64,000 nucleotides of DNA, taken from the IMG/VR virus record IMGVR_UViG_3300031760_000011. One strand, 5' to 3'. The translations under genes were made by a program, and so were the position numbers. Positions within the stretch are counted from its first letter, which is position 1; each line of letters opens with the position of its first letter. Source of the DNA: an uncultured virus (IMG/VR IMGVR_UViG_3300031760_000011). Its lineage: Duplodnaviria > Heunggongvirae > Uroviricota > Caudoviricetes. This document shows positions 1 through 64,000 of this stretch, in pieces. The notes beneath the pieces were generated by a model. That model worked only from the letters and a program-made list of their open reading frames with translations, was not told the DNA's origin and did no database searches.

Positions 1-249
1 AGCTGAATAGTCACCAGTGTTGGTAGCAGCTGACCAGTTGCCAGTGTTGGTAGCAGCTGAACAGTTGCCAGTGTTGGTAGCAGCTGAATAGTCACCAGTG
101 TTGGTAGCAGCTGACCGGTTGCCAGTGTTGGTAGCAGCTGACCGGTTGCCAGTGTTGGTAGCAGCTGACCGGTCGCCAGTGTTGGTAGCAGCTGAACAGT
201 CACCAGTGTTGGTAGCAGCTGAATAGTCACCAGTGTTGGTAGCAGCTGA
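1..249. repeat. 27-nt coding tandem repeat, at least 9 units (SAATNTG[DN][YWCR])
   Basis: Unit AGCTGANNRGTYRCCAGTGTTGGTAGC repeated head-to-tail. Confidence 0.97.
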
Positions 250-606
250 TTTTTCTTCTTCAGACTGTTTGGAATTCTTCCAATCAACCTTATCAAAAAT
301 AAACTTTACACCGGCTTTGATAATACCTGCAATACCAATTTCGGCAACGATTTTGATGTGTGAGAATGCTGATTTAGAATCATCTCCTTCATGTGATTCT
401 TTACCAGAGCATTCAACTTCACAAAACCGAGAATTTCCATCAGGTTCATAATAACCAAATACGTCAAACGGATTTTCACATGCGTGAAATCCATTCTCGC
501 AGCATTTGATATCGCCGTCCATGTCATATTCCTTTCCAATTTCATATTGGAACTGGTTTTTGCACTGAAGATTCTTATCGAATCCCTTGTAATAAATCTT
601 ACCCAT
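1..606 (-). CDS. Phage protein with YKGFDKNL/CCENGFHACENP N-terminal domain and C-terminal SAATNTGxx repeats (partial, runs off window start)
   Basis: Not in ORF track. Manual translation from ATG 606 (RBS AAGGAG): MGKIYYKGFDKNLQCKNQFQYEIGKEYDMDGDIKCCENGFHACENPFDVFGYY...SAATNTGDYSAATNTGDC; open to position 1. Confidence 0.9.
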   Translation of the reverse strand, partial: MGKIYYKGFDKNLQCKNQFQYEIGKEYDMDGDIKCCENGFHACENPFDVFGYYEPDGNSRFCEVECSGKESHEGDDSKSAFSHIKIVAEIGIAGIIKAGVKFIFDKVDWKNSKQSEEEKSAATNTGDYSAATNTGDCSAATNTGDRSAATNTGNRSAATNTGNRSAATNTGDYSAATNTGNCSAATNTGNWSAATNTGDYSA

Positions 607-637
607 AAATATACTCCTTAAATATGGTGTCACAAAT

Positions 638-647
638 ATTATGTATA
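638..647 (-). promoter_or_regulatory. Putative early/middle promoter motif TATACATAAT
   Basis: Recurrent TACAT-N-AT motif about 30 nt upstream of ATG 606. Confidence 0.6.
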
Positions 648-684
648 CACGATATACTATTATTTACGAAAAAATGGAAAAGTA

Positions 685-704
685 CTGGGAGCCGAAGCTC
701 CCAG
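685..704 (-). terminator. Intrinsic terminator with C(UUCG)G loop
   Basis: 8-bp stem CTGGGAGC/GCTCCCAG after HD gene stop. Confidence 0.8.
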
Positions 705-709
705 ATATA

Positions 710-1585
710 TTATTTTACAAATTGCTTGAGATAAGCGCCAAACTTTTCGTCAGTAGGATATCTCACATCCATTGTAACACGCATCTTGTTAATCTCTTTC
801 ACACGCAAATCGTCGATAAACTTCACTGGAAGATGCTCTGCATAAGCATCTTTGTCAGTGTATTTTTCATGAAGATGTGTGCGAACTTTATTGGCAATCG
901 TAGCCCAATCATTCTTGTCTTCCACATGTGCGTAGTTGTAATTAGCAGAACGCCAAAACGTTCCTTCAGCGGTATTAAACCCGTCGCATGAACGTACAAA
1001 TTTATCGAATGAATTGAGTGTAAACGTCGATGCTGTAGATGCACGATGGTGTTCGATTGCTTGCTTGATGAGAGTTGCTTCTTCTAAAGTTATCGGAATA
1101 TCATACCGAAGACCCTTGAGCCAATTCACATTGAAACCCTGAATCTTGAACGGAAGATTGATTGCTCGTGGAGTAAAATCCTGAGAAATTAATTCCCAGA
1201 AGAACTCTGCAGAAACCCAGTGATGATTATCACGAATCAACTTCTTCTTATCAGCGCCAGGATTTGTGACAATCTTATCTTTATACTTTTCAGATATGTA
1301 GTCATATACTGGTTCAATCATTCCAATGTCGTGAAACAAGCAAGCCAACTGTACCATCATCATGTAAGTAACGTGTTCAGAAAACCAAACGTCTGATTTG
1401 GTCATCTTACCATACCAGTTCATACCACATTTAACAACTTGCTCAATATGACAAGAGTTGTGAGAATCGTCAAGATACTGGTCGTAAAACTTCATGATTG
1501 CTCTGTACTGAATCATATCAGTAGCACCAAATTGGCAGGTTTCAAAACTTCCAATTCTGTCAAGGTTATCCTTAATTCGTCCCAT
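710..1585 (-). CDS. HD-domain metal-dependent phosphohydrolase
   Basis: HNSCH...LFHDIG...HH...AIEHH...SCD motifs; start reassigned to ATG 1585 with RBS AAGGAG. Confidence 0.85.
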   Translation of the reverse strand: MGRIKDNLDRIGSFETCQFGATDMIQYRAIMKFYDQYLDDSHNSCHIEQVVKCGMNWYGKMTKSDVWFSEHVTYMMMVQLACLFHDIGMIEPVYDYISEKYKDKIVTNPGADKKKLIRDNHHWVSAEFFWELISQDFTPRAINLPFKIQGFNVNWLKGLRYDIPITLEEATLIKQAIEHHRASTASTFTLNSFDKFVRSCDGFNTAEGTFWRSANYNYAHVEDKNDWATIANKVRTHLHEKYTDKDAYAEHLPVKFIDDLRVKEINKMRVTMDVRYPTDEKFGAYLKQFVK

Positions 1586-1640
1586 AAATATACTCCTTAT
1601 ATTTTGGATCATCTCAAAATGATAATATTTAATAATACTA

Positions 1641-1778
1641 GTATTGAATGTGTGGATTTTGAAGTCGAGTATGAAGACCCGATAATTCAGCATTCGATAT
1701 TACTTCATTCTTCGTGCGCTTACAATGAAAATTGCACATACAGCTATCAAAGAAGCAAAATACGATGATGATGAGTAA
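1641..1778 (+). pseudogene. Inverted, internally deleted relic of an internal-head-protein paralog
   Basis: 1641-1690 is 47/50 identical to reverse complement of 2673-2722 (IECVDFEVEYEDPIIQ); after a 1-nt shift 1692-1778 encodes IRYYFILRALTMKIAHTAIKEAKYDDDE*, resembling the C-termini of 1866..3173 and 54638..55636; no start codon or RBS. Confidence 0.75.
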
Positions 1779-1806
1779 TCTTCAGTTTTCTGTTTAGTCA
1801 CAAATA

Positions 1807-1832
1807 ACCTAGGAGGCATATGCCTCCTAGGT
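1807..1832. terminator. Perfect palindromic, probably bidirectional terminator
   Basis: ACCTAGGAGGCATATGCCTCCTAGGT. Confidence 0.8.
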
Positions 1833-1865
1833 GTTTATGCTTGTTAAGCAACAGAAGTTTGACGA

Positions 1866-3173
1866 TTAGTCGATATCGTCATCTTCCTCAGCGGTCTCTT
1901 TACATGCAGCCTTAGCAACTTTCATCGCGCAGCCACGAGAAATGACGTAAGCACGGAAGTACAGGTTGCCTGATTTCTGAGCGTTTGCGAAACCGCGCTT
2001 GAGAGCGGACATCTTTCCAGATGACGCACCGGCGTAGCTTGCGAGACGCTTTGCTTTCTGCTCTGCTGACTTGAGGTTCTTGAGAGCCTTGTCGACAGCG
2101 TCACCAGCCTTCACGATACCAAGAATAGCATCATATGTGAATCCGATCTTTGTAGCGGCATCACCAACTGTGATGTCAGACTTGTCTTTTCCCATGTCAA
2201 GCATGACTTCGACAGCGTACTTACCAGCACTCTCGGCGTCTTTCTTGCCAGGGAAGAGAGCTTTGTAGTCGTCTTTTGTAATCTCATCTTTGAGCTTCGT
2301 AGAATCAGATTTGTCATCCTTGAGCTTCTGAATCGCATCAGCAAACTTATTGAGAGCTGTCGTAGCGTCGACAACAGTCTTGTTCGCAGCGTCCATAGCG
2401 GCTGTAATACCAGCTTCGATAGTTTTTCCATCGGCACCAGTTTTCGCAGCACTGAACATGCGTTCCGGGAAGTTCTTGATTTTGGTAGACGCGTTGTCTT
2501 TCAAGCCCTGTGTAATCTCGTCTTTGTGCTCTGTAAGCCACTTGCGATCCAACTTCAGCTTGTCGTTAATTTTGTAGTAAATCTTCTGGAAGAACTGAAC
2601 GACCTTCGCAGCAAACTCCTGCAAACCACGACCCATCTTCTTGAGAAGATTGTCAGCTTCGAAAGTGAGTTCCTGAATCATCGGGTCTTCATACTCGACT
2701 TCAAAATCTACACCTTCAATACCAGTGATGTCTGCCTGCTCAGGCTGATAATCATCCGCAGAAGTAACTTCTACAGTTGCATCAGGGTCAGCATCGAGGT
2801 CTGAATCAGTCAAACCGTTCGTGTCACCAGTTGTAGGCAGCGGACCTGTACCGCCGTCGAGCTCAGAATCGCTCTCACGAGTAATGCGGCGAACTTTGCC
2901 GGATTTCTTTGCAGCTTTCGCAGCCTTTGCGCTCATCTTCTTCTTGGTCACCTTGACCTTTTTCTTGCCAGACTTTGCCTTCTTGATTTTCGTGGCAGCC
3001 TCAAAAGTCATGAGATTGCTTTCGATATCGCAAAGTTCGCCGTATGCGTCAGCACACTCCAGCGCGATGTCTGCAAGGCTCATGTTGGCAACATTCTGTG
3101 CATCTCCGTATGCGTTATCACCGAACTCACCAGCCAACGCATCTTCGAGAGTAATAGGAAGTATACCGTTCAT
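1866..3173 (-). CDS. Internal head (inner-body/ejection-type) protein with cleavable propeptide
   Basis: TLE, ALE, TFE(x2) motifs followed by amphipathic helix KKMGRGLQEFAAKVVQFFQKI; late-type promoter upstream; paralogous to 54638..55636. Confidence 0.65.
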   Translation of the reverse strand: MNGILPITLEDALAGEFGDNAYGDAQNVANMSLADIALECADAYGELCDIESNLMTFEAATKIKKAKSGKKKVKVTKKKMSAKAAKAAKKSGKVRRITRESDSELDGGTGPLPTTGDTNGLTDSDLDADPDATVEVTSADDYQPEQADITGIEGVDFEVEYEDPMIQELTFEADNLLKKMGRGLQEFAAKVVQFFQKIYYKINDKLKLDRKWLTEHKDEITQGLKDNASTKIKNFPERMFSAAKTGADGKTIEAGITAAMDAANKTVVDATTALNKFADAIQKLKDDKSDSTKLKDEITKDDYKALFPGKKDAESAGKYAVEVMLDMGKDKSDITVGDAATKIGFTYDAILGIVKAGDAVDKALKNLKSAEQKAKRLASYAGASSGKMSALKRGFANAQKSGNLYFRAYVISRGCAMKVAKAACKETAEEDDDID

Positions 3174-3315
3174 ATAGGTTCTCCTTACAATGAAATTATA
3201 GCTATAACTTCATCTTATTTGTGTAATCACAACCGCTCGCCCAAGACAGTGTAACCACACTCTTAAGAGTGAAATCCAAAAGTTGAGACATCCAGCTACC
3301 TAACGACAGCGGGAT

Positions 3316-3327
3316 TAAATCAATGTT
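3316..3327 (-). promoter_or_regulatory. AACA-N6-TA late-type promoter
   Basis: AACATTGATTTA on minus strand. Confidence 0.7.
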
Positions 3328-3354
3328 ACGAGACTCTCGTAAAATCAACAAAAA

Positions 3355-3389
3355 ATAACCGACTGCTATACTTATTAGCAGTCGGTTAT
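3355..3389 (-). terminator. Intrinsic terminator
   Basis: ATAACCGACTGCTA/TAGCAGTCGGTTAT stem with U-tract on minus strand. Confidence 0.8.
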
Positions 3390-3396
3390 TCGTTAA

Positions 3397-4215
3397 TCAA
3401 GAATTGACATATTTTTCACGATGCCAAAGTCTATCAAAACGTTCTTGCTTTGCACGTGCAGTAGCTTCGAGCATACTAATGTAATTATTCATGCCTTCGT
3501 AGTCATAGACACGATTATTGTCGAGATTCGCGTAACGTCCTGTACGAATCATATGATACTGTGCCTTCTCATACTTTCCATACAACGGTTCCGATTTGAT
3601 GCATACAAATACTGCAATTTCGTTGAATGAGTAGTTGTCAACAGGAATGAGCATCATCTCATTATCAAACGGCAGTAAATCGAGCGTGGAATCTGTAAAG
3701 TCGGACAACAGATGTACTTCATCCTGATTCTCCTGAGACCACTTATATCCCGGGAGTGGGACCTTTCCATCAACGAGAACCTTCTCGAAATTCCCTTTGT
3801 AGTTGTCCTTATTGAAGTTGATAGCAGTAAAGCGTTTGCCGAAGATTGTACTATCGTAACCCTGAGGTAATGGTTCGTCTTCTTCGGCAACTTCGCTTAC
3901 GACATTATCGTCGCTTTTTTCGGATTTATCTTCAGACCCAGTTCCTTCTTCAGCATCGGAGCCAGAACTTTTGTCTTCTTCATTCTGAGATGTGCTCTCA
4001 AATTCAGCAGCGGACTCCTTAGCTTCCACAGATACAGCTTCCTCTGAATCGGAAATACTATCCGACTCGACAGCTTCAGCTACTTCTGTATCAATTTCAG
4101 TCGAAGCTTCTGGTCCGCTTTCACTTTCAGTGTCAGATTCATTCACCGCATCAGCGAGTGAACCAATCTCGATGTTAGGAGTTTCCTCCTCGGTTGAAGT
4201 TTTCTTTTTACTCAT
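3397..4215 (-). CDS. Hypothetical protein with long acidic disordered N-terminus
   Basis: ORF; ATG 4215 preceded by GGAGG. Confidence 0.8.
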   Translation of the reverse strand: MSKKKTSTEEETPNIEIGSLADAVNESDTESESGPEASTEIDTEVAEAVESDSISDSEEAVSVEAKESAAEFESTSQNEEDKSSGSDAEEGTGSEDKSEKSDDNVVSEVAEEDEPLPQGYDSTIFGKRFTAINFNKDNYKGNFEKVLVDGKVPLPGYKWSQENQDEVHLLSDFTDSTLDLLPFDNEMMLIPVDNYSFNEIAVFVCIKSEPLYGKYEKAQYHMIRTGRYANLDNNRVYDYEGMNNYISMLEATARAKQERFDRLWHREKYVNS

Positions 4216-4240
4216 GTGACCTCCCACAACTTGTATTTCA

Positions 4241-5728
4241 TTACGCTGCTTTTGCAAGTGGCGCTTCTACCGGAGTTGGCATAACCAACACTTTAGCCTT
4301 CTTTGAAGACTTTGATGTGCTAGTTTTAACGTTGTTTTTCTGCATAGCAGATTGCTTTACAGAAGATTTATTACCAAACCCAAACAAACTTCCTCCCCAG
4401 TCAAAGAGTTTCTTGATAATTCCACTGAAGAACGCAAGTCCAGCTTTGAGAACCAACGATGCGAATCCTCCGATGCGGTCTGCTATCTTGAGATTGAATC
4501 TCTTACGGTACTTCTGTTCAGTTTTGACCTTCCACTGCTCTTGCTGCCAGATAAACTGACCGACAGTCTGGTCAATAATTTTCAAACGATAATACTTGTC
4601 AACCGTTCCGTATTTATTTACGAAGTCAACGGCATCTTGTCTCCTCTCAAAGAGACACGTATGCATGTATGGAATGAAGAGACATCTGTCTATTGGGTCT
4701 AGGATGCTTGAATCCCATACGATTGCATCTTCTGTACGATATCCATCATATTCTCTTCCGTCTGAGTTATCATAGATGTGACGAGACATCTTCACATACG
4801 GAAGTCTGGTTCCATTTGCAACCTCATTGATTGCTTTCTGCTGTTCCCAAATCGGAAGTTCAGTGTCAGGACCAGATTCTAGTTCGATAGCCTGAGCTCT
4901 CGGACAATTTCCAAATGCTGTTGTGTCATCAAGTTGCCACAAAGTCTTTCCAGTGCAGTTTACAATGCTGTACGTTACGCCGTTTGTATAACGAGTTGCC
5001 AAGTTTGTCTTCTGAGCATAATCCATCAAAGAACCATACTGCTGAACGAAAGCGTCTGCTGCTTCTTTGGTTCCGAAGAATGCAAGATTCCAGCGCCAAG
5101 ACAATGCCGACCATCCATTCATGTCTTTTGCATATACAGGAACCGTCGTCATAGATTCTTTGTGAATCGTGTGCCATTTCTTGTTAATATGCTTTGTCTC
5201 CTGACTCTCGATTGCTTCTTTAACGAATAGCATGATATTACCCTTATACTCTTCGGGAACAGGAACACTGGTCTTGCCAGTGTGAGCATCGAGCATCAAC
5301 GGCGGAACCAATTTCGGGCGGCTCATAGTACCATCAACAACCCACACCGGATTCGGCGAGATGTTGTAGAACTTGTAATAGTAACACGGAGCGTCTCCGT
5401 CAATTACTCCTGAATTGTCAAACTCGGTATCGTACAATCTGCTTCCGTCTACCGTTGTGTCAATTCCAGTAGACAAATCATCACCAGGCACATACCCTTC
5501 ATTCGGCATGTAGAACCCTCCCTGAGGCGGGTTCATCATCATAGGACTCATTCCCCCCATCATCATTCCGCCACCCATACCAAACTGAGGCTGGAACTGA
5601 TTCATCGTAGGATTGCTGCCCCACATAGGTTGCTGCTGGAACTGAGTCTGCTGAAATTCAGGTTGTGCATTTGTAACGGGGTCTTCATCAACGTAAGACC
5701 ACTGTCCGTCGATATAGGTCATTTTCAT
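4241..5728 (-). CDS. Hypothetical protein: Q/M/G/P-rich N-terminus, duplicated domain, C-terminal hydrophobic helix
   Basis: 495-aa ORF, RBS AAGGAG. Confidence 0.85.
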   Translation of the reverse strand: MKMTYIDGQWSYVDEDPVTNAQPEFQQTQFQQQPMWGSNPTMNQFQPQFGMGGGMMMGGMSPMMMNPPQGGFYMPNEGYVPGDDLSTGIDTTVDGSRLYDTEFDNSGVIDGDAPCYYYKFYNISPNPVWVVDGTMSRPKLVPPLMLDAHTGKTSVPVPEEYKGNIMLFVKEAIESQETKHINKKWHTIHKESMTTVPVYAKDMNGWSALSWRWNLAFFGTKEAADAFVQQYGSLMDYAQKTNLATRYTNGVTYSIVNCTGKTLWQLDDTTAFGNCPRAQAIELESGPDTELPIWEQQKAINEVANGTRLPYVKMSRHIYDNSDGREYDGYRTEDAIVWDSSILDPIDRCLFIPYMHTCLFERRQDAVDFVNKYGTVDKYYRLKIIDQTVGQFIWQQEQWKVKTEQKYRKRFNLKIADRIGGFASLVLKAGLAFFSGIIKKLFDWGGSLFGFGNKSSVKQSAMQKNNVKTSTSKSSKKAKVLVMPTPVEAPLAKAA

Positions 5729-5746
5729 TTTGTAACACTCCTTATG

Positions 5747-5764
5747 TGTCTGAAGTTTCAGACA
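5747..5764. promoter_or_regulatory. Palindromic operator-like site (CTGARRYYTCAG family)
   Basis: TGTCTGAAGTTTCAGACA between RBS and promoter motif. Confidence 0.6.
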
Positions 5765-5765
5765 A

Positions 5766-5775
5766 ATTATGTATA
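5766..5775 (-). promoter_or_regulatory. Putative early/middle promoter motif TATACATAAT
   Basis: Recurrent motif upstream of 5728. Confidence 0.6.
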
Positions 5776-5804
5776 CTTTTCATTATATCAGTGATTTCAA
5801 GAAA

Positions 5805-5828
5805 GTCACAGGGCATCTGCCCTGTGAC
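5805..5828 (-). terminator. Terminator after gyrA-like gene
   Basis: GTCACAGGGC/GCCCTGTGAC stem. Confidence 0.75.
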
Positions 5829-5833
5829 GTATC

Positions 5834-8242
5834 TTAAAGACTGAATGCTCCATCTGTTCCTACAGGGAGCGAGATTACTTGAGGTGATGTAAGGTCGTAA
5901 ACTTTAGCTATACCGTCTGAGGTTGTAACCAAAGTTCCTCTTGGAGTAATCATGCCAACTCCTACGCATTTAACTCCGGGTTTATCCCTGCGTCCTTTAC
6001 TTGCCATAGGTTTCGGACTTACGTTGCGCTTGACAGGAGCAATATCTTTCAAAGCCTTCATGCCAAAGTGTCCATCGTTACATACAAAGTACACCAGTTC
6101 ATCAGACTTTGGATTCACCTCGAATATATCAATCGCAATTCCATCAGCATCATGCATCTTGATTCCAACAGCAGTACGTCCATGCTTCACGATATCTTTC
6201 AATGGATACATGTGGTACTTTGAGTTATCGTCACATTGCATGATTATTTCTCCGTCTTTCGGCTTGATGTGTCTTACAACCATCTGAGCACCATCTTCAT
6301 ATGGAGAAGTTGATACTCTAGTTCCTTTTGCTACAAACCTTGACGGAAGAACGTTGATTCCACTACGCTTCATATAACCATTAGGTCTGAGCACAACTAA
6401 ATCACCGATTCCGTTCTCAAAGTCTGAAGCATTTACTGGAAGCAACCCGACAATCTTTTCACCGATTCTCGGGAACTGTGCTGTAAGGTTTAACCACTTC
6501 GGAGATGCTACAGTCTGCATTTCAATTGCAGATTTCACATCGTCATACCTGTAGATAAATCCGAAATTTGAGATTATCATCAGGATATCATCCTTTGTAT
6601 TGTACTTCATGATTTGACGTCGAGTTCCTTCAGTTTTCGGCAAACCTCTGATGGTTACTCCCATTTTCAGAAACTCAGTTCTCACTACAGACACACTGTT
6701 ATCATTACTCAACACCAACGTCAAGTCAATTCCAGGTGCTTCAATAGTTCCGATTGCTTCTTGAGCATTACCATCAACCTTTGTACGTCTCGGACGTCCG
6801 AAGCGTTTCATTGCTTCCTGCTGGTCTGCGATAATCATCTGGTCAATAGCCGAATCGTTTAGCAACGCTCTCAGCTCAGTCATCTTTCCCATGAGCATAT
6901 TGTAACGCGCAATGAGTTCTTCCTTACTGCGCTTGGTAACCTCATACATACGCATACTTGCGATGTCGGTCGCCTGCAGTACAGAGAACCCATAATTTGA
7001 CATAAGCCAGTTGATAACGTCCTGTTTATCCACACCTTTATCAGATGCGTAGTTGAATATCTTTTTCAACTCAGGACCATAGACTTTCAGGATAGCTTCA
7101 AGCACGTGAGTTTCACGGTAGATTTCCTTGATTTGCCTTGTCAAGCGCTTGCGGACAGTCTCACGTCTAAACTTAAGCCATTCATCAAGCATATCCTTGA
7201 TTGTACAGTCAACCATGAGTCTTCCGCCGATTACACATGTGAAGATGAGTTGTGCAGATGACCTAAACTTGGTTTTTGACGCAATCAAGTCCATGAGTTT
7301 ATACGGGTCTGTTCCTTTGATGTACGTGATGGTTACGCTCATCTTGAAATCGCCAGTCTTTGTATTCTCTTCACAGTCAGTAGTCACCATGTCAATACCA
7401 ACCGATCTAAGTTTCGGGAACTTTTTGAGAATCTCGTTCTTCAATGTGTTGCCATCAACCAACCACGGAAGTTCTGTGATGTGAATACAATTATGAGCTT
7501 CGTCAATATCGAAGCATCCGCGCATCTTAATTGATGCTTGCGTATTATGCGTGTAATACTCGCGGACTTCTGCAGGATTCGTAATCACACCGCCACATGG
7601 AAAATCAGGAATCAAACGTTTCCCCATCTCAACGTTTGTCATTTTCGGATTTTTAATGTAGTCAATGACCAACTTACACACATCGTTAAGATTGTGCGAA
7701 GGAATCGACGAATTGAATGCTGCACCACCAATGGTATAGTTTCCGTTTATCAGGATATTCGGAATGCTCGCAGGAAGAACTGACGGCTCAGTTGTCTTGT
7801 TATCGAAATTCGGAACGAACTCCACAATCTCATCGTTCAAGTCTTTGACAAGCATCTGTACTGCATAATCCGAGAACTGCGCTTCTGTGTAACGATATGC
7901 TGCTGCAGGGTCACCCAACGGATTTCCGAAGTTTCCTTGTCCACTTACTTCAGGATAGTTTTCACCAAACGGCTGAGCCATACCTACAAGCGTACCATAG
8001 ATTGAACTATCACCATGAGGATGATAAGCGCCCATGACATCACCGACAATCTTAGCACACTTGATAGTATTCCCATGCGAACCAAGTCCTAGCGTTTTCA
8101 TAACGTACAGAATCCTTCGTGCAACAGGTTTGAATCCATCACGCACATCAGGATATCTGTCAATAAACGTAGACTTAGCAAAGAACGTCATGTTTCTTTT
8201 GACGCTATCATCAAGTGCTTCTTGCACCATATTTTCAATCAT
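5834..8242 (-). CDS. gyrA: Type IIA topoisomerase subunit A (GyrA/ParC-like)
   Basis: PDVRDGFKPVARR, YHPHGDSSIY, GQGNFG, AAAYRYTEA (catalytic Tyr), C-terminal beta-pinwheel-like repeats. Confidence 0.95.
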   Translation of the reverse strand: MIENMVQEALDDSVKRNMTFFAKSTFIDRYPDVRDGFKPVARRILYVMKTLGLGSHGNTIKCAKIVGDVMGAYHPHGDSSIYGTLVGMAQPFGENYPEVSGQGNFGNPLGDPAAAYRYTEAQFSDYAVQMLVKDLNDEIVEFVPNFDNKTTEPSVLPASIPNILINGNYTIGGAAFNSSIPSHNLNDVCKLVIDYIKNPKMTNVEMGKRLIPDFPCGGVITNPAEVREYYTHNTQASIKMRGCFDIDEAHNCIHITELPWLVDGNTLKNEILKKFPKLRSVGIDMVTTDCEENTKTGDFKMSVTITYIKGTDPYKLMDLIASKTKFRSSAQLIFTCVIGGRLMVDCTIKDMLDEWLKFRRETVRKRLTRQIKEIYRETHVLEAILKVYGPELKKIFNYASDKGVDKQDVINWLMSNYGFSVLQATDIASMRMYEVTKRSKEELIARYNMLMGKMTELRALLNDSAIDQMIIADQQEAMKRFGRPRRTKVDGNAQEAIGTIEAPGIDLTLVLSNDNSVSVVRTEFLKMGVTIRGLPKTEGTRRQIMKYNTKDDILMIISNFGFIYRYDDVKSAIEMQTVASPKWLNLTAQFPRIGEKIVGLLPVNASDFENGIGDLVVLRPNGYMKRSGINVLPSRFVAKGTRVSTSPYEDGAQMVVRHIKPKDGEIIMQCDDNSKYHMYPLKDIVKHGRTAVGIKMHDADGIAIDIFEVNPKSDELVYFVCNDGHFGMKALKDIAPVKRNVSPKPMASKGRRDKPGVKCVGVGMITPRGTLVTTSDGIAKVYDLTSPQVISLPVGTDGAFSL

Positions 8243-8466
8243 ACGTTTTCACCTCTGACTTTCAATACTTCATCAATCGTTTTACCAAGGTCTTTCAATC
8301 CGTGGTAGTTTTCACGATTCTTAAGGAAATTATCGAGCCATTCAATAGTCTTTCCTCTGAACTTCTTGAATGGTAATACGGTCTTGACAATTACACCATG
8401 GTCATCCGTAACGATTATCGAATGACCGAGGTAGTCAAGCTCGTAGTTATGATAAATTGCTTTCAT
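8239..8466 (-). CDS. Small hypothetical protein between gyrB and gyrA
   Basis: 75-aa ORF, RBS AGGAG, ATGA overlap with gyrA. Confidence 0.75.
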   Translation of the reverse strand: MKAIYHNYELDYLGHSIIVTDDHGVIVKTVLPFKKFRGKTIEWLDNFLKNRENYHGLKDLGKTIDEVLKVRGENV

Positions 8467-8475
8467 AACTAGCTC

Positions 8476-10830
8476 CTAGATATAATTGCGATAATACTCT
8501 TTGCGTCCTTGGATATCGTTTCCAAGAAGTTTATCGAGCCACTCTTTATATTGCTTCTGCTTTGACGGGTCGAGTGTTACCTGTGTAAGCATACGAGTTT
8601 CTGGATTCATCGTTGTCTCCCAAAGCTGGTTCGGATTCATTTCTCCCAAACCTTTGAAGCGTGTAATATTTGCTGCGCTCTTTATTGCAGTCTGGATTCC
8701 AGAGTCAATGATGTACATTCCCGGTCCAAGCCGTGCTCCTGTCTTCTTGTACACAAGCATGAGATTGCTCCACTTAATCAAGCGAAGTTTATCGCGAATC
8801 TTCAAGCACTGTGAAATGAAGAAGTCGTTGAGTTCAATGCGGTAGAAGACGTAATCGTATACACCTTCTATAACCTTGATTCCAGCGTCATTATCGTACA
8901 CATCCAAATCCCAACCATTCAATCTCACACGTTTATGAGTTACGATTGCGTCATAGTTGGTGATGATCGCTTCAAACAACACCGGATTCGTATTGACCTG
9001 CTTTGATACGGTATCAACAAGTGAAGCATAGCCGCGTAGATTGATGAGGAACTGTTTGTAGAACTTCTTATTGGTAATTACTCTAGTCTTCTTGCCCTTG
9101 AATACTACCAAGTCAAACTCCTTCATGATAGTTCTCTCTACAACCTCGTTATACTCATTGTCTGTTGAGATGTAAATTGCTTTGCTCTTACCACCAGACT
9201 TGAACCCGAATCTGAAGAGAGGCGGATTTGCGATGTACACGCGTCCATCCTCAATCAAATCTGGACGGAACGTGTAGAAGAATCCGAGAAGCAAACTTGA
9301 AATATGCCCACCGTCAGGGTCAGCATCTGCCATCACGATGTATTTACCGAACTTACTTCCCTTAGTTCCGATGATTTTCATCAAGTCGCCAATCGTGTTG
9401 ATTCCTTCACGCTTAGCTACCTGATTGAGATGAGTATTACCGTACACGTTCAATGGCTTACCCATCATCTTGTATAGTGCCTGAGTTTCAGGATTACGTC
9501 CAGTTTTTGCTGAACCACCAGCAGAATCTCCTTCAACGATGAAGAGTTCGGTTATATCATTGCTCTTCGAACGGCAAGGGTCATAGCGCACGATACCTAC
9601 AAGCTGAGCATTGCTCATCTCTTTGATACCTTTGGCTTGATTTCTTGCTCTCTGAGCTGCCAGCCTTGCCTTGCAATTTGTGATAACCATCTTACAGATT
9701 GCTTCAGACTCTTTCGGGTGTGCAATCATCCAGTTGTAGAACTTCTCAAACACAGATTTCGAAATGAAATCTTCAAGGTCATCGTTTTCGATTTTAGACT
9801 TCATTTGTGTAGAGTACAGGATGTTATTATGCTCGATAGTCACGATTGCTGCAAGCGATTCCTTAACGTCTCCGCTTTCAACAGCAAGTTTTTGATTTGA
9901 TGTGTTATCTTTCAGATACTTCAGCACAGACTTTGTCAAAGCTTGATGAAATCCGTCAACGTGCTTACCATTGTCTACAGTGCGAATACTGTTGCCGTAT
10001 GATTCCAAGAACTCTGAGTTCAAGTTGCTACAGAACGCAAAGTACACGTTGAAGCTCATATTGATTTCGACTTCCTTTGTTGGAATCGAAGAATCTGTGT
10101 AACTGTATTCATCACTAAAGTTAATGATTCCAGTATCAGTCTTAAGAGCACGTGATATAACGATGCGATTGAAGTATTCAATCATTCCATCAGGATGATG
10201 AAACTCCTCATCAGGATAACCAGTATGTCTGAAGTTGATGATAATACCACCATTTATGAACGAGAAGATTTCCGTGGCATCGTGATACATCTTGTATGGA
10301 ACGTTCGTGTTCCTCAAGACAGTCACGTCAGGTTTGTACTTTACGATTGTACCGTGTTTCGGTCCCTTGTAGTCCTCGATTGTGAGCGTTCTCTTTATGC
10401 CTTTGGAATACTCCGCATGACCATGCTTGCCTTTATTCCATGTATCAACCACAAAATCTTCAGACAGCGCATTTACTAATTTGATACCAACACCAAAGGT
10501 TCCGATACTGGATTTGTATGCTCCTGCAGAAGTTCGGTCGTACTTTCCAGACGTATGCATTTGTGAGATAATTTCTTCGAACTTACCAATCGGAATACCA
10601 CCTGCATTATCTTCGACAGTAATGTATCCTGTCTTGGTGTCGATAGTGATGTCTGCCTGAGTACAACGGCCAGCGTTGAACTCGTCGATCGCATTACCAA
10701 TCGTTTCTTTATACAAGTGAAACGTTCCCGGATGGTCAATCGTTCCAATGTACATCGTCGGTTTCTCACGAACTGCTTGCAATCCTTCAAGATGAGAAAT
10801 TGACGATTCGTCATATTTTCTGGTGCTCAT
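8476..10830 (-). CDS. gyrB: Type IIA topoisomerase subunit B (GyrB/ParE-like)
   Basis: LEGLQAVREKPTMYIG, NAIDE, VEGDSAGGS, MADADPDGGHI, RFKGLGEMNP. Confidence 0.96.
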   Translation of the reverse strand: MSTRKYDESSISHLEGLQAVREKPTMYIGTIDHPGTFHLYKETIGNAIDEFNAGRCTQADITIDTKTGYITVEDNAGGIPIGKFEEIISQMHTSGKYDRTSAGAYKSSIGTFGVGIKLVNALSEDFVVDTWNKGKHGHAEYSKGIKRTLTIEDYKGPKHGTIVKYKPDVTVLRNTNVPYKMYHDATEIFSFINGGIIINFRHTGYPDEEFHHPDGMIEYFNRIVISRALKTDTGIINFSDEYSYTDSSIPTKEVEINMSFNVYFAFCSNLNSEFLESYGNSIRTVDNGKHVDGFHQALTKSVLKYLKDNTSNQKLAVESGDVKESLAAIVTIEHNNILYSTQMKSKIENDDLEDFISKSVFEKFYNWMIAHPKESEAICKMVITNCKARLAAQRARNQAKGIKEMSNAQLVGIVRYDPCRSKSNDITELFIVEGDSAGGSAKTGRNPETQALYKMMGKPLNVYGNTHLNQVAKREGINTIGDLMKIIGTKGSKFGKYIVMADADPDGGHISSLLLGFFYTFRPDLIEDGRVYIANPPLFRFGFKSGGKSKAIYISTDNEYNEVVERTIMKEFDLVVFKGKKTRVITNKKFYKQFLINLRGYASLVDTVSKQVNTNPVLFEAIITNYDAIVTHKRVRLNGWDLDVYDNDAGIKVIEGVYDYVFYRIELNDFFISQCLKIRDKLRLIKWSNLMLVYKKTGARLGPGMYIIDSGIQTAIKSAANITRFKGLGEMNPNQLWETTMNPETRMLTQVTLDPSKQKQYKEWLDKLLGNDIQGRKEYYRNYI

Positions 10831-10861
10831 TGTGAGTCCTCCTATTCATAATCTCAAAGAG

Positions 10862-10871
10862 ATTATGTATA
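10862..10871 (-). promoter_or_regulatory. Putative early/middle promoter motif TATACATAAT
   Basis: Upstream of gyrB. Confidence 0.6.
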
Positions 10872-10902
10872 ATTGCCTAAATATTAAACAAAATACTCGG
10901 CT

Positions 10903-10914
10903 AACAACGGGATA
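10903..10914 (+). promoter_or_regulatory. AACA-N6-TA late-type promoter
   Basis: AACAACGGGATA. Confidence 0.7.
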
Positions 10915-10963
10915 ACGCTCCCTAGCATTGGGAGTAACTTCATGTTAATCAAGGAGATTAAAA

Positions 10964-11266
10964 ATGAAATCTACGGTCATAAAATCAATCATTGAAGACC
11001 ATGGTGGACAGAAGAACTTGTATGGTTTTCGTCTCATTACTGGAACCGACATCGTTCTCAGTGGTGAGATTACTCCCGATGGAAAGGCGGAGTACGACCT
11101 GTACTTCAATGACACCGACAACGTTATGTGCGTAAAGACGCAGACGTTCATCGCTTCCGGTCCAATGGTTTCTGTAAACCGTTTCGTTGACTGTGACAAA
11201 ATCAGCGAAGTTATCATGTATCCGAAAGAAGAAGTTGATTCCGCGTTCACAAAGTTTACAAATTAG
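10964..11266 (+). CDS. Hypothetical protein (100 aa)
   Basis: ORF with RBS AAGGAG. Confidence 0.8.
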   Translation: MKSTVIKSIIEDHGGQKNLYGFRLITGTDIVLSGEITPDGKAEYDLYFNDTDNVMCVKTQTFIASGPMVSVNRFVDCDKISEVIMYPKEEVDSAFTKFTN

Positions 11267-11274
11267 CATTCTGG

Positions 11275-11284
11275 TATACATCAT
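11275..11284 (+). promoter_or_regulatory. Putative early/middle promoter motif TATACATCAT
   Basis: Upstream of 11323, embedded in inverted repeat TTCTGGTAT/ATACCAGAA. Confidence 0.55.
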
Positions 11285-11322
11285 AATACCAGAAGCCATT
11301 TATATAGGAGGATAATTCTGAT

Positions 11323-12027
11323 ATGTCAGAATACAATTCAAATCCACGGAAAGTAGTCCGTGGTAAGAGCAGAAACCTGGTAGACCAGAAGTTTCGCACT
11401 TCAGCACCTAAGGCAATTAAGAAGAAATCAAAGATGGATAATATCCCAATGTATCTTCGCCCAGTTGTATACAAGTCAAAGGCTGGTAAATTACTATGTG
11501 CCGAGGTGTCAAATATCGTTTCGATAAATGACAAATCGACAGCTTCAGCATACTCAGCTCAGATAGTCACCAACTCAAAAGGTGCTCGTAAACGCGCAGT
11601 ATTTGTATTTCGTGATTCAAACGAAGGTAAGATGCATGAATCTATGCTGTTCTATGTAACACATGGAAGTTATGTAATTGCTGAGAATCACGTGAATTAC
11701 ATCAACGGACGTAAGCCTGGAATCTGTCGGGTGTTTGTATACCGTTTCCGCAAAGACGGAGAGAAAGGTAAGCGTCGGATGATTTACATTCCGATTGCTA
11801 AGTACAACGCAAATATCTGCGTAAATAACGATCTCGGCGAGTGGACAAAAGACCATGATATCTCTGATTGTGGAAAAGCCCCTAATCCAATCAAAGATGA
11901 AATCATGGAACTCTTCAAACGCAAGAAGATTGAGTTCCTTGAACCTGCTCTGAATGCAGCTTTCGAAAAAGCATCTTCAGACATGGGAAGTAAAATCTTC
12001 TGTAAAAAGTCTTCAATGACTACATAA
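11323..12027 (+). CDS. Basic hypothetical protein
   Basis: 234-aa ORF, RBS AGGAGG. Confidence 0.8.
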   Translation: MSEYNSNPRKVVRGKSRNLVDQKFRTSAPKAIKKKSKMDNIPMYLRPVVYKSKAGKLLCAEVSNIVSINDKSTASAYSAQIVTNSKGARKRAVFVFRDSNEGKMHESMLFYVTHGSYVIAENHVNYINGRKPGICRVFVYRFRKDGEKGKRRMIYIPIAKYNANICVNNDLGEWTKDHDISDCGKAPNPIKDEIMELFKRKKIEFLEPALNAAFEKASSDMGSKIFCKKSSMTT

Positions 12028-12031
12028 ACAG

Positions 12032-12057
12032 AATACTGGTGGTTCGCCACCAGTATT
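12032..12057 (+). terminator. Intrinsic terminator
   Basis: AATACTGGTGG-TTCG-CCACCAGTATT followed by T-run. Confidence 0.85.
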
Positions 12058-12074
12058 TTAATTTCCCGACAAGA

Positions 12075-12084
12075 GATACATTAT
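12075..12084 (+). promoter_or_regulatory. Putative early/middle promoter motif GATACATTAT
   Basis: Upstream of 12111. Confidence 0.5.
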
Positions 12085-12110
12085 AAATATGAGGTATTCA
12101 AAGTGAAATA

Positions 12111-13805
12111 ATGAATGATAACTACGAACCATTCAGGGAGATGTATTGGGAGGAATGTAAGTTGAGGTGCCCAAACAAACCGATTGCCGCATACTTCGAA
12201 CGATTTGATATGCTCCCGCAAAAAGCAATTCGCGAAATTTCTAACGATGATGACGAAGTGTATAGAAACGAATATTGGAAGGAATGTAAACGCATATTCC
12301 CAAGATATCCAGAGACTATATACTTCAAACGATTTGATAGGTTACCAATGGAGGCTATTATGGATGGCTATGATGACACAGATGCATATCCAAAAGAAGA
12401 TGAGGCGTTGATATCGTCTTATCAATCATTTGAAGAGGAAGCGTGTGAAGACGAACCGCTAGACGACGTTATGCGTAACGTTGCTGCGGGTAAAGCTTTC
12501 GTCGCAAATAACCTCTACATTAACAAGAACGGTCCACATACCGAAAGAACTGTGAACCGTGTTACGATAGACTGGAATAATGGATTCTCTCAGAATATGG
12601 TTCTCGGTGCAGTAGGAACAAACCGTGAGCTTCTTGGAGACAGAGAATTAGATTGGATGAGTCCGCCTGAAGCACATATGGGTGTGGATGAGAAAGGACG
12701 CGAAATCCAGCTGTTCGTTCCGAAGATTTATGCAAACAGTGTCGCAGATTTAGCATTCCCGTCAAACTTCCACGGCACATCATCATACTTCTTCACAAGC
12801 AGAAACCAGTTCACTGATGAGTTTGCAGATTCTGAGTTCTCAATGGCGAATGCCATGGCTTTCGATTCGAAGTTGAATCCGAGTGCAATCGGATATTCAA
12901 TTAACGTTGACAAGGTTCAATCGTTCGACAATATTGCTCAGTATTGTCAAGCTACAGGTTTGATGTTTGCAGATATCATGGCAATCTGTACGTCGCTCGT
13001 GTGGTTCTCTCATACTATAATCAATATCATGATGCCGAAGCAGATTGTATTGATTATGGATTCGTACAAAGGAGTAGACATCCCTGTAAGGGATTATATT
13101 CCAAACGTTGCAAAGCCGTTTGATAATATTCCAGACTACAAAAACCGTTTGGATTATCTCATCAAAACGATGAAAGATATCGCTACAAAGCGTTACATCA
13201 CAGATGGGTTTCCTATGCTCAACGGAGGATTCTACATCAAACTATCATTGACTCCAGCAATCATGGTTCTCAAGTTCGTTGCGCATGAGTTCCAGCAGTT
13301 CCAGTTGAATCTGGTAATGCCGTTGGTTGATAATGCATTACTGTATGATGCGGAAGATGTAAACAGCATCTATCCGAAACGCTTCATGTATGAAGAAAAT
13401 CCGTATTGGTATCGAGGACGTAATCATGACAATGCAGATGACGTTATTCACACTATGAGAAATAACGTTCACACACAAAAGCTCGGACTTCAGGGCGGAG
13501 AGCTTGAAGAGTTCGTGAAGACACATCATATCAATATCTACGGTGACGATACGTTCCCTGACACAGTAGATACGTCAGAATTGAATGTGGATTCTCCGAA
13601 AGATTTGAAATACTATGCTCAATCGAACGGTGATTATATTTTGACTCCGCCGAATATGATGTGGGGAATTGGTGGAGGTTTCAATGGATTCCAGCCGCAG
13701 CCTGAGCCTCAGATTCTGATGACTGGAACTCCTCCTGAGAGTCCTTCGCAAATCATTCAGCCGAGCAAATCACTTCCGAAAATCAATCCAATAATCAGCA
13801 AATAG
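12111..13805 (+). CDS. Hypothetical protein with duplicated N-terminal ~43-aa module
   Basis: 564-aa ORF. Confidence 0.85.
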   Translation: MNDNYEPFREMYWEECKLRCPNKPIAAYFERFDMLPQKAIREISNDDDEVYRNEYWKECKRIFPRYPETIYFKRFDRLPMEAIMDGYDDTDAYPKEDEALISSYQSFEEEACEDEPLDDVMRNVAAGKAFVANNLYINKNGPHTERTVNRVTIDWNNGFSQNMVLGAVGTNRELLGDRELDWMSPPEAHMGVDEKGREIQLFVPKIYANSVADLAFPSNFHGTSSYFFTSRNQFTDEFADSEFSMANAMAFDSKLNPSAIGYSINVDKVQSFDNIAQYCQATGLMFADIMAICTSLVWFSHTIINIMMPKQIVLIMDSYKGVDIPVRDYIPNVAKPFDNIPDYKNRLDYLIKTMKDIATKRYITDGFPMLNGGFYIKLSLTPAIMVLKFVAHEFQQFQLNLVMPLVDNALLYDAEDVNSIYPKRFMYEENPYWYRGRNHDNADDVIHTMRNNVHTQKLGLQGGELEEFVKTHHINIYGDDTFPDTVDTSELNVDSPKDLKYYAQSNGDYILTPPNMMWGIGGGFNGFQPQPEPQILMTGTPPESPSQIIQPSKSLPKINPIISK

Positions 13806-13818
13806 GAGGTTCTCAATA

Positions 13819-14883
13819 ATGAGCACTATCACAAGCATGAAGCATATTGATATACAGCGTCATGCAATTATTGAACTTCTTGATGCAATGGGAATAGACA
13901 TCGACCCGAAAGACGGGCATCTGTACTTCGCAGAAGACCCGTCGATTCCCATTGCACTCAACGAAAGATATCTGCGTGTGGAAATAGGCGTTCCGGATAA
14001 ACGTTATCCATGGGCTGTAATCCAGCCATTGAATCGTGAAGACCACGCACAATATCTGATGACATTAGCATTGTATGCTCAGGTCTTTGCAGATATGATG
14101 GATCCTGAAGAAGCCAAAGTAGCAGACTTTAATATCGACACCCAGAATGTCATCATGAAAGATGATGAAACTGGCGAAGATAAGCCTATGGCTCTGGTAA
14201 AAATTAAACGGGGTTCTGACAAAGAAGATGAAGATAGTGGAGTCGGTTGGCACGTTGACTCAAACGTCGCAATCATCTACGCAGTCTTGAACTTCATGGT
14301 GCGCACAGGTTACATCACAGAAGACCAAGAAGCAGACCTCAAGAAAGACATTGGAGATGCTTGGAAAGATTACAATGCTATCTCCGAAATGAAGAGTTCA
14401 GCAAAGCGTAAGATTCTCAGAGAGCGCAGAAGCCAAATTTACAACTTCGAGAACGAGGATGATTCTGAAGATAATTCTGAGCTTATCTATGATGCTCTTG
14501 GAGACGCTCGTGAACGTGTTGAGATTGAGAATGATGAACCTATACCTGATGAAGACTGGTATAAGGACATTCATATCAGTCCCGATGACTTCCCAGTATC
14601 AACTGGACCTCGTGGGCTGTGCGAAATGGTTGAGCAGGATTTCACGATGGATGAGTATGATAAACTCTTCACTCCAGAACTTGTGAAAGAGAATGAAGAA
14701 CCAGAATCTCCAAAGCAGGATGACAACTTCCAAATCTTCGAAGAAGAACCTATCATCCAACAACCGGTCGCATCACCTGTAATTGATACAGGATTTGATA
14801 TAATCGGCGAATTGGGTGGTTTCGTATCAACTGATACTACAAACCAGTCAAACACTCGTGGTGACTGGTTTGGATTTGATTAA
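13819..14883 (+). CDS. Acidic hypothetical protein
   Basis: 354-aa ORF, RBS AGGAGG. Confidence 0.85.
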   Translation: MSTITSMKHIDIQRHAIIELLDAMGIDIDPKDGHLYFAEDPSIPIALNERYLRVEIGVPDKRYPWAVIQPLNREDHAQYLMTLALYAQVFADMMDPEEAKVADFNIDTQNVIMKDDETGEDKPMALVKIKRGSDKEDEDSGVGWHVDSNVAIIYAVLNFMVRTGYITEDQEADLKKDIGDAWKDYNAISEMKSSAKRKILRERRSQIYNFENEDDSEDNSELIYDALGDARERVEIENDEPIPDEDWYKDIHISPDDFPVSTGPRGLCEMVEQDFTMDEYDKLFTPELVKENEEPESPKQDDNFQIFEEEPIIQQPVASPVIDTGFDIIGELGGFVSTDTTNQSNTRGDWFGFD

Positions 14884-14886
14884 AGC

Positions 14887-14898
14887 CTGAAATCTCAA
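14887..14898. promoter_or_regulatory. Operator-like palindrome (1 mismatch)
   Basis: CTGAAATCTCAA just upstream of late promoter. Confidence 0.5.
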
Positions 14899-14904
14899 CG
14901 GTAA

Positions 14905-14916
14905 AACATCTGGGTA
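14905..14916 (+). promoter_or_regulatory. AACA-N6-TA late-type promoter
   Basis: AACATCTGGGTA, overlapping the terminator stem. Confidence 0.7.
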
Positions 14917-14935
14917 GCTGGTTCTCCAGCTACCC
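14912..14935 (+). terminator. Intrinsic terminator
   Basis: GGGTAGCTGG/CCAGCTACCC then GTGTTTTATTTTTT. Confidence 0.8.
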
Positions 14936-14966
14936 GTGTTTTATTTTTTGTCGGGAGGTAATATAT

Positions 14967-16187
14967 ATGGGCAAGATTACAAAGTTAATTTCTAGCTCTA
15001 AAGTTGGTTCGCAGTTGAAAAAGAAAGCATCTGCTACAAAGTCTAAAGTTACAGGTTTCAACTCAAACAGAAAATCTCAAAATACAAAAGCTAGCTCAAT
15101 TATATCTTCAAAGAAGACTACTAAAGTTGAAGGTAATAAGAAAAGCCTTTCTGATATCGCCAATGCAACTAAGTCTTCGATAAAATCAAGAACTTCAAGT
15201 ATGCTCTCTGGAGCAGTTGATAAACTCATCAATGGACCGTTAGCTCAAAGCTTGTCTACGGCTCTTGATGAAGCTGCAATGATTGCTGCAGTTGATAAAC
15301 TCATCAACTCTGGTGGAGACCCATTATACAAGAATGGTTACTCAATCAAAGAGTTTATGAAACGCGATATGTCAATGATGATTCATTACATCATCGAAAA
15401 GAAACGCTACTCTGTTATGTCGGGTAAGACTGCTGGATATTTCAACGGTATCAGGTATGGAGCTACCAAGATTTCCATGAATATGGCTTGGCGTAAAGCT
15501 GAGATTAAAGGCGATTCTTGGTATCAGAAGAATCGTTACGCTGAGTGTAAAAAAATTCTTCTGAAGTGTAAAGTCGGTTTCGATGCACTTACAGTCAAAG
15601 CATTCATCGACACTGGTAAGTTCGCGTACCCGCACATTCCAAATGCCAGCAGTTTGACTGGTGGGAGTGCTGTAGGTAATTTTATTACCAATATGAACAA
15701 CTTCGATACATCAAAGTTCGTAGTTCAAGAGATTCCGACCTACAAGAAAGATTTAACAAAGACCCCAGACAGACCTCAGAAAATCTACACAAAGAAAATG
15801 CTTCCATCAGCATTTGGAGATACTGGTTGTGATGAATGTGGAACTAAGTACAAACTTACTGCCGCCGAAATTAATCAAATATTTCCAGAATCAAAAGTTG
15901 GATGTACTATGGTTACGCATCCGAAAACTTGGGAACACGTTGTGCTCTTCAAGATGCTTATGAGCAAAGCATTGTATGGTGAAGATAGATTGCAATCTGA
16001 GCTTCTCTATAAACGCTTATACATGAACGTTGTTGAAGGAGACCCGGTTACCGAGAATATCTGGGGAACGGTATCGGACTTCGCAAAAGAAATCGGTTTG
16101 GATAAAGTATTCTCAAACGAGAATACTTCTGTACTTTACGATTACGTCAAATACCTTGTCGATTCGGGTTATCTTAAAAAAGTATAA
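14967..16187 (+). CDS. Hypothetical (probably virion) protein with K/S-rich N-terminus
   Basis: 406-aa ORF, RBS GGAGG, late-type promoter. Confidence 0.8.
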   Translation: MGKITKLISSSKVGSQLKKKASATKSKVTGFNSNRKSQNTKASSIISSKKTTKVEGNKKSLSDIANATKSSIKSRTSSMLSGAVDKLINGPLAQSLSTALDEAAMIAAVDKLINSGGDPLYKNGYSIKEFMKRDMSMMIHYIIEKKRYSVMSGKTAGYFNGIRYGATKISMNMAWRKAEIKGDSWYQKNRYAECKKILLKCKVGFDALTVKAFIDTGKFAYPHIPNASSLTGGSAVGNFITNMNNFDTSKFVVQEIPTYKKDLTKTPDRPQKIYTKKMLPSAFGDTGCDECGTKYKLTAAEINQIFPESKVGCTMVTHPKTWEHVVLFKMLMSKALYGEDRLQSELLYKRLYMNVVEGDPVTENIWGTVSDFAKEIGLDKVFSNENTSVLYDYVKYLVDSGYLKKV

Positions 16188-16198
16188 AAATAATAAAA

Positions 16199-16219
16199 CT
16201 CCCGGGCAAAGCCCGGGAG
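16199..16219. terminator. Terminator between convergent genes
   Basis: CTCCCGGGC/GCCCGGGAG. Confidence 0.8.
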
Positions 16220-16237
16220 CATACATTTTTGCAATGA

Positions 16238-16900
16238 TTAGTGTCGCTTGTCACGACCTTTACCATTGCGAGAAATCGGGGCTGCGTAAGCCGCAGGAGT
16301 TTCCGGCTGCGTCGAGTCGGCACCTTCAATACGCCCAAGCTGGTCAGCAAACGGATTGTCTACATCAACTGGCTCGTTAGCGTCGAGATTCACAACTGGT
16401 TCACCTGCGCTATTTACAGGACCTTCCGCACCTTCAGCAGGAGCGGCTTCATTCGGGTTAGCTGTAATCTCTGAAGAAATCTCAGGAGCTTCAACGCCAG
16501 CTGCTGCAAGAGCGTCTTTGACAACGCTTACGCCAGGATTTGTTGGAACGATTTCCGGCTGCTTAGTTGTCTGAGTTGCAAGATTGACCGCTTGCTCAAC
16601 AATGCTGTTCGGGTCTTTCTCAAGATTAAGAAACCCAGAGCCGCTGCCTTTGAGAACTTTATCAGCGTTGATGTAGTCTTTCTTTTCGACGTAATCGCGG
16701 TACAAGTCCATCTGCTTACAAAACTCTGGACAAGCGTCGCGGTTAAGGAAGATAACACGGTAACCTGCGCGAATAAGTTCTTTAATTTTCTCTTTGTCAA
16801 TCCAGTTACCACGAACTGGTCCGTGCACGTTGAGAATCGGAATATATCCGTTGTAGTCTACACGAACGTAGACCTGTTTTGCTGCATTTGCTTCAGCCAT
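16238..16900 (-). CDS. Hypothetical protein with A/P/E-rich C-terminus
   Basis: 220-aa ORF, RBS AAGGAG. Confidence 0.8.
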   Translation of the reverse strand: MAEANAAKQVYVRVDYNGYIPILNVHGPVRGNWIDKEKIKELIRAGYRVIFLNRDACPEFCKQMDLYRDYVEKKDYINADKVLKGSGSGFLNLEKDPNSIVEQAVNLATQTTKQPEIVPTNPGVSVVKDALAAAGVEAPEISSEITANPNEAAPAEGAEGPVNSAGEPVVNLDANEPVDVDNPFADQLGRIEGADSTQPETPAAYAAPISRNGKGRDKRH

Positions 16901-17049
16901 TATTTTGCTCCTTCGCTGAATACACGATTCAGCGTACTTGATATTTTAACAGAACGCTCTGCCGACTTCATCATGAAATCATGCTCCTCGTCTGCTTTAT
17001 CCTTTTCATTCAACTCGTCGATACGAGTTTTGATATCCGCTATGCTCAT
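16900..17049 (-). CDS. Small hypothetical protein (49 aa, MSIADIKTRIDELNEK...)
   Basis: Below ORF-track cutoff; RBS AGGAGG; TAATG overlap with next gene. Confidence 0.7.
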   Translation of the reverse strand: MSIADIKTRIDELNEKDKADEEHDFMMKSAERSVKISSTLNRVFSEGAK

Positions 17050-17057
17050 ATAACCTC

Positions 17058-18470
17058 CTAGTAATTTTTCTTGAGAATATAATCTTGTGTTACACTTAAC
17101 GCATATAGCAAGATAGGACCAATTCCGAAGAACTCATTGTCTGGAATTATATCAACGTCTTCAATGAAAGCTTCAGCATCACTTATTGAAACTTGGTACT
17201 TCTTGTTATTGATGAACTCAATCAACCAGTTGTACTTCAGATTCTCAAGCTTGTCGTGCTGCTTGTCATATTTAGTATTGAGACAAACCTTTTCAACAAA
17301 GTTCTCGGGATAAATATCCACGTATTTCTCAGAACGGTTCTCAGTATAGTCGATGTAATACATTCCGCGATAAATAAGGTTTCTTATTGAGTTGTATGTC
17401 TCGAAGTACAATACAGTCGGATACCGATTCTTAATCAGCGAAGGTTTACGCCGAATGACCGCGTTGTATATTGTATTGTGGAACGCATTATCGAAATTGT
17501 CATTGGTAGTCGGAGGCGTTACAGGATAAACCGTTAATCCTCTGTATACTAACGAATTTCTTAGCAAATTATTTTGGAGGAACTTGACGATATAAGGGTC
17601 GAAAACTTCTTTGTACTTCTCAGGAGGTTTATAACCTCCATAGATTACAGTGAGAGACAAATCTGATTCTTCTTTAATCTTCAGACGAATGATGTCTTTG
17701 GATTTATCATAGAACCTACGAAGATACTCTTCACTTACCAACTCGAAGCATTCTTTGAGTTTCACATAGGTATCATATACCTTCCTCTGCAATAGCACGG
17801 TGTTACCAGTACCAACTGCTTCAAAGTTGAAAACATAGTATTCCTGAACTCGATTTGTGAGATTCTCAGGAGACCCTTGGTCATAGTGCTTGATGAACTC
17901 AATCTTGAATCCAGTTTCTTCAAGAGAAGTAATTGGCTCAACAGAAGTTACTTTATAGCAAACCCGTTTGCCTATTTTCTCAGTCACATAGAAGAGGTCA
18001 CCAGGATATGGTCTGAATCCTGGAAAGAGCAAGCCAGTTGAAGTTATTTCATTCTTTGGCATACCCTCATCTACTGTATAACTTGAAGAAAGCTCAGAGT
18101 CAATATTGATAATGAGATTGTCGATGCGGTTGAACTTTGTATCATTTACACCGTCGATAGACGAAACGTTTACAGCATCTGTATCAACTTTCGGACTAAC
18201 CTGATTGAAATAAATAACCTCGGTTTTCGTACCGCTCAGATGCTTGATTGCTGGGGAACCTTGAATCTTGAATTGTGCGTTTTTAAGGTCTTGCAAAAGA
18301 CCAAGCTCTTTATCTATTGAAGAATCGGTATGCGGAATATCCGGTTTAGTTCCGGCTTCAATAACTTCGGTATTATTTCCAGATGCCGTTGATTCTGACG
18401 GCATTTTCGGAACCGAAATTGGGCGCTCCGAATCGGCAACAGGCAAAGAACCAATTTTCTTTATTGCCAT
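17058..18470 (-). CDS. Putative virion structural protein (neck/head-tail joining type)
   Basis: 470-aa ORF, VIYFNQ...RPYPGDLFYV...YKVTSV beta-rich pattern, late-type promoter. Confidence 0.5.
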   Translation of the reverse strand: MAIKKIGSLPVADSERPISVPKMPSESTASGNNTEVIEAGTKPDIPHTDSSIDKELGLLQDLKNAQFKIQGSPAIKHLSGTKTEVIYFNQVSPKVDTDAVNVSSIDGVNDTKFNRIDNLIINIDSELSSSYTVDEGMPKNEITSTGLLFPGFRPYPGDLFYVTEKIGKRVCYKVTSVEPITSLEETGFKIEFIKHYDQGSPENLTNRVQEYYVFNFEAVGTGNTVLLQRKVYDTYVKLKECFELVSEEYLRRFYDKSKDIIRLKIKEESDLSLTVIYGGYKPPEKYKEVFDPYIVKFLQNNLLRNSLVYRGLTVYPVTPPTTNDNFDNAFHNTIYNAVIRRKPSLIKNRYPTVLYFETYNSIRNLIYRGMYYIDYTENRSEKYVDIYPENFVEKVCLNTKYDKQHDKLENLKYNWLIEFINNKKYQVSISDAEAFIEDVDIIPDNEFFGIGPILLYALSVTQDYILKKNY

Positions 18471-18494
18471 ATACTACCGCCTTAATATTTCAGC

Positions 18495-18506
18495 TATTAC
18501 AGTGTT
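18495..18506 (-). promoter_or_regulatory. AACA-N6-TA late-type promoter
   Basis: AACACTGTAATA. Confidence 0.7.
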
Positions 18507-18511
18507 TTCAT

Positions 18512-18523
18512 AACAAAAACTTA
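18512..18523 (+). promoter_or_regulatory. AACA-N6-TA late-type promoter facing a non-coding region
   Basis: AACAAAAACTTA, divergent from the 18495 promoter. Confidence 0.55.
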
Positions 18524-18694
18524 ATCGTACGATAGCGTCAACGTTCGATTCTCGTGGCCGCTTTTGCTGTTTTCTGCAAAGTCTCCTCCTTTAGAGTGAC
18601 TAAAACGGATTCCGATGACGCTAGGATTTTGGTCACTAAATCCAATATAGGTTTATCTTGGTAATGCTTCCTGGCATATGCCAGGAAGCATTTT
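18523..18694 (+). ncRNA. Candidate structured small RNA with anti-SD tract and possible pseudoknot
   Basis: Promoter motif, no + strand ORF, stem 18595-18605/18627-18637, loop 18616-18623 complementary to 18533-18540, TCTCCTCCTTT, terminator with U-tract. Confidence 0.5.
18663..18692. terminator. Perfect palindromic bidirectional terminator
   Basis: AATGCTTCCTGGCATATGCCAGGAAGCATT. Confidence 0.85.
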
Positions 18695-18736
18695 ATCAAA
18701 ATAAACGTCTAGGCTGAGCTGCTGAAGACGCTCTCG

Positions 18737-19126
18737 CTATTCTTCCAACTGCGTCTTACGATTCTCCAGCAGCAATGTAATATTCGCCTCAAAAGTCGAT
18801 GCCATGACAAACCCTGATTTCTGAACGCTACCCTGCTTATCAGCAACGCCGGTACCGTATACAACTGTCGGCATTGACATGATTTGAAAATTGCCAAGCT
18901 TTTCAATCTGGTGGATTTCTGAACCTTCGTTGTCGAAATCTTCATCGGTCATAATGTAATGGAAAACGTCAACGTTTGCGAGTTTTTCGTTTCCATTCAT
19001 CCCGTCAATCATTGATGAGATGGCCGAGCACTGCGGACAACTTTCACGCCCAATGACAAGTACGAATGCTTTGTCACGATTGTCTTTGAAGAGAGGAACT
19101 AATTGTGTCTTAGAAAGTTCTTTCAT
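18737..19126 (-). CDS. Thioredoxin-fold protein
   Basis: CPQC motif after hydrophobic strand; cis-Pro-like SMPT. Confidence 0.8.
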   Translation of the reverse strand: MKELSKTQLVPLFKDNRDKAFVLVIGRESCPQCSAISSMIDGMNGNEKLANVDVFHYIMTDEDFDNEGSEIHQIEKLGNFQIMSMPTVVYGTGVADKQGSVQKSGFVMASTFEANITLLLENRKTQLEE

Positions 19127-19149
19127 TTGAAACTCCTTAATCTATAGAT

Positions 19150-19161
19150 TAGTCGACTGTT
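19150..19161 (-). promoter_or_regulatory. AACA-N6-TA late-type promoter
   Basis: AACAGTCGACTA. Confidence 0.7.
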
Positions 19162-19180
19162 AAAAAACTAATAAAAAATA

Positions 19181-19204
19181 ACACGCTCCCATGAGGGAGC
19201 GTGT
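19181..19204 (-). terminator. Intrinsic terminator
   Basis: ACACGCTCCC/GGGAGCGTGT with TTATTTTT on minus strand. Confidence 0.8.
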
Positions 19205-19210
19205 GTATTC

Positions 19211-19759
19211 TTAAGACTCATCGAGTATAGAACCGTCAGGAAGCCTGATGATTTGCTCCCTAGTACAGTGAAGAATATCCAACCACTCGGTACATTTGGT
19301 GTCGGACAAATTGGTATCAGATGTCAAAATACGAACCATGTTTGACATATGATTTGAACTTCTAAATCGTTTCTGAAGTTCGCTCCTGTCAAGTGCAAGA
19401 GCATTGATTGCTTTCTTAACTTTGACTTTGAGAAGATTGTCGCCCGGATTTATATCCAAAGTGAACGGCTCGTATTTTTTCTTCTCAATTTCAACTGGCG
19501 GTGACTTATCTGAAGCGATATTGGTCACCTGATTTCTTTGTGCATCATTGTAGATAGCCTTACGACGCTTGTCGTATATGAGATGATATTGACCGCCATC
19601 ATCTTCAGTACGAACTACGCACTCCATTTTGTATTTCTTGTAGGCATCTTTCATGCACTTTACAAGACCTACATACGGGAATCTGACGCCATGTATTTCG
19701 ACGACGTCGCCCTTTACCAATTCCGGCATTTGTGAATGCATATCTATGCGAAATAACAT
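19211..19759 (-). CDS. Hypothetical protein, possible C-terminal XRE-like HTH
   Basis: VKKAINALALDRSELQKRF...MSNMVRIL...NLSDTKCTEWLDIL helical pattern. Confidence 0.5.
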   Translation of the reverse strand: MLFRIDMHSQMPELVKGDVVEIHGVRFPYVGLVKCMKDAYKKYKMECVVRTEDDGGQYHLIYDKRRKAIYNDAQRNQVTNIASDKSPPVEIEKKKYEPFTLDINPGDNLLKVKVKKAINALALDRSELQKRFRSSNHMSNMVRILTSDTNLSDTKCTEWLDILHCTREQIIRLPDGSILDES

Positions 19760-19817
19760 AACCTACTCCTGTTACGAATCTTCTGGTTATATTTTGAATA
19801 CTCGAAATCTACGTGAA

Positions 19818-19844
19818 AAATCTCCCTGTTTGGCAGGGAGATTT
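19818..19844 (-). terminator. Intrinsic terminator
   Basis: AAATCTCCCTG/CAGGGAGATTT. Confidence 0.8.
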
Positions 19845-19847
19845 AAC

Positions 19848-20594
19848 TTACACATAGAAAAGGTCAATACGGTCGGGATTCTTAAATGAATCTTCATCCA
19901 TCTTCTCCAAGAGTTCCTGAAACTTATCATCAGCTCCAGAATACTCTTGAATCTTAGTACGAACCTGATGCCCAGCAACTGTCTCATCTTCCATATCTTT
20001 GTATAAGTCATAAACTCGCCGCTGACAAGCAAGAAGAGACAACTGTCTGAAGATAGATTCGTATCCATCGTTGATTGTCTGAAGATTATCAGAATGTCTT
20101 GCGAAAAGTTCAATTACAACTGGCTGACAAGAACCAACTGCGAACCTTTGCTTTGGATAAAACTGTACGAAGTTTGGTTTCACGTATTCACAAGTAATCT
20201 GCTGAGGCTGTACCATTGACATCATATTTGCGTTTACTTGATTTGAGAGGAGGACTCCTATAGAGAAGAATCCTCCGTATACTGAACGACCCAAATCTCT
20301 CGGATATCCACCAACGGCTATATCTGATGCTGAGAAACACATGCCGACATCACGGATAGCTTCAATACCGCAATCTACAGGCTGTATTTTACAAAGTCCT
20401 GGAAGATTTACCGGGTCTACAGCATCTTCATTAGGCCATATAGTAAAATATGTCTTATATGGGTAATAAATATCAAACTCAGGCAATACGTGGAGCACAA
20501 TCGTATCATGAATGTCATCAGGTGTTAAAAAGTTGAAACGAGGTTTACCAAGTCTCGATTCAATATATCTGATGACTTCTGTCATATTCAACAT
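19848..20594 (-). CDS. Neck/head-completion protein (T4 gp13-like)
   Basis: N-terminus YIESRLGKP..FLTPDDIHDTI resembles the gp13 RRLGAP..ELTPDQIYDCI motif; next to protease. Confidence 0.6.
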   Translation of the reverse strand: MLNMTEVIRYIESRLGKPRFNFLTPDDIHDTIVLHVLPEFDIYYPYKTYFTIWPNEDAVDPVNLPGLCKIQPVDCGIEAIRDVGMCFSASDIAVGGYPRDLGRSVYGGFFSIGVLLSNQVNANMMSMVQPQQITCEYVKPNFVQFYPKQRFAVGSCQPVVIELFARHSDNLQTINDGYESIFRQLSLLACQRRVYDLYKDMEDETVAGHQVRTKIQEYSGADDKFQELLEKMDEDSFKNPDRIDLFYV

Positions 20595-20609
20595 ACGCTC
20601 CTCCTTTGA

Positions 20610-21419
20610 TTACAGAAGATAATCTGCCAAATCTGCAAGAAGATTGTCCTCAAGAGTCATATTCGCAAGCCGTCCATCCTGAAGCTGAACTCCAACAGTG
20701 TCTCGTCCAGTTCTCTGTACAGGCTGAGTTTTGTCAAGCTGAATGCCAAGCTCTTCTGAGAAAATCTTATAGATTGCAGACTCCTCAGTGATATAATCAG
20801 TAAGTTCATTGATAGGAAGAGCACATTCCTGAGCAACGGTCATATTCATACCGCTATTTTTGTCAGACATCAAAGCTTCAGGATGTGAAGGCCAGAATAC
20901 CATATCGTATGTGATGATATTCATTGGTGCTTTGACGACCTTGTGAACCACAGGAGTATCTTTTTCATATGTGTACGGTGTAATACCACGCATTGAGAAA
21001 CCAAGCTGAGAGCCTTCGTCTTTTACCCAAGAGTCAACCTGCTTACCGCAAGGTTCGACAGTGTGAATCTCAGCTTTTACGAAGTCGCCGACAATCTGCG
21101 GAAGCGTACAGATACGGTGTGTAATAAGCGGTGGGTATACGTCGATTGCACGGAAGACGTTTTTTCTATCCCACGGATGAGAACCCTCTCCGAACCATGC
21201 GCGACGCTTAATTTCATCCAAGATTCTCGGAGCGTGAAGCGCAGCATTGAGAACGTCAGGAGGATATAAGTTCGAGTTACGGTTTATAGAATTAACCGTT
21301 TGTAGAATTGCTTCGAATGAAATATGTCCATTCGGTAATTCCTTAAAGTCAACGATTGTCTGCATTACTGCGGACTCCATCGTCACATTAAGGACATCGA
21401 GTTTAATCTTTTTGTCCAT
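20610..21419 (-). CDS. Prohead maturation protease (T4 gp21/phiKZ gp175-like)
   Basis: NRNSNLYP, FGEGSHP, LGFSMRG (catalytic Ser), IITYDMVFWPSHPEA. Confidence 0.9.
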   Translation of the reverse strand: MDKKIKLDVLNVTMESAVMQTIVDFKELPNGHISFEAILQTVNSINRNSNLYPPDVLNAALHAPRILDEIKRRAWFGEGSHPWDRKNVFRAIDVYPPLITHRICTLPQIVGDFVKAEIHTVEPCGKQVDSWVKDEGSQLGFSMRGITPYTYEKDTPVVHKVVKAPMNIITYDMVFWPSHPEALMSDKNSGMNMTVAQECALPINELTDYITEESAIYKIFSEELGIQLDKTQPVQRTGRDTVGVQLQDGRLANMTLEDNLLADLADYLL

Positions 21420-21456
21420 AATAGAACCCCTTACAAAAGTGCAAGTTTATATTGTT

Positions 21457-21468
21457 TACGCCAGTGTT
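21457..21468 (-). promoter_or_regulatory. AACA-N6-TA late-type promoter
   Basis: AACACTGGCGTA upstream of protease. Confidence 0.75.
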
Positions 21469-21478
21469 TTCAGGCAAA

Positions 21479-21490
21479 AACAACGGAGTA
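21479..21490 (+). promoter_or_regulatory. AACA-N6-TA late-type promoter
   Basis: AACAACGGAGTA upstream of capsid operon. Confidence 0.75.
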
Positions 21491-21512
21491 ATCTTTATAA
21501 GGGAGGAATATT

Positions 21513-24062
21513 ATGCCTCGGATAATTATCAAATCACAAGAGTTCGACGACTCGGTAATTATGCCTGAAACTTTGAACGACGTACGCAGTACGCTTCGTT
21601 CATATGATGGCACGAAGCTCGGAGCACTGTTCCTGTCGGCAATTACCAAAACGTATTTCGACTCTATTCATAAAGAGCATAATCGTTACGGCGTTGAAGA
21701 CTTGAACGCTATGCTTGATTTAATCAAGAAAGGAATAACAAAGCATCCGATGAACTATCAGATTGACAAGAGGTACATTAAGTACGTTATTGACAATGCT
21801 AATGGAGGGATTAATTACGTCGTTGATGGAAAGAATCTTTCTGAGATTCCATTTATCAGTGCAAATCTCACACGGTATGACTTAAATCAGATTTTCAAGT
21901 ACATTATCGTCTCTATGACTGAAGGTGCTCTGGAACTTCGTACACGCTGCGAATACGCAATCAAGGTCATCAAGAATCAGTATCATTTCATTGACGCTGC
22001 TACTGAGACTTCTCCGGATTCAGTTCAATATACGCAGAACGTTTACAATCTGTGCAAGGAACTCAAGACTTCACTCGATGAGATTCCTACGAATGCTCGT
22101 GAAGCTATCAAGACGACATTTGGAGTTGATACTCCGTATGCTTGGAAGTTTAATGCTTTTGCGAACGAGATTCTCTTTGGAGTTATCTCTATGCGTGGAG
22201 CGTTTAACCGCATTTGCTTAAATAACATCAACGCTCTGATGACATTGCTTCTGGTTCTCATGAAAATTAACTTTGGTTCTCAGTGCTTGGTTGGAGACGT
22301 TCCGTTTGAAGCTGCAGAGAATGCTTATCCAGCCACAATTTTTGCAACTGTGGAACTCTTCTGTGTTATACAGGAATACTTCAAGCTTGTACAACGTCTT
22401 GCAAGCACAACTGACGAAGGACATTTTGACCCGATTGCGGACAACTTAGCTATTCTCCGCAAGAAGTTTCAGATTTCATTTAATGAAGGATTCTACAATA
22501 CACTCGAAACTCGCATCGCTGAGATTTTCGACAAGCATCCATATATCGGAAGGCGTGATATTACTCATGCGTTCTTGGGAGAAAACTCTCTTCTTATGGA
22601 TGCTGGTGTGTGGAACTTCGATACAATCATAAGAAAAGAAAAATTGGTTGCTATGCATAAAGCAATCGCTGATATTCGTGGTTCAGACACCGACGGGTCT
22701 TACAACGACTTCGTTAAAAGCATTCCGAATGCTTTGATGCAGATGCGTACTCAGTTCGTTGATTGGTACTGCAAAAAACCGAGCGATGGTAAGCATTATA
22801 TTGATTTCATAAACGTTCTTGGACGTGAGTTTGACGAGATGTCAAAATCAATCAACGCGACAGAAATTTTCACTCCACTTTTCGATGCGTCTGAGTTTGG
22901 CAAGCTTACAACGTTTGCTTGTGACTGTAAGAATAATCACAAGTTTGCTGGTGAGCCTATGCGTGCAGTACGTCAAGTGCTTGACAAAGTGTACATCTTG
23001 TATCTCATGAATGCACGTATTAAAGACGAACGTACACTCAATTGGTCTGTCGATAACTTCAAGTTCTTCAATGCTCATATTTCTTACTTTGCAATGCATG
23101 TCTGCAACGCGTGGTTCCAGAAGTACATTGAAAACTATCCGTATGGTTTGGTGAATGCTCTGAACGCTATGGTTGTAGCAAAGTACAGATGCTCTCAGAC
23201 ACCAAACTTCAAAGCGAAGAAAGAGGGTGGCGTTGTTGCTCCGATGATGATCGGTTGTGAGTCGTTCGAAGAGTATCCTGACGGTCATGAATCGTATCGC
23301 TGTTTCATCACCAAGCTCAAGAAGATTATCGAAGAACGTTCCGAAGCAATTCATACGCTTGAACCAGATAAACACGTGAATGCTGTGGTTAAGTATCTCG
23401 GGGATGCGTTATCAAATAACGCTATGAATGCTGAGTACGCTATCCTTATTCTCATGACATATTTCGACAGTCAGAAGTACAAGGTGACCAAGCCGTTCTC
23501 AAAACTCATCCGCTACGTCATTTCTCTGGTTGGTGGACGCCACAATAAGGTCTTTACGAAGTTCCGTTATTCTGAAATCAATCGTGAGGACGACATCTTT
23601 GACATTCATAATACAACTACCGACGATGATGAGGACCGTATGAAGATTCTCGAAGACAATATCGAATTCATCGTTCTCATCAGTATTCTTCAGCGTGTAC
23701 GTTTCAATCTGAGATTTGCAAAGCGTTTCGAAAACATCGCTGATTCAACCTGCCCGGATATTCCTGAGATTGTCGATGGAAATCCTCATCCTGATGAAGA
23801 TTCATATTCATCAAGACGTATGGTTGGAGCTATCGGTGGAAGCAATACGTATCCCGGAGACCTTATCTATACAGAGAACTTTATTCCTGAAGAGATGGTT
23901 GATGATATCGAGAATGCGTGCGCGGCGTTTGACCAGATGATGACATACACCGGTGCAGATAATAACTGGTTTGCTCAGCACAAAGACCTTGTGATTACTG
24001 GCTCGAAAGAAGACCATATCAAGAAACCTAAACAGCCTGACACTGTTCAGACTGTAATGTAA
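21513..24062 (+). CDS. Large helical hypothetical protein (probable head component)
   Basis: 849-aa ORF, first gene of capsid operon. Confidence 0.8.
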   Translation: MPRIIIKSQEFDDSVIMPETLNDVRSTLRSYDGTKLGALFLSAITKTYFDSIHKEHNRYGVEDLNAMLDLIKKGITKHPMNYQIDKRYIKYVIDNANGGINYVVDGKNLSEIPFISANLTRYDLNQIFKYIIVSMTEGALELRTRCEYAIKVIKNQYHFIDAATETSPDSVQYTQNVYNLCKELKTSLDEIPTNAREAIKTTFGVDTPYAWKFNAFANEILFGVISMRGAFNRICLNNINALMTLLLVLMKINFGSQCLVGDVPFEAAENAYPATIFATVELFCVIQEYFKLVQRLASTTDEGHFDPIADNLAILRKKFQISFNEGFYNTLETRIAEIFDKHPYIGRRDITHAFLGENSLLMDAGVWNFDTIIRKEKLVAMHKAIADIRGSDTDGSYNDFVKSIPNALMQMRTQFVDWYCKKPSDGKHYIDFINVLGREFDEMSKSINATEIFTPLFDASEFGKLTTFACDCKNNHKFAGEPMRAVRQVLDKVYILYLMNARIKDERTLNWSVDNFKFFNAHISYFAMHVCNAWFQKYIENYPYGLVNALNAMVVAKYRCSQTPNFKAKKEGGVVAPMMIGCESFEEYPDGHESYRCFITKLKKIIEERSEAIHTLEPDKHVNAVVKYLGDALSNNAMNAEYAILILMTYFDSQKYKVTKPFSKLIRYVISLVGGRHNKVFTKFRYSEINREDDIFDIHNTTTDDDEDRMKILEDNIEFIVLISILQRVRFNLRFAKRFENIADSTCPDIPEIVDGNPHPDEDSYSSRRMVGAIGGSNTYPGDLIYTENFIPEEMVDDIENACAAFDQMMTYTGADNNWFAQHKDLVITGSKEDHIKKPKQPDTVQTVM

Positions 24063-24075
24063 CCTTGGAGGGTAT

Positions 24076-24894
24076 ATGAAACCTATTACTATTACAGATG
24101 ATGGATTCTCAGAAGCAGGGTTCACAGAGCTTCACTTCCAGCGTCTTGCTATGGAATGTGGAGGTTCAGCTGCGAACTCTACTATTTTCTCGAATCCGAC
24201 CTTCGAAGATGATGAGTTCACTATGTCTGAAGATAATGACTATGGCGACAACGCAGAAGGCGAAGAAAATAAAACTGACAACGATAGCGGAAATCCTGAC
24301 GAAAAGAAAAACGATTCTGCAGGTCAGCAGGTTGATAATCTCAAGAACGACGTAAATGCTACTAAAAATCACGCTATTGGCACTGTAAAGTCAGCTTTCC
24401 ATTCCGCAAAGGACGGTATGAAGATTCTCGCTAGTTCTGCAAAACAGGGTGCTATTATGGCGAAGTCTCTTGGACACAAGGCTGCGAACTTTGCAAACTC
24501 ATCATTCGCTGTTCTTGACAATGCGAAAACAAGCGTCGTTCAGCACAATACAAACCGTATCGTAAATCAGGCAATGCATAATCCGAATGGATTACTTGAC
24601 GATACGGTTACGTTTATCGGAAAAGCTGGCAAAGGTGCTGGAATGGCCGCTCTTTCAGTAGCTTGTCTTCCTGCAGGAATTGCGGCTTTTGCACTCAATG
24701 CTAAAGCTCAGAAAAAAGACAAAGAGAAAGCCGTCGAGAAACTTCGCAATGCTATAACCCGTATTGACAATGCATTGAACGAAGGTGGTAGTGACCTTTC
24801 TCCTGATGCTAAAGCTGACCTGATGATTACACGTCGTCAGTGCGAACAAGGACTTATGAAACTCAAGTATGGTCTCGACATGTACGGCAAATAG
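24076..24894 (+). CDS. Putative processed head/core protein
   Basis: AME, TFE motifs, acidic N-terminus, hydrophobic G/A-rich segment. Confidence 0.6.
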   Translation: MKPITITDDGFSEAGFTELHFQRLAMECGGSAANSTIFSNPTFEDDEFTMSEDNDYGDNAEGEENKTDNDSGNPDEKKNDSAGQQVDNLKNDVNATKNHAIGTVKSAFHSAKDGMKILASSAKQGAIMAKSLGHKAANFANSSFAVLDNAKTSVVQHNTNRIVNQAMHNPNGLLDDTVTFIGKAGKGAGMAALSVACLPAGIAAFALNAKAQKKDKEKAVEKLRNAITRIDNALNEGGSDLSPDAKADLMITRRQCEQGLMKLKYGLDMYGK

Positions 24895-24903
24895 GAGGTC
24901 GAT

Positions 24904-25500
24904 ATGTTCGATATTCTTGACAAAATCCTGACCTTTGAGGACGAGTCTAATCAACAAGCGGATAACGCTGACGGTTCCGATGCTGGAAAACTTGATTCTC
25001 AGTTGGAATCGTTGGCAAAAGAAACAGGCTCCGAAGATTCGAAAGATTCTGGCGGAGCAGAGGATACTGGTGGAAGCGGAGATGATTCATTGGATTCTGA
25101 TGGAGGAGATGACGGGTCGGACAATTCCGACGGACAACAGACCGACGACGATTCTTCAGAAGATGATGACGACTCAAAACCTAAAACCGGTGCGGCTCCG
25201 AGGAAGCTTACGCTTTATGCGGAGTTCAACAGAATACACAATGTCTTGAGAGAAGCTCTCGAATCTTGTGAGTCTAAGCTTGCGATAAACAACGCAACTA
25301 AAAATTGCATCGCCCAGTTGAAGCAGGTACTAATAGACACACGATTCATTCTGTCAAACTTCACTGAACGTAGTGAGGAAGATATCATGGTGCAGATGGA
25401 AATGATTAAACGTCGTTCTACGCTTGCCCTTGAACTTCTTAAGAGACAGGTAATGGAAACCAAGGAGAATAGGCAAAATGGCCGGATTTTCAGTAAATAA
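24904..25500 (+). CDS. Putative prohead scaffold/core protein
   Basis: LTFED motif, D/S/G-rich linker, helical C-terminus; immediately upstream of capsid. Confidence 0.5.
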   Translation: MFDILDKILTFEDESNQQADNADGSDAGKLDSQLESLAKETGSEDSKDSGGAEDTGGSGDDSLDSDGGDDGSDNSDGQQTDDDSSEDDDDSKPKTGAAPRKLTLYAEFNRIHNVLREALESCESKLAINNATKNCIAQLKQVLIDTRFILSNFTERSEEDIMVQMEMIKRRSTLALELLKRQVMETKENRQNGRIFSK

Positions 25501-27475
25501 CATCGCCACTCCGAACTATGAGATTCCGAAGCCTGTGAACCACCCTTTCAACGCTACTTTCGAAGCAGCTGTTGAGGATTTCGCAAGCAAAGGTTTCAAC
25601 ATCGCAGTTCCGGACGGCATGACAAGCGTGTTTGGAAACGGCACAGCTTTCGAGGATTACAAGGAAAATGTCATTCTCGACGGCGTGACCAACGAAGACG
25701 CACGCGAATCTATTTCATTGCTTTTGGACCGTGCAGCTGCAAAAATCGTCAACGACGGTGGGCAGGTGCAGATGGAAGACGGTAGTGTTGGTAACAGTAC
25801 AGTCTTTGCGTACCTCAATGGCCCGGTTATCCGCGCTGTGTGGGCACGCTGTATCATCCCGGCAGTTATGAAAGTCGTCGCCCTCAAGCAGCCTACGTAC
25901 ACATTGACATATGACTTGCAGTTCCTTGTGGACTCACAGGGCCAGCGTCACGACTTGCCGTACAGTCTCGTAGACGGCGACGGCACTGATGGCTACGTCA
26001 CTCCAATGCTTAGCCTCACTCCGCTCATCATGAAGAAGGGCGGTAACAAGTACATCGTTGAGAGGGACGGCGTTGTCCAGCTTATCAACGGCTCTGCAAA
26101 GGGTAACCTCATCGACGATTCTCTCGCAAACGCACGCAGTGCTTGGGACGGTCGTCATGTCGACGTAAACGCTAAAATCAAGAATGTCAAGTACATTGGC
26201 GAGAGCAGTGTTCCGAAGGATGGTGACGGTGCACAGGACCCTACAAAACACGTGCCTGGCGACCTCGTGACATTTGAGGGCGCTACAACGTTCGTGCAGA
26301 AACCTGGCGCAGCTGGTGAGATGATTGCTATCATCAATCTTCCAGATGCTTACGTGCATCATCACAACGAAAATAAAGTTGCTGCTTCTGAGAAAGATGC
26401 TGCTATTGCATACCTCAGAGCTCATGGACAGACTGTTGCTGACCCAACAGCGTTCGACATTCCTATCGCTGGTCTTGGTGAGGTTGCGGATGTTGACGAC
26501 AACTGGGCACTCGACGAAGGTGCAAGCATTGTGGTTATCCTCAACTGTAGCACTGGCGAGTGGAAAGCGATGTCTACATCTGTATCAATCGAGTCGTTCG
26601 AGTTCGAGGCTTACCTCAGCTCTGAAGATAACCGCGATGCAGCTCAGATGCTCACCGAGCAGGCGTCGTTGAACGTCAATATCGGTACTGGGCAGCACAT
26701 CATGATTGACACTCCCGTTGAGCTTTTGCAGGACTACGCTCCGTCTCATCAGGGTGCAGATTACACTGTCGCAATGACTGACATCGTGTCTGAGTTCTAC
26801 GCAGGTCACAAGAACTGCGAGTACCTCAACTTCATGCGCAACTCACTCCAGAATCCGGAGTCAAATGCGTACATCAGTCAGCAGGTTCTGCGCGGACTTA
26901 ACATCAAAGATGCGAAGTTCGATATCCGTGTCGCTCACGGCGAGAATCCGAAGTCATACGTCAACACGATGCTCAAGGACTGCGTGACCTATTGGGTAAA
27001 CGAAATCCGTGAAACTTCTCGTATTGAAGATGGCTTCTGGAGCATCGTTGGTAAAGCGAACAACGTTCGCTTGCTCAAAGACTTCATCACAGAGTCATAT
27101 GAGCAGCTCAACGCAGACAGCGACGCAGAGCGCAAAGACGTTCTCGGTTTCAAAGTTGGATACACATTCGGCTTCATGACCAACGGTTTGAACGCTCCTT
27201 GCAAAGCTTTGTACACGCCTGAGATGCGTCAGCGTAAGGATTTGGTTATTGCGTTTACGTCAACCGACCCGAAACGTCCGACATACATCTACCATCCGTA
27301 CAGCTTCGTGATTGCACGTAGCTACCAGAACAAGCGCACAGATGCGTTGGTTCCGTCGCTGATGGTAATGAAGCGCGACCTCTTCAAGGAGTTCGTGCCT
27401 TCTCAGATTAAACTGGAAATCGCTGGAAACGACGGTAACCAGTTTAGAAATGGTGGTGCTGTCCTTGGGGCATAA
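25478..27475 (+). CDS. Probable major capsid protein
   Basis: 665 aa; TFE/QME propeptide sites followed by PVIRAVWARCIIPAVMKVVALKQP; biased, high-expression-looking codons; two terminators downstream. Confidence 0.75.
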   Translation: MAGFSVNNIATPNYEIPKPVNHPFNATFEAAVEDFASKGFNIAVPDGMTSVFGNGTAFEDYKENVILDGVTNEDARESISLLLDRAAAKIVNDGGQVQMEDGSVGNSTVFAYLNGPVIRAVWARCIIPAVMKVVALKQPTYTLTYDLQFLVDSQGQRHDLPYSLVDGDGTDGYVTPMLSLTPLIMKKGGNKYIVERDGVVQLINGSAKGNLIDDSLANARSAWDGRHVDVNAKIKNVKYIGESSVPKDGDGAQDPTKHVPGDLVTFEGATTFVQKPGAAGEMIAIINLPDAYVHHHNENKVAASEKDAAIAYLRAHGQTVADPTAFDIPIAGLGEVADVDDNWALDEGASIVVILNCSTGEWKAMSTSVSIESFEFEAYLSSEDNRDAAQMLTEQASLNVNIGTGQHIMIDTPVELLQDYAPSHQGADYTVAMTDIVSEFYAGHKNCEYLNFMRNSLQNPESNAYISQQVLRGLNIKDAKFDIRVAHGENPKSYVNTMLKDCVTYWVNEIRETSRIEDGFWSIVGKANNVRLLKDFITESYEQLNADSDAERKDVLGFKVGYTFGFMTNGLNAPCKALYTPEMRQRKDLVIAFTSTDPKRPTYIYHPYSFVIARSYQNKRTDALVPSLMVMKRDLFKEFVPSQIKLEIAGNDGNQFRNGGAVLGA

Positions 27476-27514
27476 CCTCATAGCAGCTTAAAGGCTGCAA
27501 ATGTAGTAACTAAT

Positions 27515-27542
27515 AGTCGCTGGGGTTAATTCCCCAGCGACT
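27515..27542 (+). terminator. Terminator 1 after capsid gene
   Basis: AGTCGCTGGGG/CCCCAGCGACT. Confidence 0.8.
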
Positions 27543-27605
27543 TTCCTTTCATTTTATCTGACATTTTGACGCTTTGCCATAGCAAGGCTCCAGTATAGAT
27601 TAAGT

Positions 27606-27625
27606 CCTGACGGGTTGCCGTCAGG
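27606..27625 (+). terminator. Terminator 2 after capsid gene
   Basis: CCTGACGG/CCGTCAGG then CGTTTTT. Confidence 0.7.
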
Positions 27626-27636
27626 CGTTTTTCGCG

Positions 27637-27648
27637 AACACTGAGATA
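27637..27648 (+). promoter_or_regulatory. AACA-N6-TA late-type promoter
   Basis: AACACTGAGATA. Confidence 0.7.
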
Positions 27649-27674
27649 ACTTTAATGCAAATAGGAGTTAAACT

Positions 27675-29417
27675 ATGACTATACGCCAAGGCTTGACGCT
27701 GTCGCCGTCGCCAATAAACTCTAGCATTTCCGACATGGGTGAACTCGTAAAGCTTGTCGGAAACTCATGGATTCGTATTTATACGGAACTCTTCAATGCA
27801 GCATTACTTTCTATCCCGAAAGAGTTTGTCGGAGCCGACCTGAAAGTTCCTGTTAATAGACGAACGGCTTTCGAGAAATATCTGTTCCCTATTGCTGCAA
27901 ATGCAAACAGAAAAAGAATCGACTGGACTGTCGATAAAATCGACAACCAGCTTTCCGAAACCGATGATATCCGTCTCAAAGCCGGACTCGTTCCTGAAGA
28001 GATGGATTTCGACGCTCCTACTGGAGCAACCCGCATTATTAACCCTAGGATTTCAGACATTATTCCTGAGGTTTTCTTCTCCTACGAGGTTTTCGGGGAG
28101 AATCACGATGCTCTTAACGCTATTAACGGCGGAGTTGTCAAGTTTCCATACGGAGAGATTCCGATGATGACTCTTATCCCTGACAACGATGCGGTAACTC
28201 GCAAATACAATCGTGTTCACGATAAGTGGATTAAAGCAACCGGTGCTCAGTATAAAAACGACACCCCTGTGCTGGAAATCTCCGCTTACTCATTCTTATC
28301 AGACCTCGGAAAGCTTCTCGCTTACTGGGACGCCGATGGAAAGAAACTTAGCGATGAAGGAAACCAGATTGGCGTTGAGATTATTCATAAATGGGTAAAT
28401 TTCACTGTACCTCTTATCATGGTTTCTCTCCGTAGGAACTACGAATGTGGAATCGAATTTGCAAACGTTGTGTTCAATCACTTCCAGCAAACTTTTGAAT
28501 CTGCAACTATCGGCAATCGTTTCTGCTTTGCTGCAACCGACGACTTACTTCACAGCTTAATCGGTAAGCACATGGTTCAGTTGTACGGATTAAAGTTTGC
28601 GGTATCCACAATCGACTTAATTGGTGGTTCGCAGTTCAATGTAGATACATTACTTCAGGAAACTATCCCGAACACAATTTCCGAGGACTACACTAAGAAT
28701 TACATGGACTATCTTGAAGACCTTGGATTCGATTTTGACCCCGTGTTCCAGATTGCAAAGCAGGAACGTGAAGCAACAGTCGATATCGTAGACTACGGTT
28801 TCGATATCATTCTCAATATCCTCTCAAGCTCAGTTGGAATCAACGGATTCGTCGACACTGAGAGGAGATTATCGAGAAACGTTCGCAACATGGTTCGAGC
28901 AATCGAAGAGTATGTGAATATGTGTGGTGATATGTACGTCTATACTATCATCGGACGCATTCTCAATGCTCTCAAAGGTTGTCTCGACCACACTAACTTG
29001 AATGCTTTGGTAACGAAGATTGCAAGTTCGCAGAAAATCAATCCGTCGTCTTCTGGTAAAACGGTTTCGTTCGATAAGATGTATCGTTTCATTCCGTCAA
29101 TTACCGACATCAAGCGTAGTAACTTGGTCGGAACTACCGAGATTGCGCTTGAGTGTAACGACGAGATTAAGCGCATTCTTGACACTAAGCTTTCGTTCCC
29201 TGCAATGCGCATTCTCACAACGGAGTGTAAAGATATCGCTTCATATGAGGACGCAGAGTACATCAAGATGGAAACTGCAATGTACAAGGAAGCGATGAAG
29301 AAGTCGACTGCAAATGTCAACTTCGAGTCTGGAGACAACGTTCTCTTTGCTAACTTCCTTAATAAAGTTGAAGCTGAGGTAAATCGCTGGGAAAAAGAGT
29401 TCCTTGAGACTTACTAA
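27675..29417 (+). CDS. Hypothetical (probably head) protein
   Basis: 580 aa; TFE, ALE, KME, NFE motifs; late promoter. Confidence 0.75.
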   Translation: MTIRQGLTLSPSPINSSISDMGELVKLVGNSWIRIYTELFNAALLSIPKEFVGADLKVPVNRRTAFEKYLFPIAANANRKRIDWTVDKIDNQLSETDDIRLKAGLVPEEMDFDAPTGATRIINPRISDIIPEVFFSYEVFGENHDALNAINGGVVKFPYGEIPMMTLIPDNDAVTRKYNRVHDKWIKATGAQYKNDTPVLEISAYSFLSDLGKLLAYWDADGKKLSDEGNQIGVEIIHKWVNFTVPLIMVSLRRNYECGIEFANVVFNHFQQTFESATIGNRFCFAATDDLLHSLIGKHMVQLYGLKFAVSTIDLIGGSQFNVDTLLQETIPNTISEDYTKNYMDYLEDLGFDFDPVFQIAKQEREATVDIVDYGFDIILNILSSSVGINGFVDTERRLSRNVRNMVRAIEEYVNMCGDMYVYTIIGRILNALKGCLDHTNLNALVTKIASSQKINPSSSGKTVSFDKMYRFIPSITDIKRSNLVGTTEIALECNDEIKRILDTKLSFPAMRILTTECKDIASYEDAEYIKMETAMYKEAMKKSTANVNFESGDNVLFANFLNKVEAEVNRWEKEFLETY

Positions 29418-29420
29418 TTG

Positions 29421-29445
29421 TATGAGGGAGCCTTGCTCCCTCATA
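29421..29445 (+). terminator. Terminator directly upstream of terminase
   Basis: TATGAGGGAG/CTCCCTCATA then TTTT. Confidence 0.75.
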
Positions 29446-29467
29446 TTTTATACTGGAGGCAATTATT

Positions 29468-31873
29468 ATGGCTTATACAAATTATAACGCACCGATAATT
29501 GATATTGACACAAAAAATATGAGTGCTATCAAGGTTTATAAACTCTTAAGAGACCTTGGTGTCAAGAACGCCGGATTTATCCTTGCACTCTATGACCGTG
29601 GATTGAAACATGTAAATCCATTCAGCAATACACTTACAGATGAACAGAAGAAACGCATTCATGCTGAGATAATTCGTAACCCGTGGTACTTTTTCCGTGA
29701 GATTGTACGTATGGAAGTTCCGGGCGGTTTGACGAACTTCCAATTTCATCGAGGTAACGTAGCAATCTTGTGGTGCTTACTTAATAACGTCAATATATAC
29801 GTCGAGCTTCCTCGTCAGCATACAAAGACAGGTTCTATTGCCAGTGTAATGGCGTATAACTTTCTCTTCAGGTCAACGAACACCAAAGCGTCTATGATGT
29901 CGAAAGACCCTGAGTCTGTAAAGAATAACCTGAGAGATATCGTGACGATTATTCAACACCTGCCTCCATATCTCAATATCATGGATAGGTCAAAAGACTC
30001 AATCAATAAAGAGTACATTGAGGTTAAGTCGTCTGGTAATAGTATCATTACTCGTCCGCCTGCAAACAATCCTGACGGCGCACAGAAGAAAGCTCGTGGT
30101 TCTCGTGAACCTGTACAATGGTATGATGAGATTCCGTTCATTGACTACATTGGCGATATCTATAAAGCAAGCTCGAACTCATGGTGGCAAGCCGCACAAT
30201 TTGCAAAAAAGAACGGAGCACCGTATTTCCGTGCATTCTCAAGTACACCAGGTATTCTTGGTACAGAAAAAGGCGACTTCATCTACTACGAGTTTCTTCC
30301 TGGATGTGGTCAATTTGATGAGAAATTATTTTACGACCTTACAGACCAAGAGGTAATTCATGATAAAGTTCGTGAGATTTCATCAAATGACTTTGTCTAT
30401 ATAAAGATGAGTTATCGTCAATGTGGTAAAGGTGAGGAATACTTCCGTGAAATGTGTCGTATTCTTAACAACGACCGCGAATCAATCGACCGTGAAGTTT
30501 TGCTCAAATGGAGTCGTAAGAAGTCTGATTGCCCGTTCTCGAAAGAACAGCTCGACCGCATTCAGCTTTCAGTACGTGCACCTATCGGTACCATCATTAT
30601 TCAGAACTGCTACATTCTGAAGTTTTATGAGAAACCAGACTACCGCAAGAAGTACATCATCAGTGTCGACTGCTCTGGTATGCTTGACCGAGACTATTCT
30701 GCTATTACGGTAACGGACCCACAAACGTTTGCCCCTATTGCAACGCTGCGAAGTAACTCTCGTACTATATACTCAAACACAAATACGTTTGCAAATGCTA
30801 TTGCTGATGTAGCAATCAATATCTTCAAGAAAGCTCTTATAGTAATCGAGAAGAATAACATGGGTATTGCTCTTATCGACAATATTCTTGACAATCATCC
30901 CGAATTGACAGACCGTATGTACTCGTCGTACCTTGAACCATCTGCAAAAGGTATGAATGAGAATGCGTCTATAAGAGATACCGCAGCGGATGCAAATGTA
31001 AACCGTTACAGTGATAAAGTCATTGTGTACGGATTCGATACTTCAAACGTTCGACGATACCAAATGTTTAATGATATCTTAGGTGTAGTTGTGAATGAGT
31101 TGTATGATGTGATTTATGACAATGATATCTTCAACGAAATCAACGATATCGTTTGGAGAGATGGGCGTCTTGACCACCGTATAAAGAACCACGACGATAT
31201 GCTCTTCAGTTATCTGATTGGATTGTGGGTACTGTGCTTTTCACGCATATTGATTACTCGATACAACTATCCGATTGGATACATTCGCCCAATGTCAATT
31301 TTGGACGAACCTGAACCACTCACTTCAAAAGACTTTAACGAATCAATGATTGCTAGTACAATTATTGATTCAATAAAGAAAGACGAAGCTGAGAAAAGAA
31401 AAATTGAACTGGAGATGCAGATTGCAAATCGTCAGATTGCTGGAGATGTGAGTAGAATCAATATCTTCGATAAACCTGACAAGAGCTACTTCAATATCCC
31501 TGTAGCAGATATGAACTCAATGTCATTAGCAGATGCTGCAGATTGGATGTTTGGAGATTCTGGTTCTCTGTTCGATGAAGTTGATGGTCGCGGAGATGTC
31601 GGCGGACCTGAGATTGAGACCGAGAATATGGCTGAGGATATCTTTGATAAGACAAGTCAAATGGATAAAGCTACTCGGGATAAATACGAAGCTGATATTC
31701 AGAAAGGTATTGACATGGAGATTATGCGGAAAAAAGAAAGACTACGTAGTCATTCTGATTCCAGCAGAAACCTCGCATATCGTAGACGTCTTGAGATTAT
31801 GCTTCGTGAAGGAAACGGTCATCTTGATGAGAAACGTATTGAATCGCTAGTCAATTCATTCTTCTCAAATTAA
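29468..31873 (+). CDS. terL: Terminase large subunit
   Basis: NPWYFFREIVR, PRQHTKT (Walker A variant), QWYDE (Walker B), STPG, ISVDCSG and HDDMLFS nuclease motifs, VIEKNN. Confidence 0.93.
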   Translation: MAYTNYNAPIIDIDTKNMSAIKVYKLLRDLGVKNAGFILALYDRGLKHVNPFSNTLTDEQKKRIHAEIIRNPWYFFREIVRMEVPGGLTNFQFHRGNVAILWCLLNNVNIYVELPRQHTKTGSIASVMAYNFLFRSTNTKASMMSKDPESVKNNLRDIVTIIQHLPPYLNIMDRSKDSINKEYIEVKSSGNSIITRPPANNPDGAQKKARGSREPVQWYDEIPFIDYIGDIYKASSNSWWQAAQFAKKNGAPYFRAFSSTPGILGTEKGDFIYYEFLPGCGQFDEKLFYDLTDQEVIHDKVREISSNDFVYIKMSYRQCGKGEEYFREMCRILNNDRESIDREVLLKWSRKKSDCPFSKEQLDRIQLSVRAPIGTIIIQNCYILKFYEKPDYRKKYIISVDCSGMLDRDYSAITVTDPQTFAPIATLRSNSRTIYSNTNTFANAIADVAINIFKKALIVIEKNNMGIALIDNILDNHPELTDRMYSSYLEPSAKGMNENASIRDTAADANVNRYSDKVIVYGFDTSNVRRYQMFNDILGVVVNELYDVIYDNDIFNEINDIVWRDGRLDHRIKNHDDMLFSYLIGLWVLCFSRILITRYNYPIGYIRPMSILDEPEPLTSKDFNESMIASTIIDSIKKDEAEKRKIELEMQIANRQIAGDVSRINIFDKPDKSYFNIPVADMNSMSLADAADWMFGDSGSLFDEVDGRGDVGGPEIETENMAEDIFDKTSQMDKATRDKYEADIQKGIDMEIMRKKERLRSHSDSSRNLAYRRRLEIMLREGNGHLDEKRIESLVNSFFSN

Positions 31874-31883
31874 AAAAAAATAA

Positions 31884-31905
31884 CCTCCCGGGATTTCCCG
31901 GGAGG
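31884..31905. terminator. Terminator between convergent genes
   Basis: CCTCCCGGG/CCCGGGAGG. Confidence 0.8.
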
Positions 31906-31930
31906 CTTCTTGTGGTTTCGTTGTTACAGC

Positions 31931-33073
31931 TTAGCGGTATTTCTTCACGATGAAATTACCTTCAGACTTGTCACAGATGTAAGCCTGCGTTCTGAAGTTC
32001 GTGAAGATTGACTCCGGATAATCCGGATATACCGAGCGGTCGAAGATGTTGAACTCTTCGCGCAGCTCTGTGTGCGGGCTGAATTTAGATACAATCTGGC
32101 GTCTTCTACCATGTTCACGATAGTCGACCAACTGTTCCACGATTGCAAACGGACGCTGACCATTAAGATTCCAAGCATATTCAAATGCCGAAATCGTTGA
32201 TGCAAGTTCTCCGCCAGCCGCGTAGCACGCGTCAATCGGATACACCACAGAATACCCTTTCTGGAGTTTGACAAGTTCTTTCTTGAACTCTTTGTAGCCA
32301 ATCTCCTTGTTTTCCATGCGACGATGAAGTTCAGCTTCACGCTCTTTTGCTGCACGATTCTGATTCTTGAATTCTTCACTGAATGTCTCATCAAGCAAAT
32401 ACATCGTCAGATACATGCTCGGTTCTTCTGCAGCACGTGTTGACTTGTACAAGCGAGAAGATGAACTCTTCGGTGGTACATAGAGACGGACAATGCCGAT
32501 ATCGGTACCGATGAATCCACCAACATAACGTGCAGTAATCTCCTTCCAACGAGGAGTATACAGCAAATCATAGGCAGACCAGAGTTCCTTTTCAGAACCG
32601 TCGGGCTGCTGGAATGTAGGGATGTAGCCCTTGCTGATAGCGTGGACATATACATCCAAGTTATTTGCGCGGTCAGGAATACTATCGACTTCAATAGTCT
32701 CATCTTCCAACCCGTCTTTCTTGAACCAGCACTGGCTGCGCATGATGATGCGTTTCTTATACGGGACGCGTACAAATCCCGCGGCCTCAAGTTCTTCTGG
32801 GTCAAGGTCTCCGAGAGCATCCCTCGTTTCAGGAAGTGTCTCTTTACCTTCGCCAGGAGTGAGATATTCGGCGTCGTGTGAAACCTCTTCGATTTCAGCT
32901 ATATTTCTTTCTTCAGTCTGTATAGCGGCAGGCTGTTCTACAGGTGCTGCTTCATTTTCCGGATTAGAAGCAGATGCTGTAGTCTGTGATACATCAGGCG
33001 TCTGCTGAGATACCTGATTCGGCAGAACTTCCTGAGGTTCGTCAACCGCAGGATTATTCTTTGTTTTAGCCAT
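31931..33073 (-). CDS. Hypothetical protein with acidic disordered N-terminus
   Basis: Start reassigned to ATG 33073 (RBS AAGGAG). Confidence 0.8.
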   Translation of the reverse strand: MAKTKNNPAVDEPQEVLPNQVSQQTPDVSQTTASASNPENEAAPVEQPAAIQTEERNIAEIEEVSHDAEYLTPGEGKETLPETRDALGDLDPEELEAAGFVRVPYKKRIIMRSQCWFKKDGLEDETIEVDSIPDRANNLDVYVHAISKGYIPTFQQPDGSEKELWSAYDLLYTPRWKEITARYVGGFIGTDIGIVRLYVPPKSSSSRLYKSTRAAEEPSMYLTMYLLDETFSEEFKNQNRAAKEREAELHRRMENKEIGYKEFKKELVKLQKGYSVVYPIDACYAAGGELASTISAFEYAWNLNGQRPFAIVEQLVDYREHGRRRQIVSKFSPHTELREEFNIFDRSVYPDYPESIFTNFRTQAYICDKSEGNFIVKKYR

Positions 33074-33134
33074 ATAGAGCTCCTTATAGCGATGGTTTCG
33101 CTTATTTAGATGATGCATATTCTAACACATCAAT

Positions 33135-33953
33135 CTATTCAATTTCAGACAACCACGAATAGTCATCATTCTGTGGTTGTGGCGGAGGAGCACCAAATGT
33201 ATTTGGAGTTGCTCCTGTTGTGTAGTTCTGTTCAGCAGGATTTGGAACCATATGTGACGAACTCGGAGGAACGTCATCATGAACTTCATATTCAACATCA
33301 ATGGTTTCTGCATTATTTTTGTCAAATAATGGAAGTTGGTTTTGCTGCTGCATTGGTGGTAATCCAATACCTCCAATAGGAGGTAAGCTTTGCATAGGTG
33401 GTATTGCTCCAATCATAGATTGTACAAATGCTGCTGTGTTCTGATGAATTGCTTGCATACCAGCCATCATAGCTTGTTCAAAAGCCATCTGCTGTTGTGT
33501 AAACATAGCCATCTGTTGCTGAGTGAAAGCATTATTCGCAGCCATCATTTGCTGGTTCTGCAAAGATAATTGATTCTGCTCAGCAACGTTTCGCTCGTGT
33601 TCAAGAGCAGCTTTTGAATCAGTAATATACTGAACTGAGTCACTCAGGTCTTTCATATTTTGAGCTTCTATTTCAGCCATACGTTCTTCATGCTGCCACT
33701 CTCTAACGAGCATATCCACACTCATAGTTTTCTTTGTAATCGTTGTACTTCCGTCAGGATGTGTCGTAGTTTCTACAATTTCAACCCCTATATTATCACT
33801 ACCATTCGGGGTTATTCCTATAAATCCTGGGTCTAACGGCGGTATAGAAGGTGGAGGATTATTCATCACATTTCCTATATCGTGCCAATTTCCAGATTTA
33901 TGCTGCTTTGGAATAGAATCCATAGCCCTTTCAGTATTAGGGTCACGTATCAT
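33135..33953 (-). CDS. Low-complexity Q/M/P-rich protein
   Basis: 272-aa ORF, FTQQQMAMFTQQQMAF repeat, RBS GGAGG. Confidence 0.8.
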   Translation of the reverse strand: MIRDPNTERAMDSIPKQHKSGNWHDIGNVMNNPPPSIPPLDPGFIGITPNGSDNIGVEIVETTTHPDGSTTITKKTMSVDMLVREWQHEERMAEIEAQNMKDLSDSVQYITDSKAALEHERNVAEQNQLSLQNQQMMAANNAFTQQQMAMFTQQQMAFEQAMMAGMQAIHQNTAAFVQSMIGAIPPMQSLPPIGGIGLPPMQQQNQLPLFDKNNAETIDVEYEVHDDVPPSSSHMVPNPAEQNYTTGATPNTFGAPPPQPQNDDYSWLSEIE

Positions 33954-33970
33954 ATTTGTCCTCCAATAGC

Positions 33971-33980
33971 ATTATGTACA
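33971..33980 (-). promoter_or_regulatory. Putative early/middle promoter motif TGTACATAAT
   Basis: Upstream of 33953. Confidence 0.5.
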
Positions 33981-33993
33981 TTTGTACCAAATG

Positions 33994-34005
33994 TAATTAA
34001 CTGTT
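33994..34005 (-). promoter_or_regulatory. AACA-N6-TA late-type promoter
   Basis: AACAGTTAATTA. Confidence 0.6.
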
Positions 34006-34040
34006 AAATGCTACGTAAATCCTTAAAATATTAGCCGTCA

Positions 34041-34052
34041 AACAATCAATTA
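34041..34052 (+). promoter_or_regulatory. AACA-N6-TA late-type promoter
   Basis: AACAATCAATTA. Confidence 0.7.
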
Positions 34053-34071
34053 CTTTATACTGGAGGATTTT

Positions 34072-34836
34072 ATGAATGACATCTATTCAGAGTTTGAACT
34101 GATGGCTGACGATGATTCATTAAAGAGTCAGGCGATAGCCCAAATGACTGAATCTGATACGACATTCGGTCTAAAAAACTTCGTTGAGATATTTGACAGA
34201 AAGCATTTCATACAACAGCAAGCTCGTACTACCGACGACAACGATGAGGAGTATGATGCTATTGATATGCATGTGCAGAAGCGTGATGAGTTCTATACAG
34301 AAATTATTGCGGCTATGCGTGAGCATATGGGTATATTGCTCGATGTCGGCGGGGATAATATTTTCCCATATATCTCGACAATTTACAATGTCTTTGTGGT
34401 TCGTCGCTACGAGAATCTTGTGGATTTCTTGGTTCGTTATATCAACGATAACAAGGTTATGCTCGCTGGTATGTACCCAAACGACACCGTTGCGAATATG
34501 TCAATCCGCAATGCGAAGAAGCAGTTCCGAAATAAAATAGAAACTATCGTCGCTATTAGGTGTCGCGAGATTACAGAACGTATTTTACTCAACGATGATG
34601 TGATGAATCCTGAGAATATGATTGATTCTCTGTGCTCGATTGCGCCCGATGATTACGAGTATTCTCAGATTCGAAACTTGATGGATACCTGTGCTCTGCA
34701 GTTCGATATCACAAAATATCTTACATGTCAGAAAACGATTCTGTCAAACCCAACGAGTCTTACGTTTGTTACAACAAGCGTCGTTCAGCGAATAACTGAG
34801 ATTTTTATTTCTCTGAAAAATCAGAGCATAAATTAA
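34072..34836 (+). CDS. Hypothetical protein
   Basis: 254-aa ORF, RBS GGAGG. Confidence 0.85.
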   Translation: MNDIYSEFELMADDDSLKSQAIAQMTESDTTFGLKNFVEIFDRKHFIQQQARTTDDNDEEYDAIDMHVQKRDEFYTEIIAAMREHMGILLDVGGDNIFPYISTIYNVFVVRRYENLVDFLVRYINDNKVMLAGMYPNDTVANMSIRNAKKQFRNKIETIVAIRCREITERILLNDDVMNPENMIDSLCSIAPDDYEYSQIRNLMDTCALQFDITKYLTCQKTILSNPTSLTFVTTSVVQRITEIFISLKNQSIN

Positions 34837-34856
34837 TTCTATATAGGAGCGTTACT

Positions 34857-36281
34857 ATGGATGAAGTAACTGAAAAGAAAGAAGACGTTCTTGACCCTGC
34901 TACATCGCAGATGAAAGAACAGGCAGAAGCAGCGGTCGAAAATCTTGCTTCTCAGCAGGACACAGGTTTCATCGAGAACGAAGACCCCACGAAGAACGCT
35001 ACAAAGGTCGAAATTGATCTTGAGGCTAACCGTCCGTTCATTGAAGAAATGCGTGCAAAGATTGCCGCGCTTCACGACCCTGAAGCTATTGAAGAGCTCA
35101 AAAAGTCTTTCAAAGAGATGTCTAACATGGAGTTTGATGAAGCTTCAAAGGGTCTCGAAGAGAAGCGCAAAGCTATCACTGAAGAAATCAATGGCCAGAC
35201 AATCGTTCGTCTTGAGACCGACGAAGAGTTCGCTACTCGTAAAGAAAAAGAGTCGGCTGAAGGAAAACCGGTTGATGCTGAAGCCTCGAAAGATGAGGCT
35301 GTTGCTGAACCTGAGAAACCATCAGAGCCAACTGTGAAAGAAACTGACGACTCTGAAGACGTTACCGACGAAGAACGCACGCAAAACCAGCTCGTACTCG
35401 AACGCCTCGATAAGGCAATCGAAGACCCTGATTCAATGAGAATCACGAAGGATGAGATTGAGAAGATTATCAAGGCAAATATAGGCTTTGATGCTTACAC
35501 TATCAACTTCATCGCCAATGAAATCAACGACGACATCGACCGCATTAAGAACTGGGAAAAGAATCCCGACGGGTCATACAAAGACGAAGAGAATCGCGTC
35601 AAAGCTATCAAGGAAACGCTGGCGGTAAAAGTTTCTACCGAAGAGGTGCTTCGTGCATGGGAAGAAAACAACGACCCTGCACAGCTTGAGAAGCTTTACC
35701 ATATGCGCTACCCTGAGTATGCACAGTTCGGGCCAGGTTCAATCTTCAAGAGCTTCAACGAATACATTACTCGCCGCATTGAAGGAGATCTTGATTGGTG
35801 TGCTCGTGAGATGATTACTCCGTCAAAACAGAATAAAATTATCAAGGACTCTGAAGAGCAGATTTTCAGGTACATTGCAACATCGAACGGCAAACGCTAC
35901 ACACTCAACTCGTTCATTCAGACAATGTGGAGAATCATGGCGCAGCCGCTTTGGGAACGTTTCAACAAAGAGCATCCTGCAAAGTACTCCGACCAGAAGA
36001 AGTTCGTTCTCAATGATGAACCTGTCAAAGCATTTATTGCTACTTACATCTGTTTGATGCTCCGCTGGATGTACAAACATCAGTTCCCAAGACTGAACGA
36101 ACGCAACTTCCAGAAGAAACTGCTTCATCAGTTCTTGCTCGACATTCTCAACCCAATGACTCTCAATCCTGAGCATACAAAGTTCTTGAAAGAGAATCTT
36201 GAAGCGACTATTGACAACGTCATGGTTATTGAGAAGAGATGTGAAGAGCTTAACCGTACGAACTTAAAGAAGCGCAGATAA
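34857..36281 (+). CDS. Acidic helical hypothetical protein
   Basis: 474-aa ORF, RBS AGGAG. Confidence 0.85.
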   Translation: MDEVTEKKEDVLDPATSQMKEQAEAAVENLASQQDTGFIENEDPTKNATKVEIDLEANRPFIEEMRAKIAALHDPEAIEELKKSFKEMSNMEFDEASKGLEEKRKAITEEINGQTIVRLETDEEFATRKEKESAEGKPVDAEASKDEAVAEPEKPSEPTVKETDDSEDVTDEERTQNQLVLERLDKAIEDPDSMRITKDEIEKIIKANIGFDAYTINFIANEINDDIDRIKNWEKNPDGSYKDEENRVKAIKETLAVKVSTEEVLRAWEENNDPAQLEKLYHMRYPEYAQFGPGSIFKSFNEYITRRIEGDLDWCAREMITPSKQNKIIKDSEEQIFRYIATSNGKRYTLNSFIQTMWRIMAQPLWERFNKEHPAKYSDQKKFVLNDEPVKAFIATYICLMLRWMYKHQFPRLNERNFQKKLLHQFLLDILNPMTLNPEHTKFLKENLEATIDNVMVIEKRCEELNRTNLKKRR

Positions 36282-36299
36282 GCGGACATAAGAAAATAT

Positions 36300-36325
36300 A
36301 TCTCCCTCCCGTTAGGGAGGGAGAT
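36300..36325. terminator. Intrinsic terminator
   Basis: ATCTCCCTCCC/GGGAGGGAGAT then TTTT. Confidence 0.85.
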
Positions 36326-36400
36326 TTTTGTGAATCAATTTGTAAAATGCGTGTTGGCATCAATATTAAGAATTGGTGTAATTGTAGCAGTATATTTTCT

Positions 36401-37093
36401 TTACTTTATTTGCTTCTCGTCATATAAAACTCTACATTTCGTCCATATGTAATTAAGAAACTCTTTTGAGGACACGCCGTCTGGAGCTGAGTTATATTGG
36501 TATATCGAATACTTCAACGGACGGGATGGTTCATTGCTGAACTCGTTATTTACAACCATAGACTCAAGTACGAATCTGAAGATATCATGTAAGTTAGTAG
36601 CTGAGAATACGCCACGACAAGGATGAAATACACTCTCTACCCAGTAATACCGAGTAGGCGTGGGGTTTCGTCGATACATTAAGCCATCTTTACTTTCATG
36701 TAAAGCATCATCGAGCATCCAAGGATATACTGTGATTGTATGAGTTCTCAAATCGTCATACTTACGAGTATAAACCATAAGCATAAAGTTCAAAGCTTCA
36801 TGGTCTTCATTTGCAGGAAATCGTTTTATCTGGTAATTTGCAAAGTCCCAGCATATGCCTCCTTTCAATCTTTCGAAATCATTGTAGCTAAGCATATGCC
36901 AGTAATCATGACAAGGAAACTTATCATCGTCATCTGTCATCTTACCTTTATTATCAAGCCAACCGTATGTATAGTCATTCAATTCATTATACATATTAAC
37001 GAGACCTTCAGTAAAATCTCGTAATCTTTTATTTATGGAATTAGCGCATGAATTAATACGAATCAAATGATGCTTTTCATAATTAATTTTCAC
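36401..37093 (-). CDS. Transglutaminase/papain-like fold protein
   Basis: GGICWDFANY...THTITVY...YYWVES (Cys-His-Glu); GTG 37093 preceded by GGAGG. Confidence 0.6.
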   Translation of the reverse strand: MKINYEKHHLIRINSCANSINKRLRDFTEGLVNMYNELNDYTYGWLDNKGKMTDDDDKFPCHDYWHMLSYNDFERLKGGICWDFANYQIKRFPANEDHEALNFMLMVYTRKYDDLRTHTITVYPWMLDDALHESKDGLMYRRNPTPTRYYWVESVFHPCRGVFSATNLHDIFRFVLESMVVNNEFSNEPSRPLKYSIYQYNSAPDGVSSKEFLNYIWTKCRVLYDEKQIK

Positions 37094-37112
37094 AATATCC
37101 TCCAATTATGTC

Positions 37113-37124
37113 CTGAGATTTCGG
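37113..37124. promoter_or_regulatory. Operator-like palindrome (1 mismatch)
   Basis: CTGAGATTTCGG beside RBS. Confidence 0.55.
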
Positions 37125-37137
37125 GGCATTTTTGACA

Positions 37138-37310
37138 AAAAATAACGTTCACGACGTTTTCAAGCGAAAAGTTACCAGGTGGTAACCCACCTGGTTTTAG
37201 GAGTATTACCAATGTGCTCAAACCATCAGAAACTCGTGCGATTAAGTTAGGAGACCAGAATCGCACGATGTTGATTAGTCGTCGGTAAACTATCAACTCG
37301 CTTCGTCGTC
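37138..37310 (-). ncRNA. Candidate multi-stem small RNA
   Basis: AACA-N6-TG promoter puts +1 at 37310, the 5' end of a closing stem; three internal hairpins; ends in TTATTTTTT. Confidence 0.6.
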
Positions 37311-37321
37311 ATAATGATGTT
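37310..37321 (-). promoter_or_regulatory. AACA-N6-TG late-type promoter
   Basis: AACATCATTATG overlapping the primase stop codon. Confidence 0.55.
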
Positions 37322-38409
37322 TATATCACTTTCATAACTAAATGAAGTGGATCTCTAATATCACCAACATCTTTAGCCTTGGTATTGTAAATGACCTCAA
37401 ACCGAGCATCCGGTACGGTAGGTTTCACTTTATGAATATACTGACGAAGTTCTACATCTGCGTCTGAATAGATTCGAACCTTATCGAACATCGCCCCGTA
37501 AGACATTAGTTTATTCACCATAGGAAGATATCCATTTGCATTTGCGACTCCTGCGAAGATTATTCCTGGATCTTTCGTCATCTTAAAGAAATCGCAATAC
37601 ACTCTGAGTATATCAAATGGTCCTTCGGCCATAACTACTCTCAATGGAGAGTGCATCAAGTTTACATTTGCATGTGGAACCACATAAATACCAGATGTCT
37701 CTTCACCAACACCTTTCTTCTTAAGCATATTCCTTGGATAGATATTGTACTGGGTGTATCTCTGAGGAGGATTTGGATTTATGTCTCTGAAGTTTATGTG
37801 AGTATTGTCGAACGATATAAATCCGATACAATTCTGGTCAAGATACCTGAGCATATTCTTGACGTTTCTTCCGTAGTCTGGATTTGGTTGAAGTTTATTC
37901 GTTCTGAAGAACTCAAATAAGTTCAGTATAATTTTGTACTTACCCGGGTCTGTACAAATATCTGCACAATGTAACCGATTATACAAGACATCTAATTTTC
38001 GGGCTTCATTATGCTCGTTCTTTTCAAGGAACTCATCGTTGATATCGAGCTTCTCAGCAAATCCATTTGCATAACCAACCTTAACCATACCTTTAGTCGT
38101 TTTGTCGATTGATGCAATGTAATTTAAGAGTTGCTCATTTTGGATACCGATATCTTTCGCAACTTTCAAAGACATCATACAGCCACTGTATCCGCATAGT
38201 TTACAGTGATATGAAAATCGTAATATCCCATCCCTTTCATCTGGAGATATCTTTATATATAGGTGACAGTGTCTTGATTTCTTCGAATCTCCACAGTTAG
38301 TACATCTGATTGCTACGTGTGTACTGTTGCGATATAATTGTGGACAGATTGTCGACAGTTCAGATATCATTAAATCTGAAGCTGTCTCATTATCAATTAT
38401 TTTTTCCAT
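37321..38409 (-). CDS. DNA primase (T4 gp61-like; Zn finger + TOPRIM)
   Basis: CTNCGDSKK...HCKLCG zinc ribbon, VMAEGPFD, IYSDAD. Confidence 0.85.
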   Translation of the reverse strand: MEKIIDNETASDLMISELSTICPQLYRNSTHVAIRCTNCGDSKKSRHCHLYIKISPDERDGILRFSYHCKLCGYSGCMMSLKVAKDIGIQNEQLLNYIASIDKTTKGMVKVGYANGFAEKLDINDEFLEKNEHNEARKLDVLYNRLHCADICTDPGKYKIILNLFEFFRTNKLQPNPDYGRNVKNMLRYLDQNCIGFISFDNTHINFRDINPNPPQRYTQYNIYPRNMLKKKGVGEETSGIYVVPHANVNLMHSPLRVVMAEGPFDILRVYCDFFKMTKDPGIIFAGVANANGYLPMVNKLMSYGAMFDKVRIYSDADVELRQYIHKVKPTVPDARFEVIYNTKAKDVGDIRDPLHLVMKVI

Positions 38410-38454
38410 AACCAACCTCTATATAGATATTGAATCATTGTAAATAAAATAAAA

Positions 38455-38476
38455 TGACGGAGCCGAAGCTCCGTCA
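38455..38476 (-). terminator. Terminator with C(UUCG)G loop
   Basis: TGACGGAGC/GCTCCGTCA. Confidence 0.8.
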
Positions 38477-38480
38477 ATGA

Positions 38481-39722
38481 TTACATCTGGATTTCGAAGA
38501 TAAATCTCATTCCATCCTCAGTAGCTTCGGTTACAGGAGTAAACTGAACCTTAGCAATCGGAAGAACGTGAACCATCACAGTTTCAGGAACTGTATACAA
38601 CCAGTAAGGTGCAACGATTCCTGATTTATTCACCTGCGATTCAGGATACTGTTTAGTCTCGGTGCCTGCGTACAGACAGATTTCATCAAAGCTCTTACCA
38701 AGTGAAATGAGAGTTTCGATATCGTCTTTCGAAAGTACACATTCAACGTGAATGATATTTACAGCTTTATCTCCAGTGAGAACTTTAGAAATTACAGAGA
38801 CTTCAGCGGTCTTCGCATAAAAATCATGCTTCCAATAAGCTCCGTATTCTCCGCTCTTGTATACAGAGTATTTGTCGTCGAATTTTGAATCTGACTGATG
38901 TTGGTACATCGGAACCGGATTTACAAGTCCATCGTCGGAGAATTCTGGAAGATTGTAAGACGTATCTTCAACCATTTCCTCGAAGTCTACCATGTGAAAC
39001 TCTTCTTTACGAAGACAAATCGGTTCCTCACCAACTTCAATCCAGTTACTCTCAATCTCAGGGTCTTCACCTTCAGGACAAATCATCGGCTCTATAGTCT
39101 CAAGATTAAACTTGACGCCTTTCGCAGCGAAACCATCGAGAACTTCCTGACTTGGAATATCCTCAGTTGTATTATCAGCTCTTTCTTTGAGTGGGTCTGA
39201 AATCCAGTGGATAGGATACGTTCCCCAGCTTTTCTTTTCAAAACTAGTTTCGATGAACGTGAAGATATTTGCAGCCTCACGATTTTCAATATCTCCATCC
39301 AAGAAAGCTACAACTTTGAATGCTGCGATTTCATCGCTCCACTTAGTCATATCTTTCATAAGATAAAGACCTTGCGTGTCAATAACCTTTCTGGTTCCAG
39401 AAATCTTGCGAAATCTTTTACCAGTAAAAGTTATAATTGCTTCTTTCGAGTCTTTGACTGGTTTTGTAACGTCAACTTCATGAGTTGCGACGTACTGGTC
39501 GAAGCCATTACCTACAGCAAATACGAACTTTGTATTTGCAGCAGTAGGTTCAGCTTCACGTTCATTATATACACCGTGTGAAGCAACGATTTGCTGGTCT
39601 AACGCCTGTGGATATGAATTATCCATTGAAAAACCCTTGAGATATAAGAGTTTTTTACGGCGTGCTGAGTATGTACTGATTTTTGAGTCTTTCATGTACC
39701 CGAGTACAAATGGACTATTCAT
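38481..39722 (-). CDS. Putative virion (tail/baseplate) protein
   Basis: Start MNSPF at 39722 overlapping upstream stop; FVFAVGNG...FDEICLYAG pattern; late operon. Confidence 0.45.
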   Translation of the reverse strand: MNSPFVLGYMKDSKISTYSARRKKLLYLKGFSMDNSYPQALDQQIVASHGVYNEREAEPTAANTKFVFAVGNGFDQYVATHEVDVTKPVKDSKEAIITFTGKRFRKISGTRKVIDTQGLYLMKDMTKWSDEIAAFKVVAFLDGDIENREAANIFTFIETSFEKKSWGTYPIHWISDPLKERADNTTEDIPSQEVLDGFAAKGVKFNLETIEPMICPEGEDPEIESNWIEVGEEPICLRKEEFHMVDFEEMVEDTSYNLPEFSDDGLVNPVPMYQHQSDSKFDDKYSVYKSGEYGAYWKHDFYAKTAEVSVISKVLTGDKAVNIIHVECVLSKDDIETLISLGKSFDEICLYAGTETKQYPESQVNKSGIVAPYWLYTVPETVMVHVLPIAKVQFTPVTEATEDGMRFIFEIQM

Positions 39723-40224
39723 TTGCTTTTCCCTTCTTTTTACCATCAATAGTTGTGGCGATACTGTTCGCTTTGTTACCAGCAATGTATTCAGTAGTGA
39801 GTGTACCCGCAATTACCATTGTATCTTTGTGAGGAAGATCTTCCATGCCAAATACAAAGTACATAATCGTGAATAGAATGCTGGTAAGAACCCAAAACAT
39901 CACAATCCACTGATAACGTCCAATGTTATCGAGCTTACCAGAGCCACTTTCAAGTGCAGCGTTCTTGATAAATGCATTGCTGTATTCGAGACCCATATAT
40001 GTGAAGCTTGCAGCCCCAGCACATATCACAACGTATTCGAGGTTATACATTACGTCTCTAAAGAAATAACGCATAACGACGCATCCGATAACGTACAGCA
40101 TCCAAATGATGACATTGGGAAGTGTCTTCGACTTCGAAGCTCTGATTTCCCGAATCTCTTCCTTGGAAACTTTGTACTCAAGAGAATCGTCAATCTCTGT
40201 CTTTTTTTCTTCATCATCTTTCAT
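39715..40224 (-). CDS. Four-TM membrane protein, holin-like
   Basis: About 4 hydrophobic segments, basic C-terminal tail, late promoter; ATG 40224 with AAGGAG. Confidence 0.55.
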   Translation of the reverse strand: MKDDEEKKTEIDDSLEYKVSKEEIREIRASKSKTLPNVIIWMLYVIGCVVMRYFFRDVMYNLEYVVICAGAASFTYMGLEYSNAFIKNAALESGSGKLDNIGRYQWIVMFWVLTSILFTIMYFVFGMEDLPHKDTMVIAGTLTTEYIAGNKANSIATTIDGKKKGKANE

Positions 40225-40236
40225 ACGAGAACTCCT

Positions 40237-40248
40237 TAGGCAACTGTT
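40237..40248 (-). promoter_or_regulatory. AACA-N6-TA late-type promoter
   Basis: AACAGTTGCCTA. Confidence 0.7.
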
Positions 40249-40262
40249 TTTGCAAAAAAATA

Positions 40263-40282
40263 CGGGCGGCAACAGCCGCCCG
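40263..40282 (-). terminator. Intrinsic terminator
   Basis: CGGGCGGC/GCCGCCCG with TATTTTTTT on minus strand. Confidence 0.8.
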
Positions 40283-40331
40283 CTAGAACCAGATGTAGTG
40301 AGCTTAAGCTCGGGTAATTGAGTCGTCGAAA

Positions 40332-40727
40332 TTAGGCAGTCTTGCCTTTCTTCGCAGCTTCTTTCTTGTCAGCAGAGTCCTTCTTGATTTTACCGAGGAC
40401 GTCTGCGTTCAACGCGGTTTTCACTGAGTTGGAAATCTTGAACATCGGAACGTTGTGCTCCGGAATGGTGTACTCACCACCGCCGTTCAGATTGTTTTTG
40501 CGTGTAACCGCCGGCTGTCGTTTGACAGCGAATGCGCCGAGCCCAGGAACAGGAACTGCACCTGAGATTTCGCCGGGTTTCTTCGGGAGATGAGCCAAGA
40601 GCTCGCCGATGACAACCTTGGGGATTGCATCGACTGCATTTGACGCACTTGCCTTTGTCTCACCTGAGACATCTGCTACTTTAGCGATAAACTCATCTTT
40701 GCTCAAAAGAGCGTCTACCTTTGCCAT
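40332..40727 (-). CDS. hup: HU/IHF-family histone-like DNA-binding protein
   Basis: LSKDEFIAKVA..., VPGLGAFAVKRQPA..RKN...TIPEHNVPMFKIS; lysine-rich tail. Confidence 0.88.
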   Translation of the reverse strand: MAKVDALLSKDEFIAKVADVSGETKASASNAVDAIPKVVIGELLAHLPKKPGEISGAVPVPGLGAFAVKRQPAVTRKNNLNGGGEYTIPEHNVPMFKISNSVKTALNADVLGKIKKDSADKKEAAKKGKTA

Positions 40728-40760
40728 AATTCTGGCCTCCTATATAGGGAATCTACTGGT

Positions 40761-40770
40761 ATTATGTATA
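40761..40770 (-). promoter_or_regulatory. Putative early/middle promoter motif TATACATAAT
   Basis: Upstream of HU. Confidence 0.6.
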
Positions 40771-40799
40771 TCCAGTTAGAAATTGATATTTCGTCAGCT

Positions 40800-40813
40800 A
40801 CTGAAACTTCAGT
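40800..40813. promoter_or_regulatory. Operator-like palindrome
   Basis: ACTGAAACTTCAGT. Confidence 0.6.
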
Positions 40814-40867
40814 GATTCTGGCGAATTAAGTCTTTGTTATGTGCTGAAATCAGAACTTACAGTGACA

Positions 40868-43840
40868 TTAGAAATTGAAATCTCCAAAGCCACCGTTATC
40901 GTCATCTCCACCACTATCATCATCTGAACCTGAGTCTGAAGAAGATGAGCCTCCTCCGCCACCGCCAGAAGAAGCACCCATATCATCATCAGGCTTATCT
41001 GCTTTAAGCTGTGCCTGGTCAACTTCTGACTTGGCTGTTTCGACCATAGTGTCAAAGTCATCCCAAGGTAACCCAGGAAGATACTTACGGAACATCCCGA
41101 GCTTAATGCGATTCTTGATATTCTCAAGTTTATCGCTCAAGTCAGGATTCATTGCAATGTCAAGAGGAGCAATGAGGTCTGTAACAGAATCTGAGAATGA
41201 ACTGACGGCTGAAATCTGGTCGTTCAACGACGTAATATTCAAGCCTTCAGGAGACGGCAAGTCAAGAAAGACTTTATTCAAGTCAATCAAATCTTGTGCT
41301 GTTGCAACACCTGCAGAGACTGTTTTATCATGTTTATTCGTAGCCTTATTGACATTTGCGGCGTTCTCTTTATTTAGGATTCTCTCAGGAAACTTATTCC
41401 TGAGGATTATCCTTTCAAACTTTGCACAGTTCAACTGATACTGGCTTTGCATGTTTACAACTTTTGTCATAAACATCGCATTCTGCAATGCTAATGACCT
41501 AGCATACTCGGCATCATCCAAATAATTCAAAGCTGAATGAGGAACGTGCATTGAGTTAATAAATGACTTCAATGCTTTCTCCATGAGAGAATTATCGAAG
41601 TCGACTTGTTGACCGGGAATTGTCTCAAGCTCAATGAGCGGATTACCATTCTTACGAGGAGAGATAAACTTCTGGAACGTTCCAAGAGAACGCATGATAG
41701 TATCGACGTTTCCGATTGAATCAATAGACGCACGTTTTGCTTGTGCTGAACGCATAATACGTTGTACCATAGCTTCCAGACGGTCACCTACACCAACTTC
41801 AACGTTAATCTGTTCACGGTCTGCCGATTTTGCAATCGCAATCATAAGGTTGGTTACCAACGCTGCGATATATACGTGTGCAAAGAACAGACCGTTCTGC
41901 ATGATAGACACGCCGATGCCGTTATTCGGATTAATTTCATGAGCAAAGTAGACCATAGATTCCATTGGTACATAAGAAATCTTGACGTCTCTCTTCGTAA
42001 TGTAGTCATCCTTGATGAGTGAAAAGATGAGTGAGTTAAACGCTTTGTCGTCGATTATGTCGGGGTTATTGAGACGTTCAGATACAGCACGTACAATCAT
42101 TCCTCGCAGAAGTTCCCAGCGACGAATATCTCCACCACCAGCAGATGCAGGGATGTCAATCATGTCGCGAATGATTACACCAGCTCCCTCGGCACCAGAC
42201 ATCGAAGTATTTGCACCATAAAGGTTCATAACTCCAACACCGAGACCATTTGAACCTGCACTTGTACGGTAACCCAAAAGGTCAGCAACTCCAGACCCCA
42301 AATCATCACTTCCAGTTCTTTCGACAACGTAGTATCCAATATGCTCACCATGAACTGAAATCGGAATTACTGTATCAGGTTGTAGCGGAATGATAACTGA
42401 ACCTGTAACGTGCTCTTTATAGTCATCAGAGTTCTCATCTTCAAAAGTCATAGATAACGTTGGATGAGCATCCTCATAAGACACTGTAGTTTTACCTTTT
42501 CCGTTATCATGAACTACCTGAACTTTCTTCTGAGCGCTCATAAGTTCGCAGACGTGTTCAATATCCCTTTCAAGAGCAGTATCATCAGAGCCATAGATAG
42601 ACTCCATCGTGGCATCTTCCATAGCGACACCGTTATTGTCTGTGCGATTCTTGAGACGCTGCTTTACCTTACGCATAGTCTTAATCTGACTTGCAATCTT
42701 TGCGGTGTCTTTCATCGTAAGAGCATCAGTCGTGTATGTAAACTTGACATGACCATTGACCATCTTGTCGATAGCCTTAGCCATCTCCATAGCGACTTTT
42801 TTACGGTTCTTCTTATTCTTGACGCGCTTAATTTGAGCTTTACGGTCTTTGACCATATTGTCAAACTCTTTCTTTTCTTCAGTTGTGAGGTCACTAACTT
42901 TGACAAGTGATATATTATCTTCAAACTCTACCTCGTACTCATCAATAAGTTTGTCGATAGTATCATCAAATACAGAAGTGAAAGTGTTCGGGTCTTCCAG
43001 ACCAGTAGTCTCGAAATCTCCAGATTCGGTTTTGACTTCAACGTACCCCTGCAGAGCATCTTCCATCTTGACAGCAGTACCATCGCTGAACTGCTCATTG
43101 AGCAAACTGCGCATGTCATCCGCAGATTCAGTGCGAAGTACACGCTCAGCTGTTTTCCTGAAGCGGCTGTCAATTGGAATAATCATAACTGGCTTTGCAC
43201 CGAGCTTCATAGCTTCAGTAATATACTTGTCAAAGAGTGTGTTGAGGTCATACTCTTTTACAGTTTCATCAATGAGCTTTACAATTTCCTGCTCAGATGA
43301 ACTGATACCGAGTGTATCTGTATCAATGCGGAAATTATCGTATCTAGGTATGAGATATTCCTTCGAGAAGTTATCTGCAGACAAAACCGCATTCTTCAAA
43401 ATGTCGAAACACTTTGACGCTTCAGGAATCATTTCGTAAATCATCTGATACTCGTAGAAGAGCTCGAACATCGGAGTTGCCAACGGGAACAGTTGACGGA
43501 ATAAGTCCATATCAGGAGATGTATCTGTCAATCCCTTGATTCCGGTAATGTAGTCTACAGTACCCTGCGTTGCAGCGTTCTTTGCTGACTGACTCTTCTT
43601 CGCAGCAAATGACTGCTGGATTGTGTCGACAAGCATCTTAGGCGTACTTGTCGCAATGGAGTTATCTCCAAGAGCAACTGCGTTCTGAACGATATTGACA
43701 ACTGAGTTTACAAACTTCGTATTATCTTTTACGAAGTCCTGATTTATTGAGTAAAGAGAAGCTGTCTGAAGATTTCCAAGCTTATTGAGACTACTGAGAA
43801 TCTCAGGCTTAGAAATAGTCTTTTCATTATTACCAGCCAT
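40868..43840 (-). CDS. Portal protein (phiKZ/AR9-type, enlarged)
   Basis: 990 aa; LQPDTVIPI...IGYYVVE, GIGVSIMQNGLFFAHVYI, IAKSADREQINVEVG, PLIELETIPGQ patterns. Confidence 0.8.
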   Translation of the reverse strand: MAGNNEKTISKPEILSSLNKLGNLQTASLYSINQDFVKDNTKFVNSVVNIVQNAVALGDNSIATSTPKMLVDTIQQSFAAKKSQSAKNAATQGTVDYITGIKGLTDTSPDMDLFRQLFPLATPMFELFYEYQMIYEMIPEASKCFDILKNAVLSADNFSKEYLIPRYDNFRIDTDTLGISSSEQEIVKLIDETVKEYDLNTLFDKYITEAMKLGAKPVMIIPIDSRFRKTAERVLRTESADDMRSLLNEQFSDGTAVKMEDALQGYVEVKTESGDFETTGLEDPNTFTSVFDDTIDKLIDEYEVEFEDNISLVKVSDLTTEEKKEFDNMVKDRKAQIKRVKNKKNRKKVAMEMAKAIDKMVNGHVKFTYTTDALTMKDTAKIASQIKTMRKVKQRLKNRTDNNGVAMEDATMESIYGSDDTALERDIEHVCELMSAQKKVQVVHDNGKGKTTVSYEDAHPTLSMTFEDENSDDYKEHVTGSVIIPLQPDTVIPISVHGEHIGYYVVERTGSDDLGSGVADLLGYRTSAGSNGLGVGVMNLYGANTSMSGAEGAGVIIRDMIDIPASAGGGDIRRWELLRGMIVRAVSERLNNPDIIDDKAFNSLIFSLIKDDYITKRDVKISYVPMESMVYFAHEINPNNGIGVSIMQNGLFFAHVYIAALVTNLMIAIAKSADREQINVEVGVGDRLEAMVQRIMRSAQAKRASIDSIGNVDTIMRSLGTFQKFISPRKNGNPLIELETIPGQQVDFDNSLMEKALKSFINSMHVPHSALNYLDDAEYARSLALQNAMFMTKVVNMQSQYQLNCAKFERIILRNKFPERILNKENAANVNKATNKHDKTVSAGVATAQDLIDLNKVFLDLPSPEGLNITSLNDQISAVSSFSDSVTDLIAPLDIAMNPDLSDKLENIKNRIKLGMFRKYLPGLPWDDFDTMVETAKSEVDQAQLKADKPDDDMGASSGGGGGGSSSSDSGSDDDSGGDDDNGGFGDFNF

Positions 43841-43872
43841 TTCATTCCTCCTTTATTGGAATGTGTTTTATA

Positions 43873-43888
43873 GCCTGAAATTTCAGGC
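43873..43888. promoter_or_regulatory. Perfect 16-bp operator-like palindrome
   Basis: GCCTGAAATTTCAGGC upstream of portal. Confidence 0.65.
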
Positions 43889-43977
43889 ATATTTTCACTG
43901 TAAATCTGAAACTTTAAGAGTTTCAGATAGTTTTCGTAGAAGGAAGCGGACGTGGACGTCCACGCCCGTCTCAATCA

Positions 43978-45576
43978 TCATTTCAGCACTCCACGAAGAA
44001 CCAAAGTGTCGTCTGATTTCAGCTCAAACAAAATATCCTTCAAAACACCAGATTCTTCAGCAATTACATCGCAGAATCTTCGGAGTGTTTTAACGGTTTT
44101 ATCTTTATCCTTGGTTACGCCGGAAAACGTTGCAAGAATCGGCTTCTCGACACCCTTATTCAAGTTATCAATAGTCGACTTCGGAGCTGACGAGAAATTG
44201 TGAATCTCATGAATGCCAACCGCGACACTCTTAATCTTTTCGATAGAGTTTGCTAAATCTTTCTTAACGTAATCAGGATATGCTTCAGGAGGAGTCGGAG
44301 GAGCTTCCAAGTTGATAACAGGCAGGTTTACAGGATATGCTCCGTCTTCGATAAACTTTACGATATCGTAAACCTTTTTTGCCTGCTCAGTGAGTCCAAT
44401 AGACATCTCTGAGTTCGCCTTATTGCGTTTGAATCCGAACTTCTCCCAGTTACAATCGAGTTTATCCTCAGAATGCATCTTCACAATCGACGGAGTCATC
44501 AACTGCGAGTTGTGAGTTCCATCAAGAAAATAGAATACATCTGACAAATCAAACATCAAATGCTTCCAAGTGCCAACCCAGTTACTATACTTGCTCGGTT
44601 TCATACATTCAAACCTTGCAATGCGAATAGCATCCTTCTCGTTCTTAAATACAAGAATAACCGGGTATCTGAGTTTATCATATGTCTGACCATCTTTGTC
44701 GACGTACGCTCCCCACTCGATTATAGGAGCAAACCTTGAAGCAATCGTTCTTGCAATAAATCCAGAGGTATCATTTACCATGAACTGGTTTACTCTCAAA
44801 AACGCAGAACGATTGCCAATTATAGTGCGCAGACACGCAGCATATGCCTTTTCAGAACGATTAAGCATATCTGTCGTGTTAATCGGAGAGATAACTTCGT
44901 TGATCGTCTCCATAGACGGGGGAACCGTTGCCTCAAAGATTTTTGAATCCTTTGAGTAATCAATCGGTGTACTTGACGGTGTCGGGTCATAAGGAGTCGG
45001 CTCTTCGGCGTTTTCACCAGTGAAACTTGTACCGCACGGCGAAACCAGAATCCCGTCTTCCATCCGAAGGCTGTCTGTAAACTTGCCGTCTACAAAGAAC
45101 GTATTTTCAGAGTTTGGACGCTGCTCAGGAACCATAATAAAGATATCAACGTTTCCTTCGAGAGTAGGAGAAACCTTATAAGCAATTCGTGACAACGGAC
45201 CGTACTTTGATTTTTCCATATGATTTCTCAGACGAGGAACTATGATGTTTCCACACTCGTTAGTAATTCGCTTAACGATAGCTTCAACATCAGGTTTCTC
45301 AGTATCGAGTTCTTTGAACTTTGCCATCTCATACACAGGGATAGAGCAAAGTTTACCTGCAGGGAAAAATCCTTTTGTCTTGTACTCATCTTTGCTTTCG
45401 AAGTTAAGGTCTTCCCATGCTGTATCAGGATTATTAACGATGACGCTTTCGAGTTTGATTGTTGGTTTTACATCTTGGATGATATTTCCAAGTGCTTTAA
45501 TTGCATCTTTCTGCATAGCTCGATACGCAGTAAGTGTATTACCTTCATACCTATCAGCTAAGTTAAAATTGTCCAT
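43978..45576 (-). CDS. Hypothetical, probably processed head protein
   Basis: 532 aa; KLE, NFE, RME, IFE, SME motifs; near-consensus AACA-N6-CA upstream. Confidence 0.7.
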   Translation of the reverse strand: MDNFNLADRYEGNTLTAYRAMQKDAIKALGNIIQDVKPTIKLESVIVNNPDTAWEDLNFESKDEYKTKGFFPAGKLCSIPVYEMAKFKELDTEKPDVEAIVKRITNECGNIIVPRLRNHMEKSKYGPLSRIAYKVSPTLEGNVDIFIMVPEQRPNSENTFFVDGKFTDSLRMEDGILVSPCGTSFTGENAEEPTPYDPTPSSTPIDYSKDSKIFEATVPPSMETINEVISPINTTDMLNRSEKAYAACLRTIIGNRSAFLRVNQFMVNDTSGFIARTIASRFAPIIEWGAYVDKDGQTYDKLRYPVILVFKNEKDAIRIARFECMKPSKYSNWVGTWKHLMFDLSDVFYFLDGTHNSQLMTPSIVKMHSEDKLDCNWEKFGFKRNKANSEMSIGLTEQAKKVYDIVKFIEDGAYPVNLPVINLEAPPTPPEAYPDYVKKDLANSIEKIKSVAVGIHEIHNFSSAPKSTIDNLNKGVEKPILATFSGVTKDKDKTVKTLRRFCDVIAEESGVLKDILFELKSDDTLVLRGVLK

Positions 45577-45638
45577 AATTCAGCTCCTTTATTGGAGAAT
45601 TGCCATAATGTTGACCTGATAATTTAGGCAAAAAATAA

Positions 45639-45658
45639 CCCGGCGGGATTCCGCCGGG
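45639..45658 (-). terminator. Intrinsic terminator
   Basis: CCCGGCGG/CCGCCGGG with TTATTTTTT on minus strand. Confidence 0.8.
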
Positions 45659-45731
45659 AGTATAAATTAAGCAATCAAAAATGTTCAACCCTAGGACATG
45701 GAGATTCGAAGGGTCGTCTGGGAATTGATGC

Positions 45732-46766
45732 CTAAACCATAAATAGCCACATGTCCGAGGCTATCTGCGCAGTATCTCCAAGGATATGATTGAATTCGAA
45801 TCTTAGAATCCACACATTATCCTTATTGAGATGTCTGTACAAAAGCATTTGTCCAATGAATTCTGGATTATTGATATCTCCATTCTTCTGAAAGTATTTT
45901 CCAACTTCTTTCGGAATCATTTTCGGCGAAATCGCGATGCGTCTGCCGTTTAGGAGCAAATGAGTGTTTGGGTCATTCACAATTAATGTCTCTGAATAAG
46001 TATCATCAAGTGTGAGGTCAACATCCATCACTATTTTCATGAACGACAATCTGCTTTGACCAACTGTTGCTGGGTTATGTAAATTTTTACATTGAGTATT
46101 ATTGTCTGGAATACTACTAAACCTTGCATCAATTGGATGAATGGCATTACATATATCAAGTATTGTGCGAGTTTTCAACCCAGCACCTCCAATATAAACG
46201 ATTTCGTTACCATTCATCTTTGTAATCGGATTCGAGTACAAATACTCCTCTCCAGGGTATCCACATATAGGACGTTCCCAATTTATCAATCTCGGAACCG
46301 TCGGAGTTAGTGGTAATGCTTGAGCTTTTGCAATGTATCCACGAATGGAATTATCATTGCGATTACGCAACTCAATCTGGTCTACGAATCCTCCTCTATA
46401 GACTAGTTCAAGCGTGTAATACTCAGCTTTACCCATGCTCTTAATGAGCGTAAGAACTTCCTCTATATTGATGTGTACACGAATACTAATATCCATCAAG
46501 TATGTGAAAACGAACCTCAACCAGTTTGCAATTCCTTGCGGTTGAGATTTGTCGATTTGAGCGGAAAGACAAATGTCGATATCTGCAAGAAACTTACCAG
46601 TCGAATAGATATTTGGCATCTGTGCTGAGAAGATTCTAAAAGGGGTACATATGATGAAATACCCCTTTTCTGTCTGCCGCATTAGTTTTGCAAAGTATTC
46701 AATAGCACTCATGAATAACTTCACATCACTTACTGCGGTAACCTTTCTGATTTCGAAATCAGCCAT
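45732..46766 (-). CDS. Hypothetical protein coupled to PolB; possible sliding-clamp-like fold
   Basis: 344-aa ORF overlapping polB end; weak PCNA-like pattern. Confidence 0.45.
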   Translation of the reverse strand: MADFEIRKVTAVSDVKLFMSAIEYFAKLMRQTEKGYFIICTPFRIFSAQMPNIYSTGKFLADIDICLSAQIDKSQPQGIANWLRFVFTYLMDISIRVHINIEEVLTLIKSMGKAEYYTLELVYRGGFVDQIELRNRNDNSIRGYIAKAQALPLTPTVPRLINWERPICGYPGEEYLYSNPITKMNGNEIVYIGGAGLKTRTILDICNAIHPIDARFSSIPDNNTQCKNLHNPATVGQSRLSFMKIVMDVDLTLDDTYSETLIVNDPNTHLLLNGRRIAISPKMIPKEVGKYFQKNGDINNPEFIGQMLLYRHLNKDNVWILRFEFNHILGDTAQIASDMWLFMV

Positions 46767-48567
46767 TGATATTCTCCTTTATAGAAATACCTCGTTTTGC
46801 TGCGTCTTTGACGAGCTTATCTTTCAAATCAACTATGAGTTGACCGAAGTCTGGAAGTTGGAGATAATCGTGTCCCCAACGTACAGGTCTGTCAACCTGC
46901 CAGTTATCAAATGCTTCAAGTACATCAATAGAACCAGGATCGTCCTTTGGCGGATTATTCTGATTTATACTTCCAATCTTGACAACGTGCATGAGCAATG
47001 TCGTTCTATAAATATTGTATGCAACGTTAATCATCGGATACATTGATGTCTGGTCGAAGTCAATAACGAACGGACGAACTGTGCTTGACAAGTACGGAAA
47101 TAACGGCGTGATAATCGGCTTATTCAACATAACAGCCGCAACGATAGCTCCTTTGTATGGAACTGCTGGCTGCTGACGCATAATGTTGACATTATTACCA
47201 ATAGCTAATCCAATCTTGTCATAAAACATCTGCTGCAGATTCTTGAACGTAGATGTCTGGCGGGTCGCTTTTGATAACCTTGTGTACTGAGAGTTGTACA
47301 TCAGAGAGTCAATATCTGCATTCGTACACTCAAGTTCAACAAGCAAGAATGTATCACGGAAGTTGTAATGAGCGTGCTTAGTGAAATCTTTGTAAGGAAG
47401 TTCAGCTGCATTGTCGGCTATATCATAATAATCAACCTTACCTTTCTTCATCTCAACCATACAAACGTCATTCAAACCATACGACCCTAATACACCACGA
47501 CCTTTACGGACGTCAGCATACGTTGCCATATAGTCAATGTACGTTGTCTTACCAGAAATCTCAAACCAGTGCCACAACGAATAATATTCCGCTTTCGGAT
47601 TATGGTCTTCTTTGAAGTTCAGAACTCGGTATGCCGGTGGAACGTCAGGGTCACATACGATATCTTCAATTCTTGTATTAATATGTCTGTCCTTGATATG
47701 CATGATTAAGCGATTAATCATGTAGTTCAAGTCAAACGTATAGTTCCAAGCACCTGCAAAGTCTGGAGCTGTCATATGAACGATGTCGAAGAACCTTGTG
47801 AGAAGTTCAAACTCATCTTCATAGAACTCAATGACTATTTTACAGTCATTAATTGACAATCTAGGCGGTAAGTTATTCTCTTTCTCAAACTTGCCATTCA
47901 TTTCAGGGTCGGCTCTGAGTTCTTTCTCATATCCACCATTCTGAACGTACTCTTTGAACTGTCTGTAAGTAGGCCATCTATCAGGTTGGTCCCAAAATAA
48001 CTGATACATCGTTTTGGTTGTAAAGTCAAAGTATGATAAGCAGTTCACAGGGAACTTTGCATCCTTTTGGTTTCCAAGACCATCAGTCTCAATATCGAAT
48101 GCTGCCTTCTTATACCCACCGATGTTGACGCCATATTTCTTAATAAACTCCATCTTGTAGAAGTCATTAATATCAACATCGGTTTCGAATAATCTCGGAT
48201 TCTGCTGGCATTTCGCAATGAAATTACGCTGCGCTTTACGTCTCTCTTCGGCGGGCATTCCATAATTACTCTTTAATCTGAAGTATTCCTCTTCGCGTCC
48301 GTTGTACTTCGCCAACGTACGGTTCAAGTCCTTATACGGAACGGTAATCCTATCACACTTATCATACTCGATATTATCGAGACAATGTGGGATTGTAACA
48401 TCGGGTTTTGCGGCATAGAATGAATACATCGGATTTTCAATAACCTGAAGTTTCTGTTCACCATTTACTTTATACGAAATAATCAATGCATCATTAAACT
48501 CCCCAGTCTCAGGATTTTTACGAGGGAAGATATAAATTGAGTTTATGAATTGATACTGGTCATCCAT
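46759..48567 (-). CDS. polB: Family B DNA polymerase, N-terminal half (3'-5' exonuclease + motif A); split gene
   Basis: AFDIETD (ExoI), AWNYTFDLNY (ExoII), YNFRDT (ExoIII), YKGAIV, VIDFDQTSMYPMINVAYNI (motif A); no motif B/C. Confidence 0.9.
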   Translation of the reverse strand: MDDQYQFINSIYIFPRKNPETGEFNDALIISYKVNGEQKLQVIENPMYSFYAAKPDVTIPHCLDNIEYDKCDRITVPYKDLNRTLAKYNGREEEYFRLKSNYGMPAEERRKAQRNFIAKCQQNPRLFETDVDINDFYKMEFIKKYGVNIGGYKKAAFDIETDGLGNQKDAKFPVNCLSYFDFTTKTMYQLFWDQPDRWPTYRQFKEYVQNGGYEKELRADPEMNGKFEKENNLPPRLSINDCKIVIEFYEDEFELLTRFFDIVHMTAPDFAGAWNYTFDLNYMINRLIMHIKDRHINTRIEDIVCDPDVPPAYRVLNFKEDHNPKAEYYSLWHWFEISGKTTYIDYMATYADVRKGRGVLGSYGLNDVCMVEMKKGKVDYYDIADNAAELPYKDFTKHAHYNFRDTFLLVELECTNADIDSLMYNSQYTRLSKATRQTSTFKNLQQMFYDKIGLAIGNNVNIMRQQPAVPYKGAIVAAVMLNKPIITPLFPYLSSTVRPFVIDFDQTSMYPMINVAYNIYRTTLLMHVVKIGSINQNNPPKDDPGSIDVLEAFDNWQVDRPVRWGHDYLQLPDFGQLIVDLKDKLVKDAAKRGISIKENING

Positions 48568-48583
48568 AATAACCTCCAGCTAG

Positions 48584-48593
48584 ATAATGTATA
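48584..48593 (-). promoter_or_regulatory. Putative early/middle promoter motif TATACATTAT
   Basis: Upstream of polB. Confidence 0.6.
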
Positions 48594-48616
48594 AACTAGT
48601 ATTTTATAAAAAATAA

Positions 48617-48642
48617 ACGGCTCATCGAAAACGATGAGTCGT
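48617..48642 (-). terminator. Intrinsic terminator
   Basis: ACGGCTCATCG/CGATGAGTCGT with TTATTTTTT on minus strand. Confidence 0.7.
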
Positions 48643-48667
48643 CGATTCCGAATACGACTACGACGAA

Positions 48668-48805
48668 CTAATCGTCGTTGTCATCATCGGAATCGTTAGA
48701 CGAGCGATTGTCGAGCGACCAATCACTCATCGGTGTTGTTGAATCGGACGAGTCAAATGACTCGGTAACATCACAAATTGTAGGCATGTCATCAAAGAAT
48801 AACAT
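48668..48805 (-). CDS. Small acidic peptide (45 aa)
   Basis: GGGAGG before ATG 48805; D/S-rich. Confidence 0.45.
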   Translation of the reverse strand: MLFFDDMPTICDVTESFDSSDSTTPMSDWSLDNRSSNDSDDDNDD

Positions 48806-48910
48806 ATTGCCCTCCCAGTAGTAATATAATTTTGGCTTAAACTTATCGTTGTAAAGTTCAAGTCTCACTTATATCATATATATTTCATCACATTCAAAGA
48901 TACGAAATGA

Positions 48911-48936
48911 AATCCAGAGGCTTATGCCTCTGGATT
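48911..48936 (-). terminator. Intrinsic terminator
   Basis: AATCCAGAGGC/GCCTCTGGATT. Confidence 0.75.
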
Positions 48937-48947
48937 AATAATTATTT

Positions 48948-49799
48948 TTAGTTAATTTCATCCCATACAGGGATATCTTCCTGATTATCAGGATGTGCGT
49001 TGTTCCACTCTTGAATCTTACGAACGAAAGCATTGTACTTCGACTTTAACTTCTCAGTCATAATCAAAGTTTGAGTCTCACGTTCGTATGCTTCAGAGAG
49101 AACTTGTGAAGCTTTCATCATCTCTTTGTCAATATCCTTCTGTTTATCAGAAAGAGTTTGGCTCAATATTTGATTCGCTTCCTGCGCCGAGTATAAATAC
49201 ATACGTTCTTCAGCAATCGCAGCAGAATCTTCATCGGTCTCAGCATCAATAGCAGCTTTAATAGCAGTACGTGTAGCATTGAGAACGTCGTACTCAGCAT
49301 CAGTGACAAGAATCTTTCCAACAGGTTCTTGACGTACAGCACCATCGTAGACGAGCTTTCTCATATGCTCACGCAAAGAGTTACGGATATTAATATCAGT
49401 ATTTCTCACGTAAGGATTGAGCTTGTCGGACGGTGTAAACGGAGACATCGTGATACGATATGCATAAATCTCAGCATCAATCAATTGTGAAGAGTTCACA
49501 TAGTTAATCATGCCAGGAAAAATGTAAACTTCATCTCCATTATTTTCCTCAATACTAGGGTCTCTTGAAATCAACTTGCGGCAATGATAAATGTATGGGT
49601 CATCCGCCATGAACTCTTCAAGAAGACTTTCGTCAAGGTCTCTGTCAGCAAACCAAGTGTCATACAAGTTTACATCTTGAGCGGACAACTGTGAGTATAC
49701 AGTAACACCGAGTACAACCAAATCTAAATCTACATCACTCCAGTTACCATTACCGATGATATTGTAGCGTTTTCCAACTATAAGTTTCTCAATCATCAT
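48948..49799 (-). CDS. Putative virion protein with C-terminal coiled coil
   Basis: 283-aa ORF in late operon. Confidence 0.7.
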   Translation of the reverse strand: MMIEKLIVGKRYNIIGNGNWSDVDLDLVVLGVTVYSQLSAQDVNLYDTWFADRDLDESLLEEFMADDPYIYHCRKLISRDPSIEENNGDEVYIFPGMINYVNSSQLIDAEIYAYRITMSPFTPSDKLNPYVRNTDINIRNSLREHMRKLVYDGAVRQEPVGKILVTDAEYDVLNATRTAIKAAIDAETDEDSAAIAEERMYLYSAQEANQILSQTLSDKQKDIDKEMMKASQVLSEAYERETQTLIMTEKLKSKYNAFVRKIQEWNNAHPDNQEDIPVWDEIN

Positions 49800-51349
49800 T
49801 AACCTCCAAGATTATTTGGGTTGTAGTTCCGATTGATAACTTTCCACTTAAGATTGCAGAGGTTGAACTCAGCATACAATGTACTTGTCGTGTATCCGAA
49901 ATCGGAAAGCTTAATATCATGAGCGGCTTCAGCTTCAAGCTGAGTTTTGTCATTAACCTGAACGTCAAGGATAGCTGCAAGAATCTTACAGAAGTTTACA
50001 GCATCGGTTGTATTTGTCATATTTGCAGTATCAGAATCATAGTCCTGAATTGCAAGGATTTCTTCGACAGTTGGCTTGTAAAACGGAATAGTTCCAATAA
50101 GAGCCTTGTCTTTAGCACCACCAACTATGAATGCAACGTAATTTTCATCAACACGAACCGTAGACGCATCAAATGTTTTGAGTTCCTTAAGGTCTCCGAT
50201 ATGACCAATAGTATTATTGATTGTATCGAGAGATATCGAAGTTACAACCATAGAAGCATTATCAGTATTGATAAATGATTGCTGAGTAACCCCGTCATTA
50301 TCGTACAATGGATATATTATGCGACTGTCAATATCTGTGAATATAGACGGATATCGTTTCGCAAGCTCAGCCTTTGACATCGTTGGATTCTTTGAAGTGA
50401 TAAGGTCTCTCATCATAATATTAATTTTACTTCCAGCAACGAATACGTCTGCAGGAATCTCGCCGTTTGACCACACATGCATCGTGTTCATAAAATACGA
50501 CGTCGAATCGTCAGCGTCGTTTTTATCACTTCTCATTTGCTGGAATGAATACTTCTGATGGTACTTAAACTTATCTTTTCCAATAAGCTCAGATACTTCA
50601 TTCACAGCATCCTGAATACGAGACTTTGCAGTATCGCGATTATTCTCGAAATCATCAGCAGCATTGAGTTCAGCGTTCGAATCATACCAGAGTTTGAAAT
50701 CATCAAAGCTGTAGGTGTAACCTTTCTGGCCATCGTTACCAGTAAATCCTTCAGGATTTGTCCACATAATAATCTCGTAGAATACAGAATCATCATTCTG
50801 GTCGACTACTTTGAAAGAGAACTTGCGAAGTTTCTTATACTTCGATGCTTCTGAAATATCTCCGCAATGAAAAATATTCAGGCTCTTTGGTACATACAAT
50901 TTATACAACCCAGTCTTCTGAACGGCAGAGTCGTCGATAGCACCAGATAAAACGTTCTCAATGTAATCGGACCAAGAATAAGTCTGAGTATCACTACCAA
51001 CCTGAGAAGTAAAATTAGTATCTGCAAACCAGTAGAACTTATTGTATACATAGTTTGCAATAGCAAAAATATTTTTCCAGAGAGTTGACGTTGTCTTTAT
51101 TGTATTTCTAGTCTTCTCTTCGTCGTCATCAACTACAAATACTGAATCATAAGTACCAGTATTTCGAGAAATCATAACTGGATTCTTAAACCGATTTAGA
51201 ATGTCTTGATATGTGATATCAATGAGTGTGCCAGATAAATCGTCTGTAAAAGAAAAAACGCGACGGATATAACCATGCTCGCGAATATCGCCAAGCATGT
51301 AATAAAACCCTTCAAATCGGTTCTTAGCATCAATGGTGATACTCATCAC
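49799..51349 (-). CDS. Putative virion structural protein
   Basis: 516-aa ORF, RBS AAGGAGG, late promoter. Confidence 0.7.
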   Translation of the reverse strand: MMSITIDAKNRFEGFYYMLGDIREHGYIRRVFSFTDDLSGTLIDITYQDILNRFKNPVMISRNTGTYDSVFVVDDDEEKTRNTIKTTSTLWKNIFAIANYVYNKFYWFADTNFTSQVGSDTQTYSWSDYIENVLSGAIDDSAVQKTGLYKLYVPKSLNIFHCGDISEASKYKKLRKFSFKVVDQNDDSVFYEIIMWTNPEGFTGNDGQKGYTYSFDDFKLWYDSNAELNAADDFENNRDTAKSRIQDAVNEVSELIGKDKFKYHQKYSFQQMRSDKNDADDSTSYFMNTMHVWSNGEIPADVFVAGSKINIMMRDLITSKNPTMSKAELAKRYPSIFTDIDSRIIYPLYDNDGVTQQSFINTDNASMVVTSISLDTINNTIGHIGDLKELKTFDASTVRVDENYVAFIVGGAKDKALIGTIPFYKPTVEEILAIQDYDSDTANMTNTTDAVNFCKILAAILDVQVNDKTQLEAEAAHDIKLSDFGYTTSTLYAEFNLCNLKWKVINRNYNPNNLGG

Positions 51350-51371
51350 GTTGCCTCCTTCTATAATAAGT

Positions 51372-51383
51372 TAATCCAGTGTT
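51372..51383 (-). promoter_or_regulatory. AACA-N6-TA late-type promoter
   Basis: AACACTGGATTA. Confidence 0.75.
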
Positions 51384-51399
51384 TTTAAGCAAAAAAATA

Positions 51400-51419
51400 C
51401 CCGGCGGAACCCCGCCGGG
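51400..51419 (-). terminator. Intrinsic terminator
   Basis: CCCGGCGG/CCGCCGGG with TATTTTTTT on minus strand. Confidence 0.8.
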
Positions 51420-51464
51420 ATTTAATAACGATGATAGATACAGATATTTACGGGGAGAGGATAA

Positions 51465-52628
51465 CTATCCTCTCAACGATTCAACTTCATCGAAGAGATT
51501 ATCGAATCCTTCGTCTTTCTTTGAATCTTTCGGTTGAGCTTTCGGTCCAGTAGACCAGTTGCTCATCAGTGCAGAGTTCGCAGTCGACTTTTCATCTTTG
51601 ATTGTGTCTTCTGTAAACTCTTCGGTGAGTGCTTCACGTTCACTCATGTCAGAAGCGTTCAAGTGCGCACCTGATACTGCTACCAAAATGCGACTGAACT
51701 CTTCTGTTTCTTCGCCTTCACCCTTGACTTCATCCGGTGCATAATAACCTTCGAAAAGACCAGCTGCATTGCGGAAGACAGAGCGGATGTCGTTGCGTGT
51801 TTTGTCAGTGCAGTATTTCGGATTGATTTCGAACTGAACTGCGACTTTCTTAACAGGCTTGGTAAGGTCTGCGATTACCGGTGTCTGAGTAATTGCCATT
51901 TTTACAGCGGTCTTGACGACGTTTTCAGCATCAGTATCAACCACAGCAGAACCAACAACGAGCAAACCAGCATCATCAAACATAGACAAGCGGTCGGCTG
52001 CGTCGATATTGCTAATGCGGCTAACCTTTCCGAACTTCACCAAGCTCTTGAGGTTCTGACAGATTTCGCCGTTGACATCATCGTACTTTTCAAGCACGCT
52101 TGCACCAACAGCCTTTGAGTTGTCAACCGTAATCATACAGAATCCAGCATCAATGAGCTCGTTGATACAAGCGATTGCGTTTGCCTGCACGATACCAAAC
52201 TCTTCTTTTCCCGGCATGACTATTACCGGAACGATACGAACTTCAGGATACTTCTTGCGAAGAATGCGAGCGACAATCGGAATGGTTCCCGAACCGGTAC
52301 CGCCACCAGCTGAAGCCGCGATGAAGATAACATCGGTTTCTTTACCGAGAGGAGTCTGCATAACTTTCTCATCATAGTCAGCAATGACATCTGCGTACTC
52401 TTTCTTGAAACCAGCAAGTGCAACGTTTCTGTCTTTTGCGGCTCCCTGAATGTACTTCAGCTTACGCTTGAAGTCTTTGTCGATAATGCGGAGAGCCTCA
52501 AGGTCGTCGTATGACGAATTGATGACATAAACAGTGTCTGACAAACCGTCAGCTACTGACGTCTCTGCGATGTTTGAACCGCAAGCTCCCAACCCGATGA
52601 AACCAATGACTAACTTACCGTCTTTCAT
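51465..52628 (-). CDS. Tubulin/FtsZ-family GTPase (PhuZ/TubZ-like)
   Basis: IGLGACGSNI, GAAKDR, ASAGGGTGSG signature, VDN, T7-loop-like SNIDAAD; start MKDGK at 52628 with GGAGG. Confidence 0.93.
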   Translation of the reverse strand: MKDGKLVIGFIGLGACGSNIAETSVADGLSDTVYVINSSYDDLEALRIIDKDFKRKLKYIQGAAKDRNVALAGFKKEYADVIADYDEKVMQTPLGKETDVIFIAASAGGGTGSGTIPIVARILRKKYPEVRIVPVIVMPGKEEFGIVQANAIACINELIDAGFCMITVDNSKAVGASVLEKYDDVNGEICQNLKSLVKFGKVSRISNIDAADRLSMFDDAGLLVVGSAVVDTDAENVVKTAVKMAITQTPVIADLTKPVKKVAVQFEINPKYCTDKTRNDIRSVFRNAAGLFEGYYAPDEVKGEGEETEEFSRILVAVSGAHLNASDMSEREALTEEFTEDTIKDEKSTANSALMSNWSTGPKAQPKDSKKDEGFDNLFDEVESLRG

Positions 52629-52672
52629 GGTATTCCTCCATAAATATGAATATTGTGTTTCTACACAGTTCA

Positions 52673-52682
52673 ATCATGTATA
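52673..52682 (-). promoter_or_regulatory. Putative early/middle promoter motif TATACATGAT
   Basis: Upstream of tubulin. Confidence 0.55.
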
Positions 52683-52697
52683 CTTAAGCAATAAAAT

Positions 52698-52719
52698 GGC
52701 TGGGGATAACTCCCCAGCC
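52698..52719 (-). terminator. Intrinsic terminator
   Basis: GGCTGGGGA/TCCCCAGCC. Confidence 0.8.
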
Positions 52720-52767
52720 TATGGCAGTTTTATCAGAGTTGCGGAATACTCCGCTTAATGCTCATCT

Positions 52768-53328
52768 TCAAAGATTGAAACGACGAGCCACGGCAAAGCC
52801 GAGTCCGACAGTGATTCCGATATCGCCACGTTTTTCATTATAGTTATCAATTCGAGTTACAGCCACAGGTACATATGCTGCAAAACTCCACTTAGTTCCG
52901 GCTCTTACTAACATAGGACCTACGAAATAACTGTCGTAGTCAGTTGCGAGATTCGCCCCTGCGGTTCCGCCGAGATACCATCTTGCGCTGTTATAATAGC
53001 GTTCTAGTTTAGCAGAGTCATTGTTATAGTCAGTAATAGAACTTTTCAGTTCGTCGTTGACTACCTGCAAGTCTTTCACAAGAGTGACGTATTTCGTAAT
53101 CGTCACATCCTTTGCAAGTACCTGATTCTCGGCAGCTACATACGCGTCTACCAAAGCAGTGTAATTTGCAAGGAGTGAATCGTAGTCGCTGGGGACAGAA
53201 AACTCTATGGTCTCCTCCCCAATCACTCTTGTAATAGAGCTTGCTGCCGCACCGGGAGACTTTGCAAAGACCCCAGCAAATACGGTAGCCAAAATGAGAG
53301 ACATCAAAAGCTTTTTGAGACCTTTCAT
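52768..53328 (-). CDS. Exported protein: signal peptide, coiled coil, C-terminal amphipathic beta-strands (spanin-like?)
   Basis: MKGLKKLLMSLILATVFAGVFA; ...GITVGLGFAVARRFNL. Confidence 0.6.
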   Translation of the reverse strand: MKGLKKLLMSLILATVFAGVFAKSPGAAASSITRVIGEETIEFSVPSDYDSLLANYTALVDAYVAAENQVLAKDVTITKYVTLVKDLQVVNDELKSSITDYNNDSAKLERYYNSARWYLGGTAGANLATDYDSYFVGPMLVRAGTKWSFAAYVPVAVTRIDNYNEKRGDIGITVGLGFAVARRFNL

Positions 53329-53678
53329 TTATTGCTCCTTTTCTTTATGACGCCGTTAGATTCGAGCGAATCGAGACGCTGTTCCGTACTTCCATACTTC
53401 TCATCGTCTTTTTTGCTCTCAGCGCCAATAGAAACCATTTCGGAGATGATACTCTCAGTCTTTGCCTGAGCCGCATCAATCTTCTGCTTGTCTTCCTCAA
53501 CCTTATCTTTGAGCTTTTCTTCCTTTGCGGAAACAGTACCATTCGGATGAAGAAAACTATGCAACAACCAAGCACCGATAGCAGACGCAATGCCTATTAC
53601 AATCATTGCGATTTTGTAGGCGTTCTGCTTAACGGTAATTCGGATTTCCGGGATTTCTTCCCGCAGATTCTTTTTCAT
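53325..53678 (-). CDS. Single-TM coiled-coil protein (i-spanin-like?)
   Basis: IAMIVIGIASAIGAWLL TM then charged coiled coil; ATGA overlap with next gene. Confidence 0.6.
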   Translation of the reverse strand: MKKNLREEIPEIRITVKQNAYKIAMIVIGIASAIGAWLLHSFLHPNGTVSAKEEKLKDKVEEDKQKIDAAQAKTESIISEMVSIGAESKKDDEKYGSTEQRLDSLESNGVIKKRSNK

Positions 53679-53820
53679 TTTTCTTTTTCTTATCCTTTCC
53701 CATCAATGATTCGAGAGATGCTCCTTCGAGTCTCTGCGCTTCAACAGGGTCGATTCCAAGCGAACTTAAAGTTCCTTCCTCGAATGTAAGACCCGAACCG
53801 GTAAACCCGTTGTTTCCCAT
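53629..53820 (-). CDS. Small protein (63 aa) with TFE/SLE motifs
   Basis: RBS AAGGAG. Confidence 0.55.
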   Translation of the reverse strand: MGNNGFTGSGLTFEEGTLSSLGIDPVEAQRLEGASLESLMGKDKKKKNEKESAGRNPGNPNYR

Positions 53821-53838
53821 AATAAACTCCTTAATGGT

Positions 53839-54627
53839 TTAAGAATCCATTTGATTCCTACGCCGATTAATATCTTTGTTTGCGAGCTTTTCTGATTTAG
53901 TAATTGGAAGCTCGTAGGTTTCTGAAACCAAATCAGATACCAAAGTTGCGCCCATGATATAAAAGTTGAACGTATTGAGAGCGACTTTTTCATCAACATC
54001 GTTCGGCAAATCAGCAAGTCTTGGCAAACGTTCACCATTGCGGATTTTATCGTAAAGAACTTCCTTTGCATCCTTCGAGTCAGCTCTTGGGCCATAGAAC
54101 TCCTTAACGACATCGCCAAGATCATAAACGAGCATTGCATACAAGTCAGCATCAGTAACACGTCCGCCTTTATCATCACCACGAACCTGACCGTTACGAG
54201 CATCACGTTTATCTGCTGACAACGCAAGCTTATTTTTCTTACGAGTCATCTGCTGAAGACGCTTAAGATGCAGCGGTCCGACAGGAACCTTTGTCATGGT
54301 TATCGTCGGCGCAGTAACAGTCGTATTTTCATTCATGTATGGAAGAACTACATACTCGTCAAGTTCAACATCGACGAGTTTTGCAATTCTCTGAAATGAT
54401 TCAAACTTCGGTTGAGCTTTCTTATTGAATGATTGAATCTCTGGTGAGAACCAGCGCTTAGGATTGTCGAGAATAGCTTTAACTTCTTTGACAAACTTCT
54501 CATCAGAAAGCTGACCAAGTTTATTCTTCCAGATAGTTGTAGAGTGTCCAGACGGGTCGAACGCATCCATGAATGTAATAATGAGTGGCATAACTTCTTT
54601 TCTAAAAAGAGCAGCATTCATTCCCAT
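53839..54627 (-). CDS. Phage multisubunit RNA polymerase, stand-alone beta extreme C-terminal subunit (phiKZ gp176-like, probably virion RNAP)
   Basis: VPVGPLHLKRLQQM...GQVRGDDKGGRVTDADLYAML...KEFYGPRADS..AKEVLYDKIRNG aligns to RpoB G.MY..KL.H...[23 protein letters not shown]...QEMLTVKSDD. Confidence 0.8.
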   Translation of the reverse strand: MGMNAALFRKEVMPLIITFMDAFDPSGHSTTIWKNKLGQLSDEKFVKEVKAILDNPKRWFSPEIQSFNKKAQPKFESFQRIAKLVDVELDEYVVLPYMNENTTVTAPTITMTKVPVGPLHLKRLQQMTRKKNKLALSADKRDARNGQVRGDDKGGRVTDADLYAMLVYDLGDVVKEFYGPRADSKDAKEVLYDKIRNGERLPRLADLPNDVDEKVALNTFNFYIMGATLVSDLVSETYELPITKSEKLANKDINRRRNQMDS

Positions 54628-54637
54628 AGTCTATCTC

Positions 54638-55636
54638 CTATTCTTCATTATTATTTTCTTCTGCTTCCTGTTTGTCTTTTTCGCCGAGAACTTCATGTGC
54701 AATTTTCATAGCGTCGCCACGAAGAATACCATGAATTCGTTGATAAAGTTTGACAGTATTCTGAAGAACTTTCATGACATTTCCAGCAGCTTTACGCTGG
54801 TCGTTCTCAGCTTTTGTTTTCTCAGCATCAGTAGCAGTAGAGCTTGCGTCTGGATGATACGTCTTGACTTTATTCATGATTGTGTCTTGTGACTGTTCGA
54901 TGAACTTAATAGCATCCTCGAATTTCTTTCCACCTTCTACAACCACGACTCTGATAGTCTCAAATCCGCTACCAGCGTCGATGACATCTCCAATCTTCAC
55001 AGGTTCTTCAATAACCCGTTCAGCATTCTGCACATACTCTTCATGAGCTGCACGGTCGCCTTCAGATTTCTTCGGGTCAGACATCATTGCTTGAAACTCT
55101 TCAGGTTTCTGGTCCATCTGTGTAATGTATTTATCGACAGACTCCTTTGTATCTCCAAAGATTCCAATACATGAATCGTATGCTTTGCGGAGGTTCTGAG
55201 TATTTCCATTTTTGTCTTTTATGACAACGACATGAAGACCCGAAATCTCTTTACCTTCCTGAATTGATTTCTGTATGCCTTCAATGATTGCGTCTTTATT
55301 GTCATTTAGGAACTTTTCATCGACTTTAGTGAGTTTATCAATGGCTCCAAAAATAGCCCTACAAAGTTCCTTAATTTTATCTACTAATTTCTCGAAGATT
55401 TCAGTACCTTTCGCTTGCATATCTTCCATAACGACTTCAAAGTTTGAGTTTACTGATGCTCCTGTTTCTAATTGCACCGCTCTCGCAGTATACAGGGTTT
55501 TGATATTTTGGTCAATGTCTGAAAGTTCTGCCATGATATCTGCAAGTTCAATAGTAACCTCATCAACAGGTCTTGCAGGTTCCATAGAATCGCTCTCAGT
55601 ATATAATGGAATCAATACGTCTTCAAATGTGAGCAT
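54638..55636 (-). CDS. Internal head protein paralog
   Basis: LTFED, VMED then EIFEKLVDKIKELCRAIF; C-terminal ILRGDAMKIAH matches 1866..3173. Confidence 0.65.
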   Translation of the reverse strand: MLTFEDVLIPLYTESDSMEPARPVDEVTIELADIMAELSDIDQNIKTLYTARAVQLETGASVNSNFEVVMEDMQAKGTEIFEKLVDKIKELCRAIFGAIDKLTKVDEKFLNDNKDAIIEGIQKSIQEGKEISGLHVVVIKDKNGNTQNLRKAYDSCIGIFGDTKESVDKYITQMDQKPEEFQAMMSDPKKSEGDRAAHEEYVQNAERVIEEPVKIGDVIDAGSGFETIRVVVVEGGKKFEDAIKFIEQSQDTIMNKVKTYHPDASSTATDAEKTKAENDQRKAAGNVMKVLQNTVKLYQRIHGILRGDAMKIAHEVLGEKDKQEAEENNNEE

Positions 55637-55653
55637 ATTTATCCTCCTTGAGT

Positions 55654-55665
55654 TAAGGCAGTGTT
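55654..55665 (-). promoter_or_regulatory. AACA-N6-TA late-type promoter
   Basis: AACACTGCCTTA. Confidence 0.75.
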
Positions 55666-55680
55666 TTTAAGACAAAAAAT

Positions 55681-55706
55681 ATGAACGCTGCCGAAGCAGC
55701 GTTCAT
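55681..55706 (-). terminator. Terminator with C(UUCG)G loop
   Basis: ATGAACGCTGC/GCAGCGTTCAT. Confidence 0.85.
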
Positions 55707-55733
55707 AATGCTCTTTAGAGCGCAGCACAATGT

Positions 55734-56237
55734 TTAGAAGTTACTCTGTGGCATTGCGTCTACATCGAACGCGGCGGGAGCCTCAGTGTCGGAAGTTGCG
55801 TTTGCTTCATCATCGGACTCAGCAGTAACGTCGTCTCCATCATCCGGAATCTCATCCTCGCCCTCGTCGGTCGTTTCGCCTTCAGACACTTCAACAACGT
55901 CGGCAGCAGGGTTCATGGTCGTGTCGAGGCAATCATCCCCGTCAGTGCACTCACCGTCGTCGCCACACTCATCTGTGGTGTCCTCAGCATCGGCAGAAGC
56001 TTCATCTTCGTCGTCGCCATCGTCAACAGCGTCGTCAGAATCGTCGATTTCATCCTCAGAATCGTCAACAGTATCTTCTGAATCACTGTCTGCGTCCTCG
56101 GAATCATCAGCAGCAGCGTCTGCAGGTGCAGCAGAGTCGTCACCCTCAGCCGGAGTAGAGACTTCCTGAGTCTCCTGCTCCTCAAGTTCTGCACCTTCCA
56201 TTCTTACCGCATCAGCGGCATCAGCAAAAATACCCAT
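55734..56237 (-). CDS. Extremely acidic low-complexity protein
   Basis: Start MGIFAD at 56237 (AAGGAG); D/E-rich, one Arg, no Lys; RME motif. Confidence 0.8.
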   Translation of the reverse strand: MGIFADAADAVRMEGAELEEQETQEVSTPAEGDDSAAPADAAADDSEDADSDSEDTVDDSEDEIDDSDDAVDDGDDEDEASADAEDTTDECGDDGECTDGDDCLDTTMNPAADVVEVSEGETTDEGEDEIPDDGDDVTAESDDEANATSDTEAPAAFDVDAMPQSNF

Positions 56238-56289
56238 AATAGTATTCTCCTTGAAAGTTGATACATGTATCATCCACGCCAGCTGAAAC

Positions 56290-59064
56290 TCAGTAGCGAT
56301 AGATTACGTTAAAATTACTATTGAGCAATCGTCCTTCGTATTCCTCAGAACCTCTCAACAGCATAACATCGACATCGTTTTGGACTGTATCTGAGTGTGA
56401 TATCATAAACGCCTGCTCGCAGTGGATACCGTCTAGCAATCGGTTTAAGATATCTGTAAAAATCCTACGTTTATCATAGTCGAGACATCCGTCTATCTCA
56501 TCAAACTTAGCGATGTTAAACGAATTAGCGACATCTGGTACTTGCTTAAGTAATGCGAGCGAAATCACTGTACAGAGCATCTGTCTTTCAGCGTCACTGC
56601 ACTGTGATGCATCCTTGCAAGAATTAGGATCTCCACGGAAGATTCGAATGATAAAGTTCTTGTCGTCAATCTCAAAGTCTGAAATGTAGAAACTGTATTC
56701 ACTGAATATCTCTGAGAGATACTGGTTTGCATCCGCTATAAGCGTCGACATAAACCTGTTAATGAATACCAGTGGCACTCCTGTTGTCGGTGACCAGCAA
56801 TCACGCAAAGTCGACAGTAAGTCGTAATCCTTCGTAAGTTCTTCTCGTCTGTTGTCAAACTCGTCAAACCTTCTTAGATTATACTGCGCAGAACTAAGTT
56901 CCGAATTACACTGCATAAGCGTTTCTTCCGAACCTGAAATGCGGGCGTTTAGTTGTCTCAGGCGATCTTCGAAGAACCGTGCAGCAATGTAGTGCTTCTT
57001 CAAGCGCTTCATCATTTGGCGATTTAGATTAAACTTACGGAGACCATCCACTATTTTTTGTCTCAACTCTATGACAGACCGCAAGTTTGTGATTCTATCT
57101 CGCAACTCCACCTCAGCATCAATCAAAGCCGAGTTATCGTTATGCAGTTGTTCGAGTGACTTCTCAGTATTATGTACGGTAACTTCCATGTCAGCAATCT
57201 CTTTTTTCTGCACATTTACGCTGTCATAATACCCCGCAGCCTTCTCGATAAGGTCTTTAACTTTCACTAGTTCTTGACAGATTTCAATCTTTCTATCATT
57301 GAGATGTGCAAGCTCAGACCATTCTCTTGCATGAGGGAGTAAAAATGCAGTATTTCTGAAAATTTGCTTTGTATCAGAAAGTATCTGATGGTCTGGAAAC
57401 TTCGAGTACAACTCAATGTATTTATTGATAGATTCTTGGAAACGATATGTATCAACTGCAAATGATTCTGCTTTTATGCGGAAGTTATTCCAGTCATCAA
57501 TCTTTCGTTGAACGTCAGCCATCTCATTAGTAATTCGAGAAATCTTTTCTCGAATGCTTTTGTCTTTTGATATGACGTCCTTGTATCTGAGAGCAGCTTC
57601 GATAAAAGGGCACTTGTGATTTTCGCAATTTACTTTTTCAAGCAAACTCACGAAAGTAACGCTTCCACCAGTCTCAGCTAAGAGTTTTGTCATAGCATCA
57701 TGCTCAGCTTTCAAGTTATCATATTGAAGTATAAGTTTGTCTGAGTAATCTGAAGAATACTCTTCTGCAAGTTCTCCAGTGACCCATTTATTGAGGATAT
57801 TTCCATACCCATACATCTTGCTGAGCTCATCAATACGATTCATGACTGTATCTATGAACACAAGATATTTCGTAGCATCGTCTGAGTTAAAAAGTAATGA
57901 ATCTCTATCAATGTCAGGATATTTCGAAACGATTGTATCTATAGAAGAATCAATCTGAACCAGCTCATCGTTGAGAACTTTGCTAGATTCAATGAACTTT
58001 TGAGGGTCGTTGTTTTCTGTGTACTGCTGAAGCATAGTTCTTTTAGTTTCAAGAGTATCTTTCAACGTATTGATTGACGACTTAATTTCAGCACATCTTG
58101 AGTTGTAATTCTCAAGCTTAACAGTCATCGTTGTGTGATTTGTATTGTACTCATCCAAGATATTTGAGTACTCTTGAGCAGATAAACTTGTCTGAAGTTC
58201 CAACTTATCACACAAGTAAGTGAACGAAGCGTTCATTCTGTGAAGTTCTTCAACTGATGAATTATTGAACTTAACTTTCTGCTGGTAAACTTCTGAAAGC
58301 GGTTTACCATTTACTGATAGAACCTGCAGAACGTTCTCAGTCTTCGACCGAATAGACCGTAGCCAGTTCAATTCTTCTTCAGAAAGGTCTTTCTTTTCAT
58401 TCAGTGAATCTACAGAAGCCTCAATCTTTTCACGGTCATCTCCGAGTTTATGAATCTCAGAAGTAATCGTAGAGATGTCATTCTTTAGCTTACTGTGATA
58501 CTTCGCAGTATCTTTGTACATCTTGAGATACTGGTCGATGTCTGGAACGAAGTTAGAAATCATCTGTTTACGTCCAGATGGTGTCATCGTGATAATCGTA
58601 GACATACTAGCGCCAATAAACATAAGCTTCTGAATATTCTTCGTCAATCCAAAGTTTATTTCAAGCTGTTCTTCATATGAACGAACGTTACCAGAAGGAT
58701 TAAAATCTTTCAACTCTTTCTTACCGGATGCATCAGTCTCGAATAAGTAAGCCTTGGTAGTATTATCAATCCAGTAACACTTTGAGACGTAGTATTTATC
58801 ACCGTTTACAAAGTAGATTTCACGAGCACCATTACGATGTCCATCTTTATCACGAATGATAAAATCATTCGGCTCACGTAATGCTGAGATAATGTCTGTA
58901 AATAAAGTCAATGATTCGAGAAATGATGATTTTCCAGAACCGTTATGACCAAGAATTAACGTAATTCTATTCTTGCACTTTGTGAAATCTATCTCGAAGT
59001 TTTTAAGATGTAAGCCATACCAAATACCAACGAAGTTTTCGAATCTTGCTCTAAGGTATTTCAT
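56290..59064 (-). CDS. sbcC: SbcC/Rad50-like SMC ATPase
   Basis: GHNGSGKSS Walker A, long coiled coils, CENHKCPF hook-like motif, FDEIDGCLD Walker B/D-loop, ISH. Confidence 0.92.
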   Translation of the reverse strand: MKYLRARFENFVGIWYGLHLKNFEIDFTKCKNRITLILGHNGSGKSSFLESLTLFTDIISALREPNDFIIRDKDGHRNGAREIYFVNGDKYYVSKCYWIDNTTKAYLFETDASGKKELKDFNPSGNVRSYEEQLEINFGLTKNIQKLMFIGASMSTIITMTPSGRKQMISNFVPDIDQYLKMYKDTAKYHSKLKNDISTITSEIHKLGDDREKIEASVDSLNEKKDLSEEELNWLRSIRSKTENVLQVLSVNGKPLSEVYQQKVKFNNSSVEELHRMNASFTYLCDKLELQTSLSAQEYSNILDEYNTNHTTMTVKLENYNSRCAEIKSSINTLKDTLETKRTMLQQYTENNDPQKFIESSKVLNDELVQIDSSIDTIVSKYPDIDRDSLLFNSDDATKYLVFIDTVMNRIDELSKMYGYGNILNKWVTGELAEEYSSDYSDKLILQYDNLKAEHDAMTKLLAETGGSVTFVSLLEKVNCENHKCPFIEAALRYKDVISKDKSIREKISRITNEMADVQRKIDDWNNFRIKAESFAVDTYRFQESINKYIELYSKFPDHQILSDTKQIFRNTAFLLPHAREWSELAHLNDRKIEICQELVKVKDLIEKAAGYYDSVNVQKKEIADMEVTVHNTEKSLEQLHNDNSALIDAEVELRDRITNLRSVIELRQKIVDGLRKFNLNRQMMKRLKKHYIAARFFEDRLRQLNARISGSEETLMQCNSELSSAQYNLRRFDEFDNRREELTKDYDLLSTLRDCWSPTTGVPLVFINRFMSTLIADANQYLSEIFSEYSFYISDFEIDDKNFIIRIFRGDPNSCKDASQCSDAERQMLCTVISLALLKQVPDVANSFNIAKFDEIDGCLDYDKRRIFTDILNRLLDGIHCEQAFMISHSDTVQNDVDVMLLRGSEEYEGRLLNSNFNVIYRY

Positions 59065-59078
59065 ATAAACCTCCAATA

Positions 59079-59090
59079 TAGTCTGTTGTT
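59079..59090 (-). promoter_or_regulatory. AACA-N6-TA late-type promoter
   Basis: AACAACAGACTA. Confidence 0.65.
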
Positions 59091-59092
59091 GA

Positions 59093-59104
59093 CTGAGATT
59101 TCAG
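59093..59104. promoter_or_regulatory. Operator-like palindrome between divergent promoters
   Basis: CTGAGATTTCAG. Confidence 0.6.
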
Positions 59105-59111
59105 CCTCGAA

Positions 59112-59123
59112 AACACTCATCTA
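59112..59123 (+). promoter_or_regulatory. AACA-N6-TA late-type promoter
   Basis: AACACTCATCTA. Confidence 0.75.
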
Positions 59124-59149
59124 AATCTTAAATATTTTAGGAGAAAACT

Positions 59150-61480
59150 ATGAATAGCGCATTATTGTCGAGTGTGTTAGATGACGCAATCGAAGATGTT
59201 ACCAATGACGAGCGAAAGTGGTTCGAATCTGGACCTACGTTTGAAAATACTGAAGATATATCTCTGAAGTTCGCTACTCTTAAGTGCGAAGTTGCTGACG
59301 TTGGCATTGAAATGAGTCTCATTGATGCTGCATATGAAGTTGCTGAGTCAGACGTCGGCTACGCTATCAATATGGAAGGTGGCATTGGAGATTTCTTCAA
59401 GTCGTTCGGTAAAGTTCTTCTGAAAATCGGAAAGTTCATCATCAGTCTTATTACATATCCGTTCCGTCTTATCTATGGTTTAATCACCAAGAAAAAGATT
59501 GGATTCTGGATTGGTGGCGATGATGAAGGCGGCGGAGGAGGAAGCGACGGTGGAGTATCAAATGGTATTCTAGCCAATGAACTTTCAATGCCTACAGACA
59601 TTCCAACGCGTGTTCGTGACATGAACGAGATGCTCAAAATTCAGGGCATCTATACGTCAAAAGTTGAAGGGACTGTCAAAGACCTTCAGGACAACTTAGC
59701 ATTCATACAAGAGTTCACTAAGAATGTGAATACCGATAATCTTGACGAAGACCTCAAGAAACTTGATGATCGCGTTTCGAAATATATCGGCGGAGAAAAT
59801 GGTAAAGGCGGAGCAGTTGCTGATGTTGCAAATTATGCTAACTCTATGGATGCAATAAAGAAGCAGGCTATATCAACTGATACGCCATCAGTAAAAGTGG
59901 CTCAGGCTCTGCAGGATGCATTTAATGCTCTAAAAGAAGTTGGAAATACTAAGAATGATTCTGAAAAACTCAAAGCTGCGATTGAAAACCTCATGAAGGT
60001 TATTGACGGACTTGAAAAGAGCTTCATGAATATTGCAGACATCGGTCGTGATGTATCCGGAAAGTCTATTGGTACTGGTGCTCTCAATAAAGCCGACACA
60101 AATGCTGGAAAAGATGAAAAGGAAACTGAAAGTATTGCAAAGAAAGCTAATAACACTCGTGTTGAGTGTGTAAAGAAATTGCGCGACTTCTTGAAAGTTA
60201 CACGTGAGATTCTCATGCATATTGCGACAGCGAATACAACGTTTTCAAAGAGCATTGCTGAAATCGTAGATAAAACAAAATCTCTTCAGACAGTCGTTAA
60301 GTCCATCGGTGAAGGTAAAGGCTCAGCATTAAACTTCAAAGGTGTTCCTGCGATGCTTGGTCAAAAAGTAGATTCGATGTTTGACCTTGAAGTGTGGACT
60401 TTGCAGAATGACAATATTGCTAACTTCTTCGGAGGTGCATTTGTAACTGAAAAGATACTTTCTGAGAAAGGCATTAAAGACCTCGAAGCGAAGATGAATG
60501 AAGTTATTAACAACAACGGCAAAGAAACTGATGCTGAACAGAAGACTCGTATGAACTTCGCTGATGTCGAATGTATGCCTCCGCTCATCATTATCAGTCA
60601 GAAAACTCTTGAGTTGAAAGATTCAAATAATGCGTTGTATCGTTTCATCATCGGGCATGAGGCAACACATACTGTTGTCGAACGTGGAATGGGTACGAAA
60701 AATAAGAATGGAGAGTTCGAGCAGGATTTACATGATGATGCTGCTGAAACTATGGCAGATAAAGGTGGCATAGGTGTAGCTTATGATACTGAGAATAATC
60801 AAGCATTAAAGTATGAAGACCTTATATCTTTCTACAAAATTGCTTGTCAGAGCATCGTGAGTGGAGCTTCAGCAGTTCGTCAGCAGTATGCTCTGACAAA
60901 TGATGCTATTAACTGTAATATCCAGAAAGCTCAGCAGTCTATGACAAACCGCTGGACTTGGCTCAAGGTTGCGGCTGAGAAGCTCAAGCAAAATAACGAC
61001 AGTAATCCTCCGCTGTTTGCTGAGAATGACCCTGATGCTACCAAACTCAAGGCAGAAATCATGGAGTTCTTGAATAATTCTGCGAAAAACGCTTTCTCTA
61101 CTCCTAATACGGATGATGAAAAGAAGTATTACGCAGAGATTCAACAGAAGCTTACTGATTATGCTAACAAAAGACTTCCTGCTCTTCGTAAAGACGTTGA
61201 GTTTGACAAAGAGTTCAAAGATTCATTCATCCGTACAGAAATCTATGGTCTCTTTGCAAAAGCAAAAGGACAGTATGAGCGTGCTGGTGGAAATCACGAT
61301 GCGCGTGAGAACCTCGAAAAAGAATGGAATGAACTCTGGGGTAACAACGCCGCTAACGTTGAGAAGTTCTGTGCCGAAGTTAAATCTCTTCAGGACAGAT
61401 ATAAATCCGAAGGATATCCTTCTGGAAAAGGAAGTTCTCAGCAACCGCAAGGTAACCAGAAAAAGAAAGGTAAAAAATAA
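59150..61480 (+). CDS. Internal-head-family protein with HExxH zincin-like metallopeptidase domain
   Basis: TFE/NME propeptide then GIGDFFKSFGKVLLKIGKFII; FIIGHEATH and downstream AETMAD. Confidence 0.65.
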   Translation: MNSALLSSVLDDAIEDVTNDERKWFESGPTFENTEDISLKFATLKCEVADVGIEMSLIDAAYEVAESDVGYAINMEGGIGDFFKSFGKVLLKIGKFIISLITYPFRLIYGLITKKKIGFWIGGDDEGGGGGSDGGVSNGILANELSMPTDIPTRVRDMNEMLKIQGIYTSKVEGTVKDLQDNLAFIQEFTKNVNTDNLDEDLKKLDDRVSKYIGGENGKGGAVADVANYANSMDAIKKQAISTDTPSVKVAQALQDAFNALKEVGNTKNDSEKLKAAIENLMKVIDGLEKSFMNIADIGRDVSGKSIGTGALNKADTNAGKDEKETESIAKKANNTRVECVKKLRDFLKVTREILMHIATANTTFSKSIAEIVDKTKSLQTVVKSIGEGKGSALNFKGVPAMLGQKVDSMFDLEVWTLQNDNIANFFGGAFVTEKILSEKGIKDLEAKMNEVINNNGKETDAEQKTRMNFADVECMPPLIIISQKTLELKDSNNALYRFIIGHEATHTVVERGMGTKNKNGEFEQDLHDDAAETMADKGGIGVAYDTENNQALKYEDLISFYKIACQSIVSGASAVRQQYALTNDAINCNIQKAQQSMTNRWTWLKVAAEKLKQNNDSNPPLFAENDPDATKLKAEIMEFLNNSAKNAFSTPNTDDEKKYYAEIQQKLTDYANKRLPALRKDVEFDKEFKDSFIRTEIYGLFAKAKGQYERAGGNHDARENLEKEWNELWGNNAANVEKFCAEVKSLQDRYKSEGYPSGKGSSQQPQGNQKKKGKK

Positions 61481-61486
61481 GGAACT

Positions 61487-61504
61487 GGGGAGCCTAGGCT
61501 CCCC
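61487..61504. terminator. Terminator between convergent genes
   Basis: GGGGAGCCTAGGCTCCCC. Confidence 0.8.
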
Positions 61505-61510
61505 GTCCTT

Positions 61511-62911
61511 TTATTCTTTTCCTACAAGCATATCACAGATGATATCAAGAGTAGATTCAATCATGCCGAATGATTCCAAATCTACAATCTCTGATGTGGA
61601 CTTTTCTTTGAGCTGCTCTTCGGTGCACATATTTGCACCGAGCATAACCTTGAGTGTGCAGTCATAGCGAGCATTTGCAGCATCAGTACGAATAGGAGCA
61701 TCCTTCCATTTTGTAAGAACTTCCTCACGATTCTCACATTCATCGCCGAGCTTTGCGAGTGTATTCATGCTTTCTTTCAGCTTTGCTCGATAAGATTTGA
61801 TTGATTCAATAACCTCAGGTTTATCCTTGAGATATGAGGCTATTCTTGAAGCAAAATCCATCTTGGCACGGTCCTCGGTATATTTCTTTACCTTCTCACT
61901 GTAGAGAGCGTTGAAACCTTCCAGCATTGACGTTTCTTCGAGATACTTCAAGAACGTTGTCTGGAACATCTGAATCTCGTGACCGTCAAGTTTGCCTTCT
62001 GAGCGGAGATGCTTCACATACAACTCGATGTAGCTTCTGAACTCGGCGTAACTGAATACGACGTTCCAGAACTTGTTACGTTCTTCGGCCGCCATGAGCA
62101 TCTTGTAATACTTGAGGTACTCGGGATTCTCAGATTTACCGTCCCAACCATCAAAGCCTTCAGGTTTGTCCATACCAACGTTGAGGTCGAAATCTGTCTT
62201 CAGCACGATATCAGAATCAGACTCAGTTTCCGCAACAGCATCAGCCATTTCGATGTACTCGGGCTTAAACATGTGAAGCAGCGTAGCGATTCCAATGAAA
62301 ATCATTCCGCCATTGTCTGAGAATTTCTCATCTTTGAGATGAAGAACCAAACCGTTCATGACAGCATCTTGCGGTTCATCAGGATGCTCTGGGTCAAACA
62401 ATGCAATTCCTTCAGTCTTGAAAGAATAACTGATGATATCACTCTTTTTGATTTTGAGTGACAAATTGACACGTGCTGATGTAGACCCATAATCAAACAC
62501 ATCATCACCAGAGAAGATGCAGCGAGAAGCGTTGTCGCCGCCAAACTGCTTCAGCGTCTGAATCTTAGCATCAAGCTCGTCTTCAGTAACGCTGTAGTCA
62601 AGTTTGATTTTGTGTTCCATATCAGTCGGATTGTCTTCAGGAACCGGTACATCTTCCAACACCCAGTGAATATTCTTGCGAGATACCGACTCGGTAATCT
62701 GAATTCCGTTGCGTTCATAAACGATGATAACTGCCGTTGCTGCCTTGCACGCCTGAAACTCTGTCAGAATATCGTCAATGATTTCTGTGGTAAACTTTTC
62801 AGGCGTTTTTGCAGTGAGCATAATCATGTCTTTTGTCTTGATAGGTTTTACTCCACCATTGATGATTTCATCAATGTATTTGTCGAACCTGCGACATCTT
62901 ACGTCAAGCAT
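61511..62911 (-). CDS. Hypothetical protein
   Basis: 466-aa ORF, RBS AGGAGG. Confidence 0.85.
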   Translation of the reverse strand: MLDVRCRRFDKYIDEIINGGVKPIKTKDMIMLTAKTPEKFTTEIIDDILTEFQACKAATAVIIVYERNGIQITESVSRKNIHWVLEDVPVPEDNPTDMEHKIKLDYSVTEDELDAKIQTLKQFGGDNASRCIFSGDDVFDYGSTSARVNLSLKIKKSDIISYSFKTEGIALFDPEHPDEPQDAVMNGLVLHLKDEKFSDNGGMIFIGIATLLHMFKPEYIEMADAVAETESDSDIVLKTDFDLNVGMDKPEGFDGWDGKSENPEYLKYYKMLMAAEERNKFWNVVFSYAEFRSYIELYVKHLRSEGKLDGHEIQMFQTTFLKYLEETSMLEGFNALYSEKVKKYTEDRAKMDFASRIASYLKDKPEVIESIKSYRAKLKESMNTLAKLGDECENREEVLTKWKDAPIRTDAANARYDCTLKVMLGANMCTEEQLKEKSTSEIVDLESFGMIESTLDIICDMLVGKE

Positions 62912-62946
62912 AAATAAGTCCTCCTAAGGATACTGTGATTATTAGA

Positions 62947-62956
62947 ATAATGTAAC
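62947..62956 (-). promoter_or_regulatory. Putative early/middle promoter motif GTTACATTAT
   Basis: Upstream of 62911. Confidence 0.45.
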
Positions 62957-62975
62957 TTTATTCGTCAAATTAAAA

Positions 62976-62999
62976 TCTCCCTAGCCGAAGCTAGGGAGA
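62976..62999 (-). terminator. Terminator with C(UUCG)G loop
   Basis: TCTCCCTAGC/GCTAGGGAGA. Confidence 0.85.
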
Positions 63000-63007
63000 C
63001 CGTTTGA

Positions 63008-64000
63008 CTATTTGCCAATGAGACAGAATTGAATACGCTGAACCGCTTTCGGAGAAGACTCTTTCAAGTTATAGAGTCCAGCAAGGTTGTACTTATTTCC
63101 AGCCTGCGGAAGTTCAGTCAATCCGTAGCGAGACATCGGGTATATAATCTCACAAAGGTTCTTCGGATTGATGAGGTACTCGTGGTCAATACCGTTAAGC
63201 AAAATCATCTCATTGTGTGAATTGAACGTATTGAACGTTGCTTTCATCTCGGTTCCGCCGTAATTCGGTACGTAACCCCAGTCAGTATGCATGACAGCAA
63301 TCTTGTCTGAATCTTCAGCAGTGAAGTTAATCAGAGTAAAGTTTGAATAGACAAACTCATTGAGAGAATCTTTCAAGAAGTTATCTTTTGCTTTCACAAG
63401 AGCAATGTATCTTGAAATGTCTTCACATACGATGACGTGTTTGTCTTTTGGGTCGACGTAAACCGAACCGTCAAGAATCGGGATTCCACAGAAGAGAAGC
63501 ATAAATGCTTTTGGATTGATTTCAATCGGGAAGTACATGCGCTTCGGAGGCTCAGACATATTTGTCTGCTTTCCACCTATCTCGTCGAACAGGTAAAGAG
63601 CTTTAATCTGAGTAGAAGCTTTGATTCCCTTCCAGCGGTACATTTTCACACGCATATCGTAGAACTTGTTGACTCTCGTCTCATGCTCAACAGAGTATGC
63701 ATAGATGAACGGACAGAACGGTACAGCGTCGTTGTCCTCAGTAACGAAGTTCTGAAGATAATCACCCACCATGAGCAATGTACTTGACGCTTTGTCCCAG
63801 AAGAGACGCTGCATAATGTACCCCATAACTGCAGGAGTATTCGTAGCTGTATCAGGACGTATATCTCCCAAGCGGATTGCGCACATCGGGTTGATGCTTG
63901 TAGTGTCAAATGTAACAAAGCTCGTTGCAACCGAAATCTCATCCCCGTTAAACTCAAATGAAAGTTTGCGGAGTGTAGCATAGCGAATAGCCGCGTCATC
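63008..64000 (-). CDS. Hypothetical protein (5' end outside window)
   Basis: Frame of ORF 63008..63886 stays open to 64000 (DDAAIRYATLRKLSFEF...). Confidence 0.8.
   Translation of the reverse strand, partial: DDAAIRYATLRKLSFEFNGDEISVATSFVTFDTTSINPMCAIRLGDIRPDTATNTPAVMGYIMQRLFWDKASSTLLMVGDYLQNFVTEDNDAVPFCPFIYAYSVEHETRVNKFYDMRVKMYRWKGIKASTQIKALYLFDEIGGKQTNMSEPPKRMYFPIEINPKAFMLLFCGIPILDGSVYVDPKDKHVIVCEDISRYIALVKAKDNFLKDSLNEFVYSNFTLINFTAEDSDKIAVMHTDWGYVPNYGGTEMKATFNTFNSHNEMILLNGIDHEYLINPKNLCEIIYPMSRYGLTELPQAGNKYNLAGLYNLKESSPKAVQRIQFCLIGK

Follow-up and report, generated by a model that had tools for sequence, protein, structure and literature searches.

The stretch of DNA analyzed here (the window) comprises 64,000 nucleotides of an uncultured virus, and at positions 18,512 to 18,694 it raises the question whether an intergenic gap with a late promoter and no plus-strand gene encodes an RNA and, if so, which messages this RNA acts on. 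The earlier note on this DNA had proposed a non-coding RNA made from the late promoter and occluding ribosome-binding sites (RBSs). Part of this proposal stands, as the promoter, the terminator and the anti-Shine-Dalgarno (anti-SD) tract are kept in syntenic relatives; the neck gene is not a conserved target, the 13-amino-acid ORF is not conserved, and the pseudoknot has no support outside the window phage. Two elements absent from that note, a conserved 5' arm and an HU-like gene as the likely target, emerged from the present analysis.

The window is a piece of a jumbo phage, as shown by PHROGs matches to virion proteins, a head protease, a major head protein, a terminase, a topoisomerase and a DNA polymerase. 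Among cultured phages, the nearest capsid proteins are those of AR9, PBS1, LPJP1 and staphylococcal jumbo phages (21-25% identity). The phage is an AR9-like rumen jumbo phage, related to Bacillus phage AR9; among the runs with a recorded source, those containing its DNA come mostly from cattle or sheep gut. From the clade and the SD usage we infer a host from Bacillota. The capsid region (24904-27560) lies under long contigs in all four rumen RNA runs, which fits phage presence, DNA carry-over being possible, and a tubulin/FtsZ-family gene at 51465-52673 on the minus strand (Pfam PF00091) is a candidate PhuZ-like gene.

In the accessible part of the AR9 study, the late consensus is AACA-(6N)-TA/G, transcription starts at its last A or G, and the motif precedes late genes (PMC5312081). 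The motif at 18512 agrees with this AR9-type consensus. Exact AACA-N6-TA occurs 11 times on the plus and 19 times on the minus strand of the window, many of the copies being immediately 5' of genes. Other close opposite-strand pairs lie between divergent genes (10903/10946, 21468/21479, 34005/34041 and 59090/59112); unlike them, the pair 18506/18512 has one side without a protein gene. Elsewhere, a late promoter motif at 14905-14940 (+) overlaps a terminator-like hairpin directly upstream of gene 14967, and at 37134-37200 (+) a GACA-N6-TA sequence (one mismatch) is found about 30 nt 5' of a strong hairpin with a U-run. The latter, the 37138 element, had been put forward as part of a late-sRNA system, a suggestion that is not supported, as there is no exact AACA-N6-TA at 37138; the element could be just the terminator of the converging primase gene. 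The features of the locus are the following.

18495..18506, minus strand: late promoter, back-to-back with the next one, serving the adjacent gene for a head-tail joining / virion protein (gene family PF24214, phrog_3013)
18512..18523, plus strand: late promoter AACA-N6-TA, exact motif; the AR9 rule puts the predicted start at its last A (18523)
18523..18694, plus strand: predicted small RNA of ~172 nt, a promoter-to-terminator unit in the intergenic gap
18533-18540 with 18616-18623, plus strand: possible 8-bp pseudoknot or kissing helix, window phage only
18553..18576, plus strand: arm 1, UGCU/U-rich; its complement in the HU-like mRNA spans spacer, start codon and first codons; motif in 4/4 full units
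18581..18592, plus strand: arm 2, anti-SD tract; CUCCUU in 4/4 full units
18595..18637, plus strand: scaffold, an 11-bp stem immediately 3' of the anti-SD tract (strands 18595-18605/18627-18637)
18645..18659, plus strand: arm 3, with the UAGGUUUAU motif common to L001/L003; its complement is in the HU leader, immediately 5' of the SD
18663..18694, plus strand: terminator hairpin with a short U-run; L001, L003 and L018 have corresponding hairpins, their U-runs being on the RNA strand

The promoter motif at 18512-18523 (+) is as previously described in both sequence and coordinates, and the same is true of the complementarity of the 8-mers 18533-18540 and 18616-18623, the identity of 10 nt of the tract 18582-18592 to 20598-20607, and the G-U pair that the 11-bp stem forms on the plus strand only. 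The terminator had been called perfect, with a U-tract: the hairpin at 18663-18694 is present, but its U-run has just four U and it is unlisted by the terminator scan. The converging thioredoxin-like transcript probably stops at this hairpin too.

Alignment of the neighbouring virion protein identified three metagenome loci (L001, L002 and L003; 46-47% identity), and alignment of the protease identified a 268-kb record (L018/G001), whose neighbouring virion protein is 37% identical. The gene order of the window is retained in L001 and L003; L018 is without the thioredoxin-like gene, which is replaced in G001 (L018 14720-14880) by an acidic ORF of ~49 codons with a strong SD, the small-RNA unit being still there. 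L002 contains the promoter end only, and the full gap was compared in L001, L003 and L018. Close relatives were found neither in viral_contigs, using single proteins or the stem pattern, nor in genome_contigs, and GenBank phages gave chance matches only. Fourteen motif-pattern matches from viral_contigs (L004-L017) were dropped, none of the 14 having promoter or flank homology.

An exact AACA-N6-TA pointing away from the virion gene is present at the syntenic site in all four relatives (L001, L002, L003 and L018), and the full gap ends in a hairpin with a U-run in all three in which it could be compared. The syntenic units are about 250 nt long in L001 and L003 and 180 nt in L018. UGCU(U/G)UU, CUCCUU and UUCCG follow each other in this order in all four full units, window included; the first two motifs appeared in order in 6-14 of 10,000 shuffles per unit, for motifs picked post hoc and relaxed for L018. 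A promoter followed by both motifs was found for one of the 30 promoter motifs in the window and one of the 211 in G001, and each time it was the syntenic one. The UAGGUUUAU 9-mer was not found in L018.

L001 and L003 have five helices in common, in which 24 of 24 chosen pairs are kept, one via a double change; this count comes from two sequences from which the structure itself was derived, one helix of differing register being omitted. Where the window has its 11-bp stem, they have a 10-bp stem of other sequence. Their RNA strands fold with z of -3.31 (L001) and -2.0 (L003), versus -1.48 and -0.8 for the opposite strands, and in both loci a U-run directly 3' of the hairpin is present on the RNA strand only. 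An HMM and a covariance model (CM) built from these two loci were run on the window, G001 and L018 and identified no significant unit, and the putative homology of the units rests on synteny and on short motifs chosen after sight of the sequences.

For the predicted RNA of the window the folding z is -3.84, because of the terminator hairpin; the core alone has z of -0.7 on the plus strand, and on the minus strand the core has -1.57 and the whole -5.61. Both crossing helices were matched in 24 of 1000 shuffles and the best helix alone in 93 of 1000, which makes the combination of the two only moderately unusual. Since they cross, the nested minimum-free-energy (MFE) structure forms just one of the two. 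For the possible pseudoknot proposed earlier we found no clear counterpart in the helix lists of the relatives, and a helix of a single phage gives no covariation. The anti-SD tract is mostly unpaired in the nested folds of L001 and L003, partly paired in that of the window and largely paired in the L018 MFE.

Rfam 15 covariance models gave 0 hits at the gathering threshold in the whole window; six hits at E<=10 near the element all scored well short of gathering, most of them falling on the terminator, and three weak hits in L001/L003 were all outside the RNA core. The gathering score was not reached for RsaE/RoxS, c4, 6S, tmRNA, SRP or any other Rfam 15 family, and a tRNA/tmRNA search of the window found none. 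The comparison covered contigs of four of the six RNA runs, all unstranded; among those listed, the X19 contig 18235-18556 spans both promoters. In X19 and X20 there is no contig over the RNA core, because the full depth of bin 18264-18927 is made up by the listed contigs, those listed for X15 and X16 being a subset (RNAs shorter than 200 nt are often lost).

These observations can be set against the reading that there is no discrete plus-strand RNA, the gap combining a divergent promoter region with a shared terminator and the motifs being remnants or minus-strand read-through. Such an arrangement would agree with a core whose fold does not surpass that of shuffles, both in the window and in L018, with the absence of profile-level homology and with an unstranded X19 contig across both promoters. 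It leaves unexplained why an exact promoter without a gene to drive is kept in five of five loci, and why in L001/L003 the U-run after the hairpin and the better fold belong to the RNA strand only and 24/24 chosen pairs hold. We consider this reading quite unlikely; conservation and layout suggest that 18523-18694 is very likely a real RNA gene.

The minus strand of the same gap offers another interpretation. The earlier note had pointed to a small ORF as the antisense partner of the RNA:

18579-18538, minus strand: 13-codon TTG ORF, probably incidental, a mirror image of the antisense arms

The ORF is present where it had been placed, with 13 codons in the window, but its role as a partner is not borne out by conservation: the corresponding ORFs have 4-6 codons in L001/L003 and 34 in L018, and the peptides are unrelated. 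A small RNA acting in cis on such a mini-ORF, read through from the thioredoxin side, would account for a strong SD and a start codon on the minus strand in 4/4 units, and it would fit the window hairpin, almost without a U-run on the minus side, and the X19 contig crossing the region. The peptides differ in both length (4-34 codons) and sequence, and the antisense copy of any translation start necessarily resembles an SD plus start codon on the opposite strand, which makes the cis interpretation very unlikely. No conserved small hydrophobic peptide, as in a type I toxin-antitoxin-like cis pair, was found opposite the RNA among the four full units. We take the mini-ORFs as the probable mirror image of the antisense seed. 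The unit has its own promoter and terminator and no conserved ORF, as would be expected of a trans-acting anti-RBS sRNA.

Host toxins that cleave the anti-SD exist. Mimicry of the 16S 3' end had been suggested as an alternative function, and a decoy resembling the 16S rRNA 3' tail could soak up a protein, for example such a toxin. The conservation of the tract, and its position after a hairpin in the window, L001 and L003, would suit a decoy; beyond the tract itself we found nothing in support of mimicry, Rfam gave no rRNA-like match, and the conserved arm 1 with its HU match would be left unexplained. A decoy is highly improbable.

The messages with which the predicted sRNA might pair were screened in 64 kb of the phage (51 genes) and in G001, using gene starts from a crude caller. 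The gene that stood out, and its relevant elements, are as follows.

40332..40727, minus strand: gene for an HU-like DNA-binding protein, predicted target (Pfam PF00216, E 3e-11)
40711..40752, minus strand: region of the HU mRNA predicted to pair in computed duplexes; it takes in leader, SD, spacer and codons 1-6
40827..40838, minus strand: late promoter of the HU gene, 11/12 letters identical to the sRNA promoter; the TACATAAT motif is also in the leader

An HU ortholog with 43-44% identity is encoded at 205144 in G001; beyond the HU gene of the window, it was the only one found in the clade, plus distant ones. The motif TACATAAT/TACATTAT, a candidate early or middle promoter, precedes six of the 51 window genes (starts 5728, 10830, 33953, 40727, 48567 and 62911), including those for topoisomerase, DNA polymerase and HU.

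HU was first picked out with the seeds of the window and L018, ahead of the L001/L003 test: in the first scoring of seeds against start regions it ranked 2/51 in the window, and its ortholog 4/258 in G001. With longer seeds HU ranked 1/51 for the window RNA, 1/51 and 1/246 for L001, 1/51 and 10/246 for L003, and 4/51 and 7/246 for L018; with the anti-SD removed, it was first of the 51 window genes for all four arms. The invariant arm of L001/L003 forms 15 bp, with one bulge, with codons 2-6 of the window HU gene. Shuffles of the L001 arm were as good on HU in 0/400 cases and on any gene in 2/400, and among 15,992 windows on both strands the best site of the L001/L003 arm is the HU start codon. 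When columns were permuted jointly over 39 ortholog pairs, HU had z of -12.0, reached in 0/1503 permutations, and the next gene had -2.8. A seed that is conserved and complementary to a start region encoded elsewhere was therefore found, the HU signal stemming mainly from the arm of the relatives L001/L003.

With HU mRNA, the window RNA itself can form 7 bp at the SD, 5 bp at the spacer and 11 bp over the start codon and codons 2-4, and arm 3 can add 11 pairs just upstream (rank 1/51; 1/500 shuffles as good). The arm 3 match does not carry over to L001/L003, whose versions rank HU just 18/51 and 10/51, or to G001. As an alternative binding register, 18619-18638 (the 3' strand of the 11-bp stem plus the loop) scores -19 kcal/mol against the HU start, rank 1/51, this being one of 26 tiles.

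Several results weaken the assignment. Taken alone, the two cognate RNA-genome pairs are not significant (13/150 shuffles; some gene as good in 345/1503 permutations), and neither is the HU match of the window's own RNA. Among collapsed window sites, the HU site is 154th for the window arm and 326th for the L018 arm. Unbiased tiling of the window RNA placed HU 3/51, some gene being as good in 94% of 260 shuffles, and full-length cofolding placed it 5, 14, 7 and 2 of 51. HU is also compositionally sticky, being the top gene in 386/1503 permutations (26%). The strongest predicted match is a cross-species one, between the L001/L003 arm and the HU gene of the window phage. The neck gene, previously named as the RBS target, outscores HU with a shorter seed (-28.4 versus -26.9) and ranks 2/51 in the window, yet its ortholog is 191/246 in G001, and it is not a conserved target. 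In G001, the orphan gene 150389 has a good seed match; a homolog search found it alone, with none in the window. The possibility that UGUU loops mimic a promoter template strand was rejected, inspection showing that the window RNA is without the pattern.

The RNA could be real and act broadly against initiation on many host and phage mRNAs whose SD is strong and whose first codons are A-rich, HU being one of many. The L018 seed is a mirror of a generic SD-spacer-ATG-AAA-AAA start and has partial matches to several G001 genes, start regions outpair internal windows, and, in excerpts of PMC6158497, the C-rich motifs of RsaE/RoxS target many mRNAs. A broad action agrees poorly with the wide separation of HU from the other 38 ortholog pairs and with the L001/L003 arm, which is a long, specific match. 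Nor do late-promoter genes pair less in G001 (58 vs 171 genes, P 0.45), and in the window they do so marginally (14 vs 34, P 0.06); an escape of late genes from pairing was rejected as unsupported. A broad sRNA is unlikely; the HU-like gene is the probable main target.

We thus read the locus, with some confidence, as a stand-alone trans-acting antisense sRNA that would be made late, pair with the start of the HU mRNA and probably brake synthesis of the phage nucleoid protein. The phage's own non-virion RNA polymerase would make the RNA late in infection. Arm 1 would then pair with the HU start codon and codons 1-6 and the anti-SD tract with the RBS, and the third arm, in the window phage, would bind just upstream of the HU SD. 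By analogy with RsaE/RoxS, an RNA lying over the SD and the first codons would keep 30S subunits from loading, so that late in infection HU synthesis would be capped or lowered. Since the late promoter of HU is nearly identical to that of the RNA and its TACATAAT motif is shared with replication genes, the RNA would cap HU output while synthesis of the message continues. The purpose of the brake, we speculate, may be less coating of the DNA at packaging.

A more general model is tentative and on balance doubtful. In AR9-like jumbo phages, sRNAs timed by the phage polymerase may serve as a developmental switch, the RNA of the window clamping ~35-40 nt at and about the HU start by means of three arms that a kissing-loop scaffold keeps apart; the phage would turn off its own nucleoid protein and hand its genome from replication to packaging, and between lineages the seed would be kept and the scaffold rebuilt.

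Our literature search found no description of this RNA; supplements (including the table of 38 phage sRNAs of PMC12197685 and the AR9 promoter tables) and subscription journals were outside its scope. The predicted trans-acting anti-RBS small RNA appears to be new; it is outside any Rfam family and would work like C-rich anti-SD sRNAs and like c4/sar. According to the consulted part of PMC12197685, targets are known for few phage small RNAs, and the locus supplies, for an uncultured jumbo-phage clade, a named candidate pair of a late RNA and a phage HU-like mRNA with an exact pairing to mutate. If true, this would be RNA-level timing of a viral nucleoid protein, and a case in which profile searches no longer recognize a diverged fold although seed and promoter are retained. 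Phage HU-like proteins are known, an example being TF1 of SPO1 (excerpt of PMC6606824).

In Internexus, an AR9-like phage, the position most comparable to the locus is occupied by a protein gene, and the promoter-plus-arm pattern has no match. The late antisense transcripts of AR9 are similar in being non-coding transcription from AACA-(6N)-TA/G promoters; as far as the available text of PMC5312081 describes them, they overlap genes in cis, whereas the RNA predicted here is intergenic. phiKZ and 201phi2-1 also have short structured jumbo-phage RNAs, some conserved in position; those highlighted in the sections of PMC8545117 and PMC11512511 at hand are mostly UTR-derived and without an assigned target, whereas the predicted RNA of the window has its own promoter, its own terminator and a predicted target. 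RsaE of S. aureus and RoxS of B. subtilis resemble it in mechanism, as a C-rich single-stranded motif pairs with the SD, with extra adjoining pairing, and halts initiation (PMC6158497, in part). The predicted RNA of the window differs from them in being phage-encoded, in having a phage late promoter and a predicted phage target, and in the lack of an Rfam match to these families. Finally, c4 of P1/P7, sar of P22 and PAK_P4as15 are, like the predicted RNA, phage RNAs blocking translation of a phage mRNA; according to the portion of PMC12197685 that treats them, antirepressors of temperate phages are under the control of c4 and sar, and PAK_P4as15 is linked to the endolysin gene of its phage, whereas the RNA described here is predicted to act, over a distance of 22 kb, on the gene for a nucleoid protein of an AR9-like jumbo phage.

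Follow-up and report, generated by a model that had tools for sequence, protein, structure and literature searches.

A conserved multibranch element behind the primase gene in an uncultured giant phage from the cattle gut: a candidate anti-ribosome-site RNA

The gap that follows the primase gene of an uncultured giant phage of the cattle gut holds a real element, which is folded and conserved, lies in a transcribed region, has the sense of its flanking genes and carries a terminator tail. We tentatively read it as a regulatory RNA of the minus strand directed against ribosome-binding sites, which is present as the 3' end of the primase transcript and probably also made from a late promoter of its own; we hold this reading to be quite possible, if short of probable.

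Locus and fold of the element

Near-identical DNA occurs in bovine and other gut metagenome runs from 15 studies. The window, by which we mean the whole 64-kb stretch of DNA analysed, carries genes for topoisomerase II, DNA polymerase, an RNA polymerase beta-like piece, the major head protein, terminase and a head protease. The gene at 37321-38415 on the minus strand had been labelled a primase in the initial annotation, and correctly so (phrog_19847, E 1e-36); its product is 24-31% identical to the primases of AR9, PBS1, phiR1-37 and Staphylococcus jumbo phages. From its stop codon (37323-37321) to the next gene, an ORFan at 36401-37093, extends the largest intergenic gap of the window, 37106-37320. 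The gap measures 215 nt if the longest ORF of the downstream gene is used, and ~227 nt if that gene begins at a GTG, as its 230-aa database twin suggests. The sequence of the gap matched no protein family, and a 68-aa minus-strand ORF at 37090-37296 was rejected as a gene, having neither a protein family match nor a ribosome site.

The gap had been described as an ORF-free region with a multibranch fold, and every feature listed for it lies at the position given, the helices being recovered by minimum free energy (MFE) folding and pair probabilities. On the minus strand, the domain is closed by a clamp helix of 12 bp in total, whose 5' strand (37298..37309, ACGACG followed by AAGCGA) pairs with a 3' strand (37151..37167, UCGCUU followed by CGUCGU) that is split by the 5-nt bulge GAAAA, so that 37304-37309 pairs with 37151-37156 and 37298-37303 with 37162-37167. 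Within the clamp, hairpin 1 (37270..37297, from MFE and pair probabilities) consists of 6 bp, a one-base bulge, 3 bp and a 9-nt loop. Hairpin 2 (37234..37268) has a 10-bp stem and a weak 3-bp tip, at which the sequence CUCCUA (37253-37248) is located, and hairpin 4 (37174..37195) has a GC-rich stem of 9 bp followed by UAACUUUUCGCUUGAAAAC. These are the three enclosed hairpins already described; the list was short by one, since ViennaRNA adds hairpin 3 (37205..37233), which is weaker, contains G-U pairs and is predicted on the minus strand only.

The MFE of the minus strand was -61.7 kcal/mol and that of the plus strand -58.3 kcal/mol, with z ~ -5.1 for both, and for neither strand did any of 200 dinucleotide shuffles fold as well. 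The fold was identical when computed in 271-nt and 341-nt contexts. The clamp helix alone contributes -16.8 kcal/mol, an energy equalled by 7 of 2000 shuffled flank pairs and by 6 of 2000 genomic pairs of the same geometry. Measured against the phage's own background, with folding energy regressed on GC over 1388 sliding 184-nt windows per strand of the window, the element had a residual of ~ -18 kcal/mol (z ~ -2.8 by our own arithmetic); about 12 other stretches of the window fold equally well or better, most of them terminator-bearing intergenic regions.

A fold that is equally strong on both strands, beside a primase gene, might also serve at the level of DNA, where its stem-loops would act in single-stranded form, for example to signal priming or an origin near the primase gene or to mark a site of recombination. 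The GC skew has no inflection at the element and tracks gene orientation only, however, and no repeat copy of the element occurs in the window. The promoter motif, the U-tail and the RNA contig described below are better explained by an RNA, and we consider a DNA-level role very improbable.

Strain variation, strand and lineage

Selection on the element can be judged from strain X3, which is ~2% diverged and is the one of the four runs compared for which nearly all differences (40 of 42) were listed; as 71 differences of the four runs fall outside the listing, the statements made here apply to X3 and to the listed changes of X20. Among the coding differences, 33 of 36 fall at third codon positions, equivalent to 5.7% of such positions. 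The 174-nt element has a single listed difference (at most 3), as against 9.8 expected at the synonymous-site rate (P = 6e-4, or 0.012 if both unlisted differences fall in the element). This supports purifying selection on the element among strains. Loops and linkers of the element are conserved in X3 to the same degree as its stems.

Three changes bear on the structure itself, all of them in hairpin 1. In X3, the change A>G at 37295, the only substitution seen in a stem, gives a G-U pair on the plus strand and an A-C mismatch on the minus strand, and we count it as one observation against our choice of the minus strand. In the strain behind an RNA contig of the metatranscriptome run X20, the bulge base T37276 is missing and the loop has gained an A after 37286; both indels are compatible with the predicted structure, in which the first would remove the bulge and the second lengthen the loop.

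The minus strand is favoured by the orientation of the flanking genes and by the U-tail, the promoter motif and hairpin 3, each of which belongs to it. If the plus strand were active instead, it would yield an RNA displaying AGGAG, in the manner of a CsrA-type sponge, or two tiny ORFs behind TTAGGAG. The plus-strand complements of the two CUCCUA sequences do look like ribosome sites with an ATG behind them that opens a short ORF (12 codons in one case, 6 in the other), the arrangement TTAGGAG-N8-ATG is an ideal ribosome-site geometry for this phage, and the change at 37295 retains its pair on this strand only. Motif scans of the plus strand of the element, on the other hand, found no early, late or sigma-70-like promoter and no terminator, and neither the gap nor the 68-aa minus-strand ORF matches a protein family. 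A sponge of the kind of CsrB or RsmY/Z is recognised by many GGA motifs in hairpin loops of the transcribed strand; here there are only two GGA sites (AGGAG), and no CsrB/RsmY-type match was obtained from Rfam. The CsrA/RsmA sponge that the initial annotation had proposed for this strand is thus without support, and we find an active plus strand barely credible.

The distribution of the element is narrow. Besides one cluster at 99% identity, the primase has ~20 relatives at 40-55%, and in each of the six closest relatives' loci examined (41-53% identity) the primase gene is followed by different DNA: an ORF-poor stretch with tRNA genes in two of them (L001 and L002) and a gene of ~470-510 aa in the other four. 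Megablast of 36400-38420 against GenBank phages gave no match, and blastn, run with the element on 95 loci of primase relatives, picked up the coding end of the primase gene and nothing else. A covariance model of the element found nothing in those 95 loci or in the 268-kb record G001, and an exact 23-nt core had no match in viral_contigs or genome_contigs. In sum, searches of the relatives' loci, GenBank phages, viral_contigs and genome_contigs returned no homologue of the element outside this phage species. The downstream ORFan is likewise represented by a single cluster, at 98% identity, in the protein collection, and has no relative in viral_contigs. Because the ORFan is limited to the species, the relatives differ after the primase gene and the homologue searches were negative, the element is, as judged from these comparisons, a lineage-specific insertion.

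Such an origin would also suit an insertion relic that has no function and folds by chance: element and ORFan are both limited to this species, and the relatives have tRNA genes or a ~470-aa gene in their place. Strains nevertheless differ in the element at much less than the synonymous-site rate, and the clamp helix taken alone is already significant, which makes an absence of function most unlikely.

Promoter motif, terminator tail and RNA contigs

The minus strand carries an AR9-type late promoter motif, AACATCATTATG, at 37310..37321, identified as a sequence match to the AR9 consensus in the form AACA-N6-T-G(+1). The motif overlaps the primase stop codon by one base, the first A of AACA being the final base of that codon, and its predicted +1 is G37310, one base 5' of the clamp helix. 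The AACA-N6-TG motif reported earlier for 37321-37310 is therefore present. The late promoter consensus of AR9 is AACA-(6N)-TA/G, the last base being the start site (PMC5312081); since this consensus admits G at +1, AACATCATTATG is a legitimate match. It is one of 13 AACA-N6-TG sites in the window. Sites of the form AACA-N6-T[AG] number 43 per 128,000 strand positions of the window, from which, by our own arithmetic, the chance of finding one within 2 nt of the clamp is ~0.002. The last A of a TAA stop codon doubles as the first A of AACA-N6-TG at 3 of the 54 listed gene ends (12027, 37321 and 55734).

The window as a whole has 68 AACA-N6-T[AT] sites, of which 19 are intergenic where 3.8 would be expected. 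Ten of these intergenic sites lie 18-41 nt 5' of gene starts, and structural genes are among those they precede: one for a virion protein, that for the head protease, and genes adjoining that of the major head protein. Judged by this placement, the putative late-promoter class AACA-N6-T[AT] is clearly in use in this phage. All 10 of the well-placed late promoters end in TA, not TG, and the TG-ending form thus stands as a candidate for a late promoter used by this phage. The tetranucleotide AACA is twofold depleted in the window (374 occurrences against 715 ± 26 expected), which fits a sequence read by the phage polymerase. A second motif, TATACATWAT, occurs in five copies, all intergenic, which precede among others the genes for topoisomerase II, DNA polymerase and an HU-like protein; by its likeness to the AT-rich early consensus of AR9 (PMC5312081) we take it as a probable early promoter class.

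At its other end, the element runs into a terminator-type tail, UUAUUUUUU, at 37137..37145 on the minus strand, where the tail sequence TTATTTTTT occupies 37145-37137 and the clamp helix ends ~4 nt before it. TTATTTTTT has 9 copies in the window where 1.6 would be expected, and of the 8 outside the element 7 stand behind terminator hairpins, which bears out the earlier observation that the 3' end runs into a tail shared by this phage's terminators. A terminator consensus scan of 37106-37320 called none. The segment of hairpin 4 aligns, through the covariance model of the element, with terminator modules at 51370-51529 and 52663-52847, and hairpin 4 together with UAACUUUUCGCUUGAAAAC resembles the phage's standard terminator-plus-late-promoter module, in a version with a degraded T-run and with AACG where the standard has AACA. 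Elsewhere in the window, a terminator consists of one GC-rich hairpin, 20-30 nt long, set immediately against the tail.

The metatranscriptome run X20 contains a 217-nt contig spanning 37140-37356 and a second contig of 174 nt spanning 37395-37568, the rest of the 2-kb stretch being uncovered; the run is available as contigs only, which give no strand, true ends or level and allow for DNA carry-over. The end of the 217-nt contig, at 37140, falls three bases inside the final U6 run, a position that fits termination there and read-through of hairpin 4. At its other end it begins 46 nt upstream of the proposed +1, within the primase gene, and as it is continuous with the last 46 nt of that gene, the RNA exists at least as the 3' end of the primase transcript. 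Stretches 36400-37139 and 37569-38420 are without X20 RNA contigs, an absence that is no sign of silence there. The ~170-nt late RNA of the initial annotation has accordingly gained an RNA-library contig with an end in the U-tail, but the contig starts 46 nt upstream of 37310 and not at it.

These data also suit a passive 3' UTR of the primase gene, combining a terminator with a shield against 3' exonucleases: the clamp and the U-tail would form the working terminator, hairpin 4 would be a decayed one and the CUCCUA boxes would be incidental. The RNA contig is continuous with the 3' coding end of the primase gene and stops in the U-run, and the contigs on the gene are limited to its 3' part (37140-37568), as for a protected 3' fragment. 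Hairpin 4 and the tail align to ordinary terminator modules, the tail being that of the phage's terminators, and many other intergenic regions are as structured. A passive 3' UTR nonetheless leaves 130 extra conserved nt unexplained, as other terminators are single hairpins of 20-30 nt. The conservation of loops and linkers in X3 at the level of the stems likewise counts against it, as does a promoter motif whose +1 falls one base from the clamp, with its chance of ~0.002. We consider this explanation, the main rival of our reading, possible, though on balance rather unlikely; should it hold, the element would be an ordinary though unusually elaborate terminator region.

The promoter motif could instead drive the ORFan at 36401-37093, with the element as a 5' leader or attenuator that sets read-through or translation. 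Between the U-tail and the start of the ORFan there is no consensus TATACATWAT or AACA-N6-TA but only a partial ACATAAT, and a small alternative hairpin could form beside the U-tail from sequence shared with the 3' strand of the clamp. That hairpin amounts to -2.7 kcal/mol, however, against -16.8 kcal/mol for the clamp, and no riboswitch or leader family was matched in Rfam. In an extended fold that includes the ORFan start, the Shine-Dalgarno sequence of the ORFan is not paired with the CUCCUA boxes, and masking of the ORFan ribosome site in cis was rejected on this ground. The ORFan is also without RNA contigs, a point of little weight. A leader function for the ORFan is decidedly unlikely.

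CUCCUA boxes, candidate target and known RNAs

The sequence CTCCTAA had been noted twice in the element, once in a hairpin loop, and both copies are there: on the minus strand, one lies at 37253-37247 in the apical loop of hairpin 2 and the other at 37203-37197 in the linker between hairpins 3 and 4. In the predicted fold, the two CUCCUA boxes stay open, with an unpaired probability of ~0.5-0.9. The linker box belongs to a CAU-N8-CUCCUAA arrangement (37197..37214, minus strand), the mirror image of a Shine-Dalgarno sequence, an 8-nt spacer and AUG, in which the CUCCUAA part is predicted to be unpaired and the CAU part to lie within the 3' arm of hairpin 3. Intergenic CTCCTA occurs 15 times in the window. 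In 11 cases it is the complement of a genuine ribosome site that serves an opposite-strand gene, a palindromic terminator accounts for 2 more, and the remaining 2 are those of the element. The two boxes are thereby the only sense-strand intergenic CTCCTA in the window, and this uniqueness is a further argument against a passive 3' UTR with incidental boxes.

A scan of the gene start regions of the window for complementarity to the element gave one long match. The candidate target is the start region UAGGAGGCCAGAAUU-AUG at 40725..40742 on the minus strand, complementary to hairpin 2; the gene, 40332-40727, encodes an HU-like DNA-binding protein (PF00216, E 3.4e-11) and lies behind TATACATAAT, an early-type promoter motif. 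Positions 37262-37248 of the element (GAUUCUGGUCUCCUA) would form 15 bp with UAGGAGGCCAGAAUU, including 2 G-U pairs, at -24.8 kcal/mol. In controls with an ungapped score, 8 of 400 shuffles with the CUCCUA boxes left intact equalled this pairing, as did 4 of 400 random genomic 184-mers. It ranks 3rd of 62 intergenic-strand queries, a rank no higher because the start regions of this phage resemble one another. The relative G001 (41% primase identity), whose HU gene lies beside its primase gene, has no such partner: none of its intergenic stretches forms a helix with the HU start region that rises above background (best weight 25), and conserved targeting of HU was rejected for this reason. The weakly significant pairing of the hairpin-2 loop with the HU-like start region is thus a possible lead, not a finding.

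With the element read as a regulatory RNA against ribosome sites, we propose the following mechanism. The domain present at the 3' end of the primase transcript would also be made late in infection as a separate RNA of ~171-174 nt, from the AACA-N6-TG promoter that overlaps the primase stop codon, with a +1 one base before the clamp. The clamp would protect both ends of this RNA, and the exposed CUCCUA(A) boxes would pair with the Shine-Dalgarno and start regions of mRNAs and so block ribosome binding, a step modelled on the streptococcal csRNAs and on the Firmicute sRNAs with C-rich loops. Among the genes of the window, the best candidate target would be the early HU-like gene 40332-40727, reached through the loop of hairpin 2. 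A broader proposal, which we regard as quite doubtful, is that AR9-like jumbo phages of the ruminant gut use small RNAs clamped at both ends and driven by late promoters as translational switches. Here the RNA would be a product of the phage's own late polymerase, would pair through the hairpin-2 loop with the HU-like start and, more loosely, with other UAGGAG starts, and would thereby stop translation of the early module with the onset of late transcription.

With RNA polymerases of their own, phages of this kind make little use of host transcription, and control at the level of translation is therefore plausible. Very little is known, to our knowledge, about regulatory RNAs in lytic and jumbo phages. 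In the transcriptome of phiKZ, a single 75-nt sRNA was predicted and was not confirmed by Northern blot (PMC8244752). If the proposed mechanism is true, an RNA made by the late polymerase that masks the ribosome sites of early genes would constitute a simple early-to-late switch, and the case would be directly testable, as the RNA and its candidate target lie within one 4-kb stretch.

The element belongs to no known Rfam family, as had been suspected: a scan of the window gave no hit at gathering thresholds, and the same thresholds on the six relatives' loci returned tRNAs only. At E values up to 10, only sub-threshold matches to csRNA, SNORD58 and thermometer families appeared, with no tRNA among them, and ARAGORN found no tRNA or tmRNA gene in the window. 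The best sub-threshold match was to csRNA (RF02379) at 37266-37170 on the minus strand, with 18.3 bits against a gathering threshold of 57 and an E value of 7.2. In Streptococcus, promoters of csRNAs are activated by CiaR through an upstream TTTAAG-N5-TTTAAG repeat (PMC3091779). A search for this box with up to 2 mismatches gave 7 matches in the window, where 9.5 are expected, and none within 37300-37400. Identity with the csRNAs was rejected, the score being far under threshold and the box missing nearby.

Compared with the phage's ordinary intrinsic terminators, the element shares the TTATTTTTT tail and has in hairpin 4 a stem like theirs, but where they place a single abutting hairpin before the tail, here a multibranch domain of 165 nt precedes it. 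Bacillus phage AR9 offers a parallel in transcription, having internal and antisense late promoters (PMC5312081), and its late non-coding and antisense transcripts share with the element the promoter consensus, including G at +1; the term 'small RNA' does not occur in the main text of PMC5312081, and AR9 is not known from it to make a structured anti-ribosome-site RNA of this kind.

For the boxes, parallels are found among Firmicute sRNAs. The sRNAs of the RsaE/RoxS type have C-rich loops that pair with Shine-Dalgarno sites. The element is like them in holding several C-rich single-stranded boxes in loops that would be aimed at ribosome-binding sites, and differs in that it has no sequence or Rfam similarity to them, has CUCCUA in place of their CCCC runs and is found in a phage. 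The Streptococcus csRNAs combine a hairpin, an unpaired stretch complementary to the Shine-Dalgarno sequence and AUG, and a terminator stem-loop (PMC3091779). The element has twice their length, adds two hairpins and a clamp helix to their plan, and is carried by a phage behind a promoter motif of the phage polymerase. Its boxes, between hairpins 3 and 4 and in the loop of hairpin 2, together with the GC-rich hairpin 4 that comes after them, recall the csRNAs as a resemblance of design only, in which CUCCUAAC is displayed on the element exactly as in the csRNA consensus.

Palindromes and gene ends resembling that of the primase

A CTGA-N4-TCAG palindrome recurs in at least five intergenic regions of the window, with copies at 37110-37127, 5750-5761, 40801-40812, 43875-43886 and 59093-59104, each adjoining promoters. 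The first of these lies immediately downstream of the element, the folded minus-strand domain of about 170 nt in the gap after the primase gene. In strains X3 and X19, which come from sequencing runs with near-identical DNA, this copy carries three linked changes (37117, 37120 and 37123) that jointly invert the palindrome centre and leave the two arms perfectly matched. These three changes resemble the outcome of template switching, and the palindrome itself could serve as an operator or form a small RNA hairpin.

The TAA-ACA-N6-TG geometry of the primase end was found at two more gene ends in the window. At 12025-12038 (+), the predicted start (12038) falls inside a terminator stem. At 55723-55736 (-), a transcript initiated at the predicted start, 55723, would be about 55 nt long, with a small hairpin and a terminator.

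Other folded stretches and DNA after the primase in relatives

With GC content taken into account, the stretch that folds most strongly in the window is 48531-48806 (-), with z of about -4.1 against sliding 184-nt windows after regression of folding energy on GC; it covers both gaps flanking a 66-aa ORF that precedes the DNA polymerase gene. Also ranking among the best-folding stretches is a 199-nt gap at 27476-27674 (+), 3' of a major-head-protein-like gene. Here, two terminator hairpins flank a unit of about 90 nt with a further hairpin inside, and the bracketed unit is followed by a late promoter, AACACTGAGATA.

At the loci of the two closest primase relatives, L001 and L002, the DNA after the primase gene (L001:1380-2740 and L002:4075-5275) is ORF-poor and contains one called tRNA apiece (Gln, Asp). 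Each stretch holds several additional T-arm-like GGTTCRAnTCC motifs, uncalled by ARAGORN, which may mark unusual or intron-bearing tRNA genes.

Gene calls and repeats

The 160-nt "gap" at 53679-53838 (-) has AAGGAG-N7-ATG at its start and looks like a short ORF missing from the annotation rather than non-coding DNA. The 185-aa ORF at 39715-40272 (-) is genuine; L002 encodes a homologue (48% identity) upstream of its primase. Since this ORF overlaps the long, TTG-started form of a 443-aa ORF, the true start of the latter is probably further downstream.

Two repeats were also detected. Seven overlapping 114-nt copies (72-94% identity) form a tandem array of 27-nt units at 1-276, within an open-ended ORF at the start of the window. 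In a pair of 54-nt inverted repeats (1637-1690 and 2673-2726; 93% complementary, 982 nt apart), one arm falls in the end of a gene and its partner within a 435-aa ORF (1866-3173).

Probable early- and late-promoter motifs

TATACATWAT occurs five times in the window (638-647, 5766-5775, 10862-10871, 40761-40770 and 48584-48593), always in intergenic DNA and 5-38 nt upstream of a gene start, and is often followed by N6-G. The genes behind it include those for topoisomerase II, DNA polymerase and an HU-like protein, and the motif probably represents the early-promoter class of this phage. AACA, which begins the AR9-type late-promoter motif AACA-N6-TA/G, is twofold depleted across the whole window (374 observed versus 715 ± 26 in dinucleotide shuffles); its permutations show no such under-representation by the same comparison. 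The depletion is compatible with selection against stray late-promoter cores.
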